A stretch of DNA of 64,000 nucleotides, taken from Scyliorhinus canicula (lineage: Eukaryota). Below the pieces are notes generated by a model, which was given only the letters and a program-made list of their open reading frames with translations, was not told the origin of the DNA and ran no database searches. The stretch spans positions 85,143,982 to 85,207,981 of the forward strand of contig NC_052146.1 in assembly GCF_902713615.1 (NCBI RefSeq), given 5' to 3'. This document shows, piece by piece, positions 1 to 64,000 of this stretch (position 1 is its first letter; every line of letters begins with the position of its first letter). The position numbers and the translations under genes were made by a program.

Positions 1-985
1 GGTGGTGAGGGAACCAACAAGAGGGAAGAAAAGCTACTTGACCTCATCCTCAGTCTACCTGCCACAGATGTATCTGTCCATGACAGTATCGGTAAGAGAG
101 ATCACAACACAGTCCATCTGGAAAAAAAGTCCCGTTTTCACATCGAGGATACCCTCCATCGTGTTGCGTGGCATTACCACCGAGCTAAATGGGATAGACT
201 TTGAACAGATCTAGCAACTCAAGGCTGGGCATCCACGAGGTGCTGTGGACCATCAGCAGCAGCAGAATTGTATTCAACCACAATCTTCAACCTCATTCGA
301 GACTCCTCAGATAATGAAGGAGTCCATGTCCAAATGCAGCAAGACCTGGACGATATTCAGGTTTGGACTTCCAAATGGCAAGTAGTATTCATGCAACACA
401 AGTGCCAGGCAATAACCAGCTCCAATAAGGGGAAGCTGACCATCACCCATTGACATTCAATGGTATTACCATCGCTGAATCTCTCGCTAACAACAACCCG
501 GTGATTACCATTGACCAGAAACTGAACTGGATTAGTCTACATAAATACTGTAGCTACAAGAGCAGGTCAAAGGCTACGAATCCTGTGGTGAGTAACTCAC
601 CTCCTGACTCCCGCAAAGCCTCTTCACCAATTACAAGGCACAAGTCAGGAGTGTGATGGAATACCTCACCGTCAAAATGTTCAACACCATCCAAGACAAA
701 GCAGCCCTGCTTGATGGGCATCCCTTCCACCACCTTAAACATTCATTCCTTTGACCACTGCGCACAGTGGCAACAGTGTGTACCATCAACAAGATGCACT
801 GCAGCAACTCACCAAGGTTCCTTAGGCAGAATGTTTCAAACCCCCAATCTCTACCATCTAAAGAACTAGGGCGGCCAATGCATGGAAACACCATCAGCTG
901 CAAGTTGTGCTTCAAGTCACTCGTCAACTTGCCTTATTTCGCTGTTCCTTCACTGTTGCTGTGTCAAAATCCTGGAACTTCTCCC
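1..985 (+). mobile_element. Decayed CR1/L2-like LINE, internally deleted (endonuclease end joined to post-RT region and 3' portion)
   Basis: VREPTRGK EN-end motif at start, then MQQDLDDIQVWTSKWQV..KCQ and ITIDQKLNW RT C-terminal motifs; same family at 23395, 41715, 57168. Confidence 0.8.
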
Positions 986-996
986 CATTTCCCAAC

Positions 997-1135
997 ATTG
1001 GCAGCAAATGTGTGCAGAGCAAGATCCACAAACAACAATGTGATAATAACTGGATAATCTCATTTTTAGTACTGCTGGTTGACACATAGATATTGGCCAG
1101 GACAACAGAACAGCCTTGCTCTGTTTCAAGACAGT
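997..1135 (-). mobile_element. Ancient Deu-domain SINE remnant (SacSINE1/AmnSINE1-like)
   Basis: GGCAGCAAAT..GCAAGATCCACAAAC..GATAATC..ATATTGGCCAGGACA resembles the reverse complement of the Deu-SINE body as recalled; similar remnant at ~28195-28365. Confidence 0.5.
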
Positions 1136-2016
1136 TTTAGCACAGGAACCTCATGTGATCACGTATTTCTGATGAGTAATTCTTTAAACTCTTATACACT
1201 CTTCCAATGAGGGAGTCATTGATGTGACAGAAGATTATATAACTTACAATATACTATAATTTCAATTGACTACATCAGTCTGACATGATTGTCGTCTCAG
1301 ACTCCCACTGTGTAGCTATTGATGATTATTCGAATCAAACTGAATCAATGACTTCAGTTCCTTAAAAGAGCTAAAAATCTGCCTCAGGCTCTTTAATCCA
1401 TGCTGCACAAAATTTTTCAAAGAATATGGAGTTCTGATGAGACCTAGATAAGGATGGCGGCAGCAGCAATAAATATATTTTCTGTTTACGCTTGAAGTGT
1501 TTAATCCTTGGTATAAAACCTCGAAGACAGATGCTAGACAACATTGCTATGCTGTCAGAAAACAAAATTGTAAAGCAAAACCCTAAAGACTGAGACAGAA
1601 ATGGATGTTTCTTTGTGCTATCTAATTGTCTATAATTGCAACAAGTTTAATTTTTACTTTGAGAACATATCTTGCTGTTTCCCTCCCTCCAGCAAACCAC
1701 GTTGAAAGCAAGTGAAGGTTAAACTGGAAGAAAACGCAAAGTTATGTCTTATTTATAACAGCAGAGGGGAACCAGATTCCCTCTCCTCTTACTCAATCCC
1801 TTTTGGTAGGTTATTGAAAGTTGGAGAAGTGATGTAGTTTCAGACTTCCCTTCGAAACTAAGGCAGTGTCAGAAGTGAAAACAAAATCACTGGTGGTCAA
1901 TACTAGAGCCATCTCCAGCCTATAAACTCCAATCTTCCTCCTTCTCCCTCCACACGTGATAATGTCACTCACATTCAGAACAATGCCTTTCCGTTGAATA
2001 TTCAGAATCATGTTAC

Positions 2017-2389
2017 CAGGGCCGGTGCTAGGAATTGCGGGCCCAATTAGAAAAGTGATGGCGGGGCCCCTACTCTACAAAAGTAAAAATTTATGTATGT
2101 TTATATTTCGTGTAGTATGCTCGTCTTTAACCAAAAAAAAACATTAAATGCTTGATATACTAAAATTTTGAAACTTACTTACCCGGGCGGAAGGATTTGG
2201 CGGCGCAGGGCTGAAGGATTTGTCGAAGGTAATGCGGTGCATTCCCCAAAAGTGAAAACTACCCTATAGTTCCTCTTAGAATACAGAAAAGGCTTCGAAC
2301 GGTAACTCTGTCGCCGCTGGCGCGGGGCCCCCTTAAGGTGCGGGGCCCAATTTGATGAAATTGGTCAAATAGGCTTAAAACCGGCCCTG
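2017..2389. mobile_element. Non-autonomous hAT DNA transposon (MITE), 373 bp
   Basis: Perfect 10-bp TIR CAGGGCCGGT/ACCGGCCCTG; perfect 8-bp TSD CATGTTAC (2009-2016, 2390-2397); subterminal GCGGGGCCC motifs. Confidence 0.92.
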
Positions 2390-3234
2390 CATGTTACCCT
2401 TTCTTCTGCCGTACATACACAATAGCCATTGATAATCACTGCTGCCTCTTAAGGTAAGGCAGCATTTAGAATGTCTCAGCTCTATTTTCTGTGTGCCAGT
2501 AACAGGGCCCACATGTCGGCGTGTTAAATCCACCACATCACATCTGGAAGTAAAATGTTCTACTTTAACGGTGCCAGCACCGGTTTTCAAATCATCTTTG
2601 GGGTGCGGGGTGCTGGCATATCTGATATTTATTTTCCTGTATGCCTGGTGAAGGTGGCATTGGACTTGCCCCTTGAAGTTGCAGTGGCTTGACACAACTG
2701 AATATCTTGTTCTTGATAGAGCACTTCAGTGGGTTGGATTGTTGGACTGGGACTGGAGACGCAATGAGGTTGGGTAAGACAGGGTAAGGGCAGCAGATAT
2801 TTCTAAAGGACCTCAGTGAATATTGTCAGAGCTCATGTTTGCAAAGAGATTTGTTTCATTTGTTTCATTCAGTTTCCAGATATTGTCACATGATTGGATG
2901 TTTTGATTAGGACAAAGAAACCACGCTCACTACAATCCTTGAATACAGCCCACAATGATGTTGTTTATTTCCCCATAATTCAACATGACTTTGAATCTGG
3001 TACCATCTGAAAGCAAGGATAATAGTTCACTTTTTAAATCATTGTCCAGCAAGCAAGGTAAAGATTGGGGCATACACACAGGATTGAGATAAAAGCTGAA
3101 CTAACAAACGTTAAAACAAAATATGTTTTATAATTTTAAAAATCAAGATTTTTTTTATGTTACTCTGATGGAATGCTCCTCCACAGTTGTAAAATGGAGT
3201 TTGTCTGTCATGTTTTCCAGCAGTAATTATAACT

Positions 3235-3342
3235 TAGAATAAGAATAAGAATAAGAAGAATAATAAAAAGAATAATAAAAAGAATAATAAAAAGAATAAT
3301 AAAAGAATAAGAATAAGAATGAGAATAAGAATAAGAATAATA
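3235..3342. repeat. Compound microsatellite (AATAAG)n/(AAAAGAATAAT)n at a SINE tail
   Basis: Direct reading; abuts the 3' tail of the minus-strand SINE. Confidence 0.9.
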
Positions 3343-3612
3343 ATCGTTATTGTCACAAGTAGGCATATATTGACACTGCAATGAGGTTACTGTGAAAAGT
3401 CCCTAGTCGCCACATAATGGCGCCTGTTCGGTACCATGGAGGGAGAATTCAGAATGTCCAATTCACCTAACAACACGTCGTTTGGGAATTGTGGGAGGAA
3501 ACTGGAGCACCTGGAGGAAACCCACGCAGACTCCACACAAACAGTGACCAAAGCCGGGAATCGAACCTGGAACTCTGGAGCTGTGAAGCCACAGTGCTAC
3601 CCACTGTGCTGC
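3343..3612 (-). mobile_element. tRNA-derived SINE type D (HE1-like head + GGCGACTAGGGG..TGTGACAATAA tail)
   Basis: Matches copies at 17558, 27553, 55838; B-box-like GGTTCGATTCC on minus strand. Confidence 0.85.
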
Positions 3613-4384
3613 CATGCATGTCACTAACCATTCAGTTGTGCCTCATTCAACAAGTTTTAATGTTTTTAAGGTTTTTAAATAATGAGAACAGTGCAAAACA
3701 GTTTGAGGTATGCATCAATTCACCAATTCTGTAACTACACCAATGAAGATTGTGACAGAACACAATGTGGAGCAATGGAATATCACTGACACCAGCTTCA
3801 GAATTCCCACACTGCATTTGTGAAGGGGCTGGAAGTTGCAGTCAGTTTCACACCACAATGGCATTAAATATTGACAGCTTTGTCTTTGTTACAACCACAA
3901 AATCTGGAATGATCAGCAATGATGTTTTGCCTCTTAAATACAAGTATCAGGTGGTCTGAGTCCACGTCGTAGATTTCCCAGGCAGAGCCCTCATTCCTTT
4001 CTGCGACTTGTTCACAACTGAGTGCTTGAATAGTTGCATTGTTGAAGTACACCATATGGTTATATGTCTCCCTAATATATGTGATGCAACTTTCATTGAA
4101 TGTTTGTCTGCTGGGATTGCCTGAAAAGCCATGGGTTTATGGTTTGGCCAAAGGGGAATAAGTACTTCCACCCAGCACTATCAGGGCAGTAATCGAGTTT
4201 TAATGTTATATAATGAGTTTCCTGATTATTCCTGTGCCAGTGTCATTTTGCCAGGGTCTTCCTCTTGGTAGTCTAGCTGTCATTCTGGTATAATTGCTGT
4301 AAATCAGGATTTTATAATCTGCCTCAGTGCTGACGCAATTGTCTACTGGTTAGAGCAACCCTCAACTTCGAACAATCTGTTGAT

Positions 4385-4449
4385 TATAAATAAATATAAT
4401 AAATATAAAATCGCTTATTGTCACGAGTAGGCTTCAATGAAGTTACTGT
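4385..4449 (-). mobile_element. 3' fragment of SINE type C
   Basis: AATCGCTTATTGTCACGAGTAGGCTTCAATGAAGTTACTGT is the reverse complement of the 12625-12666 tail. Confidence 0.8.
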
Positions 4450-5094
4450 ATAAGGAGTAGGAAGAAGCAGCGGGAAGGCAAGGCTACAGGTGATCTGCGG
4501 GAGTAAGAGGAGCAGGAGAGTTTCTTCGGAGGTTCATAGGAACAAACGAGCTGCTGATTCTCTTGGTTTCCCCTCAGTTATTGGCCCCGCTCCTCTGGGT
4601 CTCCCTCTGTTAGTGCCCACTGCAACCCTGGACCCCCATCTATCACCTCCCCTACCCCGCCCCCTACAGAGTCCCCACCCCACTTCCATTCAAGCCATCT
4701 TGCCCTGACACCTAGCTAATGGTTCTTCAACCTTTGTGTGGATTCAAAAGGCGATGTCATTTTGTTCTCTGCTTTTCCTGGTGTTTTTTGGGCTCTGACA
4801 TCGAGTTTCATTCCCTCCCACAGTGCAGCCTGCTCACAAACCTCTGTCACATCTGCTCATGAAGGAGGGACATGAAGCAGATCAAAATACTCCGGTCTCC
4901 GCAGGGTGCACTTCATGTTTATTCTGAGATGGTGTGTTTTTAAGCCAAGAGTCACTCTGATAGCAACTTCTGCTGTGCGTAATAGTGATAATGGAATTGG
5001 AATTACAAATACATTCCGAATGTTGCAGCTAGAGCAAGAAAAAACCATCACAGCTGGTGAGGGGGGCGGGGGGCACAAAATACCACCCGCCCCC

Positions 5095-7417
5095 AATCCC
5101 GGTACACTGTATACCACCCCCCCCCCCCCCCCCCAACCCCACCCCCCACCCCAAACCCGGTACACTGTATACCACCCCCTCCCCCAACACGGTACACTGT
5201 ATACCTCCCACACTCCCCCCCCCCACCCCCAGCCCGGTACACTGTATACCACCCCCTCCCCCAACCCGGTACACTGTATACCTCCCCCCACCCCCACCCG
5301 GTACACTGTATACCACCCCCCACCCGGTACACTGTAAACCACCCCCCACCCCCAACCCGGTACACTGTATACACCCCACCCCCCACCACGGTACACTGTA
5401 TACCACCACCCCCCCCCCCAACACGGTACACTGTATACCACCCCCCACACGGTACACTGTATACCACCCCCCACACGGTACACAGTATACCTCCCCCCAC
5501 CCCCCACCCGGTACACTGTATACCACCCCCCACCCCCACCCGGTACACTGTATACCACCCCCCACCCCCAACCCGGTACACTGTATACCCCCCACCCCCC
5601 ACCCGGTACACTGTATACCACCACCTCCCCCCAACACGGTACACTGTATACAACCCCCCACCCGGTACACTGTATACCCCCCACCCCCCACCCGGTACAC
5701 TGTATACCACCACCTCCCCCCAACACGGTACACTGTATACCACCCCCCACCCGGTACACTGTATACCAGCCCCCCCCCCCACCCCAACCCGGTACACTGT
5801 ATACCACACCCCACCCCCAACCCGGTACACTGTATACCACCCACCCCCCACCCGGTACACTGTATACCACCCCCCACCCGGTACACTGTATACCAGCCCC
5901 CCCCCCCCCACCCCAACCCGGTACACTGTATACCACCCCCCACCCCAAACCCGGTACACTGTATACCACCCACCCCCCTACCCGGTACACTGTATACCAC
6001 CCCCCCCCCACCCGGTACACTGTATACCACCCCCCCCCCCCAACCCGGTACACTGTATACGACCCCCCACCCGGTACACTGTATACCACCCCCCACCCCC
6101 CCCCCCCACCACCCGGTACACTGTATACAACCTCCGCCCCCCCAACCCGGTACACTGTATACCACCCCCCCCCAACCCGGTTTACTGTATACCATCCTCA
6201 CACCCGGTACACTGTATACCCTCCTCATACCCGGTCTACTGTATACCCTCCTCATACCCGGTCTACTGTATCCCCTCCTCATACCCGGTCTACTGTATAC
6301 CCTCCTCATACCCGGTACACTGTATACGCTCCTCATACCCGGTCTACTGTATACCCTCCTCATACCCGGTCTACTGTATACCCTCCTCATACCCGGTCTA
6401 CAGTATACCCTCCTCATACCCGGTCTACAGTATACCCTCCTCATACCCGGTCTACTGTATACCCTCCTCATACCCGGTCTAATGTATACCCTCCTCACAC
6501 CCGGTCTACTGTATACCCTCCTCATACCCGGTCTACTGTATACCCTCCTCATACCCGGTCTACTGTATACCATCCTCAACCCGGTCTACTGTTATTACCG
6601 TCCTCACTACCCATACACTGTATACCCTCCTCATACCCGGTCTACTGTATACCCTCCTCATACCCGGTCTACTGTATACACTCCTTCATACCCGGTCTAC
6701 TGTATACCCTCCTCTTACCCGGTCTACGTATACCCTCCTCACACCCGGTCTACTGTATACCCTCCTCATACCCGGTCTACTGTATACCTCCTCATACCCG
6801 GTCAACACTGTATACCCTCCTCATACCCGGGTCTATGTATACCCTCCTCATACCCGGTCTACTGTATACCCTCCTCATACCCGGTCTACTGTATACACTC
6901 CTCATACCCGGTCTACTGAATACCCTCCTCATACCCGGTCTACTGTATACCATCCTCATACCCGGTCTACTGTATACCCTCCTCATACCCAGTCTACTGT
7001 ATACCCTCCTCACACCCGGTCTACTGTATACCCTCCTCATACCCGGTCTACTGTATACCACCCTCATACCCATACACTGTATATCCTCCTCATACCCGAT
7101 ACACTGTATACCCTCCTCATACCCGGTACACTGTATACCCTCCTCATACCCGGTCTACTGTATACCCTCCTCATACCCGGTCTACTGTATACCTTCCTCA
7201 AACCCGGTCTACTGTATCATCCTCATCCCNNNNNNNNNNNNNNNNNNNNNNNNNNNNNNNNNNNNNNNNNNNNNNNNNNNNNNNNNNNNNNNNNNNNNNN
7301 NNNNNNNNNNNNNNNNNNNNNNNNNNNNNCCACACCCGGTACACAGCATATCATCCCCACACCCGGTACGCTGTATACCATCCTCGCAACCAGTATACCA
7401 TATTCCCTCCTCACACC
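5095..7417. repeat. Two-domain minisatellite: CCGGTACACTGTATACC core with variable C-rich spacers (~5098-6200), then 27-bp CCGGTCTACTGTATACCCTCCTCATAC units (~6200-7229)
   Basis: Direct reading; roughly 35 + 38 units; degenerate units continue after the gap. Confidence 0.95.
7230..7329. other. Assembly gap (100 N)
   Basis: Run of N inside the minisatellite. Confidence 1.
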
Positions 7418-7965
7418 AGTGTTTTTTTAAACTTTTTTTCTGGGTCCCATATCATTTTGTTTACTTGTGGAAATAGTCACCACAATCCAGCACCTGTTCA
7501 GGGAGGCCAGTAGATGAAGATCTTGGAGATGAAGATCGCTATGGATGTAAACAGGACGAGGAACCTTGGTGGTACGTTCATTTTGACCGTCTGCATTCTC
7601 CCTGCCAGGGAGAGCGGGAGTGTAACCCACCTCTGCAGGTCCTTTTTAACTTCCTTTGCCAGGTGATCAGATTCCACTTGTGGATCCATGCCCAGTTATG
7701 GGCTATCTGGATCCCCATGTGGCGGAATTGTTTGGGGCTAGTTTGAATGGTAGTCCCTCCAGCTCTCTCCTTCCCCTGTTGGTGCAAACACTCACCCTGG
7801 GGGTGTTGTAAAAGAGTTTCACCCATGAGGTGAACCCTATCCCTACCCCAAACCGCTCCAGTACCTCAAAGAAGTACTTCCACTCGACTCTGCCGAAGGC
7901 CTTTTCTACATCCAGGGAGACGATCACCTCTGGTGTTCTCTTCTTAGATGGGGTCATAATTACAT

Positions 7966-8180
7966 GTCCGTAAGAAGTCTTACAACACTAGGTTAAAGTC
8001 CAACATGTTTGTTTCAAACACTAGCTTTGGAGCACTGCTCCTTCCTCAGGTGCTTCCTTCACCTGAGGAAGGAGCAGTGCTCCGAAAGCTAGTGTTTGAA
8101 ACAAACATGTTGGACTTTAACCTGGTGTTGTAAGACTTCTTACTGTGCTCTCCCCAGTCCAACGGCGGCATCTCCACATC
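7966..8180 (+). mobile_element. Fold-back Penelope-like pLTR mini-insertion inside the L1
   Basis: Inverted arms 7970-8052 / 8060-8143 plus a 37-nt unpaired tail; 12-bp near-perfect TSD TCATAATT(A/C)CAT at 7954-7965 and 8179-8190; second copy at 33910. Confidence 0.8.
8060..8094 (+). ncRNA. Minimal type I hammerhead ribozyme motif
   Basis: CAC-CUGAGGA-A-GGAGCAGUGCUCC(stem II)-GAAA-GC-UA/GUG: both core boxes, stem I CAC/GUG, palindromic AGCU in place of stem III. Confidence 0.75.
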
Positions 8181-10122
8181 ATAATTCCATTCAGCAGCCG
8201 CCTGATGTTCGCAGTAAGCTGCCTACCATTGACAAAGCCCATCTGGTCCTCTGCAACCTCCTCCGGTACGCTGTTTTCCAGTCTCTTGGCCAGGACTTTC
8301 ACGAGTATCTTCGCATCTACATTGAACAGCAAAATGTATCTGTATGATCTGCATACCATTGGGTCCTTGTCTTTTTTGGGTATCAGCGATATTGTGGCCT
8401 GTGTTAGTGTAGGAGGCAGGGTGCCCCTCACTAGCGCATTGCAAACCTGTCCCATCGATGTGGGACCAGGGCTGGCGTGAATCTTTTAAGAAGTCCGCCA
8501 AGATCCCGTCAGGTACGCACTTTCCCCACCTGGTTGTCAGCATTTGGGCGACATAGCCCATTGGATCTCTGCCCTCGATGCCTTCTGGCAGACCATGATC
8601 TGATATTTTGCCATCAGGACCTGTTTTCTTGGCGCTCGACTTTCCCCTTTAAATTCCACTGGGCCTCCACCAACACCACTTCCGCTTCCAGGGCGACGAT
8701 TCTGTCACTCTGGTCCAGCGAGGCCTTCTCCAGGTCGAGGATCATCCTCTCCTGAGTTGCCACTTTTTCCCACAGCCCTGTCGATGCCTTTTGCGTGGTG
8801 GTCATCGCCTCTGCTGCACCACCCTTGACGCCACCTAGATATCTATATTGATCGCCGCATTTAATGTTGTCAGCGCCTCGTCAGGAAGCTCTTCCATCCG
8901 TCTCCGGTGATGGGGGGGAGGCTGATGCTCATGTCGTTGGTCGCCCTCTCTCCTGGGTGGCTGGGGCCCCCTTTACCTTGTGGGTCCGCTGTCTTGTCCT
9001 CCTGCTGCTCATGGCTCTTTTCCGCTACTCCTGCCGTCTCTTCGGTCCCTCGAGCTCCCGTTTGCTGGCATACATTCATGGTTATTCTCTTCTTGCTCTT
9101 GAGGTAGTTTTGTATTTGCATTTTGGGAAAATTCGACTTTTTGATGGTGCCTTTCGGCTCTGGTTTGGTGGAGAGCCACCTGGTGTGCATCCACTCAGCA
9201 CATCACCGTCACCGGAAGGCGTTGAATATAGAACTTAACACGAACAGATCAGCCGCGGTCTTATTGAATGGTGGAGGCAGACTAGAGGGGCCGAATGGCC
9301 GATGTCTGTTCCTATTTTGTATGTTCATATTAATTAAAAATCTCCAGTTTAGCTATCAGAAGTGCTGAGTTTTTGAAATTGGCTCTCCCAATCTGAAGGT
9401 GCATGCGGTGAAATGCAATTAAATATCTTCATAGAAAACAAAACAGCCTAATTTATTTTGAAATATTATGTGATGGAAAGAAATTCATTTGTATAATGCT
9501 TGTTCTCTATTAATATTATGAATTAGTGTCTAGATTAAAATACTTGCCCTAAGACAGGTATTAGTAAATAAGCAGGAGACTAGTGAGAAAACAAATCTTA
9601 AACCATTTAAAAGATACAATTCCTCACGTCTAACATTTGGGATTTCAAAATGTAAAAAAAAGTCCAGAATGTTTAATCTGATGCATTAGAGCACCTAGTA
9701 AAACTGAAAACTATCACTTGAGTATTCAATCTCCTGCAGTATATTTTTGTTAAATGGTCTATCCAATCACCCCAGCACTGGGTTTTTGACCCTGACTGAA
9801 TCTGCGATTGGTGCTGGGTGGGAGCTGAATTAACCCGCTTGGTGGCATGTCACTTAATAGTTCCATTCCATCTCCATAGGTGGAATCAAGGCTGGCAGGG
9901 CTACACACCTCACGCAGTGAATGGTCAGTCCGGCTCATCAGAGGCCTAATTGTGACCAAATAAAGTAGGCCGAGGGGGTTTTCCCCGTCTCGTAGAAAGA
10001 GGGCAACAGCTTAGGTGCTGAGGGCAGCCTCTCGGCAGGAGGTGGTGGTAGTTTGGAGGGTGCGGTGGGGGGGGGGGGCAGTACAAGCAATCACGTAAAT
10101 TGTAATGTATAACGACATCCAA

Positions 10123-10136
10123 CCAGCAGATGGCAG
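10123..10136 (+). promoter_or_regulatory. CTCF-like motif CCAGCAGATGGCAG
   Basis: Matches the CCASYAGRKGGCRS core consensus; motif match only. Confidence 0.4.
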
Positions 10137-10244
10137 TAGAGAACAACCATGTGACACTTTTCAGGGAGTCTGGTGGATAGTCGCCGCAGTGGATAGTCCA
10201 CATTTGTAGTAGCTCTTCGATACTTTATAATAGTTTACAGTTTT

Positions 10245-10977
10245 TCTTTTGTTTTTTTTTTTCGTTTTTATAAAATGTTTTTTATTGAGTTTCCATATTT
10301 ATATCCAACAAATTATTAGAGAGAGAGAGAAAAAAAACACGCAAAAATTAACATGTATATTTACAGGTAAGCATCTTCATAATAACAACTGTGGCCGCCC
10401 CCTTAGCCGGCCCATACATATTTACATTCCCCAATATGGCCGAGGCACATGTTTATAGGCATTTTATTTACAGTTTGGTTTTGGGGCTTTAGCTAGCCAT
10501 CAAACCCCATAACGAACTTGTAGACCCCCCCCCCCCTCCCCCAGCTACCTTCCCCTGATTCCCGTACCATTTTCCCCTGATTCTTGGCCACCGACTATTC
10601 TTCCTCTTGTACGTTGGCCACTACAGGTCCCGGAACAATTGCATGAATGGCTCCCACGTTCTGTGGAAGCCGTCGTCTGACCCTCGGATGGCGAATTTGA
10701 TTTTCTCCATTTGGAGAGATTCCGAGAGGTCGGACAGCCAGTCTGCAGCTCTGGGCGGTGCTTCTGACCGCCAGCCAAACAGGATTCTACAGCGGGCGAT
10801 CAGGGAGGCAAAGGTAAGGGCGTCCGCCCTCCTCCCCAGGAATAGATCTGGCTGGTCTGAAACCCCGAAGACCGCCACTATCGGGCATGGCTCCACCCTC
10901 ACCCCCACCACTTTGGACATAGCCTCAAAGAAGGCTGTCCAGTACTCCACAAGTCTGGGGCAAGACCAGAACATGTG
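10245..10977 (-). mobile_element. 5'-truncated L1/Tx1 LINE 3' end with poly(A)
   Basis: ORF2 C-terminus HMFWSCPRL..EKIKFAIRGS..WEPF intact; T-run tail; perfect 14-bp TSD TAGTTTACAGTTTT (10231-10244, 10978-10991). Confidence 0.92.
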
Positions 10978-11604
10978 TAGTTTACAGTTTTGATAATTTT
11001 CTTATGGTTATCTAACCCACATTATTGTTTAACAATAAACATTTAACTAGTCAAGAACTAGACGTTCTCTTGTGCACTAGACCGACCAACCAAGCACCAG
11101 AATGTAACAATGTCCTTGCTGCAAACACCATTTTTAAATTAAAGATTAAAATATTGGAGAGAGACCACTTCCATTTTGAAGCACCTTTTCTCTTGCTTAC
11201 CTTCCATCACAACCAGCTGCTCCTGTTAAGCTGAAAAGTTTCTGAATGACCCTTCAACTTTGAAAGCCTGCACACTGTCCTTAATGGCATGGCAAGGCTG
11301 TCTCCAAGGGGACGCCACAGTGGAAATCACAATGACTGTTCCGCCTGGATGCAGGTTTGGCTCCTGGAACAGTCACGGCTCCAGAATAAGATCATTCTCG
11401 ATGGTCCAATGTTAGAAAAGACCCAGAGTGAAGCTTGCAAAGTGCTGTTTGGGAGAGTGTGTGATTTATATAAGAAATGGATCAGGTGTGGCTTAATAAG
11501 GGGAACACTGAGGTGGATATTCTTCACCTCCCACTTACAAACAGTTGTTATCCTCAGTTTAGGGGAAAGGTGCAGTGGGTCACTGAGATTGTGTTGTACG
11601 ATAC

Positions 11605-11830
11605 ATTTTTAAAAAATTTTAAAGTACCCAATTGATTTTTTCCAATTAAGGGGCAATTTAGCGATGCCAATCCACCTACCTTGCACATCTTTGGGTTGTG
11701 GGGGTGAAACCCACGCAACCACGGGGAGAATGAGCAAACTCCACATGGACAGTGACCCAGAGCCGGGATTGAACCTGAGACCTCGGTGCCGTGAGGCAGC
11801 AGTGCTAACCACTGCACCACTGTTCTGCCC
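11605..11830 (-). mobile_element. SINE type B (short HE1-headed, A-tailed)
   Basis: Matches copies at 27266, 60686, 62079. Confidence 0.88.
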
Positions 11831-12496
11831 TGTTGGCCAATACATTAACCGCATACAATGAACAGTATTTTTGATTTATAAATAAAAATTAGAATATTAT
11901 TAGCCTTGTGATGTTGAAACCCATTTACGTGGTGTATATTTGTGTACTTTAATTTTCTGTCCATTTGTTGGTAAAATAGCCATGCAGTGTGAGTGCTTTG
12001 GTTAATCTTTGCTGGTTAGCTGATAAAATGCTGCGTGATGTGGGTAAAGGGTGGGGTTGTCATTGTGGCTGAAGATGGGGTTGTCAGTATGGCTGAGGGT
12101 AGGGTTGTCAGTGATTTCTGTTGGACTCAGTGCATGAAGACGCTCTCCATATAAAGGTTTGGCACTAAAGGCGTAAAGGATCTTTCTTCAGCTCTGTCGA
12201 TGAGACTGATAATACACCCCAATTCTTTTCAATTACTAACACTAAGGAATGGTGGGAAATGATGTCCCATAATGATTGACGTGGGGATTATTTTTGTTTA
12301 CCATTTGCATCAATGATTTGTGTCAGAAGTACAAATTTACAAACTGAACCAAATTGGGAGGTATTGTCACAAATTATGGAGACTGAGACAAATGACACTT
12401 GTCTCTGTTGAAATTCATTTTGTCATTTGCATTGCCATTCTGAAAGTTTATTAAAGACATTGCTGGACATGCAGAATTCAATATTTAGGCTGAACA

Positions 12497-12685
12497 GGGG
12501 CTGGTTTAGCTCACTCAGCTAAATCGCTGGCTTTTAAAGCAGACCAAGCAGGCCAGCAGCACGGTTCGATTCCCGTACCAGCCTCCCTGGACAGGCGCCG
12601 GAATGTGGCGACTAGGGGCTTTTCACAGTAACTTCATTGAAGCCTACTCGTGACAATAAGCGATTTTCATTTCATTTTCATTTCA
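12497..12685 (+). mobile_element. SINE type C (~190 bp, GGGGCTGGTTTAGC head, (CATTT)n tail)
   Basis: A-box TGGTTTAGC and B-box GGTTCGATTCC; copies at 15849, 20456, 31525. Confidence 0.9.
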
Positions 12686-12689
12686 ATTG

Positions 12690-13612
12690 TCCACCCACCG
12701 CTAAGCCTGGTGCCATGCTCCGATCCACCTGCTAGAAGTGTTAGTGAGGTTTGTGCCCCCGCTGGCGGACCCATGCAAAACTATTAGTTGCATGCATTTA
12801 AATCTCATTAGCAGTTGGAGTCTTCATGCTCCGCACCTCCATGATGTTCCATCCCTCTTAGGCGGAGGTCACGTGGGTGCGAATTGATGCAAGTGTTTAA
12901 AAGCAGGGCCTGGCGTCATGGCTGCTGAGGGAGCGCAAGTGGGTAAAAAAACTCTCAACAATTGTCGGGCTTCACTCAACTTACCAATTCCGGGATCCTT
13001 GAGATGCCCCTCATCCCATCTCTTTAGCAAGACTCCCTCGGGCCCAAATCCTGGCACCCGGGCACCTTGACAATGTCAGCCTGGCACCTGAGCAGTGCCC
13101 CTGCCAGCCTGGCAATACCACCCTGGCATCCTGGCAATGTCAATGTTGCACTGCCAGAGTGCTTGGGTGGCAGTGCCAAGGTGTCAGACTGGCAATGCCA
13201 AGGGGCCCAGTTACCAAGGGGAGTGCCAGGGTGCCATCCTGCCCATTACCCATCCACCCAGGGGCATCAAGTGCCCAGCGGGACCCCTCCAAGGTGGCAT
13301 CGCGACTGTTTCATGACTTTGTGAATCAGTACCAAACAGCGCCCAATTAAGGCCTTGCTGCCAAGGCCGGTGAATCCTGGGCCCTGGGGAATCCAGTGAA
13401 CATATATTTAAATGAGCCCAATTGCTCATTTAAATATGCACACCTGAATCTCACCCAGCAAAAGCGATATGCAGATCACACAGAATCTAATGAGATGTTT
13501 CAAGTGTCGCGAATCCTGCAAGAGGCCTCTCGTGAGATTCAACTATCTCATCCTGACACCAAGTCGAGGCCGCTGAATCGTGCTTTCAGTCATTTTTTGG
13601 GAGAATCGCGCC
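12690..13612. mobile_element. GC-rich MITE-like element with internal GGCAC/GTGCC micro-repeats
   Basis: Ends in GGAGAATCGCGCC; internal blocks related to 26200, 50780, 54345, 56040. Confidence 0.6.
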
Positions 13613-15347
13613 TAAAGAGGTCAATGCTCCTTGGGACACACTCTCAAATCACTAAAAATAACTACAATGGTTAATCAAACCATAAAAAAACAAAGTACTG
13701 GGGTTCTTTTCTCTACAGATTCAACTGAAAAGCATTGATGTTATGTTATAGACCTTTGGAGTGCTATGCACGGTTCTGGTATCTCCTTTTTAGCCATTTA
13801 CATGATGTCAGCATCCCTGGATAGGCCAGCATTTATGGCCCATCCCTGGTTGCCCCTGTGAAGGTGCTCATGAGCTACCTTCCTGAAGTGCTGCAGTTCC
13901 TGCGGTGTAGGTAAACGTACAGTGCCATGTTGTTATCTTTTTATTAAAAGGTTTAAGCGTATTAAAGAAAATTACTAAGTTAAGGCGGGTCGAAAGCTTT
14001 AGTGAGGGAATTCCAGAGCTTAGCCTTAGGACCAAATGCACAGCCCCCAATAATGGAGGTGCTGAAAATTGGAGATTGTTGAGGGAAAGAGAAACAAAAG
14101 AACAAAGAAAGGTTCTCTCCTTTCTCCGAGGAAGGGTGAGACTTATGGATGGTACTTTACAGATATTTAAACCTAAGCAGCTGCATCTTGTATCTGAGAA
14201 GATACTTCAGTTTTCCTTTGTAGCTGTGCAAGGTATTCCTGTACATCAATTATTAGAGCCCTTGTGGAATATCTCAACTAACAAAGGTTGCCAGCGGCAG
14301 TGATGGCTTTCTGAATTTCCAGAGCTAATTATTTGCCTTCATGTGCAAGAGGATGAGTTTGTGGGGATTTGATATTCACCTCAAGGTACGAGGAGAACTA
14401 CCCATTGATCCAAAAATGTTAAATATTTTAATAATTAGGGTAATAGTTGATTAGTTCAACCCAGGAAGGAGTTGAAGGTGAATAGTTTTCTGGGTAATAT
14501 AACTGAGCCAATTTTCCTTTTTGCATGAATCAGTTTTTCATTTGCCGACAGTAAGGAAACACAGCTCAGGCTTACAGATAATGAAATAAAACCCTTGCAG
14601 AGCTTTCAACAGCTCCCAGTCATGTTTGATTTGATAGCTTTACCATGCTCTCTCATTTTGTAACCAGAGACATTTTCCTATGCTAATGTTTTTGATCCCT
14701 GCTGGGACCCTCCATATAGCAGCTCCATCTGTCACATTCTTATCTGTAAAATGTCAAGCATTGTGAAATGCTGAAAGCAATACAGGGCTGGGTGAGGGGA
14801 GGGGCACATCATTGTGCACACCATCACTGAAGCCTGGAAGGTATCATGAGAAGAAATTCGGCCCTAACCACAGCCCAGTAACATTTGACAAAGTTAGTTT
14901 AGCTTCCAAGGCAGATGGGCCTTCCATAATTTAATTAAAAACTGAAACTGTCGTATGGACCAGCTGGGGTTCACTAATGGGAAATGAATGAAAAAGAAAA
15001 ATGGAATGTCAGCTCAGCATTTCACGCAAAGAGGTTAAAGCTCACAAAAGGTTAAACCCTGTCTTGCTGATTAGCCTTTTGGGTTCTGAATATTTTTGCG
15101 CTCAGATTTCGGGAGTAATTCTTTTCAAAGATGTACTGTAAGCTTTCAATGTTGCATTTATGCAGGGGAATTGTAGAAATCCAAGAACAGTGTTTTCATT
15201 TAACTTCTGCTCGGAGACTGCTCCAGTTCTCCATGGTTGGATATAACATTGAACAACATAAACTCTCAATGAACTGCACTCCATGAAGAGCCAGGCCTTC
15301 AGGACTAAAAGGGAGAAATCTGGAGGGAAAGAGGCTGGGTGGAAGAG

Positions 15348-15354
15348 TGTGTGT

Positions 15355-15385
<31 letters not shown>

Positions 15386-15402
15386 GGGGAGGGGGGGGGG
15401 GT
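15348..15402. repeat. (TG)n followed by poly-G
   Basis: Direct reading. Confidence 0.9.
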
Positions 15403-15848
15403 GATTGGTGCGATTGGGCTGGTGGGGGTGAACGGGAAGAAAATCCACATGGTCCCCATGTTGCCAACTCTACTTCGGCACATTCCTGGAGGTTTCATTT
15501 TATGACCTTCCACCTTGAACTACATCGCCCTTGAACCTTGAACACCATAAATAGCCTTGAACCCCCCCCCCCCCCCCTCCAAATGGCCTTAAAGGCACTT
15601 TGCTCCCACATTTCACCACCCTTCAGCCACACTGCCTTCCCAAGCCAATGCCGAAGGAACAGACTCTTGCATTATTCTTAACTGATAGTGAAATAGGTCT
15701 CAGCTCCAATGATTTTATGACGAATAAATTAGATTATTCAAGAAAATGACAAAAGCACAATTTTGTTTAATTATCTTGGGATTTTACTCTTGGTTTTCTT
15801 GCAAACTCTTGGAATTTGATCTTAGGGGGAGTTAGGGGATAGGGGATA

Positions 15849-16030
15849 GGAGCTGGTTTAGCACACTGGGCTAAATAGCTGGCTTTTAAAGCAGACCAAG
15901 GCAGGCCAGCAGCACGGTTCGATTCCCGTACCAGCCTCCCCGAACAGGCGGCGGAATGTGGTGACTAGGGGCTTTTCACAGTAACTTCATTTGAAGCCTA
16001 CTTGTGACAATAAGCAATTTTCATTTCATT
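15849..16030 (+). mobile_element. SINE type C
   Basis: Near-identical to 12497-12685. Confidence 0.9.
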
Positions 16031-16476
16031 GCCAGGATGCCCGCTCGCCGTTTGTGGCTATTCTTCGAACGGCCTGGCGCGATTTGCACGGCGCTGGTTT
16101 CGGGGGGGGAGGGGTGGGAGAATCGCGTGCGGGGGTTGGGGTGGCGTGGTGCGATTCGTGCAGAGCCCCGGCGATTCTCCCACCCGGCGGGAGGGGGGAT
16201 GGGGCGGAGAATGCCGCCCCTAGTTCTTATGTTCGCATCTATAACAATAACTATGGGGGAGATATTCTCTTCCCATTTTCATCGGTGGGATTGGCGATGG
16301 GAGCGGGAAATCGAATGAGATGTCCAAATCGTGTTTCACGCCAACATAAAAGAACGACACAATTGTCTTCGCACTCCCCACCAGCGGTATAGGAGATTCC
16401 GGAACATCTTTTCCATACATCTAAATATCATTACCATGCATTGACATCGGAACATCGGAATCAACCCTCACCGCCG

Positions 16477-16510
<34 letters not shown>

Positions 16511-16962
16511 CCACCGTAAGAAAATCCATTCATGTCAGCGTGAGGGCAAACTGACAGATAGCCACCCCAGAGGAATTTGGATGAGTGCATTACTCAGGGG
16601 CCGGAGAGGGTCATGCCTGTGCACTGCCCAGGCACTGGCCCCGGCAGTGCCATGGGGGGGGGGGGGGGGGGGGGGGGGCGGGAGGTGTTGCGTATGGGGT
16701 GTTGCATGGGAGGACATGCGTGGGTGGTTGGATTCCTGGTAACCATTTGTTCACAGGGGCGCCCTTTAAAAATGGTCCCCAATCTTTAGAAAACGTATTT
16801 TCTGGTGGGCGAGCTTGTTGAGCACCTGCCCCACCAGTATGAAGCTGAAGGACCTGCCCTTGCCTTTTTGTTTCAATTTTCCCAACGAATGGAGCTGGTG
16901 GCTTCAATACCGCTTTTCCTGTCCACTATCAGCCTTTGCCGATGTACGGGAAGATTCTACCC
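16031..16962. mobile_element. Cluster of GC-rich MITE fragments with long C and G homopolymers
   Basis: Termini-like GGAGAATCGCG (16117), GGAGAATGCCGCCC (16206), GGAAGATTCTACCC (16949). Confidence 0.55.
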
Positions 16963-17557
16963 CATATTTCTAAAATACCGTTGATTGTGTAGAGCTTTGA
17001 CCGTGAGGTTATTAAAGATGCTATATAATTGCATCAATTTCATTCGAATATTGCCTGGTGTGGGGAAATATAAATATCCAGAAAAGTCTGAAAATTGCTT
17101 TTATTTGACAGCAAGACTGGAGCAGATTAAGAGCTCAGAGTTATAAATTTGTGCTGGCTACAATTCATCAGTGAACATTAAGGTATAATGTACAGTCAAA
17201 GATACATGACCAATTAACAGATTATCATTTGCAAAGATTGGACTGCTATTGAAATGTGAGGGCTGTAACACATAGCATGAAAAATAAAATGGCCATCACA
17301 ATGTATATTTTTAAGCAAGCTTCCATTAAACTCAATTGGGGAATTTAGATTTCATAAGATTACATAACATACACTTTGCAGAAACAGGCCCCTCCGTCCA
17401 ATCAGTCCGTGTTGATGTTTATGTTGCAATCATGCCTCCTAACATTACGTTGATCTTCCTCCATCACACTCTGTCCCCGATTCTATCAAATCCTTTCATT
17501 GTTCTAAACACCCCATAGCTTTCTTTTTTTCAAAAGAAAATAGACCGAGGGTTAATT

Positions 17558-17850
17558 AATAATCTTTATTGTCACCAGTAGGCTTACATTAACACTGCAA
17601 TAGCGTTACTGTGAAAAGCCCCTAGTCGCCACATTCCAGCTCCTGTGCGGTACACTGAGGGAGAATTTAGAATGTCCAAATTACCTAATAGCATGTCTTT
17701 TGGGACTTGTGGGAGGAAACCGGAGCACCCGGAGGAAACCCATGCAGGCACAGGGAGAACGTGCAGGCTCCACACAGACAGTGAACCAAGTCGGGAATCG
17801 AACCTGGGATCGTGGAGCTGTGAAGCTACAGTGCTAACCACTGTACTACT
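17558..17850 (-). mobile_element. SINE type D
   Basis: HE1 head and V-domain plus type-C tail; matches 3343 copy. Confidence 0.88.
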
Positions 17851-17934
17851 GTTCTACCATCTTCGATCCTTTCCTGATATGTATACTGGCAAATTTCTGG
17901 TATCATGCTTGTGAGTCTCTCTGCACCCTCTCCA

Positions 17935-18350
17935 GTGTCCCCATAACCTTAGGCAATTTGGACATTCTGAATCCACCTAACTGGCACATCTTTGGACTGT
18001 GGGAGGAAATCGGAGCACCCGGAGGAAGCCCACGGCATATGCAGGGAGAAAGTACAAACTCCACACAGACAGTCACCCGATGCGGGAATTGAACCCGGGT
18101 CCCTGGAGCTGTGAGGCAGCAGTGCTAACCACTGTGCCACCGTGCCGCTCCACTCATCTATCCACTCTGCCCTACCCCGTAGCTCCATAACCTAATGCGC
18201 ACATCCCTGGGCACGAAGGGCTGATTTATCATGGTCAGTCCACCTAACATCTTTGGACTGTGGGAGGAAACCGGAGCACCAGGAGGAAACCCAAGCAGAC
18301 ACAGAGAGAATGTGCAAACTCTACACAGATAGTGACCGAAGTCTGGAATT
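17935..18350 (-). mobile_element. Two tandem HE1-like V-SINE fragments
   Basis: Two TGTGGGAGGAAA(C/T)CGGAGCACC V-domain cores at ~17998 and ~18259. Confidence 0.85.
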
Positions 18351-19502
18351 TGTGGCAAATTTATGTTTTGTTTCCAAATCTAAATGGGCGACGTAAATTG
18401 TAACAGCAGTGTCTGACCTTTGTGCAACAAAATAGAACCATAAAAAAGTTATGGCACAGAAAGAGGCCATTCAGCCCAAAATGTCTGTGCTGGCTGGAAA
18501 AATATTGCATCTAATCCTTCAACTGATCACTTTAAATCTGTTCCTGCCCCCCCCCCCCCCCCACCTAGTCATTGACATCTCCATTAGGCAAGACATCTCC
18601 GTTAGGCGAAACAAGTCTTTCCTGTCTACTCTAACTAAGCCCCTCATAATTCTTTAACCTCAAACAAGTCACCCTTCAGCCTCCTCTATTCTATGGAAAA
18701 CAACCTTAACCTGCGTATTGCCTCCCCATAGCTGAAATTTTCAAGCCCTGGCAATATTTTTGTAAATCCCCTCTGTCTCCAGAGCACTTATGTCCTTTCT
18801 GTAATGCAGTGACAGCTTTGGCCCTAACTAGCATTTTATATACTTCTATTATTGGATCCCTGATTTGTGTTCAATACCTTGTCCAATAAAGGAAAGCATT
18901 CCATCTGCTTTCTTTATCCTGTCATCTTCAGGGAATTGCGGGCATACATCTCAAGGTCTCTTATTTCCTCAACCCCTCTCAAGACACCCCCATTTGTTAA
19001 ATATTCCTTCCCTTGTGGACCCTCTCCAGAAACATAACCTCACACTTCTCCAGATTGAATTCCAGTTGCCACTTTTCCCCCTATCCAACCAAACTATTGA
19101 TATAATTCTGGAGTCAATCAACTCTTCACATCAACTACATGGCCGGTTTTGCGTTGTCTGCAAATTTCCTAACATACCACACACATTTAAGTCCAAATGG
19201 TTAATATATACAACAAACAGAGTGGGCTCCAACACTGAGCCCTGTGGAACACCATTGAAAACCAATTTCAATGAGCAAAAACATCCATCGACCTTTGTTT
19301 CCTGTCGCTAAGCCATTTTTGGATCCAACCTGTCACCTTCCGCTGTATTCAATGGGCTTTTACTTTTCCCACCAGTCTGCCATGTGGAACCTTGTCAAAT
19401 GTCTTACTGAAATCCATGCAGAGAATATCCACTGCACTTCCCTCATCAACCCTCCTTGTCACTTCCTCAAAAGTTTTAATTAACCTAGTAAGGTATGACT
19501 TC

Positions 19503-19862
19503 TTTTATTCGTTCATAGAACGTGGGCGTCACAGGCTATGCCAGCATTTATTATCCATCCCTAATTGCCCTTGAGGGGGCAGTGAAGAGTCAACCACATT
19601 GCTGTGGATCTAGCGCAACATGTGGGCCAGACCAGATAAGGATGAGAGATTTCCTTCCCTAAAGGGCATTAGTGAACCAGATGGGTTTTTATAACAATCG
19701 ACAATGGTTTCATAGTCGTCATTAGACTTTTAATTCCAGATTTATTTTATTGAATTCAAATTTCACCAATTGCAGTGGCGGCACTTGAACCTGGGACCCC
19801 GGAACATTGCTCTGGGTCCCTGGTTTGCCAGTGCAGTGACAATGCCAATACACCACCACCAC
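19503..19862 (-). mobile_element. tRNA-derived SINE type F whose tail matches the CR1/L2-like LINE 3' end
   Basis: GGTTCAAG..CC box near the 5' end; tail GGGCAATTAGGGATGG..AATAAATGCTGGC shared with 13830, 23445, 53178. Confidence 0.75.
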
Positions 19863-20024
19863 CTTCCCTTTCCCTCAGCAAAACCATGCTGCCTTTCCCT
19901 GATTAATCTGTGCCTTTCTAAGTGAAGGTGTATCCTAGCTTTCAGCATTCTAATAATGTACCAACTGGGAAAGGCAGTCTGACCAGTCTATCATTATTTG
20001 GCCTATCTCTCGCGCATTTTATAA

Positions 20025-20440
20025 ACCTATGAACATACGAAATAGGAACAGAAGTAGGCCATTCAGCCCCTTGGCTGATCTGTTTGTGTTTCGAGTGCCA
20101 CAATCCCCATCTCCCGCAATAACCTTTGATTCTCTTGCTTGAGAAGATTCTATCCACCTCTACCTTAAAAATATTCAGTGACCCAGCCTCCTCCGCCTTC
20201 TGAGGTAGAGTTTCATAGTCACATAACCCTCTGAAAGAAAAAATTCCCTTCATCTCAGTCCTAAAAGAGCAACTGCTAATTTTAAAAGAGTGACCCCTAG
20301 TTCTCGACTCACGCACAAGAGGAAACACCCTTTCCACGTTGACTCTGTTGAGATCACTTAGGATCGTATATACTTCAATCAAATCACTCCTCACTCTTCT
20401 AAACTCCAATGGAAACAAGCCAAGTCTGTCCAACATTTAC
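20025..20440 (-). mobile_element. CR1 LINE 3' end
   Basis: LDRLGLFPLEFRRVRSDLIEVY..RTRGHSFK; tail TTCCTATTTCGTATGTTC. Confidence 0.9.
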
Positions 20441-20455
20441 AATGTGACACCATTA

Positions 20456-20633
20456 GGGGCTGGTTTAGCACAGTGGGCTAAACAGCTGGCTTGTAATGCA
20501 GAACAAGGCCAGCAGCGCGGGTTCAATTCCCGTACCGGCCTCCCCGAACAGGCACCAGAATGTGGCAACTAGGGGCTTTTTTACAGTAACTTCATTGAAG
20601 CCAACTTGTGACAATAAGGGATTATTATTATTA
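20456..20633 (+). mobile_element. SINE type C variant with (ATT)n tail
   Basis: GGGGCTGGTTTAGC head and shared tail. Confidence 0.9.
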
Positions 20634-20972
20634 CAATCGCAGACCTCCAATCCTCTGGCACCTTGCCTGTATCTAGCGCAGGTTGAAATATGATAATCAG
20701 GGAATCTGCTATTTCCTTCCGGGCTTCCTTTAACAGCCTGGGATACAGTGCATCCGGCCCTTGCGATTTATCCACTTCACAATGACAGCACCTCCAGTGC
20801 TTCCTCTGTCTTTATGTTCATTCTATCTAATATTTCACACTCCTCGACTTCAACTAGAATGTTTGTATCATCCCTCTCCTTAGTAAAGGCAGAGACAAAA
20901 TACTCATTGAGAACCCTGCCAACATGTTCAGCTTCAACGCACAAGTTACCATGTCCATCTCTGATAGTCCCT

Positions 20973-21134
20973 GGGCTGGATTCTCCATCCTGCAAGCCCC
21001 ATTTTCCTGCACGGCGCACCCTCGCTGGCAGCTGGATTCTCCATTCCCGCAGCCGGCCAATAGGGTTTCCCATTGTGGCCCACCTCACGCTGTCGGCCGG
21101 AGGGGTGGAGGATCCCGCCAGCGGAGAATCCCGC
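20973..21134. mobile_element. Small GC-rich MITE (~160 bp)
   Basis: GGGCTGGATTCTCC ... GGAGAATCCCGC; interrupts CR1; related to 21934, 51677, 59359, 59512. Confidence 0.75.
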
Positions 21135-21933
21135 AGCTTATCTTTTCCTTAGTTATCCTCTTGCTCTCAGTGTTCTCATGCAACATCTTTGGGTTTTCCT
21201 TGATTTTACCCTTCAATGTTCTTTCGTATCCTCTATTTGCTTTCTAGATTTCATTTTTTTACTTCAACCCCAGTATTTTTAAACTCCTCCATACATTTTA
21301 AAGGATTAATTTTGTCTCCATAGAATCTTACTTTTGACTGCCTCCCACTGATCTCCTTCCAGTAGCCGTATCCAATCCACTTCCTCCAGTTCATCTCTCA
21401 GCTTTGTAAAATTTGACTTCCCCCAATTTAAAAACTTTTACTCAAGTTCTATTTTGTCCTTTTCTATAAGGATGCTAAATTTAACTGTATTGTGTTCACT
21501 ATCTTCAAAATGGTCACTCACTGCTTCTTCATCCACTTGCCAAGCTTAATTTCCTAGGACTGGAATTTTCCCAAGTACCTCAGGTGGGTTCAATGGCGGG
21601 TGGGAGGAGGGGGAAATAATTCAGCGGGAGGCCCAAAACCTATCTTTACACGGCGTGGATTTACAGTGGGATCCTCTGCTGGCACCAGCCAAGGTGGGTC
21701 GGGAAACGCCATGGATATGTCACAGTGACTCCAGCCGTCGCTTGAGCACTGAAACCTAGAGCTCAAGATTCTACAGCTGCTGACACTTCCTTCACCTCGG
21801 AGCAGACTCGAGGGGCTAAATGGCTGCTCCCATTCTAATTTCCTATGGTCTTATGTCACTTATTACGAACCCATGGCTCCCCACATACTGCAGGACACAC
21901 ATTTCACATGACTGAGCTGCCTTGCCACATCTT

Positions 21934-22121
21934 GGGCGGATTCTATGTCCCGCCGCACCAGTTTTCTGGCGTTGTTGTGCCTTCGCCGGCAATGGGATTC
22001 TCCATCCCACCAGCCAGCCAATGGGGTTTCCCACTGTGGGCAGCCCCACGCAGTCGGGAAATCACCGGGCGTGGATGCTTTGCTGCCACAATGTAGAATC
22101 GGACAGCGGAGAATCCAGCCC
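21934..22121. mobile_element. Small GC-rich MITE (~190 bp)
   Basis: GGGCGGATTCT ... GGAGAATCCAGCCC; core CCAATGGGGTTTCCCACTGTGG related to 21057. Confidence 0.75.
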
Positions 22122-22169
22122 CTGATTTTTACTTCATTTACATTAACTTTATTTTACTTTGATATACGT

Positions 22170-22527
22170 ACGTTAATTTTAGTTGGCCTTAACTCGGGTC
22201 CGCGCATGTGCGTGGCGGGCCACATGGTGGAGCCACACAGCGGGCCCGCACTGAGTAAGGTGGGCCCACCCCCCCCCCCCCCCCCCCTCCAGATTGCGAT
22301 GGCCCACCGATCGGTGGCCACTGATCGCAGGCCTGGCCACCGCTGAGGCCCGCCACCGGAGTCAGATTTCCCCCGTCCCCCACCAGGACCGCAGCCGCAG
22401 ATCCGTGCCAGCCGGAGAGGCGGAGGTCTGGAGCATTGGAAGGGCGCTGATTCCATTTTCCGGCCAACCATCTGCTCTGCCGGATTGGGAAACCCTTTAC
22501 CAGGTCAGGCAATGGAGAATCCACCCC
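22170..22527. mobile_element. GC-rich MITE, one end
   Basis: Ends GGAGAATCCACCCC; internal blocks resemble 57677 and 49962 elements. Confidence 0.6.
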
Positions 22528-22644
22528 AACAGCTTCTTAATACGAATAACGTAAAAAATATTGTTTGGAGAGGGGGCATGGTAGGTTGGGGAAGTACTTG
22601 ATTGAAAAAGGGGACCTGCAAAGGTTCCAAAGGAGGTACCACCA

Positions 22645-22901
22645 CATATCTGCACGTTCTCCCTGTGTCTGCGTGGGTTTCCTCCGGGTGCTCCGGTTTC
22701 CTCCCACAATCCAAAGACGTGCAGGTTAGATGGATTGGCCACGCTAAATTGCCCTTAATGTCGAAAAAGGTGGGGTGGGGTTACTGGGTTATGGGGATAG
22801 GGTGGAGGTGTGGGCTTGGGTAGGGTGCTCTTTCCAAGTGCCGGTGCAAACTCGAACGGCTGAACGAACTCCTTCTGCACTATAAATTCTATGATTCTAT
22901 G
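22645..22901 (+). mobile_element. 5'-truncated HE1-like V-SINE
   Basis: V-domain GGGTTTCCTCCGGGTGCTCCGGTTTCCTCCCAC; CR1-type tail TTCTATGATTCTATGA. Confidence 0.9.
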
Positions 22902-23394
22902 ACCAACTCAATAAACTTTACGACTATTGTTAAACCGCACTAGTACTGATAAATCCAATGAATACTTAACATACATTGTGAGTTGCAGTAAACCTTAAAT
23001 AAAGCACCTCTTTCCTCCAGGCACTGAATTCCCAGAAGAACTTAATTTGCTACTCACAGCCTCCGTCTCACTCAGACGTAATCAATCAGCTCCTTGTGCA
23101 CTTCTTACACTTCCTACCTTCTGTAACTCTGAATAATTACCCTTTATTCCTACTCTCTATTTTCTGTCTTGAAAGCAGCTGGCAATCCATTCTGCAATTT
23201 CATTTCACAAGTAGGTTTTAGGGAGCCAGAATGTGCAGTACTATCCAGGTGCGACTTATCCCTGGCTCTATAACACGCATCAGGCATGGTGAGAGGGAGT
23301 GTGAGAGGAAGATCGATCAGTTTAAAGACTGGCATATTTATTGTAAAAACAGGCTGATCTGGAGGAGGGAGGCTCAATCGCGGTGCAGTGGTTA

Positions 23395-24590
23395 TTTTTG
23401 ATCATATTAATTCAAGGAATGTGAGTGTCACAGGCAATTGAGGCCAGCATTTATTGCCCGTCCCTATTTTCCTTTGAAAAGTCGGTGGTGAGCTGCCTTC
23501 TTAAACCGCTGCAGTTAGTTATGTAGATACACCCACTGTACTTTTCGGGAAGGAGTTCCAGGATTTATTCTCCGCTCCCGATAAAAATCGGGATGGCCGT
23601 CATGAAATCGGCCGAGGTTCACGATGGCCTCGGGGCCCGCTCCCCGCACCTAATTCACCCCCACCTGGGGGGCTAGGAGCGGGCCCCCGTCGTTCCCGGC
23701 CGCGACCTCGTCACGCCGGAAATGACGTGGAAACAGCGCTTTTCTGATGTCATCCGCGCATGCACGGGTTGCCGGTTCCAACCCACGCATGCACGGATGA
23801 CATCAGCGCGCAGACGGCACGAACCCGCGCATGCGTAGTGCCGTCTTTCTCCACCGCCGCCCGGCAAGACGTGGCGGCTTGATCTTGCCGGGCGGCGGAG
23901 GGGAAAGTGTGCGTCCGTGTTGGACGCTGGCCCGATGATCGGTGGGCACCGATCATGGGCCTGTCCCCTCCAGAGCACATTCGTGGTGCTCCCGTCCAAA
24001 TCGGGCCCCCAGATGCCCCAAACAGGCATCTGGCGCCCGTTTCACGAATGCAGTGACCAGATGTGGTTGCTGCCGTGGTGAAACGGGCGTGAAGGGCCAG
24101 CCGCTCGGCCCATCGGGCTCGGAGAATCGCCGTTCACCGTGAAAAACGCCGAGCGGCGATTTTTCCGAGTCGGGGGGGGGGAGAATCGCTGGGGGCGCCA
24201 GGGGGGCGTAAAAAATGTCGGGAGGCCCTCCCACGATTCTCCCACGCCACGTGGGGAGCGGAGAATTCCGCCCAGTGAAGGTACGGCAATATATTTTCAA
24301 CTCAGAATGGTCTGTGGATTGGAGGGGAACTTGCAAGTGGTGGTGTTCCATGCAGCTGATGCCTTTGTCCTTCTAGCTGGAAGCAGTCGCAGGCCTGGGA
24401 GGTGCTGTCAAAGGGGCCATAGTGAGTTGTTGCAGTGTATCTTGTATATGGTACATGATGTTGCCACTGTGTATCTGTGGTGGAGGGAGCGAATGGTGAA
24501 GGGTGAGGTGTTAATATAGTGGGTTGCTTTTCCCTGGATGGTGTTGAGTCTCTTGGATGCTGTTAGAGCCGCAGTCAGCCAGGCAATTTG
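23395..24590 (-). mobile_element. CR1/L2-like LINE 3' portion interrupted by a MITE
   Basis: Colinear with 41715-42420 and the reverse complement of 690-985. Confidence 0.8.
23561..24273. mobile_element. GC/CpG-rich MITE (~710 bp)
   Basis: ATTCTCCGCTCCC left end pairs with GGGAGCGGAGAAT right end; splits the host LINE; CpG-rich. Confidence 0.8.
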
Positions 24591-24924
24591 TCCAGTCAGG
24601 AATTAGATCTCGCCCTCATTTTGCGCATATGTACTTGTGACACTTGCCTTCCCTTTCCCATTCATGTAGACATCACGTACAGAATTTGGACTGTTGTGAC
24701 AATGCCATGGCTCATTGACCCCACCTGTTCCAATCTTAAGTCACAACTTTAAATAAGTACAGGCAAGGGTGACAAAACCATTGGAGATTCTGGGCGTGAT
24801 TAACTAAAAGGAAATAAAGTCCCGTAGTGAGCGTGTTTACTGCGTGTTTCCCAGCACCCGCAGCGCCGAGAAACACATGGCTATAAAAAGCCACACGCTT
24901 TAAATTGGGGGCCTAGCGGGGAAA

Positions 24925-25424
24925 AAGAACAAAGAATAATACAGCACAGGAACAGGCCCTTCGGCCCTCCAAGTCTGTGCCGACCATGTAACTGCCTAAA
25001 CTAAAACCATATGCACTTATGTAGTCCATATCCTTCCATTCCCACCCTATTCATATCTTTGTCCAGATGCCCCTTAAATGTCGCTATCGTACCTGCTCCC
25101 ACCACCTCCCCAGGCAGCGTGTTCAATATATTTACCACCCTCTGTGTAAAAAACTTGCCTCGTACAGCTGTTCTAAACTTTTCCCCATGCACTTTAAACC
25201 TATGTCCCCTAGTACTTGGAAAGAGCATCTGACTATCCACTCTGTCCATGCTACTAATAATCTTGTAGACCTCTATCAGGTCGCCTCTCAACCTCTGTCA
25301 TTCCAGTGAGAACAGACTGTGTTTATCTAACCTCTCCTCATAGCTAATGCCCTCCATACCAGGCAACATCCAAGTGAACCATTTCTATACCCACTGCAAA
25401 GCATCCACATCCTTATGGTTGTGT

Positions 25425-25456
<32 letters not shown>

Positions 25457-26190
25457 AGGCCTAACTAAGGTCCTGTACAACTGCAACATGACTTGCCAAT
25501 TTTTATATTCAATGCCCCGACCGATGAAGGCCAGCATTCCGCATGCCTTCTTGACCACCTTATCCACATGCATTGCACTTTCAGTGACCGGAGGACATGC
25601 ACGCCCAGATCTCTCTGCCTGTCAGTACTCGCAAGAGTTCTATTATTTATTGTGTAATTCCTTCATGCAATGGATCTTTTAAAGTGCATTACCTCACACT
25701 TGTCAGGATTAAAGTCCATCTGCCATTTCTCCGCCCAATACTCCAACCAGTTTATATCCTGCTGCATCCTCTGACAATCCTTTTCACTATCCGCAACTCC
25801 ACCAATTTTTGTGACATCTGCAAATTTACTAATCAGACCAGTTACATTTTCTTCCAAATCATTTATGTATACCACGAAAAACAAAGGCCCCAGAACTGAT
25901 CCCTGTGGAATGCCGTTAGTCACAGCCTTCCATTCAGAAAAGCACCCTTCTACTGCTACCCTCTGTCTTCTGTACCCAAGCCAGTTCTGTATTCAACTTG
26001 CCAACTCTCCTCTGATCCCATGTGACTTCACCTTTTGTACCAGTCTACCATGAGGTACCTAGTCAAAGGCTTTACTAAAGTCCATGTATACAACATCTAC
26101 TGTCTTTCCCTCATCTGTCATTATTGTCACTTCCTTGAGGAACTCAATCAGATTAGTGAGGCACGACCGCCCCTTCACAAATCCATGCTG
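24925..26190 (-). mobile_element. CR1 (HER1-like) LINE 3' 1.3 kb
   Basis: GIPQGSVLGPLFFVVYINDL..SKFAD.TKIGG, LVRPHLEYCVQFWSP, RGDLIEVYKI; tail TTCTTTGTTCTTT. Confidence 0.93.
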
Positions 26191-26199
26191 TGCACCACT

Positions 26200-26710
26200 A
26201 ATGCATGGCCAAGGCTGCATAAAGCCCAGTTTTGTGCACTTTGGAACTCCGCTCGCTGGAAATCCTCAGTGCCGTGAGAGATTGGGATGCCATTTTTAAG
26301 TGGCATCCCAACTATAAGGCCCCCAATGTGACCACCCACCCCCCCCCCCCCCCAAACACCCTCACAGGGCAACACCAGTCCAATCGCCACCACAGAGAAA
26401 ATAGCAGCTTGGCACCACCAACCTGGCACCCTGGCATTCCCCTGCCAGCTGGCAGTGCCACCTGAGCACCTTGGTAGTGACAGGCTGGCACCCAAGTGGC
26501 ACTTCCAGGGTGCCCAGGTGGCGGCAGCAATGCCAGGGTCCAAAAGGACATGCACCTAGGGGCCTCCAATCCAATGGGAGACCCCCATGGGTGCCATTCC
26601 ATCTAGTCTCAGTTTGTAGAGCCCAGTGCTGAATGGTGCTTACCCGAGGTCTCCAAGGCAAGGGAGATTGATCCCATGCCTTGGGTACCTCAGGAATATG
26701 CACATTAAAG
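26200..26710. mobile_element. GC-rich MITE internal fragment
   Basis: Colinear with 50890-51345. Confidence 0.6.
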
Positions 26711-27010
26711 TGGATGTTGAATTCTTTCGCCAGCATACTAGCGAACATATCCACTTTATCAGGGAGGCCGCCATCAGTGACGCAGCCGCCGCCATTTTCT
26801 CCATGGAGGAGCTGCACAATGCCTCCAAATCAGTCGACAAATTCCCTTCTGTGGGTTGCTGACTGCCTTTTTTTGGCATTGGAATGGCACCTGTATATTC
26901 AACTAAAAATGTCTTCTTTTGCAAAAGTTTCTCCAAAGACCCGGTCAAAAAGGACTTTAAAACGAGGATCCTGGTGGGAGTTGCCTCATGTGCGTCCTCT
27001 CCTCACATGC
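26711..27010 (-). mobile_element. Probable L1/Tx1 5'UTR and ORF1 N-terminal fragment
   Basis: GGACGCACAT..CTCC leader then MPKKGSQ..EKMAAA; resembles layout at 9000-9218. Confidence 0.45.
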
Positions 27011-27265
27011 CACTATCCTAAAGCCACATATCAAAGTTGATCAGCGGTATAGGTGGAAGGGTAATATTACAAAGCTGTATTACTAGATTAAGTGATTGGG
27101 CAAAACTGTGGCAACTGGATTTCAATTGAGACAAATGTGAAGTCATCCACTTTTAGTGTAAAAAAAGACAGAGGGTACTTTCCAAATGGTGAAGACCTCG
27201 AAACAATGGCGGTCCACAGAGACTTGGAAGTATAGTTGCAGAGATCTTTAAAATGTCATGAACTA

Positions 27266-27483
27266 GGGCAGCACGGTGGCCTAGTGGTTAGCACAACCGC
27301 CTCACGGCGCTGAGGTCCCAGGTTCGATCCCGGCTCTGGGTCGTGTGGAGTTTGCATATTCTCCCCATGTCTGCGTGGGTTTCACCCCCACAACCCAAAA
27401 ATGTGCAGAGTAGGTGGATTGGCCACGCTAAATTGTCCCTTAATTGGAATAAATAATTGGGTAATCTAAATTTATATAAAAAT
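27266..27483 (+). mobile_element. SINE type B with 14-bp TSD
   Basis: TSD AAATGTCATGAACT (27251-27264, 27484-27497); A-rich tail. Confidence 0.93.
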
Positions 27484-27552
27484 AAATGTCATGAACTGCT
27501 GCAGAAAATAATCACAAAAGCTAATGCAATGCTGGCTTTACTATCCAGAAGA

Positions 27553-27751
27553 CTAATAATCTTTATTGTCACAAGTAGGCTTACATTAACACTGCAATGA
27601 AGTTACCGTGAAAAGCCCCTAGTCGCCACATTCCGGCACCTGTTCGGGTACACCGAGGGAGAATTCAGAATGTCCAATTCACCTAACAGCATGTCTTTTG
27701 GGACTTCTGGGAGGAAACCGGAGCACCCGGAGGAAACCCACGCAGACACGG
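27553..27751 (-). mobile_element. 5'-truncated SINE type D
   Basis: Matches 17558-17750. Confidence 0.88.
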
Positions 27752-30700
27752 GCTAGAATACAAGTATTAGAAAACATGCTACAGCTGTACAAAGTCCTGG
27801 TTAGCCCATAGCTGAAGTACTTCGAGGGTTCTGAGCGCAACACCTTAGAAAGAATTTATTGGAATTGGATGGAGTACAGATTTACCAGAATAATACAGTG
27901 ATTCCAAGAATTAATTGACGATCAAGGTTAGACAAACTGCAAATTGGTAGGTTTCTGTTCAGGGATATGAGAAAGGGGGGGGGGGGGGGTGTGCTGGTGA
28001 TTGCGGATTTATATGGAGTGAGATTGCAGATTAACCTTGATCTCATTGAATGGCAGAACAGGCTCGAGAGCTAAATGGCCCCCTCCCATTCCCATGTTCA
28101 CAAGTTTGCATGACTCTGGTGCATTAACATAGCACACCAGGATCAGATTCAGTCGGAAATAAACCCCAGGAGTGTGTGAAATGCCAGTTACTCAGCAGCA
28201 GTCAATTGCAAAGCAAACATAATTCTTTGATCCCACAAGCAGCAATGACAGAGGTGAGTAGTTAATCAGTTTTTAATGTTCTTTGCCGAAGAATCACTTT
28301 GGCCAGGGTGTTGGGCCAGCTTCTTGTTCTCTTTTGAGTATAGTTATCTTCAGTATCCATGTGAGAAAGAAGCTTATCTGATCTGGGTAGAATTTCTAAA
28401 GGTTTAATTATGATTATCGGTCTAGTTTTTGATTTTCGACGAAAAATGTTCCTTCAGTCAGAGTTACAAAATTAATGTACAAGATATCCTGCCACTGGAT
28501 TTAATTAGATGAATTATTCTGAATCCACGTAGAAAAATCGGACCATCCATCTTGGGAAAAACAATTATATTCAGTGCTGCTTGATGATGCCACATGTAAA
28601 GGTTTCGAGTCATTCCTTTTAGTAAAGGTTTTAAGGAGAAATATGCATCATCAGTGACATCTTTCACTTATTGAACACTTGTTGATTGAGGAAAAACACC
28701 TCATGGTTCTTCACAGAATGTAGACAAATCTGCGTCCTTTAGTTCTCAGTCTTTCTAAAACAAAAAGAAGAGGGAATGAATTCCAGGGCGTGGAAGCTGG
28801 AGAGCTCACGGCCACCATTAGTGAGAGGGTAAGGCAGTGAAGCAATGGAAAGTTCTGGGAGTTTGAGGGGCTGGTGGAGATTACGGAGAGAGGATAAAAA
28901 ACTATACCATAAAGGGAAGTGAACGTGGGGATGAAAATATATATATATTTTTTTACAAATTTAGAGGACGCAATTCATTTTTTGCAATTAAGGGGCAATT
29001 TAGCGTGGCTAGCCAAGAGGGCTCGTGTGTTCGCACATTGGAAAAGTTTAAAGGCAATGATGCAGGAGACACAGCAGAGGATGGTAGATCAGACTCGGCT
29101 GAGGAAGGGATGGGTAGGGCAGGTATTCCATTCGGGGCTAGATTCCAAAACAAGGGGGGTTGGTGATCTTGATTAACAAGCGGATGGCATTCGAAGTGAG
29201 AAGTATAGTAACGGACCCGGGGGACAGATAAGCTATGGTGAGCGGGAAGCTGGATGGGATGCCGGTGGTGCTGGTGAACATTCATGCGCCGAACTGGGAG
29301 TTCATGAGGTTGATATTGGGGAAGATCCCTGATCTGGACATGCATCGGCTGATTATGGGGGGGTACTTTAATACGGTTAATGATCCAAGACTGGATGGGA
29401 CGGGTTCGAGGACAGGGGGGTGTCGGCAGCTACGAAGGAACTAAAGGGATTTATGGAACATATAGGGTGGGTTGATCCGTGGAGGTTTGAGTGGCCGAAA
29501 GTGAAAGAGTACTCATTCTTTTCCCATGTGCACAATGTGTAATCCCGAATTGACTTTTTCGTTCTGGATAGGACATTGTGGCGGGGGTGGTGGACATTGA
29601 ATACGAGGCTATAGTGGTGTCAGATCATGCCCCTCACTGAGCACTCCACCGGAGATTAGATGTAGGGCTGTTAGCTGAGGAGGGGGTGTGTCAGTGGGTG
29701 AGGGAAGCCATTCGGAGGCACATGGAGATAAGTGATAAGGGAGAAGTTTTGGCGGCTACGGTATGGGAGGCATTGAAGGCAGTGGTGAGAGGGGAGTTTA
29801 TAGTGATACGGGCACACAGGGAGAAAACGCAGTGGGCGGAGATGGATAGGTTAGTGAGGGAAGTTCTCCAGGTGGACAGGAGGTACTTGCGGCACCAGAG
29901 GTGGGTTTGTCGAAGGAGCAGCAGAAGCTGTAGGTCGAATTTGGGTTGCTATCTACAGGGAAGGTGGTGGGGCAGTTGAGAAAGGCGAGGAGGGGCACTG
30001 TACAAATATGGGGAGAAGGCTAGTAGGATGCTAGCACACTAGCTGAGGAAACCGGAGGCGGCGAGGGAGATTGGGAATATGATCTCGGACCCAGTGGGGG
30101 TGAACGGTGGGTTTAGGGACTTCTATATGAGTCGGAAGCCCCAGCCAGGGTGGAGGGGATGAGGTGTTTTTTGGAGGGACTGGAGTTTCCAAGGGTGGAA
30201 GAAGAGCTGCTGGAGGAGCTAGGGGCCCTAATTGGGCTGGTGCAAGTGGTGGAGGGGCTGGAGGCGATGCAGTAGGGCAAGGCCCCGGGGACAGACGGGT
30301 ACCCAGTGGAGTTTTATAAAAGGTTTTCAGGAGTGCTGGGGCACCTGCTAGTAAGGGCGTTTAATGAGGCGAGGGAGTGAGGGGTACTCCCCGCAACGAT
30401 GTCACAGGCCTCGATTTTTCTCATGCTGAAGTGGGAAAAGTACCCAGAACAATGTGGGTCGTACAGACCAATGGCCCTTCTAAATGTAGATGCTAGCCAA
30501 GATCTTGACCTCAGAAATAGAGGATTGGTGATAGGGGAGGGCCAGACAGGGTTTGTGAAGGGGAGGCATTTAGCGACGAATGGTAGAAGGCTGTTAAATA
30601 TGATTATGATGCCCTCCGACGGAAGAGAGGTGGAGATGGTGGTCGCCATGGATGCAGTAAAGGCCTTTGATTGGGTGGAGTGGGAGTATTTGTGGGATGC

Positions 30701-30924
30701 CCAGGGGCGGTTTGGGCTTGGGCAGGGTTTGTGGTATGGGTCGGTTGCTGTACCAGGCACGGGTGAGCTCAGATTATTTTAGGCTGCACCAGGGCCGAGG
30801 CAGGGGTGTGCACTCTTCCCACTGTTGTTTACCTTGGCCGTAGAGCCATTGGCGATGTCATTGAGAGCATCGAAGAACTGGCAGGGGATAGTACGGGGCT
30901 GGTGGAGCTATATGCGGACGGCCT

Positions 30925-31149
30925 GTTTTTTAAAATAAATTTAGAGTACCCAATTCATTTTTTGCAATTAAGGGGCAATTTAGTGTGGCCAATCCACCTA
31001 CCCAGCACATTTTTGGGCTGTGGGGTGAAACCCACGCAAGCATGGGAGAATGTGCAAACTCCACACGGCCAGTGACCCTGGGTCGGGATCGAACCTAGGA
31101 CCTCGGCGCCGTGATGCAGCAGTGCTACCAGTGCGCCACCATGCTGCCC
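30925..31149 (-). mobile_element. SINE type B inserted at the L1 YADD region
   Basis: Full head ..GCTGCCC and T-rich tail; host reads TATGCGGACG..CTGCTTTTGTATATT across it. Confidence 0.88.
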
Positions 31150-31524
31150 TGCTTTTGTATATTTCTCACCTGTTGGGGGGGGGGGATTGGAGAGATTATG
31201 GAGATCCAAGGGGAATTCGGCCAGGGCTACCAATTGAATATGGGCAAAAGCGAGGCATTTGTGATTCAAGCAAGGGGACAAGAGATGAGTTTGGGGGAGA
31301 TGCCATTCAAGGTGGTGGGTGGGAGTTTTCGGTATTTGGGTATCCAGGTGCTCGGGAGTGGGAGCAACTATAAAAGCTGAATTTGGCTCGGTTGGTGGAA
31401 CAGATGAAAGGGGACATCAGAAGTTGGGATACGCTCCCGCTGTCACTGGCAGAGAGGGTGCAGACGGTAAAGATGACGATTCTCCCGAGGTTTTTGTTTG
31501 TATTTCACTGCCTGCCTATTTTAC

Positions 31525-31718
31525 AGGGGCTGGTTTAGCACAGGGCTAAAGAACTGGCTTTTAAAGCAGACCAAGGCAGGCCAGCAGCATGGTTCAATTC
31601 CTGTACCAGCCTCCCCGAACAGGCGCCAGAATATGGCAACTAGGGGCTTTTCACAGTAACTTCACTTGAAGCCTACTTGTGACAATAAGCGATTTTCATT
31701 TAATTTCCATTTCATTTT
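31525..31718 (+). mobile_element. SINE type C inserted in L1
   Basis: GGGGCTGGTTTAGC head, (CATTT) tail. Confidence 0.9.
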
Positions 31719-33909
31719 TATCCCTAAGGCTTTCTTTAAGAGAGTGAATCCGGTGATCTCTGGGTTTATGTGGGCAAGTAAATCCCTGTGAGTGAAGAAG
31801 GTGCTGTTGGAGTAGGGTCGATGGGATGGGGTGGAGGCGGCCTCATGTAGGTTCACAAGTTTAGGGGCACTGGTAACGGCACCTCTGCCATTCTCGCTGG
31901 CACAGTACTCCTCAAGCCTGGTGGTAGTGGCGGCCTTAAAGGTATGGAGATAGTGGTGGAAGCATACGGGAGTGGAGGGGGCATCGGTATGGTCACCTAT
32001 CTGTGGAAACCACCGATTTGCCCGGTGGGGGGCTTGATGGGGGGTTTTGGAGGTGGCAGCGAGCTGGGATCGAGCGGTTTGGGGACCTGTTTATCGATGG
32101 CAGCTTTCCGTGCTTGGAGGATTTGGAGGAAGAGTTTGAGTTACCCAGTGGGAATGTGTTCTGCGACCTGCAGGCGAGGGACTTTGTGCGGAGGCAGGTT
32201 TCGACCTTTCCGTGCCTGCCACCCCAGGGGATACAGGACAAGGTCGTGTCGAAAATGGGAGTGGGGGAGGGGAAGGTCTCGGAAATTTATAGAGCTCATG
32301 GAATGGGAGGGGGCTCGGATAGGGGAGGGGAAGTGAAAGTGGGAAGGAGAATTGGTCAGGGAATTAGAGGCAGGATTGTGGGAAGATGCCCTGAGTAAAG
32401 TCAACGGGTCCTCGTCGTTTGCCAGGCTTGGCCTGATACAGTTTAAGGTGGTCCACAGGGTGCCTATGAGCAGGTTCTTTGAAGGGGTGAAGAATAGGTG
32501 TGGGCGGTGTGCAGGAGGGCCTGAAAATCATGTCCACATGTTTTGGATATGTCGGAGGCACAAGTGATTTTGGTTGGGATTTGCTGATGTCAAGTCCAAG
32601 GTATTAAAGGAACGGGTGGTTCCGAGTCAAGAGATGAGGATTTTTGTCAGAAGACCCGGGAGTCCGGGGGGGGGGGGGGGGGGCGGGAGAGGCTGATGTC
32701 TTAGTCTTTGCCTCCAAGGTAGCCCAGGGACAGATCTTGTTGGCGTGGAGAGACGCTGAGCCCCCAAAAACGGGGGTATGGGTTGGTGGCATGGCCGGGT
32801 TTCTCAAGCTCGAAAAGATCAAGTTCGCCCTGAGAGGATCGATGTTAGGGTTCGCCCGGAGGTGGCAGCCGTTTATTGACTTCTTTGGGAAAAATTAAGC
32901 TGTCAGCAGAAAGGGGGGAGGGGTAAAGAGATAGAGGGAGGCGTGTGGGGGGGTTGCTGTTTGAGGTGGAAAATAGTTAGTGGGAAAGGGGAACTGGGGA
33001 ACTGTGTATGCAAGCCACGTTGGCTGAATTTGGTTGTTGATTGATTGGGTGTTATTTGTTTTGTTGATTTTTCCTCTTGAAAATGGTTCAAATTTTATAT
33101 ATGCATAAATAAAATATTTTCAAAAAAATAAATAAATACTTGTTTGTGTAAGATCAAAGTTCCAGGACTGAGCTTTGCAGAGAGTTATTTCCTAGAATAG
33201 CTGTCTTAACCTCCCTCCATACGATCCATCCTACAGGTGGAAGTACAGATGGCAGAAGTTGAAAGAAGATTACTTGCTGAAGAAAGTCCTTCGTGTTTAA
33301 TGCACCTATCTCTCCTGAGAAAACAAATGGAGAAATTGCAGAAAGTAAGGAAAACATTATTTACTTTTTATTCTTTGTAGTATTCAACAAGATAATTATA
33401 CAGAGCATTGATTTTCTGGGTATTAGATGGTGAGCTACAAGCAGCTGAACAAATTACCAGTAGTGGGCTCAAAGAAACTGATTACATTTTCATTGAATAT
33501 AATTGTGGGTAATTAATTCTTAAAGGCGCATTGTTTCAAGCAATTTCTCTCTGCAAAAAAAAATAGGAATTTGGCGAGAAATGTATATGTCCACTGCTAA
33601 TGACAGTAAACCAGTCTGCTACATTGCTTTCAGTAAGACTAATTCTGATGAGATTCTGATGCGAGCGGTGACAGGTAGGGCATTTGACAAGGCAGACCAC
33701 AGTATTCCAATCCAATACTTATCTAATAGGAGGTACACATGTACACATAGCAAAGGTCTATTGGCTGTGATCAGGGGCAGGCTGACCATTCACCTCCCAG
33801 GGACACCCAATGCAGATTTTGTGGCCCCATTTTGGGATCACAGATTCAGCCACTGAGAGGTGAAGGTGGAAGCACCCCTTTCATTTCTGTCTCTGGCTAT
33901 TTTCAGCAG

Positions 33910-34097
33910 CCATGATGTGGCGATGCCGGCTTTGGACTGGGGTGAGCACAGTAAGAAGTCTTACAACACCAGGTTAAAGTCCAACAGGTTTGTTTCAAAC
34001 ACTAGCTTTCGGAGCACTGCTCCTTCCTCAGGTGCTCCGAAAGCTAGTGTTTGAAACAAAACTGTTGGACTTTAACCTGGTGTTGTAAGACTTCTTA
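33910..34097 (-). mobile_element. Fold-back Penelope-like pLTR mini-insertion, second copy
   Basis: Tail 33913-33950, arms 33951-34034 and ~34032-34098 (shorter); perfect 13-bp TSD CTATTTTCAGCAG (33897-33909, 34098-34110). Confidence 0.82.
34000..34034 (-). ncRNA. Minimal type I hammerhead ribozyme motif
   Basis: Reverse complement CACCUGAGGAAGGAGCAGUGCUCCGAAAGCUAGUG, identical to 8060-8094. Confidence 0.75.
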
Positions 34098-34912
34098 CTA
34101 TTTTCAGCAGAGCAGGAAAGATGGTGGATCAGGAAGCTGACTTACAGCTGGTTTGACGTTGCTCACACCATTCTGGAGGGGCTATTTCAGAACTTCTGTA
34201 ATTTGGAGCAAAGCGGGTGGTTGTTTTCCTGAATCTGACCTGTAGAAAGGAGGCAGGAACCAAGGATTGGTTAGATGAGTAAAACTGGTGTTGTCTCCTT
34301 TACAGTTCATCATAAAATGCTGTTAGTTGCGTTATATCTATGTTTTCTAATACATTATTATAGTACTGTGATTGGAATCCGGTAACATTGTTACTTTTCA
34401 TGATTAGCATGATGTCAAGTGAAAGAACAACACTTCAAAAGTGGAAAAGTTTTCAGATGCATTAGAAAACACTGTCCACTGGATAAAATGTTATGCTGCA
34501 TTGTACAATATTGAAATACTGATCCAGTGTGAGATCCAGAAAGTATTGTATAAGTTATCCCCATTGCTCTCATTCATTCTTCATTGAACAGCTTAGCTAT
34601 CTGTTTGGCTGTTTGAAAATTTTGATAGATACATGAGATTTTGCTTGCCTTCAAAGGCGCTAATTGATTCTGTACTGCAGAGTTTGTTTATACCACTCTC
34701 ATAGGGATTTGTAAGTTTGTTTCTTTTGATGGATTTATCAGTTTATGAAGAGAATAATAGTTTTTCAAACGCCTTTCAAGTATATTTACTTATTTTGACA
34801 GGTTTTTTACTTTTCAGTGACTTCCAAATGTTATTAGTGGGCTTGTGAGTTCTATTTATAAAGTGGATAATGGGTGACCAGCTGCAATTCAACTGTTAGT
34901 TCTGTGCACATC

Positions 34913-35292
34913 AAATAGAAATCCTATAGTGCAGAAGGAGGTCATTCGGCCCATTAAGTCTTCACCATTCCTCTGAAAGAGCTGCCTACCTAGGCCTACT
35001 ACCCACCCTATCCCCATATCCCCATAACCCCACCTAACCTATATATCTTTGGACTAAGGGGCAATTTGGCATGGCCAATCTACCTAACCTGCACATCTTT
35101 GGACTTGGGAGGAAACCGGAGCATCTGGAGGAAACCCACGCAGAGATGGGGAAAAATGCAAATTCCAGACAGACAGTCACCCAAGGACAGAACCTGGGTC
35201 CCTGGCACTGTGATACAATAGTGCTAACCCCCATGCTAGCGAGCCACTGCACTGTGAGGTAGCAGTGCAAACCACTGTGCCACTCTGGCACC
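34913..35292 (-). mobile_element. HE1-like V-SINE with duplicated head
   Basis: CR1-type tail, V-domain, two A-box segments (~35205-35240, ~35248-35292). Confidence 0.85.
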
Positions 35293-36007
35293 CATAGTCC
35301 AGATATTCCAGGTTTCCAATTGAAAAGTTGGTATATTCTTTCTTCTTGTTTCTTTGTTTATTTTGTTGGGTCAGTGGATCCATCCATTTGTTGAGTAGAT
35401 ACTCCAAGCACCCAATGAAGCAGATGGATCATGGAGGGTCAGCACCTTTGTCATTGGGGCTTCCACACTTCAGGTGGGCAGTAGCTAACTAGTGGAACAT
35501 GCTAGTCCCTCCACCATGGAAGACAGTCTAGCACCCATTCTCTATTCTAATCCAGTTAGGTCTATCACTCATAACTGCTGTTTCTGAACACTCTGCAGTG
35601 AAATTGGAGTGTCCTCTTCAGGGTGCAAGCCTTGGAAAAATATATAGATATCCTGGGCTATTCAAACATCAGGATCCCCATCTCTACATCCATGGTTGAG
35701 TTCAAAGCAGTACAAAGCAATATGCTGAGCAGCAGCCTGGTAGCAGAAGTTCGGGAAAGATGACATATTTAGACAGTGTTAAGGATGCCTGGCCAGCCCT
35801 CAACAACGGCTAAGATACTGAACCAGACGCGTAACATTTTAAAGTTTTAAGGCTGTGAAGAAAGATTGATTCATTCCGGGAGTGATAATATAAGAAATGG
35901 GTTTACGGTATTTTATAAATAATCTTTATGACAAGAAAAGGAAACAATATTTAAACTTTTTCTTTACATGCAGTTTCTTAACCTTAACACACAAGTTTGC
36001 ATTAAAC

Positions 36008-36990
36008 CAGTGTTTTTAAAACGTTTTTGCCTGGGACCCATTTTTATCAGCCAGCCATCGTCAGGACCTATGCCGACCGACCTTCATGACCCACCATTTT
36101 CTGTTTCCTTTAGTGCAACAGGTGAGCCTGCTTGGTCCTCACAATTTTACTCCAATAAGGTTCATAGGAGGAGAGGGCTATGTGCATATCAGGTGCTGGG
36201 TTCAGCCAATTCCTTTGTGCTGTCTTCATCTTTCTGAAGATGGAAAATCCAATCTCGCACATGTAGGTCGTTGTGAAAGGCAACATCAACAAAATGCTTG
36301 GTTTACTCAGCACTGGATGCTCCTCGGAGATGCGATTCCCAGAATGCTGACAGCCTCATTGACTTGTGCCATGTTTTTAATGTGCTGTCACAGGTGAGGT
36401 GCAGAAGTTCAGTTTCTTCATTTGGAGTCAGCTGTCAGTTAATAATTGATTCTGGAGTGTCAAACTCAAAGGGATTTTTCATCCACCTCTTCCCTTTCAA
36501 CATTGGAACATCTCCTCTGGAAAGTAACGACAAAAGCAGTTGATCAGCACAGACAGATGCAACTGAATAAAGCTTGCCAGTCTATTGACAGTTCCTTCAC
36601 TAACACTGTTTTCTTCGATGTGTCATAGCAGTGTGGGGAACATGTAGTAGTTTTGGCTTTGCATTCGCACTTGCCAAATTTTCAATGACTTTTGGAAAGA
36701 ATCGGCTTCTTCACAGTTCCAAAACCAATCATCAATCTTCCCTTGTAATTTGAGGTTCAGTTCATTTAGAATTGAAAAGTTGTCTGCAAGGTAAGACATA
36801 GTTAACTTCCAAGTTTCACCAGCAAATGAATCAGCTAAGAGGGGATAAGTTTTCAAGGTTGAAAGTGGGAATTTGATACCTCAGTTCATAAACTCTGACT
36901 AGTACCCAACCCCTTGACAGCCAACGAACTTCTGTGTGCAAAAATAAATGTGTGTGCTTGGCCCTCATATCAGAACTCTGAATGGGACAA
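36008..36990 (-). pseudogene. Decayed hAT (Charlie/Buster-type) transposase 3' half with terminal repeat
   Basis: HTEVRWLSRG, YLAD.FSILNELNLKLQG, PFTTTYMCEIGFS..KTAQRNWLN..DMHIALS..KQAH.. dimerisation domain; CAGTGTTTTTAAAAC terminus at 36008. Confidence 0.9.
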
Positions 36991-37041
36991 GGTAATTCAG
37001 TTCCACTAAAGCTTTAGCCTTGCGCCACACAGGATTTAGTT

Positions 37042-37395
37042 TCTGTTTGTCAACATTGAATCCATTGAATCCCTACAGTGGAGAAGGAGGCCATCTGGCC
37101 CATTGAGTCTTCACCGACCCTCTGAAAGAGTCCCCTACCTTGGCCCGTTTCCCTACCTGATCCCCATAACCTCAGCTAACTTGCACATCTTTGAATACTA
37201 ATAGTTAATTTAGGATGGCCAATCCACCTAACCTGCACATTTTTGGACTGAGGGAGGAAACGGTAGCACCCGGAGTAAACCCACACAGACACGGGGAGAA
37301 TGTACAAACTCCATACAGACAGTGACCCAAGGCCAGAATTGAACCGGGGTCCCTGGCTCTGTGAACCAGCAGTGCTAACCACTGTGCCACCATGC
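37042..37395 (-). mobile_element. HE1-like V-SINE
   Basis: Head, V-domain and CR1-type tail present. Confidence 0.88.
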
Positions 37396-37464
37396 CACTG
37401 ACATGTGGAGGCACAGCTGAGGGCTTGCTAATGGAGAGTTTGTGTACTGACGGACAGCCCTGCA

Positions 37465-37820
37465 CATAGAACATAGAACATAGAACAGTACAGCACAGAA
37501 CAGGCCCTTCAGCCCTCAATGTTGTGCCGAGTCATGATCACCCTACTCAAACCCACGTATCCACCCTATACCCGTAACCCAACAACCCCCCCCCCTTAAC
37601 CTTACTTTTTTTAGGACACTACGGGCAATTTAGCATGGCCAATCCACCTAACCCGCACATCTTTGGACTGTGGGAGGAAACCGGAGCACCCGGAGGAAAC
37701 CCACGCACACAGGGGGAGGACGTGCAGACTCCACACAGACAGTGACCCAGCCGGGAATCGAACCTGGGACCCTGGAGCTGTGAAGCATTTATGCTAACCA
37801 CCATGCTACCCTGCTGCCCC
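37465..37820 (-). mobile_element. HE1-like V-SINE, young subfamily with (TTCTATG)n tail
   Basis: Almost identical to 53990-54340. Confidence 0.92.
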
Positions 37821-38457
37821 AAAAGAGCACATTTGACTCTTTTTTGCATTTCTGCTGGCCAGCGGTGTGGGTTGTAAATGAGAAGCAAACTAACACCAAC
37901 TAAACTCAGAAACCTGAAATTGACACTTTAAAACAAAATGGAGTTGAGAGTTCAGGTGACTGTTTATTTCCTGGCAATGCATATGGAACTACAAGACCTC
38001 CTGAGCTAATCTTCATGTCTGGATAAGTCTTGAAAAAGTTATTAAAATGTAAATGATCTTTTTGGGCATTTCTTTGACAAGTCATTAAATGCAAAATACC
38101 TTTCCAGTGGTTAATAGCCGACCTTCTCAAAATAATTAATTAAACTAGTTTTGCAATACTTTTGAAGAAATTTTGACTCCAGAGTTGAAATCCAGAAAAT
38201 GGGTGCGGAATTTGTGATATTAAGGCACCATTCTTTGGCAATAGCCTAGCCACCAGAAACTATTTTTGAGAACAATGAAAAAAATATGCTCTGGTCACAT
38301 GACCAGATTCTGATAAGGGGATTTACTGCATTTTTATGCGGTAAGTGCATTGCAATCACACGCTTGAGTGATTGGAATGCACTTACCTCTCTTCGATGTG
38401 GTTGATGTTTGTGAACATTGGGGTTTCAGCATTTAGAGTCACTCACCCATGAGGGGA

Positions 38458-38756
38458 GATTATAGATTATAGAGAAATACTGCACTGAACAGGCTCTTCG
38501 GCCCACAATGTTGTGCCAAACTTTTGTCCTAGGTTAATCATAGAATTTTGGACACTAAGGGCAATTTAGCATGGCCAATCCACCCAACCTGCACATCTTT
38601 GGACTGTGGGAGGAAACCAGAGTACCCGGAGGAAACCCACGCACACACGGGGAGGATGTGCAGACTCCACACAGACAGTGACCCAAGTCGAAATCGAACT
38701 TGGGACCCTGGAGCTGTGAAGCAATTGTGCTATCCACAATGCTGAGGTGCTGCCCT
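38458..38756 (-). mobile_element. HE1-like V-SINE, short-tail variant
   Basis: Head GGGCAGCAC, V-domain, CR1-like tail. Confidence 0.88.
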
Positions 38757-38974
38757 TAATAATGAATTGAAGCTGGAGGTGTTTTGTGGAAGCTGGCAAT
38801 CACTGCCCACTACTAGAAATTAATGAATAGCGCGCAGCTAATGGATCTGAAGAATTCAAACATAGGTCACAGCTGTTTACTTTCCAGGAATGGACACCTG
38901 GTGCTTCCAGGTAAGTGTTACAACTGTACATTCTGTTACTGTCCCCGTCTGGACTGCTCTCCAGCTTCCAGACA

Positions 38975-39265
38975 GGGTTTTTTTCTGGGGGGGTCTATGG
39001 GGTGGATCTCTAGTTAGGGGGTCCCTGTGCGGGGGTCCCTCTAGTTAGGGGGTTTCTATGAACGGTTCCTTTAGTTAGGGATTCCATGTGGGGGGTCCAT
39101 CTAGTTAGGAGGTCTCCATGGGGGATCCTTAGCTAGGGTGTCCCTGTGGGGTCTATCTCATTAGGGGGTCCCTGTGGGGGTCTCCTGATTACTAGGGTTC
39201 CTGTGGGGGATCTCCTATCAAAAGGGGTCCCAGTGGGGGGGTCCCCCTATTAAGGGGGTCCCAGT
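38975..39265. repeat. Degenerate ~30-bp G-rich tandem repeat (GGGGTCCCTGTGGGGGGTCCCTCTAGTTA-like)
   Basis: About 9 diverged units; similar in style to 45365-45520. Confidence 0.7.
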
Positions 39266-40312
39266 TAATGCCTTAGCATCGGAAAATTTCCTAAGGTGCT
39301 TTCCTGAGAGGACAGACACAAAGTACTAGAATGGAAGCCAAACCACAGAGGGATTTGACAATGTTACGACAGTTTTACAGGTTTATCATTGTCCCTGCAA
39401 ATTGGTTTCCTGTCATTTCAAAATTCCTGATGACATTTTGAAATGATCAGCAGGATGATGGCAGCAGGATTACAATTTTGGGTGATGTTCTAAATTAGGA
39501 AGAAGAAAGTTATCCAGAGTTCTTGCTCCTGGCCAGCTTCCAGCCAGCTTGGCTGGAAGTGTTAGCTGGTGGACATTGGATGTGGGCAGGACTTATGTGT
39601 GATGCCCGCCCTCCGCTCCCCATGATATTGAACGGTCTGTGGAAATTCACGTTCACACATGGATAATGTGAAGAGTCAATGGGAAGGAAAAATTGGAGAG
39701 AATTGATTTTTTTAAAAGCATATTAAAATACAGGAAAAAGCCAACATTAAATCTGATCTTTAATATATCAGTTCAAGGAGCAGTCTATGCAGCAGTCTCT
39801 AACTTAGAATCAATAAGAATGAAAGAATCTATGAAAATAAAATGTCAAAGTGGTTAATATTGCTACATAGCTTCACATTTTCTCCAGTCTGACGTGCAGC
39901 GATGAATCCACAGGTCTTTCTCAATCCCTCTGATTTAATCTCAGTTTGCAAATATTTGCACAGATGAGAGCTGGAATCGAAGGGAGCCATGTTCAGGTGC
40001 CCAGAAAAGGGACAATTAATGTGTACTATCACGCATGGGACGTGTTATATTTTCAATAATGATTTATCTAAAATATATATATTACTCTTGAATCCACCAG
40101 GATGATAAAATGACCAATAGTCTTCTTGTTGAAAGATGAACTATTGAATGAATAATAAAATAATAAACTGTGAGTCCTTTTACTTAATGCTAAACTAACA
40201 ATAAAGAATTAAAGTACAATACAGATAACTATGTAACTATACACTGTTATAACAAACTAGTTCTAACTTCTCTCACTCTAGCTATTCTGTGTCTTGCTTG
40301 TTCAAGAACATA

Positions 40313-40533
40313 AGAACATAAGAACTAAGAGCAGGAGTAGGCCATCTGGCCCCTCGAGCCTGTTCCGCCAGTCAATGAGATCATGGCTGATCTTTTGTGG
40401 ACTCAGCTCCACTTTCCGGCCCAAACACCATAATCCTTAATCCATTTATTCTTCAAAAAACTATCTATCTTTATCTTAAAAACATTTAATGAAGGAGCCT
40501 CAACTGCTTCACTGGGCAAGGAATTGCATAGAT
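40313..40533 (-). mobile_element. CR1 3' end with (TTCTTATG)n tail
   Basis: AAGAACATAAGAAC..AGCAGGAGTAGGCCAT typical CR1 terminus. Confidence 0.88.
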
Positions 40534-40689
40534 ATAAGAACATAAGAAAAAGTTCACTGTTCTGAATCACATCATCATCTGACTTAGAAAAGGCAGGAAA
40601 TCAGTTCTTATAGTATCTGACTGTGAGCTATCTAGTGTTGAAATTTCTGTACTACATTTACATACAGTCATTACAGTGATCATGTATAT

Positions 40690-40918
40690 TGATATCTGAA
40701 ATATCGCTGCAGGAATTACGGGGCAGGAATGATTATCTTCCCTATGGCTCCTCTGCTGAAGGGTGGGGGACCTCCATTTAACAATGTATAAAAGGTCGCC
40801 AATAAGGCACTGACTGGCAAGAGACTCGCTCGGGATCCACTGGGATGTGTACATACCTTACTTGTAAATAAATTAAACTTCTTTATTTTACTGGATGTGG
40901 ACTCCCTGTGTCCTTATC
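40690..40918 (+). mobile_element. Candidate short solo LTR
   Basis: TGATA..TATCA inverted ends, TATAAAA (~40787) then AATAAA (~40868); no TSD found. Confidence 0.5.
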
Positions 40919-41714
40919 AAAGAATGAATGAAAAGGGCATCAAAATATCTACAGATTTACAAGGAAAAATAGAAAAGGTTTGAAATATAAAGCAGGACCA
41001 TGATTATCTGAAGAAAACGGATCCCAGTGTTTCAGATAGAAACTCTTTGCCAGTAAATAGAGATAGATTTTTCTCCATCAGCGATAGCATCTATCTACCT
41101 AATGACCACCCAGCTGTGAGGGGCAGAATCAGGAGAATATCTGCGGGTTAGAACCAATACAACATCATTGTGATTTATTTTACATGCATCAAATAAACGA
41201 TCAGCGTATGTAATCATTCTTTAAAATTTAATACTGCTGCAAATTAAACTTTTTACTGCTCAAAATGGGTGAAAAATGGCATCAGATAGTTCTCAGAACT
41301 AGGCCACAGATGGGTCTTTGGCAGGCTGGCTGATTTAGTTTCTAATTTATAACCAATAATGTCACACTTACAGTTTTATATTATCGTAAAGTCCAGATTT
41401 ATTGCTGGCTGCCACAATAGCACAGTCTGAAAGACCAATTCACCACTGTTGGTGAGCATGTCAGCCTTCAATTAATTCCAAAGTTGTGTGCTTAGGAAAT
41501 CAGACAGGGGCATTTTATTGTAAATCTCAAAGTGTGTCAGGTTCTGCCCTTAAAACACAATCACACCACAGATCCAAACCCTGCAACTAATTGCAGGCCC
41601 TTAGAATTTACAAGTATAAAATATAAACTTAGAGGGACACCGTTATAATGTATATTCTGAATCAGAGGAACCCCAAAGAGAACTTATATTCCAGGGCCCG
41701 AGTGTACATTTTTA

Positions 41715-42925
41715 AACTATTTTTTCGGATGTGAGAGTCACTGGTGGGTCAACAACTATTGCCCATCGCTCGTTGGCATTCAGAAGGTGGTGGTGAGCTT
41801 CCTTCTTGAACCGCTGCAGTCCATGTGGTGTAAGTACGCCCACAATACTGTTAGGGATTTTGACCCCCAGCGACAGTGAAGGAAAGGCGATATATTTCCA
41901 AGTCAGGGTGGTGAGTGACTTGGAGGGGAACATCCCGGAGGTGGTGTTCCCAGGTACCTGCTGCCCTTGTTCTTCTCGATGGTAGTGGTCATGGGTTTGT
42001 CTGAAGAGCCTTGGTGAGTTCCTGCATTGCACCTTGTACATTGTATTCATTGTTTTTTTTTTATAAATTTAGATTACCCAATTATTTTTTCCAATTAAGG
42101 GACAATTTAGCGTGGCCAATCCACCTACTCTGCACATTTTTGGGTTGTGGGGGCGAAACCCACGCAGACACGGGGAGAATATGCAAACTCCACACGGACA
42201 GTGACCCAGAGCCGGGATCGAACCTGGGACCTCAGCGCTGTGAGGCGGTTGTGCTAACCACTAGGCCACCGTGCTGCCCTAATTGTATTCATTGTTGCCA
42301 TTGTGTGTTGGTGGTGGATGGATTGATTGTTAAAGGCGATATATGGAGTGCCAATCAACTGGACTACCTTGCCCAGAATGATTTTGAGCTTCTTGTGTGT
42401 TGTTGGAGCAGTAGTCAACCAGGAAAGTGGAGAATGTTCCATCACATTCGTGACTTGTGCTTTGCAGACGATGGATAGGCTTTGGGGAGTCAGGAGGTGA
42501 GTTACTCGCCGCAGCATTCCTAGCCTCTGACCTGCCCTGGTAGCCACAGTATTTATGTGGCTAGTCCAGTTCAGTTTCTGGCCAACCTCCAGGATATCGG
42601 TCGTGGGGGATTCAGTGATGGTAATGCTATTGAATGTCAAAGGGAGATGGTTATATTCTCTCTTGTTGGAGATGTCATTGCCTGGTACTTGTGTGGCGCG
42701 AATATTACTTGTCACTAATCCACCCCAGCCTAAATTTTGTTGAAATCTTGTCGCATGTGGACACGGACTGCTTCAGTATCTGACGAGTCATAAATGATAA
42801 GGATCAATACATAATCAATATCGAACATCCAAACTTCTGACCTTATGACGGAAGGAAGGTCATTGATAAAGCAGCAGAAGATGGTTGGGCCTATGACTTA
42901 TCCTGAGGAAGCCCTGCATTGACGT
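41715..42925 (-). mobile_element. CR1/L2-like LINE 3' portion
   Basis: QKLNWTSHINTVATRAGQRLGMLRRV..KAQV..VMEHSPLSW; same family as 1-985. Confidence 0.88.
42055..42279 (-). mobile_element. SINE type B with 15-bp TSD
   Basis: TSD ATTGTATTCATTGTT (42040-42054, 42282-42296). Confidence 0.93.
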
Positions 42926-42936
42926 CCATAACAATC

Positions 42937-43045
42937 AAAAGTAAACTACTGCAGAGGCTGGAAATATAAAATACAAATATAAAATTCTGCAAACACTTGG
43001 CAGGTCAGGCAGCACCAGTGGAAACAGAAACAAAGTTCCAGGTCA
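42937..43045 (-). mobile_element. Penelope-like pLTR fragment (family 2)
   Basis: Reverse complement resembles 51838-51930 (..GCTGCCTGACCTG..TTTCCAGC..GCAGTA). Confidence 0.6.
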
Positions 43046-43049
43046 TAGT

Positions 43050-43230
43050 CATAGAGTTATTCAGTCATACATTACAGAAGAGGCCCTTCAGCCCATCAAG
43101 TCTGCATTGACAAAACTACACAAAATCTACACTAATCCTATTTTCCAGCACTTGGTCCATAACCTTGAATGTTACGACATTTCAAGTGCTCATCCACGTA
43201 CTTTTTAAAGGTTGTGAGGTTTTCCGCCTC
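43050..43230 (-). mobile_element. CR1 3' end fragment
   Basis: ACAGAAGAGGCCCTTCAGCCCATC terminus. Confidence 0.65.
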
Positions 43231-43231
43231 T

Positions 43232-43985
43232 ACTTCTTCTTCTTCTTCGGCAATCACTTGCTAACAAGAATGATTGTCCACCTAAGAAACTCTGTGTTGC
43301 TGGTCATGGGTTCTGTGGGTCCTTGCGTAGCTGGTGAGCTTGATCCTCGACCGGACACTTGGCAGGTGTTTCTGGAAAGTTCAGTCGGTCCTTGGACTCT
43401 AGATTACTGGTATTCCTTGTCTGGGCCTCCCTTTGACGTCGGGAGTCCTCAAAGAATTATGTCGCTTTAAGTTCCTCCAAGTCGGTCATTTCTGAGAAAG
43501 GGTCTCCCAGGCGTTATCATCTATGATGCATTTTCTTGAGGTAAGCTTTTGAGGTGTCTTTGAAATGCTTCCTTGGTCTTCCTCTTGTTCAGGATCCATC
43601 CTTGAGCTGGGCAAGGAAGATTTCCTTTGGCAATTAGGACTCTGACATCCTAAGCACATGGCGGCCCAGCAGAGTTGGTTTCAGATGATCATGGCCTCGA
43701 TGCTGCTGCCCTTGACCCTTTCTAGGATGCTGATGTTAGTACACTTCCCAGCTGATGTGGAGAAACTGTCTCAGGCACCGTTGATGGTACCCCTCCAGGA
43801 CCTTGAAGTGGCTTCTGTACGTAGTCCAAGTTTCTGCGCAGTATAGAAAAGTTGGGAGGACGACTGCTTTGTACATGCGGATCTTGGTGTCAGCACAGAT
43901 GTCGATGTCATCAAAGACTCTCATCCTTAGGTGTCCCAAGGAGGCACCCGCAGATTGGATATGATATTGGATCGCCACGTCCTTT
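43232..43985 (-). mobile_element. RTE/BovB-like LINE 3' end with (GAA)n tail
   Basis: TKIRMYKAVVLPTFLYCAETWTTYR..YHQRCLR..LHISW; (CTT)n at 43233-43248. Confidence 0.9.
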
Positions 43986-44275
43986 CCTGGGATTTCCACC
44001 TTGCCGTGCTCGAGAGGTTTGAACGTTCTGTTGGTTCCGAGAGCAATGCCATCAGGAGTCTTAAACTGTTGGCAGGGTCACCATGATGATAAGGTTGGAG
44101 GGGAGGAACCAGACAAACTCAATCCAAAACCAGTTCTCAACGGTGGATAAGGTGGAAGCTACTCAGATGGCATCAACAGCTGTGATGGCGGATGAAGACT
44201 GCAAAAGTCAGGCGATCCCCAGACGTTGAGATTTCCATTCCACTGGAACTGGACCTATCCTCTGTCACGGACCAC

Positions 44276-45812
44276 TGGCTTGATTCTCCGCCTCGCACCA
44301 ATCGTAGTTGAGTTCCCGATGCGATGGAGAATTCAGCACCGGAAGAAAACAGGACTCCACTGGTGTCGGGATCGAGGTTCATGCCCTGCATTAGCGGGTT
44401 CATTGAGACCGATTTACATCCTATTTATGGGCCAGACACCATATTCTCCGGGTCCACGATTTCTCCTGTCCTCTGGGCCAGAAATGACGGGGATGAGATT
44501 TGGTGTTGGTCCAGACAAGCCTGTGTTTGATGCGGTGGACCTTGCGCTAGGCCGATGGGTAATTCTTTAAGGGAGTTGCTCCCAAAGTCCATTGGAGGGC
44601 CACCCTCCCCCTCAACAAGGTGAGACCTGCCCAGCCCACTGCCAGACTCTCCCCCACCACCTCCCCCACAGAGACCCCTAAATAAAGAGACCCCCCACGG
44701 ACACCTTAAATAAAGAGATCCGGTACACACCACCTAAATGAAGAGATCCCCACACAGACCCCCAAAATAGAGAGCGCCTCATTCAGACCTCCTAAATGAA
44801 GAGACCCCCCAGAGACCCCCTAAATGAAGAGACCCCCCCCCCCCCCCCCCAAAGACACGGGGGCGGAGGTTGTTGGTTTGGTGGTCAATTTTCGGGTTAA
44901 AGGAACCCAAGTTTTATTTGTTGTTGTAGATACGATGAAAATGTGAAAAAGGAGGAGAATGAAAATATTTTGAAAAAAATACCTTAAGTTGAAAATTCCA
45001 GGGGACAGCATGCGACTGCTCAGCACACCCACACCTCCGGAAGTCAGAAATTACTTCTTTAACACTCACCTGGACATACACCTTCTGGCTCAGGCAGAGA
45101 AAGCAGCACCTGACAATTCCTGGAAGAAAAAAACCAGTGAGCTGTGCATAAATCCCCTCAGATCTTTGATCTGCAAACCATTCATTCATTTCTCTTTGAT
45201 ATTGATTTTACTAGGCTGTGATTGACAGATCCCACACACACACAGCTGGCTACACTGTTCCATTAATCTCCCTTCACGGTTGAGTAACTCTAAAGTAATC
45301 TAACTTCAATGTTTATAAAAGTCAACCTTTGATTGACACTGCAAACAGAGTTAAGTGCTGTTAGACAGGGGTCTATTTTCTGGAGGCTTCCTGACAGGGT
45401 CTCTCTTCTGCGGGTCTCTGGGGCAATCTCTTTATTTAGGAGGTTTGGGTCGGTGGTCTCTTTATTTAGGGGGTCTCTTTGGTAGTCTCTTTTTTAGGAG
45501 ATCTCTGGTGGGGGGGGTGCTGGGGAGATGGTTGGGTGACCCCCACACCCCCTGGGGGAGAGGGGTGTGACCTAGAAAATCCCAAGGGGGGCTAAATTAC
45601 ATTGTAAGGAGGGAGAGGCAGCCTCGCTAATGGGCTTCCCGCTCAAAATGGTGGCTGAATAGCTGGATTCCCAAGGAAATCTCTCGCAATCCTTGCCATG
45701 CAAAGAATTGCATAGCTAAGGATTGGGAATCACTTCCTGATTCCCTGCAGGAGCACAAATCAGGTGCAATCCAGCTCCGACTGAGAACATCTCTCAAACA
45801 GAGAATCCCGTC
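44276..45812. mobile_element. Large GC-rich MITE with inverted internal satellite-like blocks and captured L1 fragments
   Basis: GGCTTGATTCTCC ... GAGAATCCCGTCC; AGAGACCCC..TAAATAAAG repeats (44670-44835) mirrored at 45365-45510. Confidence 0.6.
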
Positions 45813-46547
45813 CCATGTGCCTGCTGATGTGTAACGGCAAATCCACATTAAAAGATGTTCAGCTCCAGGCATCAACTAGAGGCAACCAGCATATCCCCCT
45901 TACAGACAAACCCTGCAGCGATCGGCGAGAGGTGGCAGGGACAGGACTGTGAGATCTGGAAGACCCTAGCTTCGGACTAGCACGTAGGTGGTGGAGTTTG
46001 ATTCAGTCATTTTGCTCTTGGGATAGGAACAGAAGAGCATTTGGACAGCTTTCTACATAACTGAGCAGTCCATTTCAGGATCCAAGTTGCTCATTCCACA
46101 TGGGGAACGGGCTAGAAAAGGTGCCCTAAAATGGCTGGAAAACGCATCCAGCAGGTTCATCTACCTGCGGTCAGAAAATCAAAGATACGCTAGAAAATGA
46201 GCACAACAATTGGCTGAAATGGAGAACTGCCCTTGTTTCCCGTGAACTGCCCTGCAAGAGACCCAAAGAGCAGGCAAAGGGCAACTGAGGGAGCTTCCAG
46301 AGAGGAAAACCTGAGCATCAGCCCAGGACACATGGAATTGGTTTCATCATCAAGAACAAATTTGTCAATCGACTCTCAGAGCTCCCTGTCAGCATCAACG
46401 AGCACCTCAAGACTTTCCGTTTTCAACCTGCCAAGAACCAGCAGGCAAAATCTCAAAAGGTTCATTCTGATGGGGTGGAGGAAAACTGGAAAGAGCTGAA
46501 GACAGCCGTCATCTCAAACTGTGAAGAAACTATTGGCTACAAGACCA

Positions 46548-47304
46548 TAGAATCATGGAATTTACAGTGAGGAGGAGGCCATTCGGCCTATCAAGTCTAC
46601 ACTGGCCCTTGTAAAGAACACCCTAATTAAGCCCACACCTCCACCCTATCCCCATGACCCATTAACCCCATCTAACATTTTTTAAGATTGATTTAACGTG
46701 GCCAATCCACCTAAGCTGCACATCTTTGGTCTGTGGGAGGAAACCACAGCACCCGGAGGAAACCCACGCAGACAAGGGGAGAACGTGCAGATTCCACACA
46801 GACAGTGACCCAAGCCAGGGCCGGCTCAAGGCGCCGGCAACTCGGGCAGTCGCCCGGGGCGCCATGTGCTAGGGGGCGCCAGAGACTCGGGTCCCGCGCA
46901 TGCGCAATTGGGCCGGTGCCAACCAGCGCATGCGCGGTGGCCGCCCTCCCCCAGGGCGGCCCCCCCGGCTCGGTCCGCTCCCCCGCTCGGTCCGCTCCCC
47001 CCGCCCCCCCCCCTCGGGTCCGCCCCCCCCCGCCCTCAGTCCGCCCCCCCTCGGGTCCGCCCCCCCCCCCTCGGGTCCGCCCCCCCGCCCCCCCCCTCGG
47101 GTCCGCCCCCCCCGCCCCCCCTCGGGTCCGCCCCCCCGCCCCCCTCGGGTCCCCCTCGGCCCCGCCCCCCCCCAAGGGCGGCGAAGTTCAGCTTGCCCGG
47201 GGCACCAGCAACCCTAGGGCTGGCGCTGACCCAAGCCGGGAATCGAACCTCAAACCCTGGAGCTGTGAAGCAACTGTGCTAACCACTGTGCTACTGTGCC
47301 GCCC
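46548..47304 (-). mobile_element. HE1-like V-SINE interrupted by a hAT MITE
   Basis: SINE reads continuously across 46815/47237. Confidence 0.9.
46816..47228. mobile_element. hAT MITE (413 bp) with internal C-rich minisatellite
   Basis: 8-bp TSD ACCCAAGC (46808-46815, 47229-47236); imperfect TIR CAGGGCCGGC/GCTGGCGCTG; CCCTCGGGTCCGCCCC units. Confidence 0.9.
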
Positions 47305-47837
47305 ATGAAACACCGAGACTGGTTTAACGAAAACGGCCACACCATCCAAGTCTCATTGACAAGAAGCGGAAACCTCTCTGCTCATGGCAAACTGACGTAA
47401 ATAGCAAGGCAAAGAAGAGAACTCATCAATCTGTACTTCTGCACTGTAAATTCTATGAAATATTCTATGAAATCAGCAATGGTGGAGGTACAAACAAGGA
47501 CTAGGAAATGCAAGAACCAATGGTGGACTGGGAAAACTAAGGAGTTGCAGCTCCTCGCCAAGTATGACACGCAGGGCCTCTTCACTGCCACCAAACAATA
47601 TATGGAGTTAACACCAAGTGCGGACAAAGTCAAAGCCACCATTAAACATATGGAGAATGGAAAAGCCGCAGGAATGGACGGGATTGCAGGGGAGATTTTC
47701 AACCTTGGAGGAAAAGCGGTCACCTGTCATCTCCATAAGTTGATCTTGAAAATTTGGGACAGAGAAAAAATTCCAGCCGACCTCAGGGATGCTGTCATCA
47801 CCATCATCTTCAAGAAAGGAAGCGAAGGCAAATATGT

Positions 47838-48335
47838 CTAGACATAGAAAATAGGCGTAAGGGTAGGCCATTCAGCCCTTCAAGCCTGCCCCGCCATTCA
47901 ATATGATCATGGCTGATCCTCTATCTCAATGCCATATTCCCGCTATCACCCCATACCCCTTGATGTCTTTAGTGTCTAGAAATCTATCTATTTCCTTCTT
48001 AAGTATATTCAGTGACTCAGCCTCCACAGCCTTCTGTGGTAGAGAATTCCACAGGTTCACCACCTCGGAGTGAAGACATTTCTCCTCATCTCAGCCCTAA
48101 ATGACCTACCCTGTAATCCTGAGACTGTAACCCTCTTGTTCTAGACCCCCAGCCAGAGGAAGCAACATCCCTACACCCAGTCTGTCAAAATTGTATGTTT
48201 TAATTAGATCCATTCTTCTAAATTCCAGTGAATACAGCCCCAGTCAACCCAATCTCTCCTCATATGACAATCCTGACATCCCAGGAATCAATCTGGTAAA
48301 CCTGTGCTGCGCTCCCTTTAAGGGAACTCTATCCT
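47838..48335 (-). mobile_element. CR1 3' end
   Basis: CATAGAAAATAGG..GTAGGCCATTCAGCCC terminus; TGGAATTCTCTACCACAGAAGGCTGTGGAGGC on minus strand. Confidence 0.88.
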
Positions 48336-48511
48336 TTCCATTATGATCCCGACCCAGACCCCAACAGTGGCTAAGAGACACTTAATTTTGTAAGACTGTG
48401 GGGGAAGGATGTCGCCCTCCAGGAGTGATTTCATACGAAATAGGGATATGGTATATTAAAACAAATGTTATCACTAACACAGTTTTAAAATGTCTTCAGC
48501 ATCACACAAGA

Positions 48512-48564
48512 AGGCTGTCCCGAGCCCGATAAGTCTGGGGCATGCCAGAACATGTGGGCATGGT

Positions 48565-48597
<33 letters not shown>

Positions 48598-49030
48598 ACC
48601 CCCGGCACCGTTCACATTTGTCCTACCTCCGGGACGAACCTGCTCATTCGGGTTCTGGTTAGGTGTGTACTGTGTACCACTTTAAACTGCATGAGGCTTA
48701 GCCTGGCACCAGAAGAGATGGAGTTGGCCCTACTCAGTGCTTCGCTCCAGAGTCCCCAGCCCACTTCTGTCCCCAATTCGTCCTCCCATTTTCGTCTGGC
48801 TTCGTCCAGTGGTAGTCTTACCCTATCCAGTAGCATATCTAAGCAGGCATATGTGCATAGTGACTGGTGTGCAAGAACATCCAGGTCTCTTTGTATACCA
48901 ACATTTCCCAATCTATCACTACATAAATAATATTCTGCCACTCTACTTCTCCATCTGAAGAAGATAGTTTCACATATATCCACATTATACTGCTTTTGCC
49001 ATGTACTTTCCCACTCACTCAACCTGTCTA
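48512..49030 (-). mobile_element. Fused L1/Tx1 ORF2 C-terminal fragment (48512-48832) and CR1 fragment (48835-49030)
   Basis: ARRKWEDELG..LMQFKVVH (L1) preceded by RLSEW..QYNV..GIQRDLDVL (CR1). Confidence 0.75.
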
Positions 49031-49961
49031 GCTGGACTGAGGAGGAACGCTGGGCACGATAAAGAGAAATACATTGATTAGATAATTATTGAAGAGCATA
49101 AGCAAAACTTCATTCCTTCAGAACTTTTGAATCAAATGGATAAACTTCCCTGTTCACTGTTTGATGGTGGTCAGAGTACAATTGTGAATGACACCATTCT
49201 CTCCTAAAGCATTTTCCTGCTGCCATATCAATAGCCACAAGCACCAGCATCTGTCACTCCATGCTCCCCATGTTTACTGGACACAGTCCAAGCTTGCCAG
49301 CTGCTCTGCTTCTCAGCCTGTCCAAGCCCCTGTCAACAGCAGCAATTCTTTATCCTTCATCGCTCTCTTCAAAAATCACTGTGCTTTGACCTTTCTGAGC
49401 TTTTTTACTCTCCTCCTCTCTGGCCCCTTTTTATTTTCCTGCACTGTGCGAGAGTGTCTACACACCCTTGTGTGCACCTCCCTCATCAGTTAGCATCCAG
49501 AACATTTTGTCATTAAAATGTTATTCTGGCAAAGCAGAGGAGATAGCTGTACAGCTGCTTCCTGTAGCACACTGCTTCATTTCATCATTACTTTCCAGGA
49601 ATATTGATTTGACGGGGCACCACTTTAAATATAAAAAAGTTAAAGATTTAAGATATTCATTTACAACAATAGCTTATATTTATATAGTGCTTTTGATGTA
49701 AGGAGACAGTCCTAAATATTTAACTGGGTAGAAAGATGTTTACAATGTTTTCTATCAATAAGTAACCATTTTTTAAAAAGCAACTTTTCATGTCTCTGTT
49801 GGACTCACCCCACATCCCAAAGATGTGCAGGGTAGGTTGATTGGCCATACTAAATTGCCATTTAATTGAAATTTTTTTTAAAGGGAACAAAATAAAGTTA
49901 TTGAGATTTATGATTGGCCAAAAATAGATTGAACGTGTAACACGGAATAAACTCATATATG

Positions 49962-49976
49962 AGGCAAGATTCTCCG

Positions 49977-50017
<41 letters not shown>

Positions 50018-50690
50018 CCCCCCGACCCCCCACCGCTGAGTCGGAGAATCACCGGTGGGTGGCATGAATCCCGCCCCGCGGCTCCGACGCCGGCTGCCGA
50101 AATCTCCAGCGCCGCTTTTCGGGCGGGGGCGCTGATCACATGCGCTGGTTGGGGGCCGCTGCCAACGCCCCCCCCCCCCCCCCGTCAATTCTCCGGACCC
50201 CGATGGGCCGAGCAACCGCCCGTTTTCGGCCAGTCCCGCTGCCGTGAAATGGTCCATCCCTGCGGGACCTGGATTGGAAGGTGGCTAGCGGAGTCCTCGC
50301 GGGGGTGCGGAGGGGATCCGGCCCCGGGGGGGACACCCACGGTGGCCAGGCCCGCAATCGCGGCCCACCAATCTGCGGGCAGGTCTGTGCCGTGGGGACA
50401 CTCTTTCCCTCCGCACCGGCCTCTGTGAGGCACCGCCATGGTCGGCGCGGAGAAGAAACACCCTGCGCATGTGCCTGAACACGGCGGTGGTTCTGCATAT
50501 GCGCCAACTCGCGCCGGCCCACGGCGGCCCTTCGGTGCCGGTTGGCACGGCGCCAACCTCTCCAGCATTGGCCTAGCCCCCGGAAGTGCAGAGGATTCCG
50601 CAACTTCAGGGTGGTCCGATGCTGGAGTGGTTTGCGCCGCTCTTGGAGCCGGCGTCGAGCCGTCCCAACAATTGCGGGAGAATCCCGGCC
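49962..50690. mobile_element. GC/CpG-rich MITE (~730 bp)
   Basis: AGGCAAGATTCTCC ... GGAGAATCCCGGCC; internal GGAGAATC hairpin end at 50043; related to 23561 element. Confidence 0.8.
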
Positions 50691-50779
50691 TAGGTCTGTC
50701 AGTACAATAGCACGCATACATGGTGAATGGTAAGACAGCATACCAAGAAACATTTCGGGCATGATCTACTCGAGTGGGA

Positions 50780-51512
50780 ACAGCACCCATAGTGTGCAAT
50801 TAGCCATGTGTTTACTGATGCGCTGAACGCCAAGAAACACCACGCTATCGAACGGCCATTCAAGTAGATGACCTTTTCTGCACTGAGGAGCTTCGCTCAC
50901 CGGAACTCCTCAATGCAGGGAGAGATCAGGAACCCATTTTTAAAAGGTGTCTTGATCTTTCGACCCCCCCGTTGTCACCTCCAAGCTCCAACTCACCTAT
51001 AAGGGGGTCCCCGCTGCCCCCATCACACAGGGCACCCCAAGCCCAATCCCCATTGCGTGATAAATGCCAGCTGGGTAGTGCCAGCCTGGCACCCGGCAGT
51101 GCCTCTGCCAGTTGGCAATGTCACCTGAGCACCTTGGTAGTACCAGGCTGGCTGTGCCAGAGTGCCACCCTGCCCAGAGGACAAGCATCTGGGGGCCTCT
51201 GATCCCCTGGGAGACCCCCACAAGTACTGTTCTGTCTGGTTCCCATTTGTGGAGACCAGTAATCAACGGCTGTCCCCCGAGGTTTCCAAGGCAAGGGGGT
51301 TAGATCCCACGCTTTGGATAGATCTCAGGAATGTATATTAGAGTGAGATTATCTGTCCCACTCTAATATGCAGATTTACCAGAAAGTGATCCCGCCCATT
51401 CACATCACAACATCTCGCGAATTCACATTAGATCTCATGAGGAGTGGGAAGGGGGATCTCCCGGCATCGCTGAGCTGTTTTCTGGGTGCAACGTGGCTGG
51501 TAGGCCTCACCC
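50780..51512. mobile_element. GC-rich MITE (GGCAC/GTGCC family)
   Basis: Colinear with 26200-26710; left part resembles 24820-24920. Confidence 0.6.
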
Positions 51513-51636
51513 TATCTTTCTGTTAGACAGAATTCACCAAGTCACTGAAACCCAGCATCATAGTGGCCTATGTACAGTTTGTCCAATGGGCAGCTCAGAT
51601 TTAAGGTGATTGGCACAACAAATGTAATTGAAAAGA

Positions 51637-51930
51637 ACCAGATGAAAAGTCATCAACCTGAAATGTAAACTCTGTGGTCAGAACCTTCCGGTCGTTCATG
51701 TCAGCGCATTCTGCAGTCCTGCAGTGCACACCCCCAGCACAGGTTTCACAGCAGTGAGGGATGCACTCAACAGGAAACCCCTTGACAATGTCAGGACTAG
51801 AAGGTCCCGCCTCCGGCAAATGGTGGGCTGCCCCTTCTGTCTCTCTCCACAGATGCTGCCTGACCTGTTGAGTTATTCCAGCATGTTTGTTTCTATTTCA
51901 GATCTCCAGCATCCACAGTGTTTAGCTTTT
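51637..51930 (+). mobile_element. Penelope-like pLTR (family 2) with decayed hammerhead core, split by a small MITE (51677-51834)
   Basis: CAGATGAA..GAAATGTAAACTCTG | TCTCTCTCCACAGATGCTGCCTGACCTG..CCAGCATCC. Confidence 0.6.
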
Positions 51931-52402
51931 GTAATCTTTACATAATGCGTGGATTTGGAATTCATTGCCTGATGGTGGGTAAAGAATCAGTGGGGACCTT
52001 CGAAAGGGTATTGGATAAATAGAGAGATTAAATTGTCAGGGATATGGGGAAAGAGCAGGAAAGTGGGATTAACGAGATCACTCCTCAAAAATACAAATGC
52101 AGACTCTATGGGCTGAATGGTCTTCTTCTATGTTGCACTATTTGTTTCTATGAAAGCTATTCCATGTTGCAGGAGATCAAGGAGTGGGTATTTCCCAACA
52201 ATCGTTGTGATCTCTGGAAAGACTACTGGAGAAACACTTACAAATATTTTACAACAAATTTCTTTGGTGATGTTACTGCTCAAAATGCCAGCATAGTCAA
52301 CCATTCAGTAATGTTCACAAAATGGCTGACCAGTATACAATGTCTTGCATCGCATATTTTACTGAGAAGTAACCACCACCGAGAAGACTTTGCCTCATCT
52401 TT

Positions 52403-52635
52403 TTTTTTTCTTTTTTTTTTAAATTTAGAGTATCCAATTATTTTTTCCAATTAAGGGGCAATTTAACGTGGCCAATCCACCTAACCTGCACATCTTTGGG
52501 TTGTGGGGGCGAAACTCACGCAGACACGGGGAGAATGTGCAAACCCCACACGGACAGTGACCCAGGGCCGGGATTCAAACCCAGGTCCTCAGCGCCGTAG
52601 GCAGCAATGCTAACCACTGTGCCACCGTGCTGCCC
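52403..52635 (-). mobile_element. SINE type B with 14-bp TSD
   Basis: TSD TTTGCCTCATCTTT (52389-52402, 52642-52655); 6 extra nt at the 5' junction. Confidence 0.92.
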
Positions 52636-53989
52636 TATTAATTTGCCTCATCTTTAATTGAGGTAAAATTGTAGGCATTTCACTAAAATGACTGAAGAGA
52701 ACAAATCTTCCCTTGCACACACCCCTCCAAAATCTCGTTTTAAGAACCATCCTTGATTGAAAATGGCAGGGGAAGAGCAGTTTCTGGAAAGCTGTTGAAA
52801 TATGAGATAAGGTTAAGTGGGTGACTCAATCTTTCAGCGCTTGAAACTTGACAGGTCAATGATAATCTCAAAGCAGGGACGCAGAGTACTTTTACCATGA
52901 GGTAATTTAAATGGAGCGTTGCCACCCTGCAAACTCCGGCATTGTTACAACATACCTGTTTACACAGGCTGGACACAATGGTTCTGGCCTAATCTACCCT
53001 GAACTGTTTAAGTAAAAGGTGGTAACTGTTTACGTAGCAACTCTGACATATAACCCCTGCCACTGCTATATTATGAATATAATTTGTCATATATCAAAAA
53101 CAACTGGAGTCTGAAGCACAAGAGCTGAAAGTTCAGATTTTTTTATTTAACCATGGGATATGGGTGTCACTGGAAATGCCAGCATTTATTGTCCATCCCT
53201 AATTGCCCCGGAGAAGGTGGTGGTGAGAGGCTGCGTTGAATAGAACCGAATGACTTGTGTTCTGAGATTGGTCCTTCTATTTTGGACTCCAGGGGACTTG
53301 GTTCTTAGACAGACTGTAGACATACTCTGGTACCTGCCAAACCCTTGTTATTAATAGCACATCTAAATAGGTTACCGAGTAGACATGTAGCCCCTAGGGA
53401 TGAATCCAACCTCTCTCAAATGGATTTAGTGCATGACTGACTGATGTAGTGGTACATCATCACCGATGTCGGGCATGAGCATATCCCATCTGTTAACCCC
53501 TTTCTACACAAGCATACTATCTTACTCTTTAACAACAACATTGAACTATGTATTTAACTATTTACATTACATTTCTGAAACTCCCTTCTTTACAATTTTC
53601 GATTCTGCCCAACTCAAACTCCTACTTCCCTCCCCAAGACATAATCCTGGGGCATTCAATCTCCCGCAGTATTCTCAGCCCTTGCAGCATCATCTGCAGA
53701 ATGGGCCAACACTTCATTCTCATTGCTGTCAGCATTGTTGGGAAGCAGAGTGTGGATTGCGGATGACTGAACTGCAAGGACAATGTAAATGTCTCAATGA
53801 TCGAGAAAGAGAAGAATGAAGAGAATTGACTTTTGGACCTTCTGGGACTAGAAGTGAAGAACTCAGGACACTCCCTTGAAGGATTCGAGGAAGAGGCTTC
53901 AAAAGAGGAATGATCTTCAGCTCCCGGGAAGAACATCACAACTGTATCATTCACAGCTATATCAAAGGGTGTGATTCAGCCACTGCATT

Positions 53990-54340
53990 AGAACATAGAA
54001 CATAGAACAGTACAGCACAGAACAGGCCCTTCGGCCCTCAATGTTGTGCCGAGCCATGATCACCCTACTCAACCCACGTATCCACCCTATACCCGTAACA
54101 GAACAACCCCCCCCCCTTAAACTTACTTTTATTAGGACACTACGGGCAATTTAGCATGGCCAATTCACCTAACCCGCACATCTTTGGACTGTGGGAGGAA
54201 ACCGGAGCACCCGGAGGAAACCCACGCACACAGGGGGAGGACGTGCAGACTCCACACAGACAGTGACCCAGCCGGGAATCGAACCTGGGACCCTGGAGCT
54301 GTGAAGCATTTATGCTAACCACCATGCTACCCTGCTGCCC
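53990..54340 (-). mobile_element. HE1-like V-SINE, young subfamily
   Basis: Almost identical to 37465-37820. Confidence 0.92.
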
Positions 54341-54344
54341 CCAA

Positions 54345-55079
54345 ATTGCACCTGGCACGGAGCTGGGCGCAATGGGAGAATCTTATGAGAGCTCCAAATC
54401 GACCTCAGTGCTGGGCGGCGAGCCATTAAGCTTATTTAAATTCCCGGACACATTGCCAGGGATCAACATCCACTTGCGAGACCTCAACTGGACGCGTTTA
54501 GTACTGATCTCCCCAATAGTGGACCAGGCGTGATGGCATCTTGGGAGGGGGAAGGGTGGTGGTGGTCTCACATGCCATTAGAAACCCCAGGTGATTGGGC
54601 TCTGTCCCCAGGCACTACCCCCTGGCATCTTGGCACTGCCAGCATGGCACCCTGGTAGTGTCACCCTGGCATTGACATGGTGCCCGGGTGGTACTTCAAG
54701 GGTGCTAGGGGTACTTGCAGGGTGCTAGGGGTGCTGTTGTGGTGGCACTGCCAGGGCCCAGCCTAGGGGGGTGTGCCTTGCCCATTAGAGCGGGGTGCTG
54801 AAGGTTGTGGGTGCGAAGGGGTAGTCCATAAAGTGGGGGGGCAGGGGTTGCACAGATCGGTTCTGCCTGATCAAAATGGTGCCCCAATCTGTGAGGAGCT
54901 ATTCCTTTCACCAGCAGGAAATCGATTAAAGTGTGACATTGGTAGTGAGATACTCCGGAGGCCCAAAAACCGGGAAGGTGCCGGTGAATAGCAGGTGATT
55001 CCTGGCACTGCAGCTGCCAAGAAACACTCCGCCAAATGCCCGAAAGCAGACTGGATTTTAAGTCCACTGAATCCCGCCC
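54345..55079. mobile_element. GC-rich MITE (GGCAC/GTGCC family)
   Basis: Ends CTGAATCCCGCCC; left end probably GGGTGTGATTCAG at 53967 with the SINE nested inside. Confidence 0.6.
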
Positions 55080-55837
55080 AAAGGTACTAAAGCTCTGAGA
55101 TTTCAATGACCTTTGAGGGTGTGGCAGCTTGAGCCAATGCTCTGGAGGCTTCCAGTAGTAACAAAGGGGTTTATTAATGAAAGGCAAAATCTGGTATATA
55201 TACAGACACAGAACACAAGGTCTAATCTCACATGCTCAGAGGTCCACATTGCCCATGCCCCAACTCCCAGGGCCCCACGCTTACTCACTATTGGCCGGCA
55301 TTCTGGCACTCCTGCACGTTTGGCCCCGAGCCTGTTATGTAGGCCATCAGGTCCACCCCTTAATGGGGCCATGCAACCAAATCTGGGCCCATGTCATATG
55401 TGGTGAATGTAAATAAATGGCTGAACTGTCAGAATGCATATTGACCATTTGAGCAGCCGGGGGGCTGCAACCCTCTTTCAGAGCAGACGGGTCCCAGTGG
55501 TGAGCTGACACTCAAGTGTATGTTCCTGACCAGAGGGAGCAGAGGAGTCAACCCAGCCTGCTAGGCCTTTGGAAGCCATTGAGACCAGTTCCCCTGCTAA
55601 CCCCCCAAACCCTTTATTATATTTTACACAATAACTATGTACGGGTTCTATGCACATGGCATCAGGGAGGAGAGAGTTCATCAAAGAGTCAACCGCTCAG
55701 GGCACCTTCGAGTCCTCCAAGGCCTCCATAGTCCTCCCAAGGGCCCCATAGCCTCCGAGGTAATCATGCTATCAGTGGCCGATGACAGCTCAAGAAATAC
55801 CATCTCCTTAGCAGGGGAACAGGGAACAGTCCGCCCT

Positions 55838-56038
55838 GTGGCTGTGTGGGTTTCCTCCGGGTGCTCCGGTTTCCTCCCACAAGTCCCGAAAGACGTGCTG
55901 TTAGGTAATTTGGACATTCTGAATTCTCCTTCAGTGTGCCCGAACAGGTGCAGGAATGTGGCGACTAGGGGCTTTTCACAGTAACTTCATTGCAGCGTTA
56001 ATATGAGCCTACTTGCGACAATAAAGATTATTATTATA
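55838..56038 (+). mobile_element. 5'-truncated SINE type D
   Basis: V-domain plus type-C tail ending ACAATAAAGATTATTATT. Confidence 0.88.
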
Positions 56039-56169
56039 ATGGGCCGATGAGAAGTTTGTTGGGCAGTCTTGGCGTTCTTGCTGCATTTTCACGCCACAAT
56101 GCAAGAATCTCAAAATGGCTGCCAGTGTGGAGTTTTTCCGTGTTTTTGCTTGATTTGGCGGGCTTACTA

Positions 56170-57110
56170 ATGTGTGGGGCCAATGCTTGTGGGCCTACTC
56201 AACCAACAGAGCCATGTGAACCCTCGGAGCCACTCCAAATTATAGCAATGAGGCCGTTGAATCTCGTGGGAGGCCTAACGTGAGATTTGCAATGCGAAAA
56301 ACGTCTCACCAAGATTCAACCGAAACTCGTGAGACGTCGTGATCTGGATTCCACCATCATTGAGCAAGATTCAGATGTATACATTTAAATGAGCCATTAT
56401 GCTCATTTAAGTTTGTCTGCACCGTATTCGCCCGGGGCCCGGGAGCTAACGCCTGGGAGACATCGCCTTTGCGCCATGTAGCACTGGTCCACACAAACGT
56501 AGAGAAGGAGTAAAGGCATGTGGGGGGACACAGGCCATTGGAGACAACCGGATGGCCGGGCTCTGGGCAAGGTCGGGGGCCGCTGGCACACCCATTGACA
56601 TTTGGGCACCTTGGTACTGCCACCTGGCCACCCTGGCAGTGGCACCCCACCACTGCCAGTATGCCTGGGTGGCATTGCCAGGCTATCAGGGGAATTACCA
56701 GGGTGCCAGGCTGACAGTGCCAATGTGCCCGGATGCCAGGTTGCCTCTGCCAGGAGTCAGGCCCGGTTATACTTTGCCCACAAGAGGTGGAATGAGGATG
56801 GGGTGGGGCTCGAGGAACCCGGGAGAGTTAAACTGGGTGTCATGGGGAAGTTCTGGCGGCCGCGGTAGGGGGCTGAGGGGGGTTGAAAGATTGGGCGTCT
56901 TTTTAAAATGATGCCATGATCCACGAGTACTCTTCCCGCACTGACGAGCTCAGTTCTGGAAATGCTGTAAAATGTGGCCTTGACGTGGCGCTTCTCGCCG
57001 AGACCAAAGAAATGGCAAAGTGACATTAAATAGCAGTGTCGTTCTTGGCACTGCAGGCACTGAGAAACAACCCGCTAAATGTGCCGGAAATGTGACTCTG
57101 CATTCTTTTG
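56170..57110. mobile_element. GC-rich MITE (GGCAC/GTGCC family)
   Basis: Reverse-oriented relative of 12690-13612 (ATTTAAATGAGCC..GCTCATTTAA hairpin at 56382 and 13406). Confidence 0.6.
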
Positions 57111-57167
57111 AATAGATATAGGGGTTGGGATTCTCTCAGTGCAGAGCCGAGCCGGAGAATCCCCGCG

Positions 57168-57675
57168 ACTGGAGTTCCAGGATGTTGCCCCAGTGACAGT
57201 GAAGGAACGGCGATATATTTACAAGTCAGGATGGTGAGTGACTTGGGGGGAAATCCAGGTGGTGGGGTTCCCAGGTTTGTGCTCCTCTTGTTCTTCTAGA
57301 TGGTGGTGGTCTTGGGTTTGAAAGGTGCTTTCTGAGGAACCTTGGTGAGTTACTGTAGTGCATCTATTAGATGATACGCACGGCTGCCATGGTTCATCAG
57401 TGGTGGAGGGTTTGAATGTTTGTGGAAGGAGGAACAATCAAGCGAATGCTTTGTCCTGGATGGTGTTGAGCTTCTTGAGTGTTGTTGGAGCTGTACTCAT
57501 CCAAACAAGTGGAGAGTATTCCATCACACTCCTGACTTGTGCCTTACAGATGGTGGGCAGGATTTGGGGGGCTCAGGAGTTCAGTTACTTGCCTAGGATT
57601 CCGAGCCTTTGACCTGCCCTGGTAGCCACAGTTTAACTATGGCTAGTCCAAATCAGTTTCCGATCAATGGGAAGC
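57168..57675 (-). mobile_element. CR1/L2-like LINE fragment
   Basis: Colinear with 41870-42580. Confidence 0.85.
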
Positions 57676-57676
57676 C

Positions 57677-57728
57677 CGGCACATTTTTCAGGGATCACCG
57701 CCACGTCGGTCAGGGGCCGTTGACAGCG

Positions 57729-57759
<31 letters not shown>

Positions 57760-58302
57760 CGATTCTCCGGGCCTCGATGGGCCGAGTGGCTGATGAGTTT
57801 GGCCGAGTCCCACTGGCGTGGATTACTCAGCTCCCACACAGCGGGACCTAGAAGGTGAGTGTTCGGGGGCCGTCCTTGAGGGAGGGGCGGGGGTACCCGA
57901 CCCCGGGGGGGGGGGGGGGGGGGTCCCCATGGTGGCCTGGCCCGCGATCGAGGCCTAGCGATCGGCGGGCGGGTTGGTTCTGTGGTCGCCTATTTTACTC
58001 CGTGACGGACCCCTGTAGGGCTCTACCATATTGCCTGGGGGCCGGCACGGAGAAGGGAACCACCCGCGCATGTGTGGAAATACGCCGGCCGCTCTGCGCA
58101 TAAATACGCCGGCCATTTCGTGCATGCGCAAACTCACGTGGGCCGTTCCGTGCCAACTGGAGCTGCGGGGGCGACTCTGGCGTCAACCTAGTCCCCTAGA
58201 AAGGGGAGAATTCCTCACTTTCGGGGGCCGTTCGCGCCGGAGTTGTTGCCGCCGGTTTTCACGCCGCGTGGGGACATAGCCCCATTATTAGAGAACCCTG
58301 CC
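57677..58302. mobile_element. GC/CpG-rich MITE
   Basis: Ends GAGAACCCTGCCC; internal GGCGATTCTCC..CGATGGGCCGAG block shared with 24100 and 50190. Confidence 0.65.
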
Positions 58303-59358
58303 CTTTGTGTGTGTGAGTCAAATGAGTGAGGCACCACAGTTTAGAACAGTGAGTGGTAATAAATAACCTCTTTTATTTTAAAACTCACAAAGAACTTGCT
58401 GCTGGGACAATTTGCATTGGGGCAATCACTCTGAGGTTAACAAAACACACATTTTACGTACAGGCGATAAGAAAACACCAATATTCTGTACATGACACCT
58501 GTAAAGGGACAAAAAATTCTGACGTGGAGGGAAAAAAAACTGGAGAACGACAATAGGAAATTGTGTTTATTGCCCTCCTGCAACAGTGTCTTTCTGGTTA
58601 AACACAATCTGTTTTGTGCAAACAAATCCTCTGAAGACTGAGGAACCCATAACAAGCCTGGTAGGCGTCAGTTATCAATGAGATTTGAACCCATGACTCC
58701 AGGATTGGGGAGTATCTTTCTTAACAAAAGGAAGTGCCTTTAAGAATGAAAGATTATGAGGATATTGGTACTTCCAGGGGAAACTGTCCAGACCATGACA
58801 AAGGACCAAATCACGATACATGTGGCCATGAAGATAAAGAACAATAAGTGGATTTCACAGATTCAGCTTCCTGTAGGTTTGTTCTCAATGTCACAGTAAA
58901 ATGCGTCATTCCTATTTAATGCAGGAACAATCAACTGACACGTTTTGCAAACTTCCTGCCACCTCTCGAGTTAGTCTGCTCACTTCCTCCCTCAACAATT
59001 CAATGTCCTTCCACACAATGTCCTTCCACACTCAATGTCCCTTTGGGAAATCCTGCAGTACTGTTCAAATCACAACCCAGGTTCCACTCCCCAATGATCT
59101 AAGATCATCCTGAACACACTGTCTACAGTGTATAGTTGATCTAATTAGTCCACCAGTGAATAGCCAGTTGATGTTAAATATTACTTCGGTCAAAATACAC
59201 ATAACAGGAATTAACATATTAATACCAGAATGTGTATCCTATTATAAAATTTGTTTTCCCATTTGCTGCATTTATGTGAGAGGAAAAAAGAGGTAGAATT
59301 CAATTATCTGCAGAGACAGCCTATTGTTACGCTGGAGAGATATACGTTCAGAGATGTT

Positions 59359-59650
59359 GGGTGGGATTCTTCTTCCGTCCACGGAAGTGGGTTTCTCCGG
59401 TCCCACTGCAGTGAATAGGACATTTGGCTGAGTGCCAAGTTCTCTGTCCTCACTAGCAGCGACAGTAGGGTAGACTCGCAACAGGGAATCCCAGCTGTTG
59501 TATTTCAGAAAAGGGCTGGAATTCTCCGACCATCGTGATTCGCTTTTCCCGCTGACAGCACCCCCCAGGCAGTGTGCTTCGCAGCGACATGGGGGTCGCT
59601 GCAATGGAAAATTCCATTGACAAGCGGCGGGAAGTGAGAGTCCCGCTGCC
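59359..59650. mobile_element. Two small GC-rich MITEs (59359-59494, 59512-59650)
   Basis: GGGTGGGATTCT..GGGAATCCCAGC; GGGCTGGAATTCTCC.. Confidence 0.6.
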
Positions 59651-59654
59651 AACA

Positions 59655-60065
59655 ATTGGACAGGCTAGGCTTGTACCTGCTGGAGTTCAGAAGAGTAAGA
59701 AGTCACTGATTGTAAATCTTTCAGATCCTAAGGGGCTTTGACGGAGTGGATGTGGAGAGGATGTTTCCTCTTATGGGAGAATCTAGAACTAGGGAGTCAC
59801 TGTTTCAAAATATGGGGTAGCCCATTTAAAACGGAGATGAGGAGAAAAATTTTCACTCAGAGGGTGTGAGTCTCTGGAACTCTCTTCTTGAAAAGGCAGA
59901 ATCTTTGAAGATTTTTAAGGCGGAGTGGATAGATTCTTGATAAGCAAGGGCGTGAGAGGTTATCCGGAGTCAGCAAGAATGTGGGATTAAGATCAGTTAA
60001 TGATCTTACTGAATGGCTCGAGGGGGTGAGGTGTGTCCTCCTGTTCCTAGTTCGGATGTTGTTCG
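59655..60065 (+). mobile_element. CR1 3' end
   Basis: LDRLGLYLLEFRRVR..GESRTR; tail CTCCTGTTCCTAGTTCGGATGTT; related to 20025-20440. Confidence 0.85.
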
Positions 60066-60326
60066 TACCCGGACTTCTTGCTTCTGTTTAATTATGATTA
60101 CACATGTCAAGTGCTGTCATTGCATAATTTATTCTCCACTGAAACTGTCTTATTAATATCAGCAGCATTCGTCTGTCGTCAGTTGTACTCTATTGTGTAA
60201 ACATTCGCAGGTTAAATCCTATTTCTTAGAAGGACAAAGGTCTTGTTCATCTTTGATTGCCTGGTTTGCAATGTAGCTGAAGCAACAGACGGTGTAAGAC
60301 AATTGGGTTCAGTGAATTATGCTGCC

Positions 60327-60576
60327 TGTTATAACCCCCGCGGAGGTTGCTGCAACAGGACTGTCAAATTCCCTGTGACCTCGACTGCCTACGAGCTTCC
60401 TCGGTAATGGGGGCGAGGCTCTCCCTTTACTGGGGATTAGATCACCAGTATAAATCCCCGACCTGGATGCAGGTCGAGCGGGAGACCCTTCAGGGAGTGT
60501 AGATTCTTGCATACCGTAAATAAACTTTTGCTTTCTATCTGCTCAGTCCATGAGTGCTACTTTCGCGAGTTCTGCA
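60327..60576 (+). mobile_element. Solo LTR, 250 bp
   Basis: TG...CA termini, perfect 5-bp TSD CTGCC (60322-60326, 60577-60581), TATAAAT (60449) and AATAAA (60519). Confidence 0.85.
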
Positions 60577-60685
60577 CTGCCCATATTCTTAGGCATTGCT
60601 GTTAGAAAATTTATGGGTTAGCTGAGGATAGGAGTAGGTTCAGTTCTGATTACCTCCCATCATAAGAGTTTAATAACCCCATGAC

Positions 60686-60923
60686 GGGCAGCACGGTGGC
60701 CTAGTGGTTAGCACAACCGCCTCACGGCGCTGAGGTCCCAGGTTCGATACCGGCTCTGGGTCACTGTCCGTGTGGAGTTTGCACATTCTCCCCGTGTCTG
60801 CGTGGGTTTCGCCCCCACAACCCAAAAACGTGCAGAGTAGGTGGATTGGCCACGCTAAATTGCCCCTTAATAGAAAAAATAATTGGGTAATCTAAATTTT
60901 TAAAAAAAAAAAAAAAAAAAAAA
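60686..60923 (+). mobile_element. SINE type B, very young, long poly(A)
   Basis: 14-bp TSD AATAACCCCATGAC (60672-60685, 60924-60937); uninterrupted A-run of over 20 nt. Confidence 0.95.
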
Positions 60924-61723
60924 AATAACCCCATGACTGATTGTCTAGTCTGTTTCTCATGAGGCAAAGCAACTCGACTAAGGGGTCTGAGAGTTTTCCC
61001 ACTACATGGGGAACTGAAGTCCAACAATATCCAATATTCAATGTATTCAGGAGAAGAGGAGGGAATGTTAACAGCGCACATTGTTGTGCAAGTGCTTGTT
61101 AAGTAGAAAATTGGTGTAAAAACTAAACTTTGTTTTCCAATTTGTGGTTCATGGTGCATAGTTTCAAAATCACAGTTGGCTTGAAGGGTAATTTCTTGAT
61201 AGGAAGCCTTACCTAGCCTTGCACTGCTCTGAAATGTCGCTATGTGCTCATGGCTGACTGGAGTGGGAAAATTTAAACAGGATGCACATTCCATCTTTTT
61301 GGGCACTTGATAGAAAGAATATTATTATGTCCTCAATATATGATAAAGATCATAAACTGTGAAATCAAACCTGACCTTTTTGCTCATTTAAAAAGTGAAC
61401 TTTGCTGAACCAAAAGGTGGCTGCTACAGGTCACATGATTCACAAGTTGGATATAGGTTTTGTAAATTTCAAACAGCAGTTGCAAGACAGAAGCTCACCC
61501 CTCATCTTTAAAGAATCTCACACCTTTCACTACGTGGACAAATTACAATCAACAAAACCAGAGACCAGCAGATGATCCATTCCCCAGCCTGGCCCGATAA
61601 GAAAGTGGACATCAGTGTAACTCATTATACATGCTGAGGCACTCAAAACCATCATTTACCTCCTAAGGTGTGGAATGGATTTTAGATCAGAGGCAGAGAA
61701 GCTGCTTATTAACCTACAACTTT

Positions 61724-62055
61724 AGGGCAGCACGGTAGCATAGTGGTTAGCATCGTTGCTTCCCAGGTTCGATTCCCGGCTTGGGACACTGTCTGTGCGG
61801 AGTCTGCACATTCTCCATGTGTGTGCGTGGGTTTCCTCCGGGTCCTCCGGTTTCATCCCACAGTCCAAAGATGTGCAGTTTAGGTGGATTGGTCTGTGAA
61901 ATTGCCCTTCATGTAAAAAAAGATTAGGTGGGGTTACTGGGTTATGGGGATAGGGTGGAGGTGTGGGCTTAGGTAGGGTGCTCTTTCCAAGGGCTAGTGC
62001 AGACTCAATGGGCAGAATGGCCTCCTTCTGCACTGTAAGTTCTATGATTCCATGA
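61724..62055 (+). mobile_element. HE1-like V-SINE
   Basis: GGGCAGCACGGTAGC head (small deletion), V-domain, tail TTCTATGATTCCATGA. Confidence 0.9.
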
Positions 62056-62078
62056 ATCGATTTATTATTGGGCAACAT

Positions 62079-62316
62079 GGGCAGCACGGTGGCACAGTGG
62101 TTAGCATTGCTGCCTCACGGCGCTGAGGTCCCAGGTTCGATCCCGGCTCTGGGTCACTGTCTGTGTGGAGTTTGCACATCCTCCCCGTGTTTGCGTGGGT
62201 TTCGCCCCCACAACCCAAAGATGTGCAGGGTAGGTGGATTGGCCACGCTAAATTGTTCCTTAATTGGAAAAATGAATTGGATACTCTAAATTTATTTTTT
62301 AAAAACAAAAACAAAA
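62079..62316 (+). mobile_element. SINE type B with 15-bp TSD
   Basis: TSD ATTATTGGGCAACAT (62064-62078, 62317-62331). Confidence 0.93.
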
Positions 62317-62364
62317 ATTATTGGGCAACATCACATGACCTGCGCTTCTAGCCTTTGGAAAGTT

Positions 62365-62480
62365 GTTTATAAATTTAGAGTAACAATTTTTTTTCCAATT
62401 AAGGGGCAATTTAGAGTGGCCAATTCACCTACCCTGCACATCTTTTGGGGTTGTGGGGGTGAGACCCATGCAGACACAGG
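62365..62480 (-). mobile_element. SINE type B 3' half
   Basis: AAATTTAGAG..CCAATTAAGGGGCAATTTAG. Confidence 0.85.
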
Positions 62481-62594
62481 AAAAGTTTTAATATTATATT
62501 TCCAGACTTGCAACTCAGTCTGCAGTTTAAATTCTAGCCTGAAAACATCAGAACAGGACTCCTGGCTGACCAACAATCTGCAGCCTCCTTGAAG

Positions 62595-63002
62595 AAAAAG
62601 TGAAAAAGCTGGAAAAACCCAGCAGGTCTGGCAGCATCTGTGTAGAGAGAAACAGAGTTAATGTTTTGATGCTGTCTGACTATTCTTCAGAGCAGAAGAG
62701 GGCAGAAACGTGATGGATTATATAGTTGAGGGGTGGGGTGGAGAAGGTGAACCAGAATAGAAGGTCAGGGATAAGTGGGAGTTTAGGAGAGATTGTCAAA
62801 GATGTCATGGACAGAAGACAAAGGCGAAAGAAAGTGTTAACAATGGCATAGTGGTAAGGTCCCGGAATGAGCTAATAGCAGAACAAGGGTCAGTACTCTG
62901 CGAAAACAAAATAAGTTACAGATGGCCCTGTGGGGGAGGGGGCTGGGGAAATAAATACCAAAATGAAGGACAGAGTTCATGGTCTGAAGTTGTTGAACTC
63001 AA
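62595..63002 (-). mobile_element. Penelope-like element 3' end (ORF C-terminus, 3'UTR, pLTR with decayed hammerhead)
   Basis: Minus strand GAGTTCAACAACTTCAGACCATGA = EFNNFRP*; downstream CTGAAGAA..AAAACATTAACTCTGTTTCTCTC..ACAGATGCTGCCAGACCTGCTG. Confidence 0.65.
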
Positions 63003-63003
63003 A

Positions 63004-64000
63004 GAGGGTGCCAGTGTTCAGGTAGGTGGTTTGAAGTGTGTCTACTTCAATGCCAGGAGTATACGAAATAAGGTAGGGGAACTGGCAGCATGGGTTGGTA
63101 CCTGGGACTTCAATGTTGTGGCCATTTCAGAGACATGGATAGAGCAGGGACAGGAATGGTTGTTGCAGGTTCCGGGGTTTAGGTGTTTTAGTAAGCTCAG
63201 AAAAGGGGGCAAAAGAGGGGGAGGTGTGGCGCTGCTAGTCAAGGACAGTATTACGGTGGCGGAAAGGATGCTAGATGGGGACTCTTCTTCTGAGATAGTA
63301 TGGGCTGAGGTTAGAAACAGGAAAGGAGAGGTCACCCTGTTGGGAGTTTTCTATAGGCCACCTAATAGTTCTAGGGATGTAGAGGAAAGGATGGCGAAGA
63401 TGATTCTGGAAAAGAGCGAAAGTAACAGGGTAGTTGTTATGGGAGACTTTAACTTTCCAAATATTGACTGGAAAATATATAGTTCGAGTACATTAGATGG
63501 GTCGTTCTTTGTACAATGTGTGCAGGAGGGTTTCCTGACACAATATGTTGACAGGCCAACAAGAGGCGAGGCCACATTGGATTTGGTTTTGGGTAATGAA
63601 CCAGGCCAGGTGTTAGATCTGGAGGTAGGTGAGCACTTTGGTAACAGTGACCACAATTCGGTGACCTTTACGTTAGTGATGGAAAGGGATAAGTATACCC
63701 CGCAGGGCAAGAGTTATAGCTGGGGGAAGGGCAATTATGATGCCATTAGACATGACTTAGGATGTGTAGGTTGGAGAAGTAGGCTGCAAGGGTTGGGCAC
63801 ACTGGATATGTGGAGCTTGTTCAAGGAACAGCTATTGCATGTTCTTGATAAGTACGTACCAGTCAGGCAGGGAGGAAGGGGTCGAGCGAGGGAACCGTGG
63901 TTTACCAAAGAAGTGGAATCTCTTGTTAAGAGGAAGAAGGAGGCCTATGTGAAGATGAGGCGTGAAGTTTCAGTTGGGGCGCTTGATAGTTACAAGGAAG
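63004..64000 (+). mobile_element. Young CR1 LINE ORF2: intact APE endonuclease domain, open to the window end
   Basis: Hand translation, ~330 codons without stop: LKCVYFNARS, ISETW, RGGGVALLV, FYRPP, VMGDFN, PTRGEATLDLV, NSDHN, EPWFTKE. Confidence 0.95.

Follow-up and report, generated by a model that had tools for sequence, protein, structure and literature searches.

A 0.2-kb fold-back repeat in the genome of Scyliorhinus canicula as a probable insertion by-product of a Penelope-like element

Insertions of endonuclease-positive (EN+) Penelope-like elements (PLEs) are recognizable by pLTRs in partial tandem, next to which lies an inverted copy truncated at its 5' end, and by a tail of 30–40 bp that is confined to one end (Evgen'ev & Arkhipova 2005; Arkhipova 2006; Craig et al. 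2021, PMC8557442). Hallmarks of PLEs are two internal start sites of reverse transcription (RT start sites) with the tail between them, the cleavage and extension of both strands, and the inverted 5'-truncated copy (PMC11167929, PMC8557442). In PAc, a Poseidon element of Anolis carolinensis that Frangieh et al. (2024, PMC11167929) characterized in vitro, the tail is enclosed by a pair of neighbouring internal RT start sites, with the hammerhead upstream of these. Both DNA strands undergo cutting and extension, and neither reads nor insertions begin at the hammerhead cut site. The minimal hammerheads of metazoan PLEs are of type I without a stable helix III and have an unpaired base after A9, a G10.1-C11.1 pair, a palindromic segment at 15.2-16.2 and a short helix I; they cleave poorly and only as dimers, and pairs on opposite strands, 100–700 bp apart, have already been noted (Cervera & de la Pena 2014, PMC4209133). 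The non-LTR retrozymes of animals are ORF-less, derived from PLE pLTRs and hammerhead-bearing, form direct tandem repeats and are thought to cycle via circular RNA (Li, Clavereau & Pollet 2026 preprint, 10.64898/2026.07.22.740005).

The repeat described here is located at positions 7966–8180 of a stretch of 64,000 nucleotides of the S. canicula genome (contig NC_052146.1, positions 85,143,982 to 85,207,981), which is referred to as the window. With EN+ PLE insertions it has in common the head-to-head inverted copy, a one-sided 37-nt tail, a variable target duplication, a hammerhead in the repeat and a parent with RT and C-terminal GIY-YIG domains in tandem units, whereas both copies are here reduced to a leader of ~85–120 nt and only the fold-back is left. 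The traits listed for PAc all appear to have counterparts. However, the PAc ORF starts inside the hammerhead and its reverse transcription starts 111–118 nt into the ORF, whereas the ATG is found here at +119, at the outer start site; moreover, PAc inserts without homology to the target, whereas many 3' junctions here share 2–4 nt with it. The hammerhead motif agrees with the minimal metazoan type in each of the structural traits given above, except that its helix II has 5 bp, compared with typically 7–8 bp in trematode PLEs. In contrast to the retrozymes, with which it shares an ORF-less, hammerhead-bearing unit derived from PLEs, the window repeat is an inverted pair with target duplications and shows no sign of ends at the cut site. 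Inverted 5' segments also arise in L1 elements by twin priming, when the second DNA strand also primes cDNA synthesis; there, the position of the second, internal priming varies and the resulting segments are free of overlap, whereas here both cDNAs would start at fixed sites and copy the same leader, giving a true palindrome.

The fold-back unit and its copies

A repeat finder applied to the window detected two inverted-repeat blocks around a 7-nt centre, which form a 0.2-kb fold-back with arms of ~83 nt. The features are given below in window coordinates, with leader positions numbered from the C of CUGA as +1.

7706–7957, minus strand: host LINE RT remnant, downstream part (RVT_1 profile 63–121, E 1.1e-5)
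7954–7965, no strand: left copy of the target site duplication (TSD), TCATAATTACAT (repeat family D4; 11/12 identical to 8179–8190)
7966–7969, no strand: filler GTCC, four bases in the gap between TSD and left arm, matching neither target nor element
7970–8052, minus strand: left arm, antisense PLE leader from about -3 to +81, no tail (repeat finder, copy alignment, homology to the autonomous leader)
7970–8028 and 8085–8143: inverted-repeat block 1 (59 nt, 98%; repeat finder)
8026–8052 and 8060–8086: inverted-repeat block 2 (27 nt, 96%; repeat finder)
8053–8059, no strand: centre junction CTTCCTT, unique to the window copy and partly repeating the adjacent CTCCTTCC
8060–8094, plus strand: minimal type I hammerhead motif (CAC, CUGAGGA, A, GGAGC-AGU-GCUCC, GAAA, GCUA, GUG)
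8060–8143, plus strand: right arm, sense PLE leader from -3 to +81 (repeat finder and leader alignment)
8144–8182, plus strand: tail, leader +82 to about +116/+120, right side only (copy alignment, leader alignment, bimodal 3' ends)
8179–8190, no strand: right copy of the TSD, TCATAATTCCAT (repeat family D4)
8192–8455, minus strand: host LINE RT remnant, upstream part (RVT_1 profile 1–54, E 3.1e-7)
33897–34108, minus strand: second, independent fold-back of the same kind, with its own 11-bp duplication GCTGAAAATAG

The arms, the single-copy tail and the 12-bp TSD with one mismatch were recovered from the sequence and by the repeat finder as an earlier note on this DNA had described them. The tail reaches as far as the ATG of the parent ORF (+119) or stops immediately in front of it; since TCAT is common to target and tail, its end can be placed only to within 4 nt (8178–8182), and the tail measures 35–39 nt. 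The filler was recognized from the sequence and by comparison with 29 other copies, in which the arm starts at (G)TAAGAAG or a few nucleotides deeper into the tail. Both arms differ by one substitution and by one base absent from the left arm; this base is the G (G12) of GAAA in the left-arm copy of the hammerhead (about 8019–8052), whose loss had been reported correctly. Because the flanks encode consecutive parts of RVT_1 on the minus strand, the insertion splits the RT remnant of a non-LTR (LINE) element, in agreement with the proposed target; its L1 type was judged by eye only. As RNA, the unit was predicted to fold into a single near-perfect hairpin (-158.9 kcal/mol, z = -25.9). The repeat finder detected no tandem array around the unit, which is an inverted pair. 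Matches to MIR821, MIR1219 and MIR949 in an Rfam scan were rejected as generic long-hairpin matches, far below the gathering scores (97 vs 249 bits), and the miRNA identity was considered spurious. In the second fold-back of the window (33897–34108), the left arm is cut within helix II, the right arm starts from about +1 and the tail reaches ATGGCT; its fold-back point differs from that of the 7966–8180 unit. Upstream of the unit, the window also contains a 27-bp minisatellite (6500–7217 and 7330–7383, ~27 copies, 90% match), interrupted by a run of N at about 7218–7329 that represents an assembly gap or a masked stretch.

In the 4.22-Gb genome, a first look gave at least 4,189 candidates for the 215-nt unit, and the 40 that were scored were 92–96% identical over their full length. 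Genome-wide numbers of arms were obtained as exact-pattern counts. The 21-nt core occurred 35,540 times, which corresponds to more than 35,000 leader arms, and the 30-mer +30 to +59, downstream of the predicted cut site, 37,223 times. Chance was excluded because the 27-nt motif had 0 expected matches in shuffles of the window and the exact 32-nt motif pattern was found 28,057 times in the genome, compared with 0 for its reversed control.

Thirty copies were aligned together with their flanks. Their outer left end was near-constant, at (G)TAAGAAG or sometimes 2–6 nt deeper into the tail sequence, whereas the 3' end ranged between ...CACA and ...CATGGCTACCA, often with 2–4 nt common to the target. 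TSDs differed in sequence and in length (about 7–15 bp; 21 of the 30 copies by script, more by eye). The centre junction was different in nearly all copies, several of which had an additional CTCCTTCC. Left and right arms had identical majority sequences in a comparison that covers the 84-nt non-coding arms only, and at a diagnostic A/C site the two arms agreed in 24 copies and were discordant in four. The copies decay neutrally. Together, these traits of the copies are in line with fold-backs that are made anew at each insertion from one source, and in line with neither the copying of a fold-back master nor a DNA transposon.

For a structural sample, 50 chromosomally ordered hits were combined with the earlier loci, and 30 loci were read in chromosomal order. 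These comprised head-to-head pairs with arms of 80 nt to more than 1,350 nt, solo arms and 5'-truncated direct copies, with the short leader-only class making up about one fifth of the insertions in the ordered sample. The window fold-back is one end of this continuum of arm lengths. In pairs, one arm was usually tailed and the other tail-less, and the tail could be on either side. Among the first 100 hits of the +30 to +59 pattern, there were 17 short (130 nt or less) and seven longer close pairs. All 24 were head-to-head (-,+), and the tight fold-back pairs (130 nt or less) included none in (+,-) orientation. In this orientation of the pairs and the two groups of 3' ends described below, the earlier assignment of an inverted arm lacking a short tail to the signature of PLEs has proved sound. 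A further observation concerns a 39-bp satellite (at least 39 copies, 94% match) that extends from L079:1507–3029 into L080 (G000:C1, about 2594512–2597670). Its unit joins the hammerhead's 5' portion, from the helix I strand through the box and helix II to GAAAG, to a short inverted GTGAA piece and is devoid of a cleavage site, with CCGA instead of CUGA in most units. As it is located between a tail-less and a tailed arm, it is the centre of a fold-back, expanded into tandem repeats.

The parent element and its hammerhead motif

The genome search that had been suggested for an RT/GIY-YIG parent and for the copy number of the unit led to a PLE. At one locus (L014), the tail runs on into an ATG and an ORF. 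With this ORF fragment as a query, 150 loci were scored, and more than 100 of them had open frames of ~925 aa with an identical score; some loci were 2,984 bp apart (in tandem) and some formed head-to-head pairs. Another locus (L051) contains three tandem units of 2,984 bp, each with a hammerhead motif and a 905-aa ORF. The encoded protein comprises an RVT_1 domain (5.9e-10), a YIDD motif, a CX4CX2C linker and a GIY-YIG domain, the last of which scored just under the Pfam cut-off of 22.6 (E 5.8e-4, 20.5 bits), with a visible VVYLIRC...WYIGET motif; homologous proteins carry PF01541. A Pfam search with a 112-aa N-terminal piece of the ORF gave no meaningful match. The L051 leader aligned base for base with the right arm and tail of the window unit from -8 to about +120/+124, with the ATG at +119. 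Derivation of the unit from a PLE, as first proposed, is borne out by this alignment to the leader of an element with RT and GIY-YIG domains.

The closest proteins are from sharks (Scyliorhinus torazame 91%, Heptranchias 84%, Mustelus 82%), followed by those of turtles (~45%) and then of echinoderms, ticks and amphioxus (33–43%). Judged from its sequence, the parent is a canonical endonuclease-positive, autonomous PLE of the same genome with many near-identical copies. The CX4CX2C linker suggests membership in the Neptune-like group (PMC8557442). Two leader subfamilies exist in the genome, whose motifs differ only at N7, the first base of loop II and position 17; their upstream 3' UTRs are 81–85% identical, compared with 93–97% for +1 to +120. 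A further leader subfamily was noticed in RNA reads as loose ends at L051:4086–4088; it has UGC in loop II and GUGAUUCC after the cut site and is abundant in transcripts.

A composite insertion at L014 (1489–2297) is situated between 12-bp duplications and reads, in order, as an inverted arm, the leader with the first 574 nt of the ORF and, after a direct jump, a second leader whose first base is -6. The insertion was first considered a 570-bp internally deleted non-autonomous unit, which was rejected because it maps to the leader and ORF nt 1–574 followed by a template jump. L014 provides a natural example of template switching at the presumed 5' end of the RNA.

In the window motif, helix I is formed by CAC/GUG and helix II by GGAGC/GCUCC with the loop AGU. 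The box CUGAGGA (8063–8069) is followed by a bulged A (8070), and GAAA (8084–8087) overlaps a palindromic AGCU (8087–8090), with A17 at 8091 and the predicted cut after A8091. The elements that the first reading had named, from the hammerhead boxes and helices I and II to the palindromic AGCU, are present and match the published minimal PLE hammerhead. The motif was compared among eight PLEs of 33–100% protein identity (L104–L107, L110, L111, L051 and the window), using a descriptor that required the boxes and a helix II with 4 or more bp and imposed none of the other features. In all eight, pairing is maintained at each of the seven positions scored (three in helix I, four in helix II), six of which show two to four pair types, and the bulged A and G10.1-C11.1 are retained. 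GAAA is invariant and helix III is always palindromic (AGCU, AAUU or AGCGCU), while N7 takes all four bases and position 17 is A, C or U and never G. In three of the eight, CUGA and ATG are spaced by 117–118 nt. The relative encoded by a metagenome contig (L105:2843–2885; 52% protein identity) has a U3-A8 instead of a C3-G8 core, as described for some trematode elements. The descriptor found no match in three of the 11 loci scanned (L108, L109, L112); the Heptranchias homologue (L112) had no leader motif within 1.5 kb and is probably a 5'-truncated copy.

Based on its compensatory changes, the hammerhead is seen as a conserved leader structure of the parent with a putative ribozyme function. 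The earlier description of a complete hammerhead ribozyme in the window holds for the motif and its covariation only. The covariance-model check proposed for it was negative, with 15 matches and no hammerhead family in the Rfam scan of 7000–9200 at E<=10. The minimum-energy folds of the leader form no helix II, which counts neither for nor against a motif that reportedly requires dimers or protein. Nor do insertions start from the predicted cut, as detailed below, and the 83-bp hairpin of the fold-back would sequester the motif and prevail over the ribozyme fold. In the fold-back, the hammerhead is a passive passenger.

Arm ends and RNA reads

The 3' ends of 52 arms were located at 79–87 in 20 cases and at 118–125 in another 20, with 12 unreadable by the ungapped measure used. 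These two groups (about +81–87 and +118–125) account for the 37-nt tail. In the predicted folds of the L051 leader, GUUGGACU (+50 to +57) pairs with AGUCCAAC of the tail (+93 to +100) within +50 to +104 (window 8112–8166), and enclosed by this pairing is a GUAAG/CUUAC hairpin whose end coincides with the inner RT start site. By analogy to the PAc stem-loop, the modelled structure may be the recognition structure for the reverse transcriptase.

The 5' ends of the arms were mapped by extending exact-pattern counts stepwise upstream of CUGA. The number of arms kept fell from 35,540 at 0 to 30,231 at -3, 22,452 at -6, 18,444 at -7 and 15,145 at -9, so that ~57% of the arms end within 9 nt upstream of CUGA. 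The biggest single loss step was that from -6 to -7 (17.9%), as compared with a background loss of 5.3% over the three bases +26 to +28, or 1.8% per nucleotide. Among the 4,008 arms changed at -7, 2,386 had G in place of the templated C. Long copies have a TATA box (TATATAAA) at -36 to -29 and CCATTC around -6, which places the 5' end zone of the arms 30 nt downstream of the TATA box. At L057, an arm beginning at -7 directly adjoins 19 nt of antisense sequence from the end of the tail. Other arms have their 5' ends at -16 to -40 or inside the hammerhead motif, and three of the 17 short pairs from the first 100 hits of the +30 to +59 pattern fold exactly at the loop of helix II. The ends at -16 to -40 constitute a second, rarer class, which is not accounted for by a start at -6. 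Fold-back arms reaching this region were observed at L092 (G000:C1, about 3271300–3271420) and at L055, L056 and L090; at L092, the fold-back is centred on the region of the TATA box, a palindrome in its own right at this locus.

No class of insertions starting at +30, the predicted cut site, was found, as 94.7% of the arms with an intact +30 to +59 segment keep the 3 nt preceding the cut. The RNA data comprised one raw-read run, of poly(A) single-cell RNA-seq, and otherwise contigs. In this run, whose library is unsuited to 5' ends, no pile-up of read ends marked a transcript start or the cleavage site. On both strands, the leader was read 50–100x as deeply as the ORF, and 91% of the reads ran into unrelated flanks. 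Such a leader-heavy depth is what co-transcription of thousands of dispersed copies within host transcripts would give and is no proof of expression of the window locus. Strand-switching reads at the fold-back centre occur, and there was no excess of A-to-G changes in the RNA reads beyond subfamily polymorphism.

Origin of the unit and alternative explanations

Very probably, the window unit was dead on arrival, as a minimal product of the insertion of an autonomous PLE that is currently active; this essentially corresponds to the extreme truncation product given as one alternative in the earlier note. Its right arm and tail are the first ~120 nt of the PLE leader, with the minimal hammerhead followed by the RT start region, and its left arm is the inverted leader, ending at the inner RT start site. 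In the proposed mechanism, the RT/GIY-YIG protein would introduce staggered nicks 10–15 bp apart, giving rise to the target duplication. Each nicked strand would then prime cDNA synthesis inside the RNA, either at about +81–87 (no tail) or at about +118–125 (tail), and both cDNAs would run to the 5' end of a unit-length transcript starting a few nucleotides upstream of CUGA. Joining of the cDNAs head to head by template switching or microhomology would produce a junction unique to each event, and full-length copies would arise only from read-through RNA of a tandem array. From the distribution of 5' ends, we infer that many templates were unit-length transcripts starting at about -9 to -3, of which the short arms would be run-off cDNAs. 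A single start site is too simple, given the spread of the ends over -3 to -9 and, in some cases, -16 to -40. The pairs folding at the loop of helix II suggest a snap-back of one cDNA rather than two primed cDNAs in some events, and the four copies with a discordant A/C site may reflect a mixed mechanism or the use of two RNAs.

The most viable alternative, which is nonetheless unlikely, is that the fold-back forms a self-propagating ORF-less family, in which a fold-back master is transcribed and copied in trans by the PLE enzyme. A family of this kind would account for the high copy number (at least 4,189 first-look candidates and 17 short pairs per 100 ordered hits), the near-constant left end and the full-length matches at 92–96%, and the unit does hold both RT start sites. 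However, the left end is accounted for by the fixed inner RT start site, each copy has its own centre while both arms share one majority sequence, the tail occurs on either side, and arm lengths form a continuum to more than 1.3 kb. In addition, the short form contains neither the TATA box nor the ORF segment downstream of the RT start sites, and PAc requires that segment (PMC11167929). Lacking promoter and ORF, a fold-back does not propagate itself, and by analogy to the Anolis element short copies would not be re-mobilisable. The mobile unit envisaged at the outset is not supported, for the same reasons.

Exaptation of the unit as a source of hairpin RNA, with co-transcribed 83-bp hairpins giving rise to small RNAs or serving as substrates of dsRNA editing or sensing aimed at the PLE leader, appears highly unlikely. 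Extreme hairpin stability, the leader-biased depth on both strands with most reads entering unrelated flanks, indicative of co-transcription, and the strand-switching reads at the centre are in line with this idea, whereas the miRNA matches in Rfam lie far below the gathering scores, A-to-G changes do not exceed subfamily polymorphism and the copies decay neutrally.

There is very little probability that the unit is a retrozyme-like element. In such a cycle, the transcript of tandem hammerhead units would cleave itself into single units, which would become circular before their reverse transcription. The motif belongs to the minimal type requiring dimers, the autonomous parent does occur in tandem, and vertebrate non-LTR retrozymes are reported to derive from PLE pLTRs (bioRxiv 10.64898/2026.07.22.740005). 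Nevertheless, the window unit is inverted and not tandem, insertions that start at the cut are missing as a class, read ends do not accumulate there (in a library unsuited for this purpose), and the only short tandem array seen, with its 39-bp unit, is free of a cleavage site. The retrozyme-like non-autonomous family that the earlier note had offered as its second alternative is thus not upheld. A MITE of a DNA transposon with terminal inverted repeats, already dismissed there, would explain the inverted arms and the flanking direct repeat and is practically negligible in view of the variable duplication length (about 7–15 bp), the asymmetric ends with a one-sided tail, the homology of the arms to the leader of an RT-encoding element and the variation of the 3' end with target microhomology.

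As a by-product of PLE insertion, the fold-back is ordinary in kind and records how PLEs insert. A more far-reaching and tentative reading, which we consider possible rather than probable, is that leader-only insertions represent a natural record of PLE integration, with two coordinated cDNAs per event, one from each internal RT start site, running off a capped 5' end, with most attempts abortive and full copies obtained only from tandem read-through RNA. If so, the G at -7 in 2,386 arms would be cap-templated. As reverse transcription would start only 81–125 nt from the 5' end, most attempts at retrotransposition would be abortive, which would explain the need of PLEs for a tandem organisation and suggest that the hammerhead is not used to define template ends. 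Neither the insertion start points nor the read ends, the latter from an unsuited library, gave a sign of cleavage in the life cycle of the element.

For the annotation of this 4.2-Gb genome, it follows that an abundant repeat of 0.1–0.2 kb, with the appearance of a hairpin, a MITE or a miRNA precursor, is to be filed as PLE debris. With respect to ribozymes, the cross-species comparison adds covariation support for the minimal PLE hammerhead, including its U3-A8 core variant. As to the biology of PLEs, the genome-scale counts agree with the picture obtained in vitro for the lizard element, with two fixed RT starts, the use of both strands and no use of hammerhead-cleaved RNA. A new observation from them is that about half of the arms stop in a zone of 6–9 nt, at a distance of 30 nt from an upstream TATA box, which is suggestive of run-off on short transcripts.
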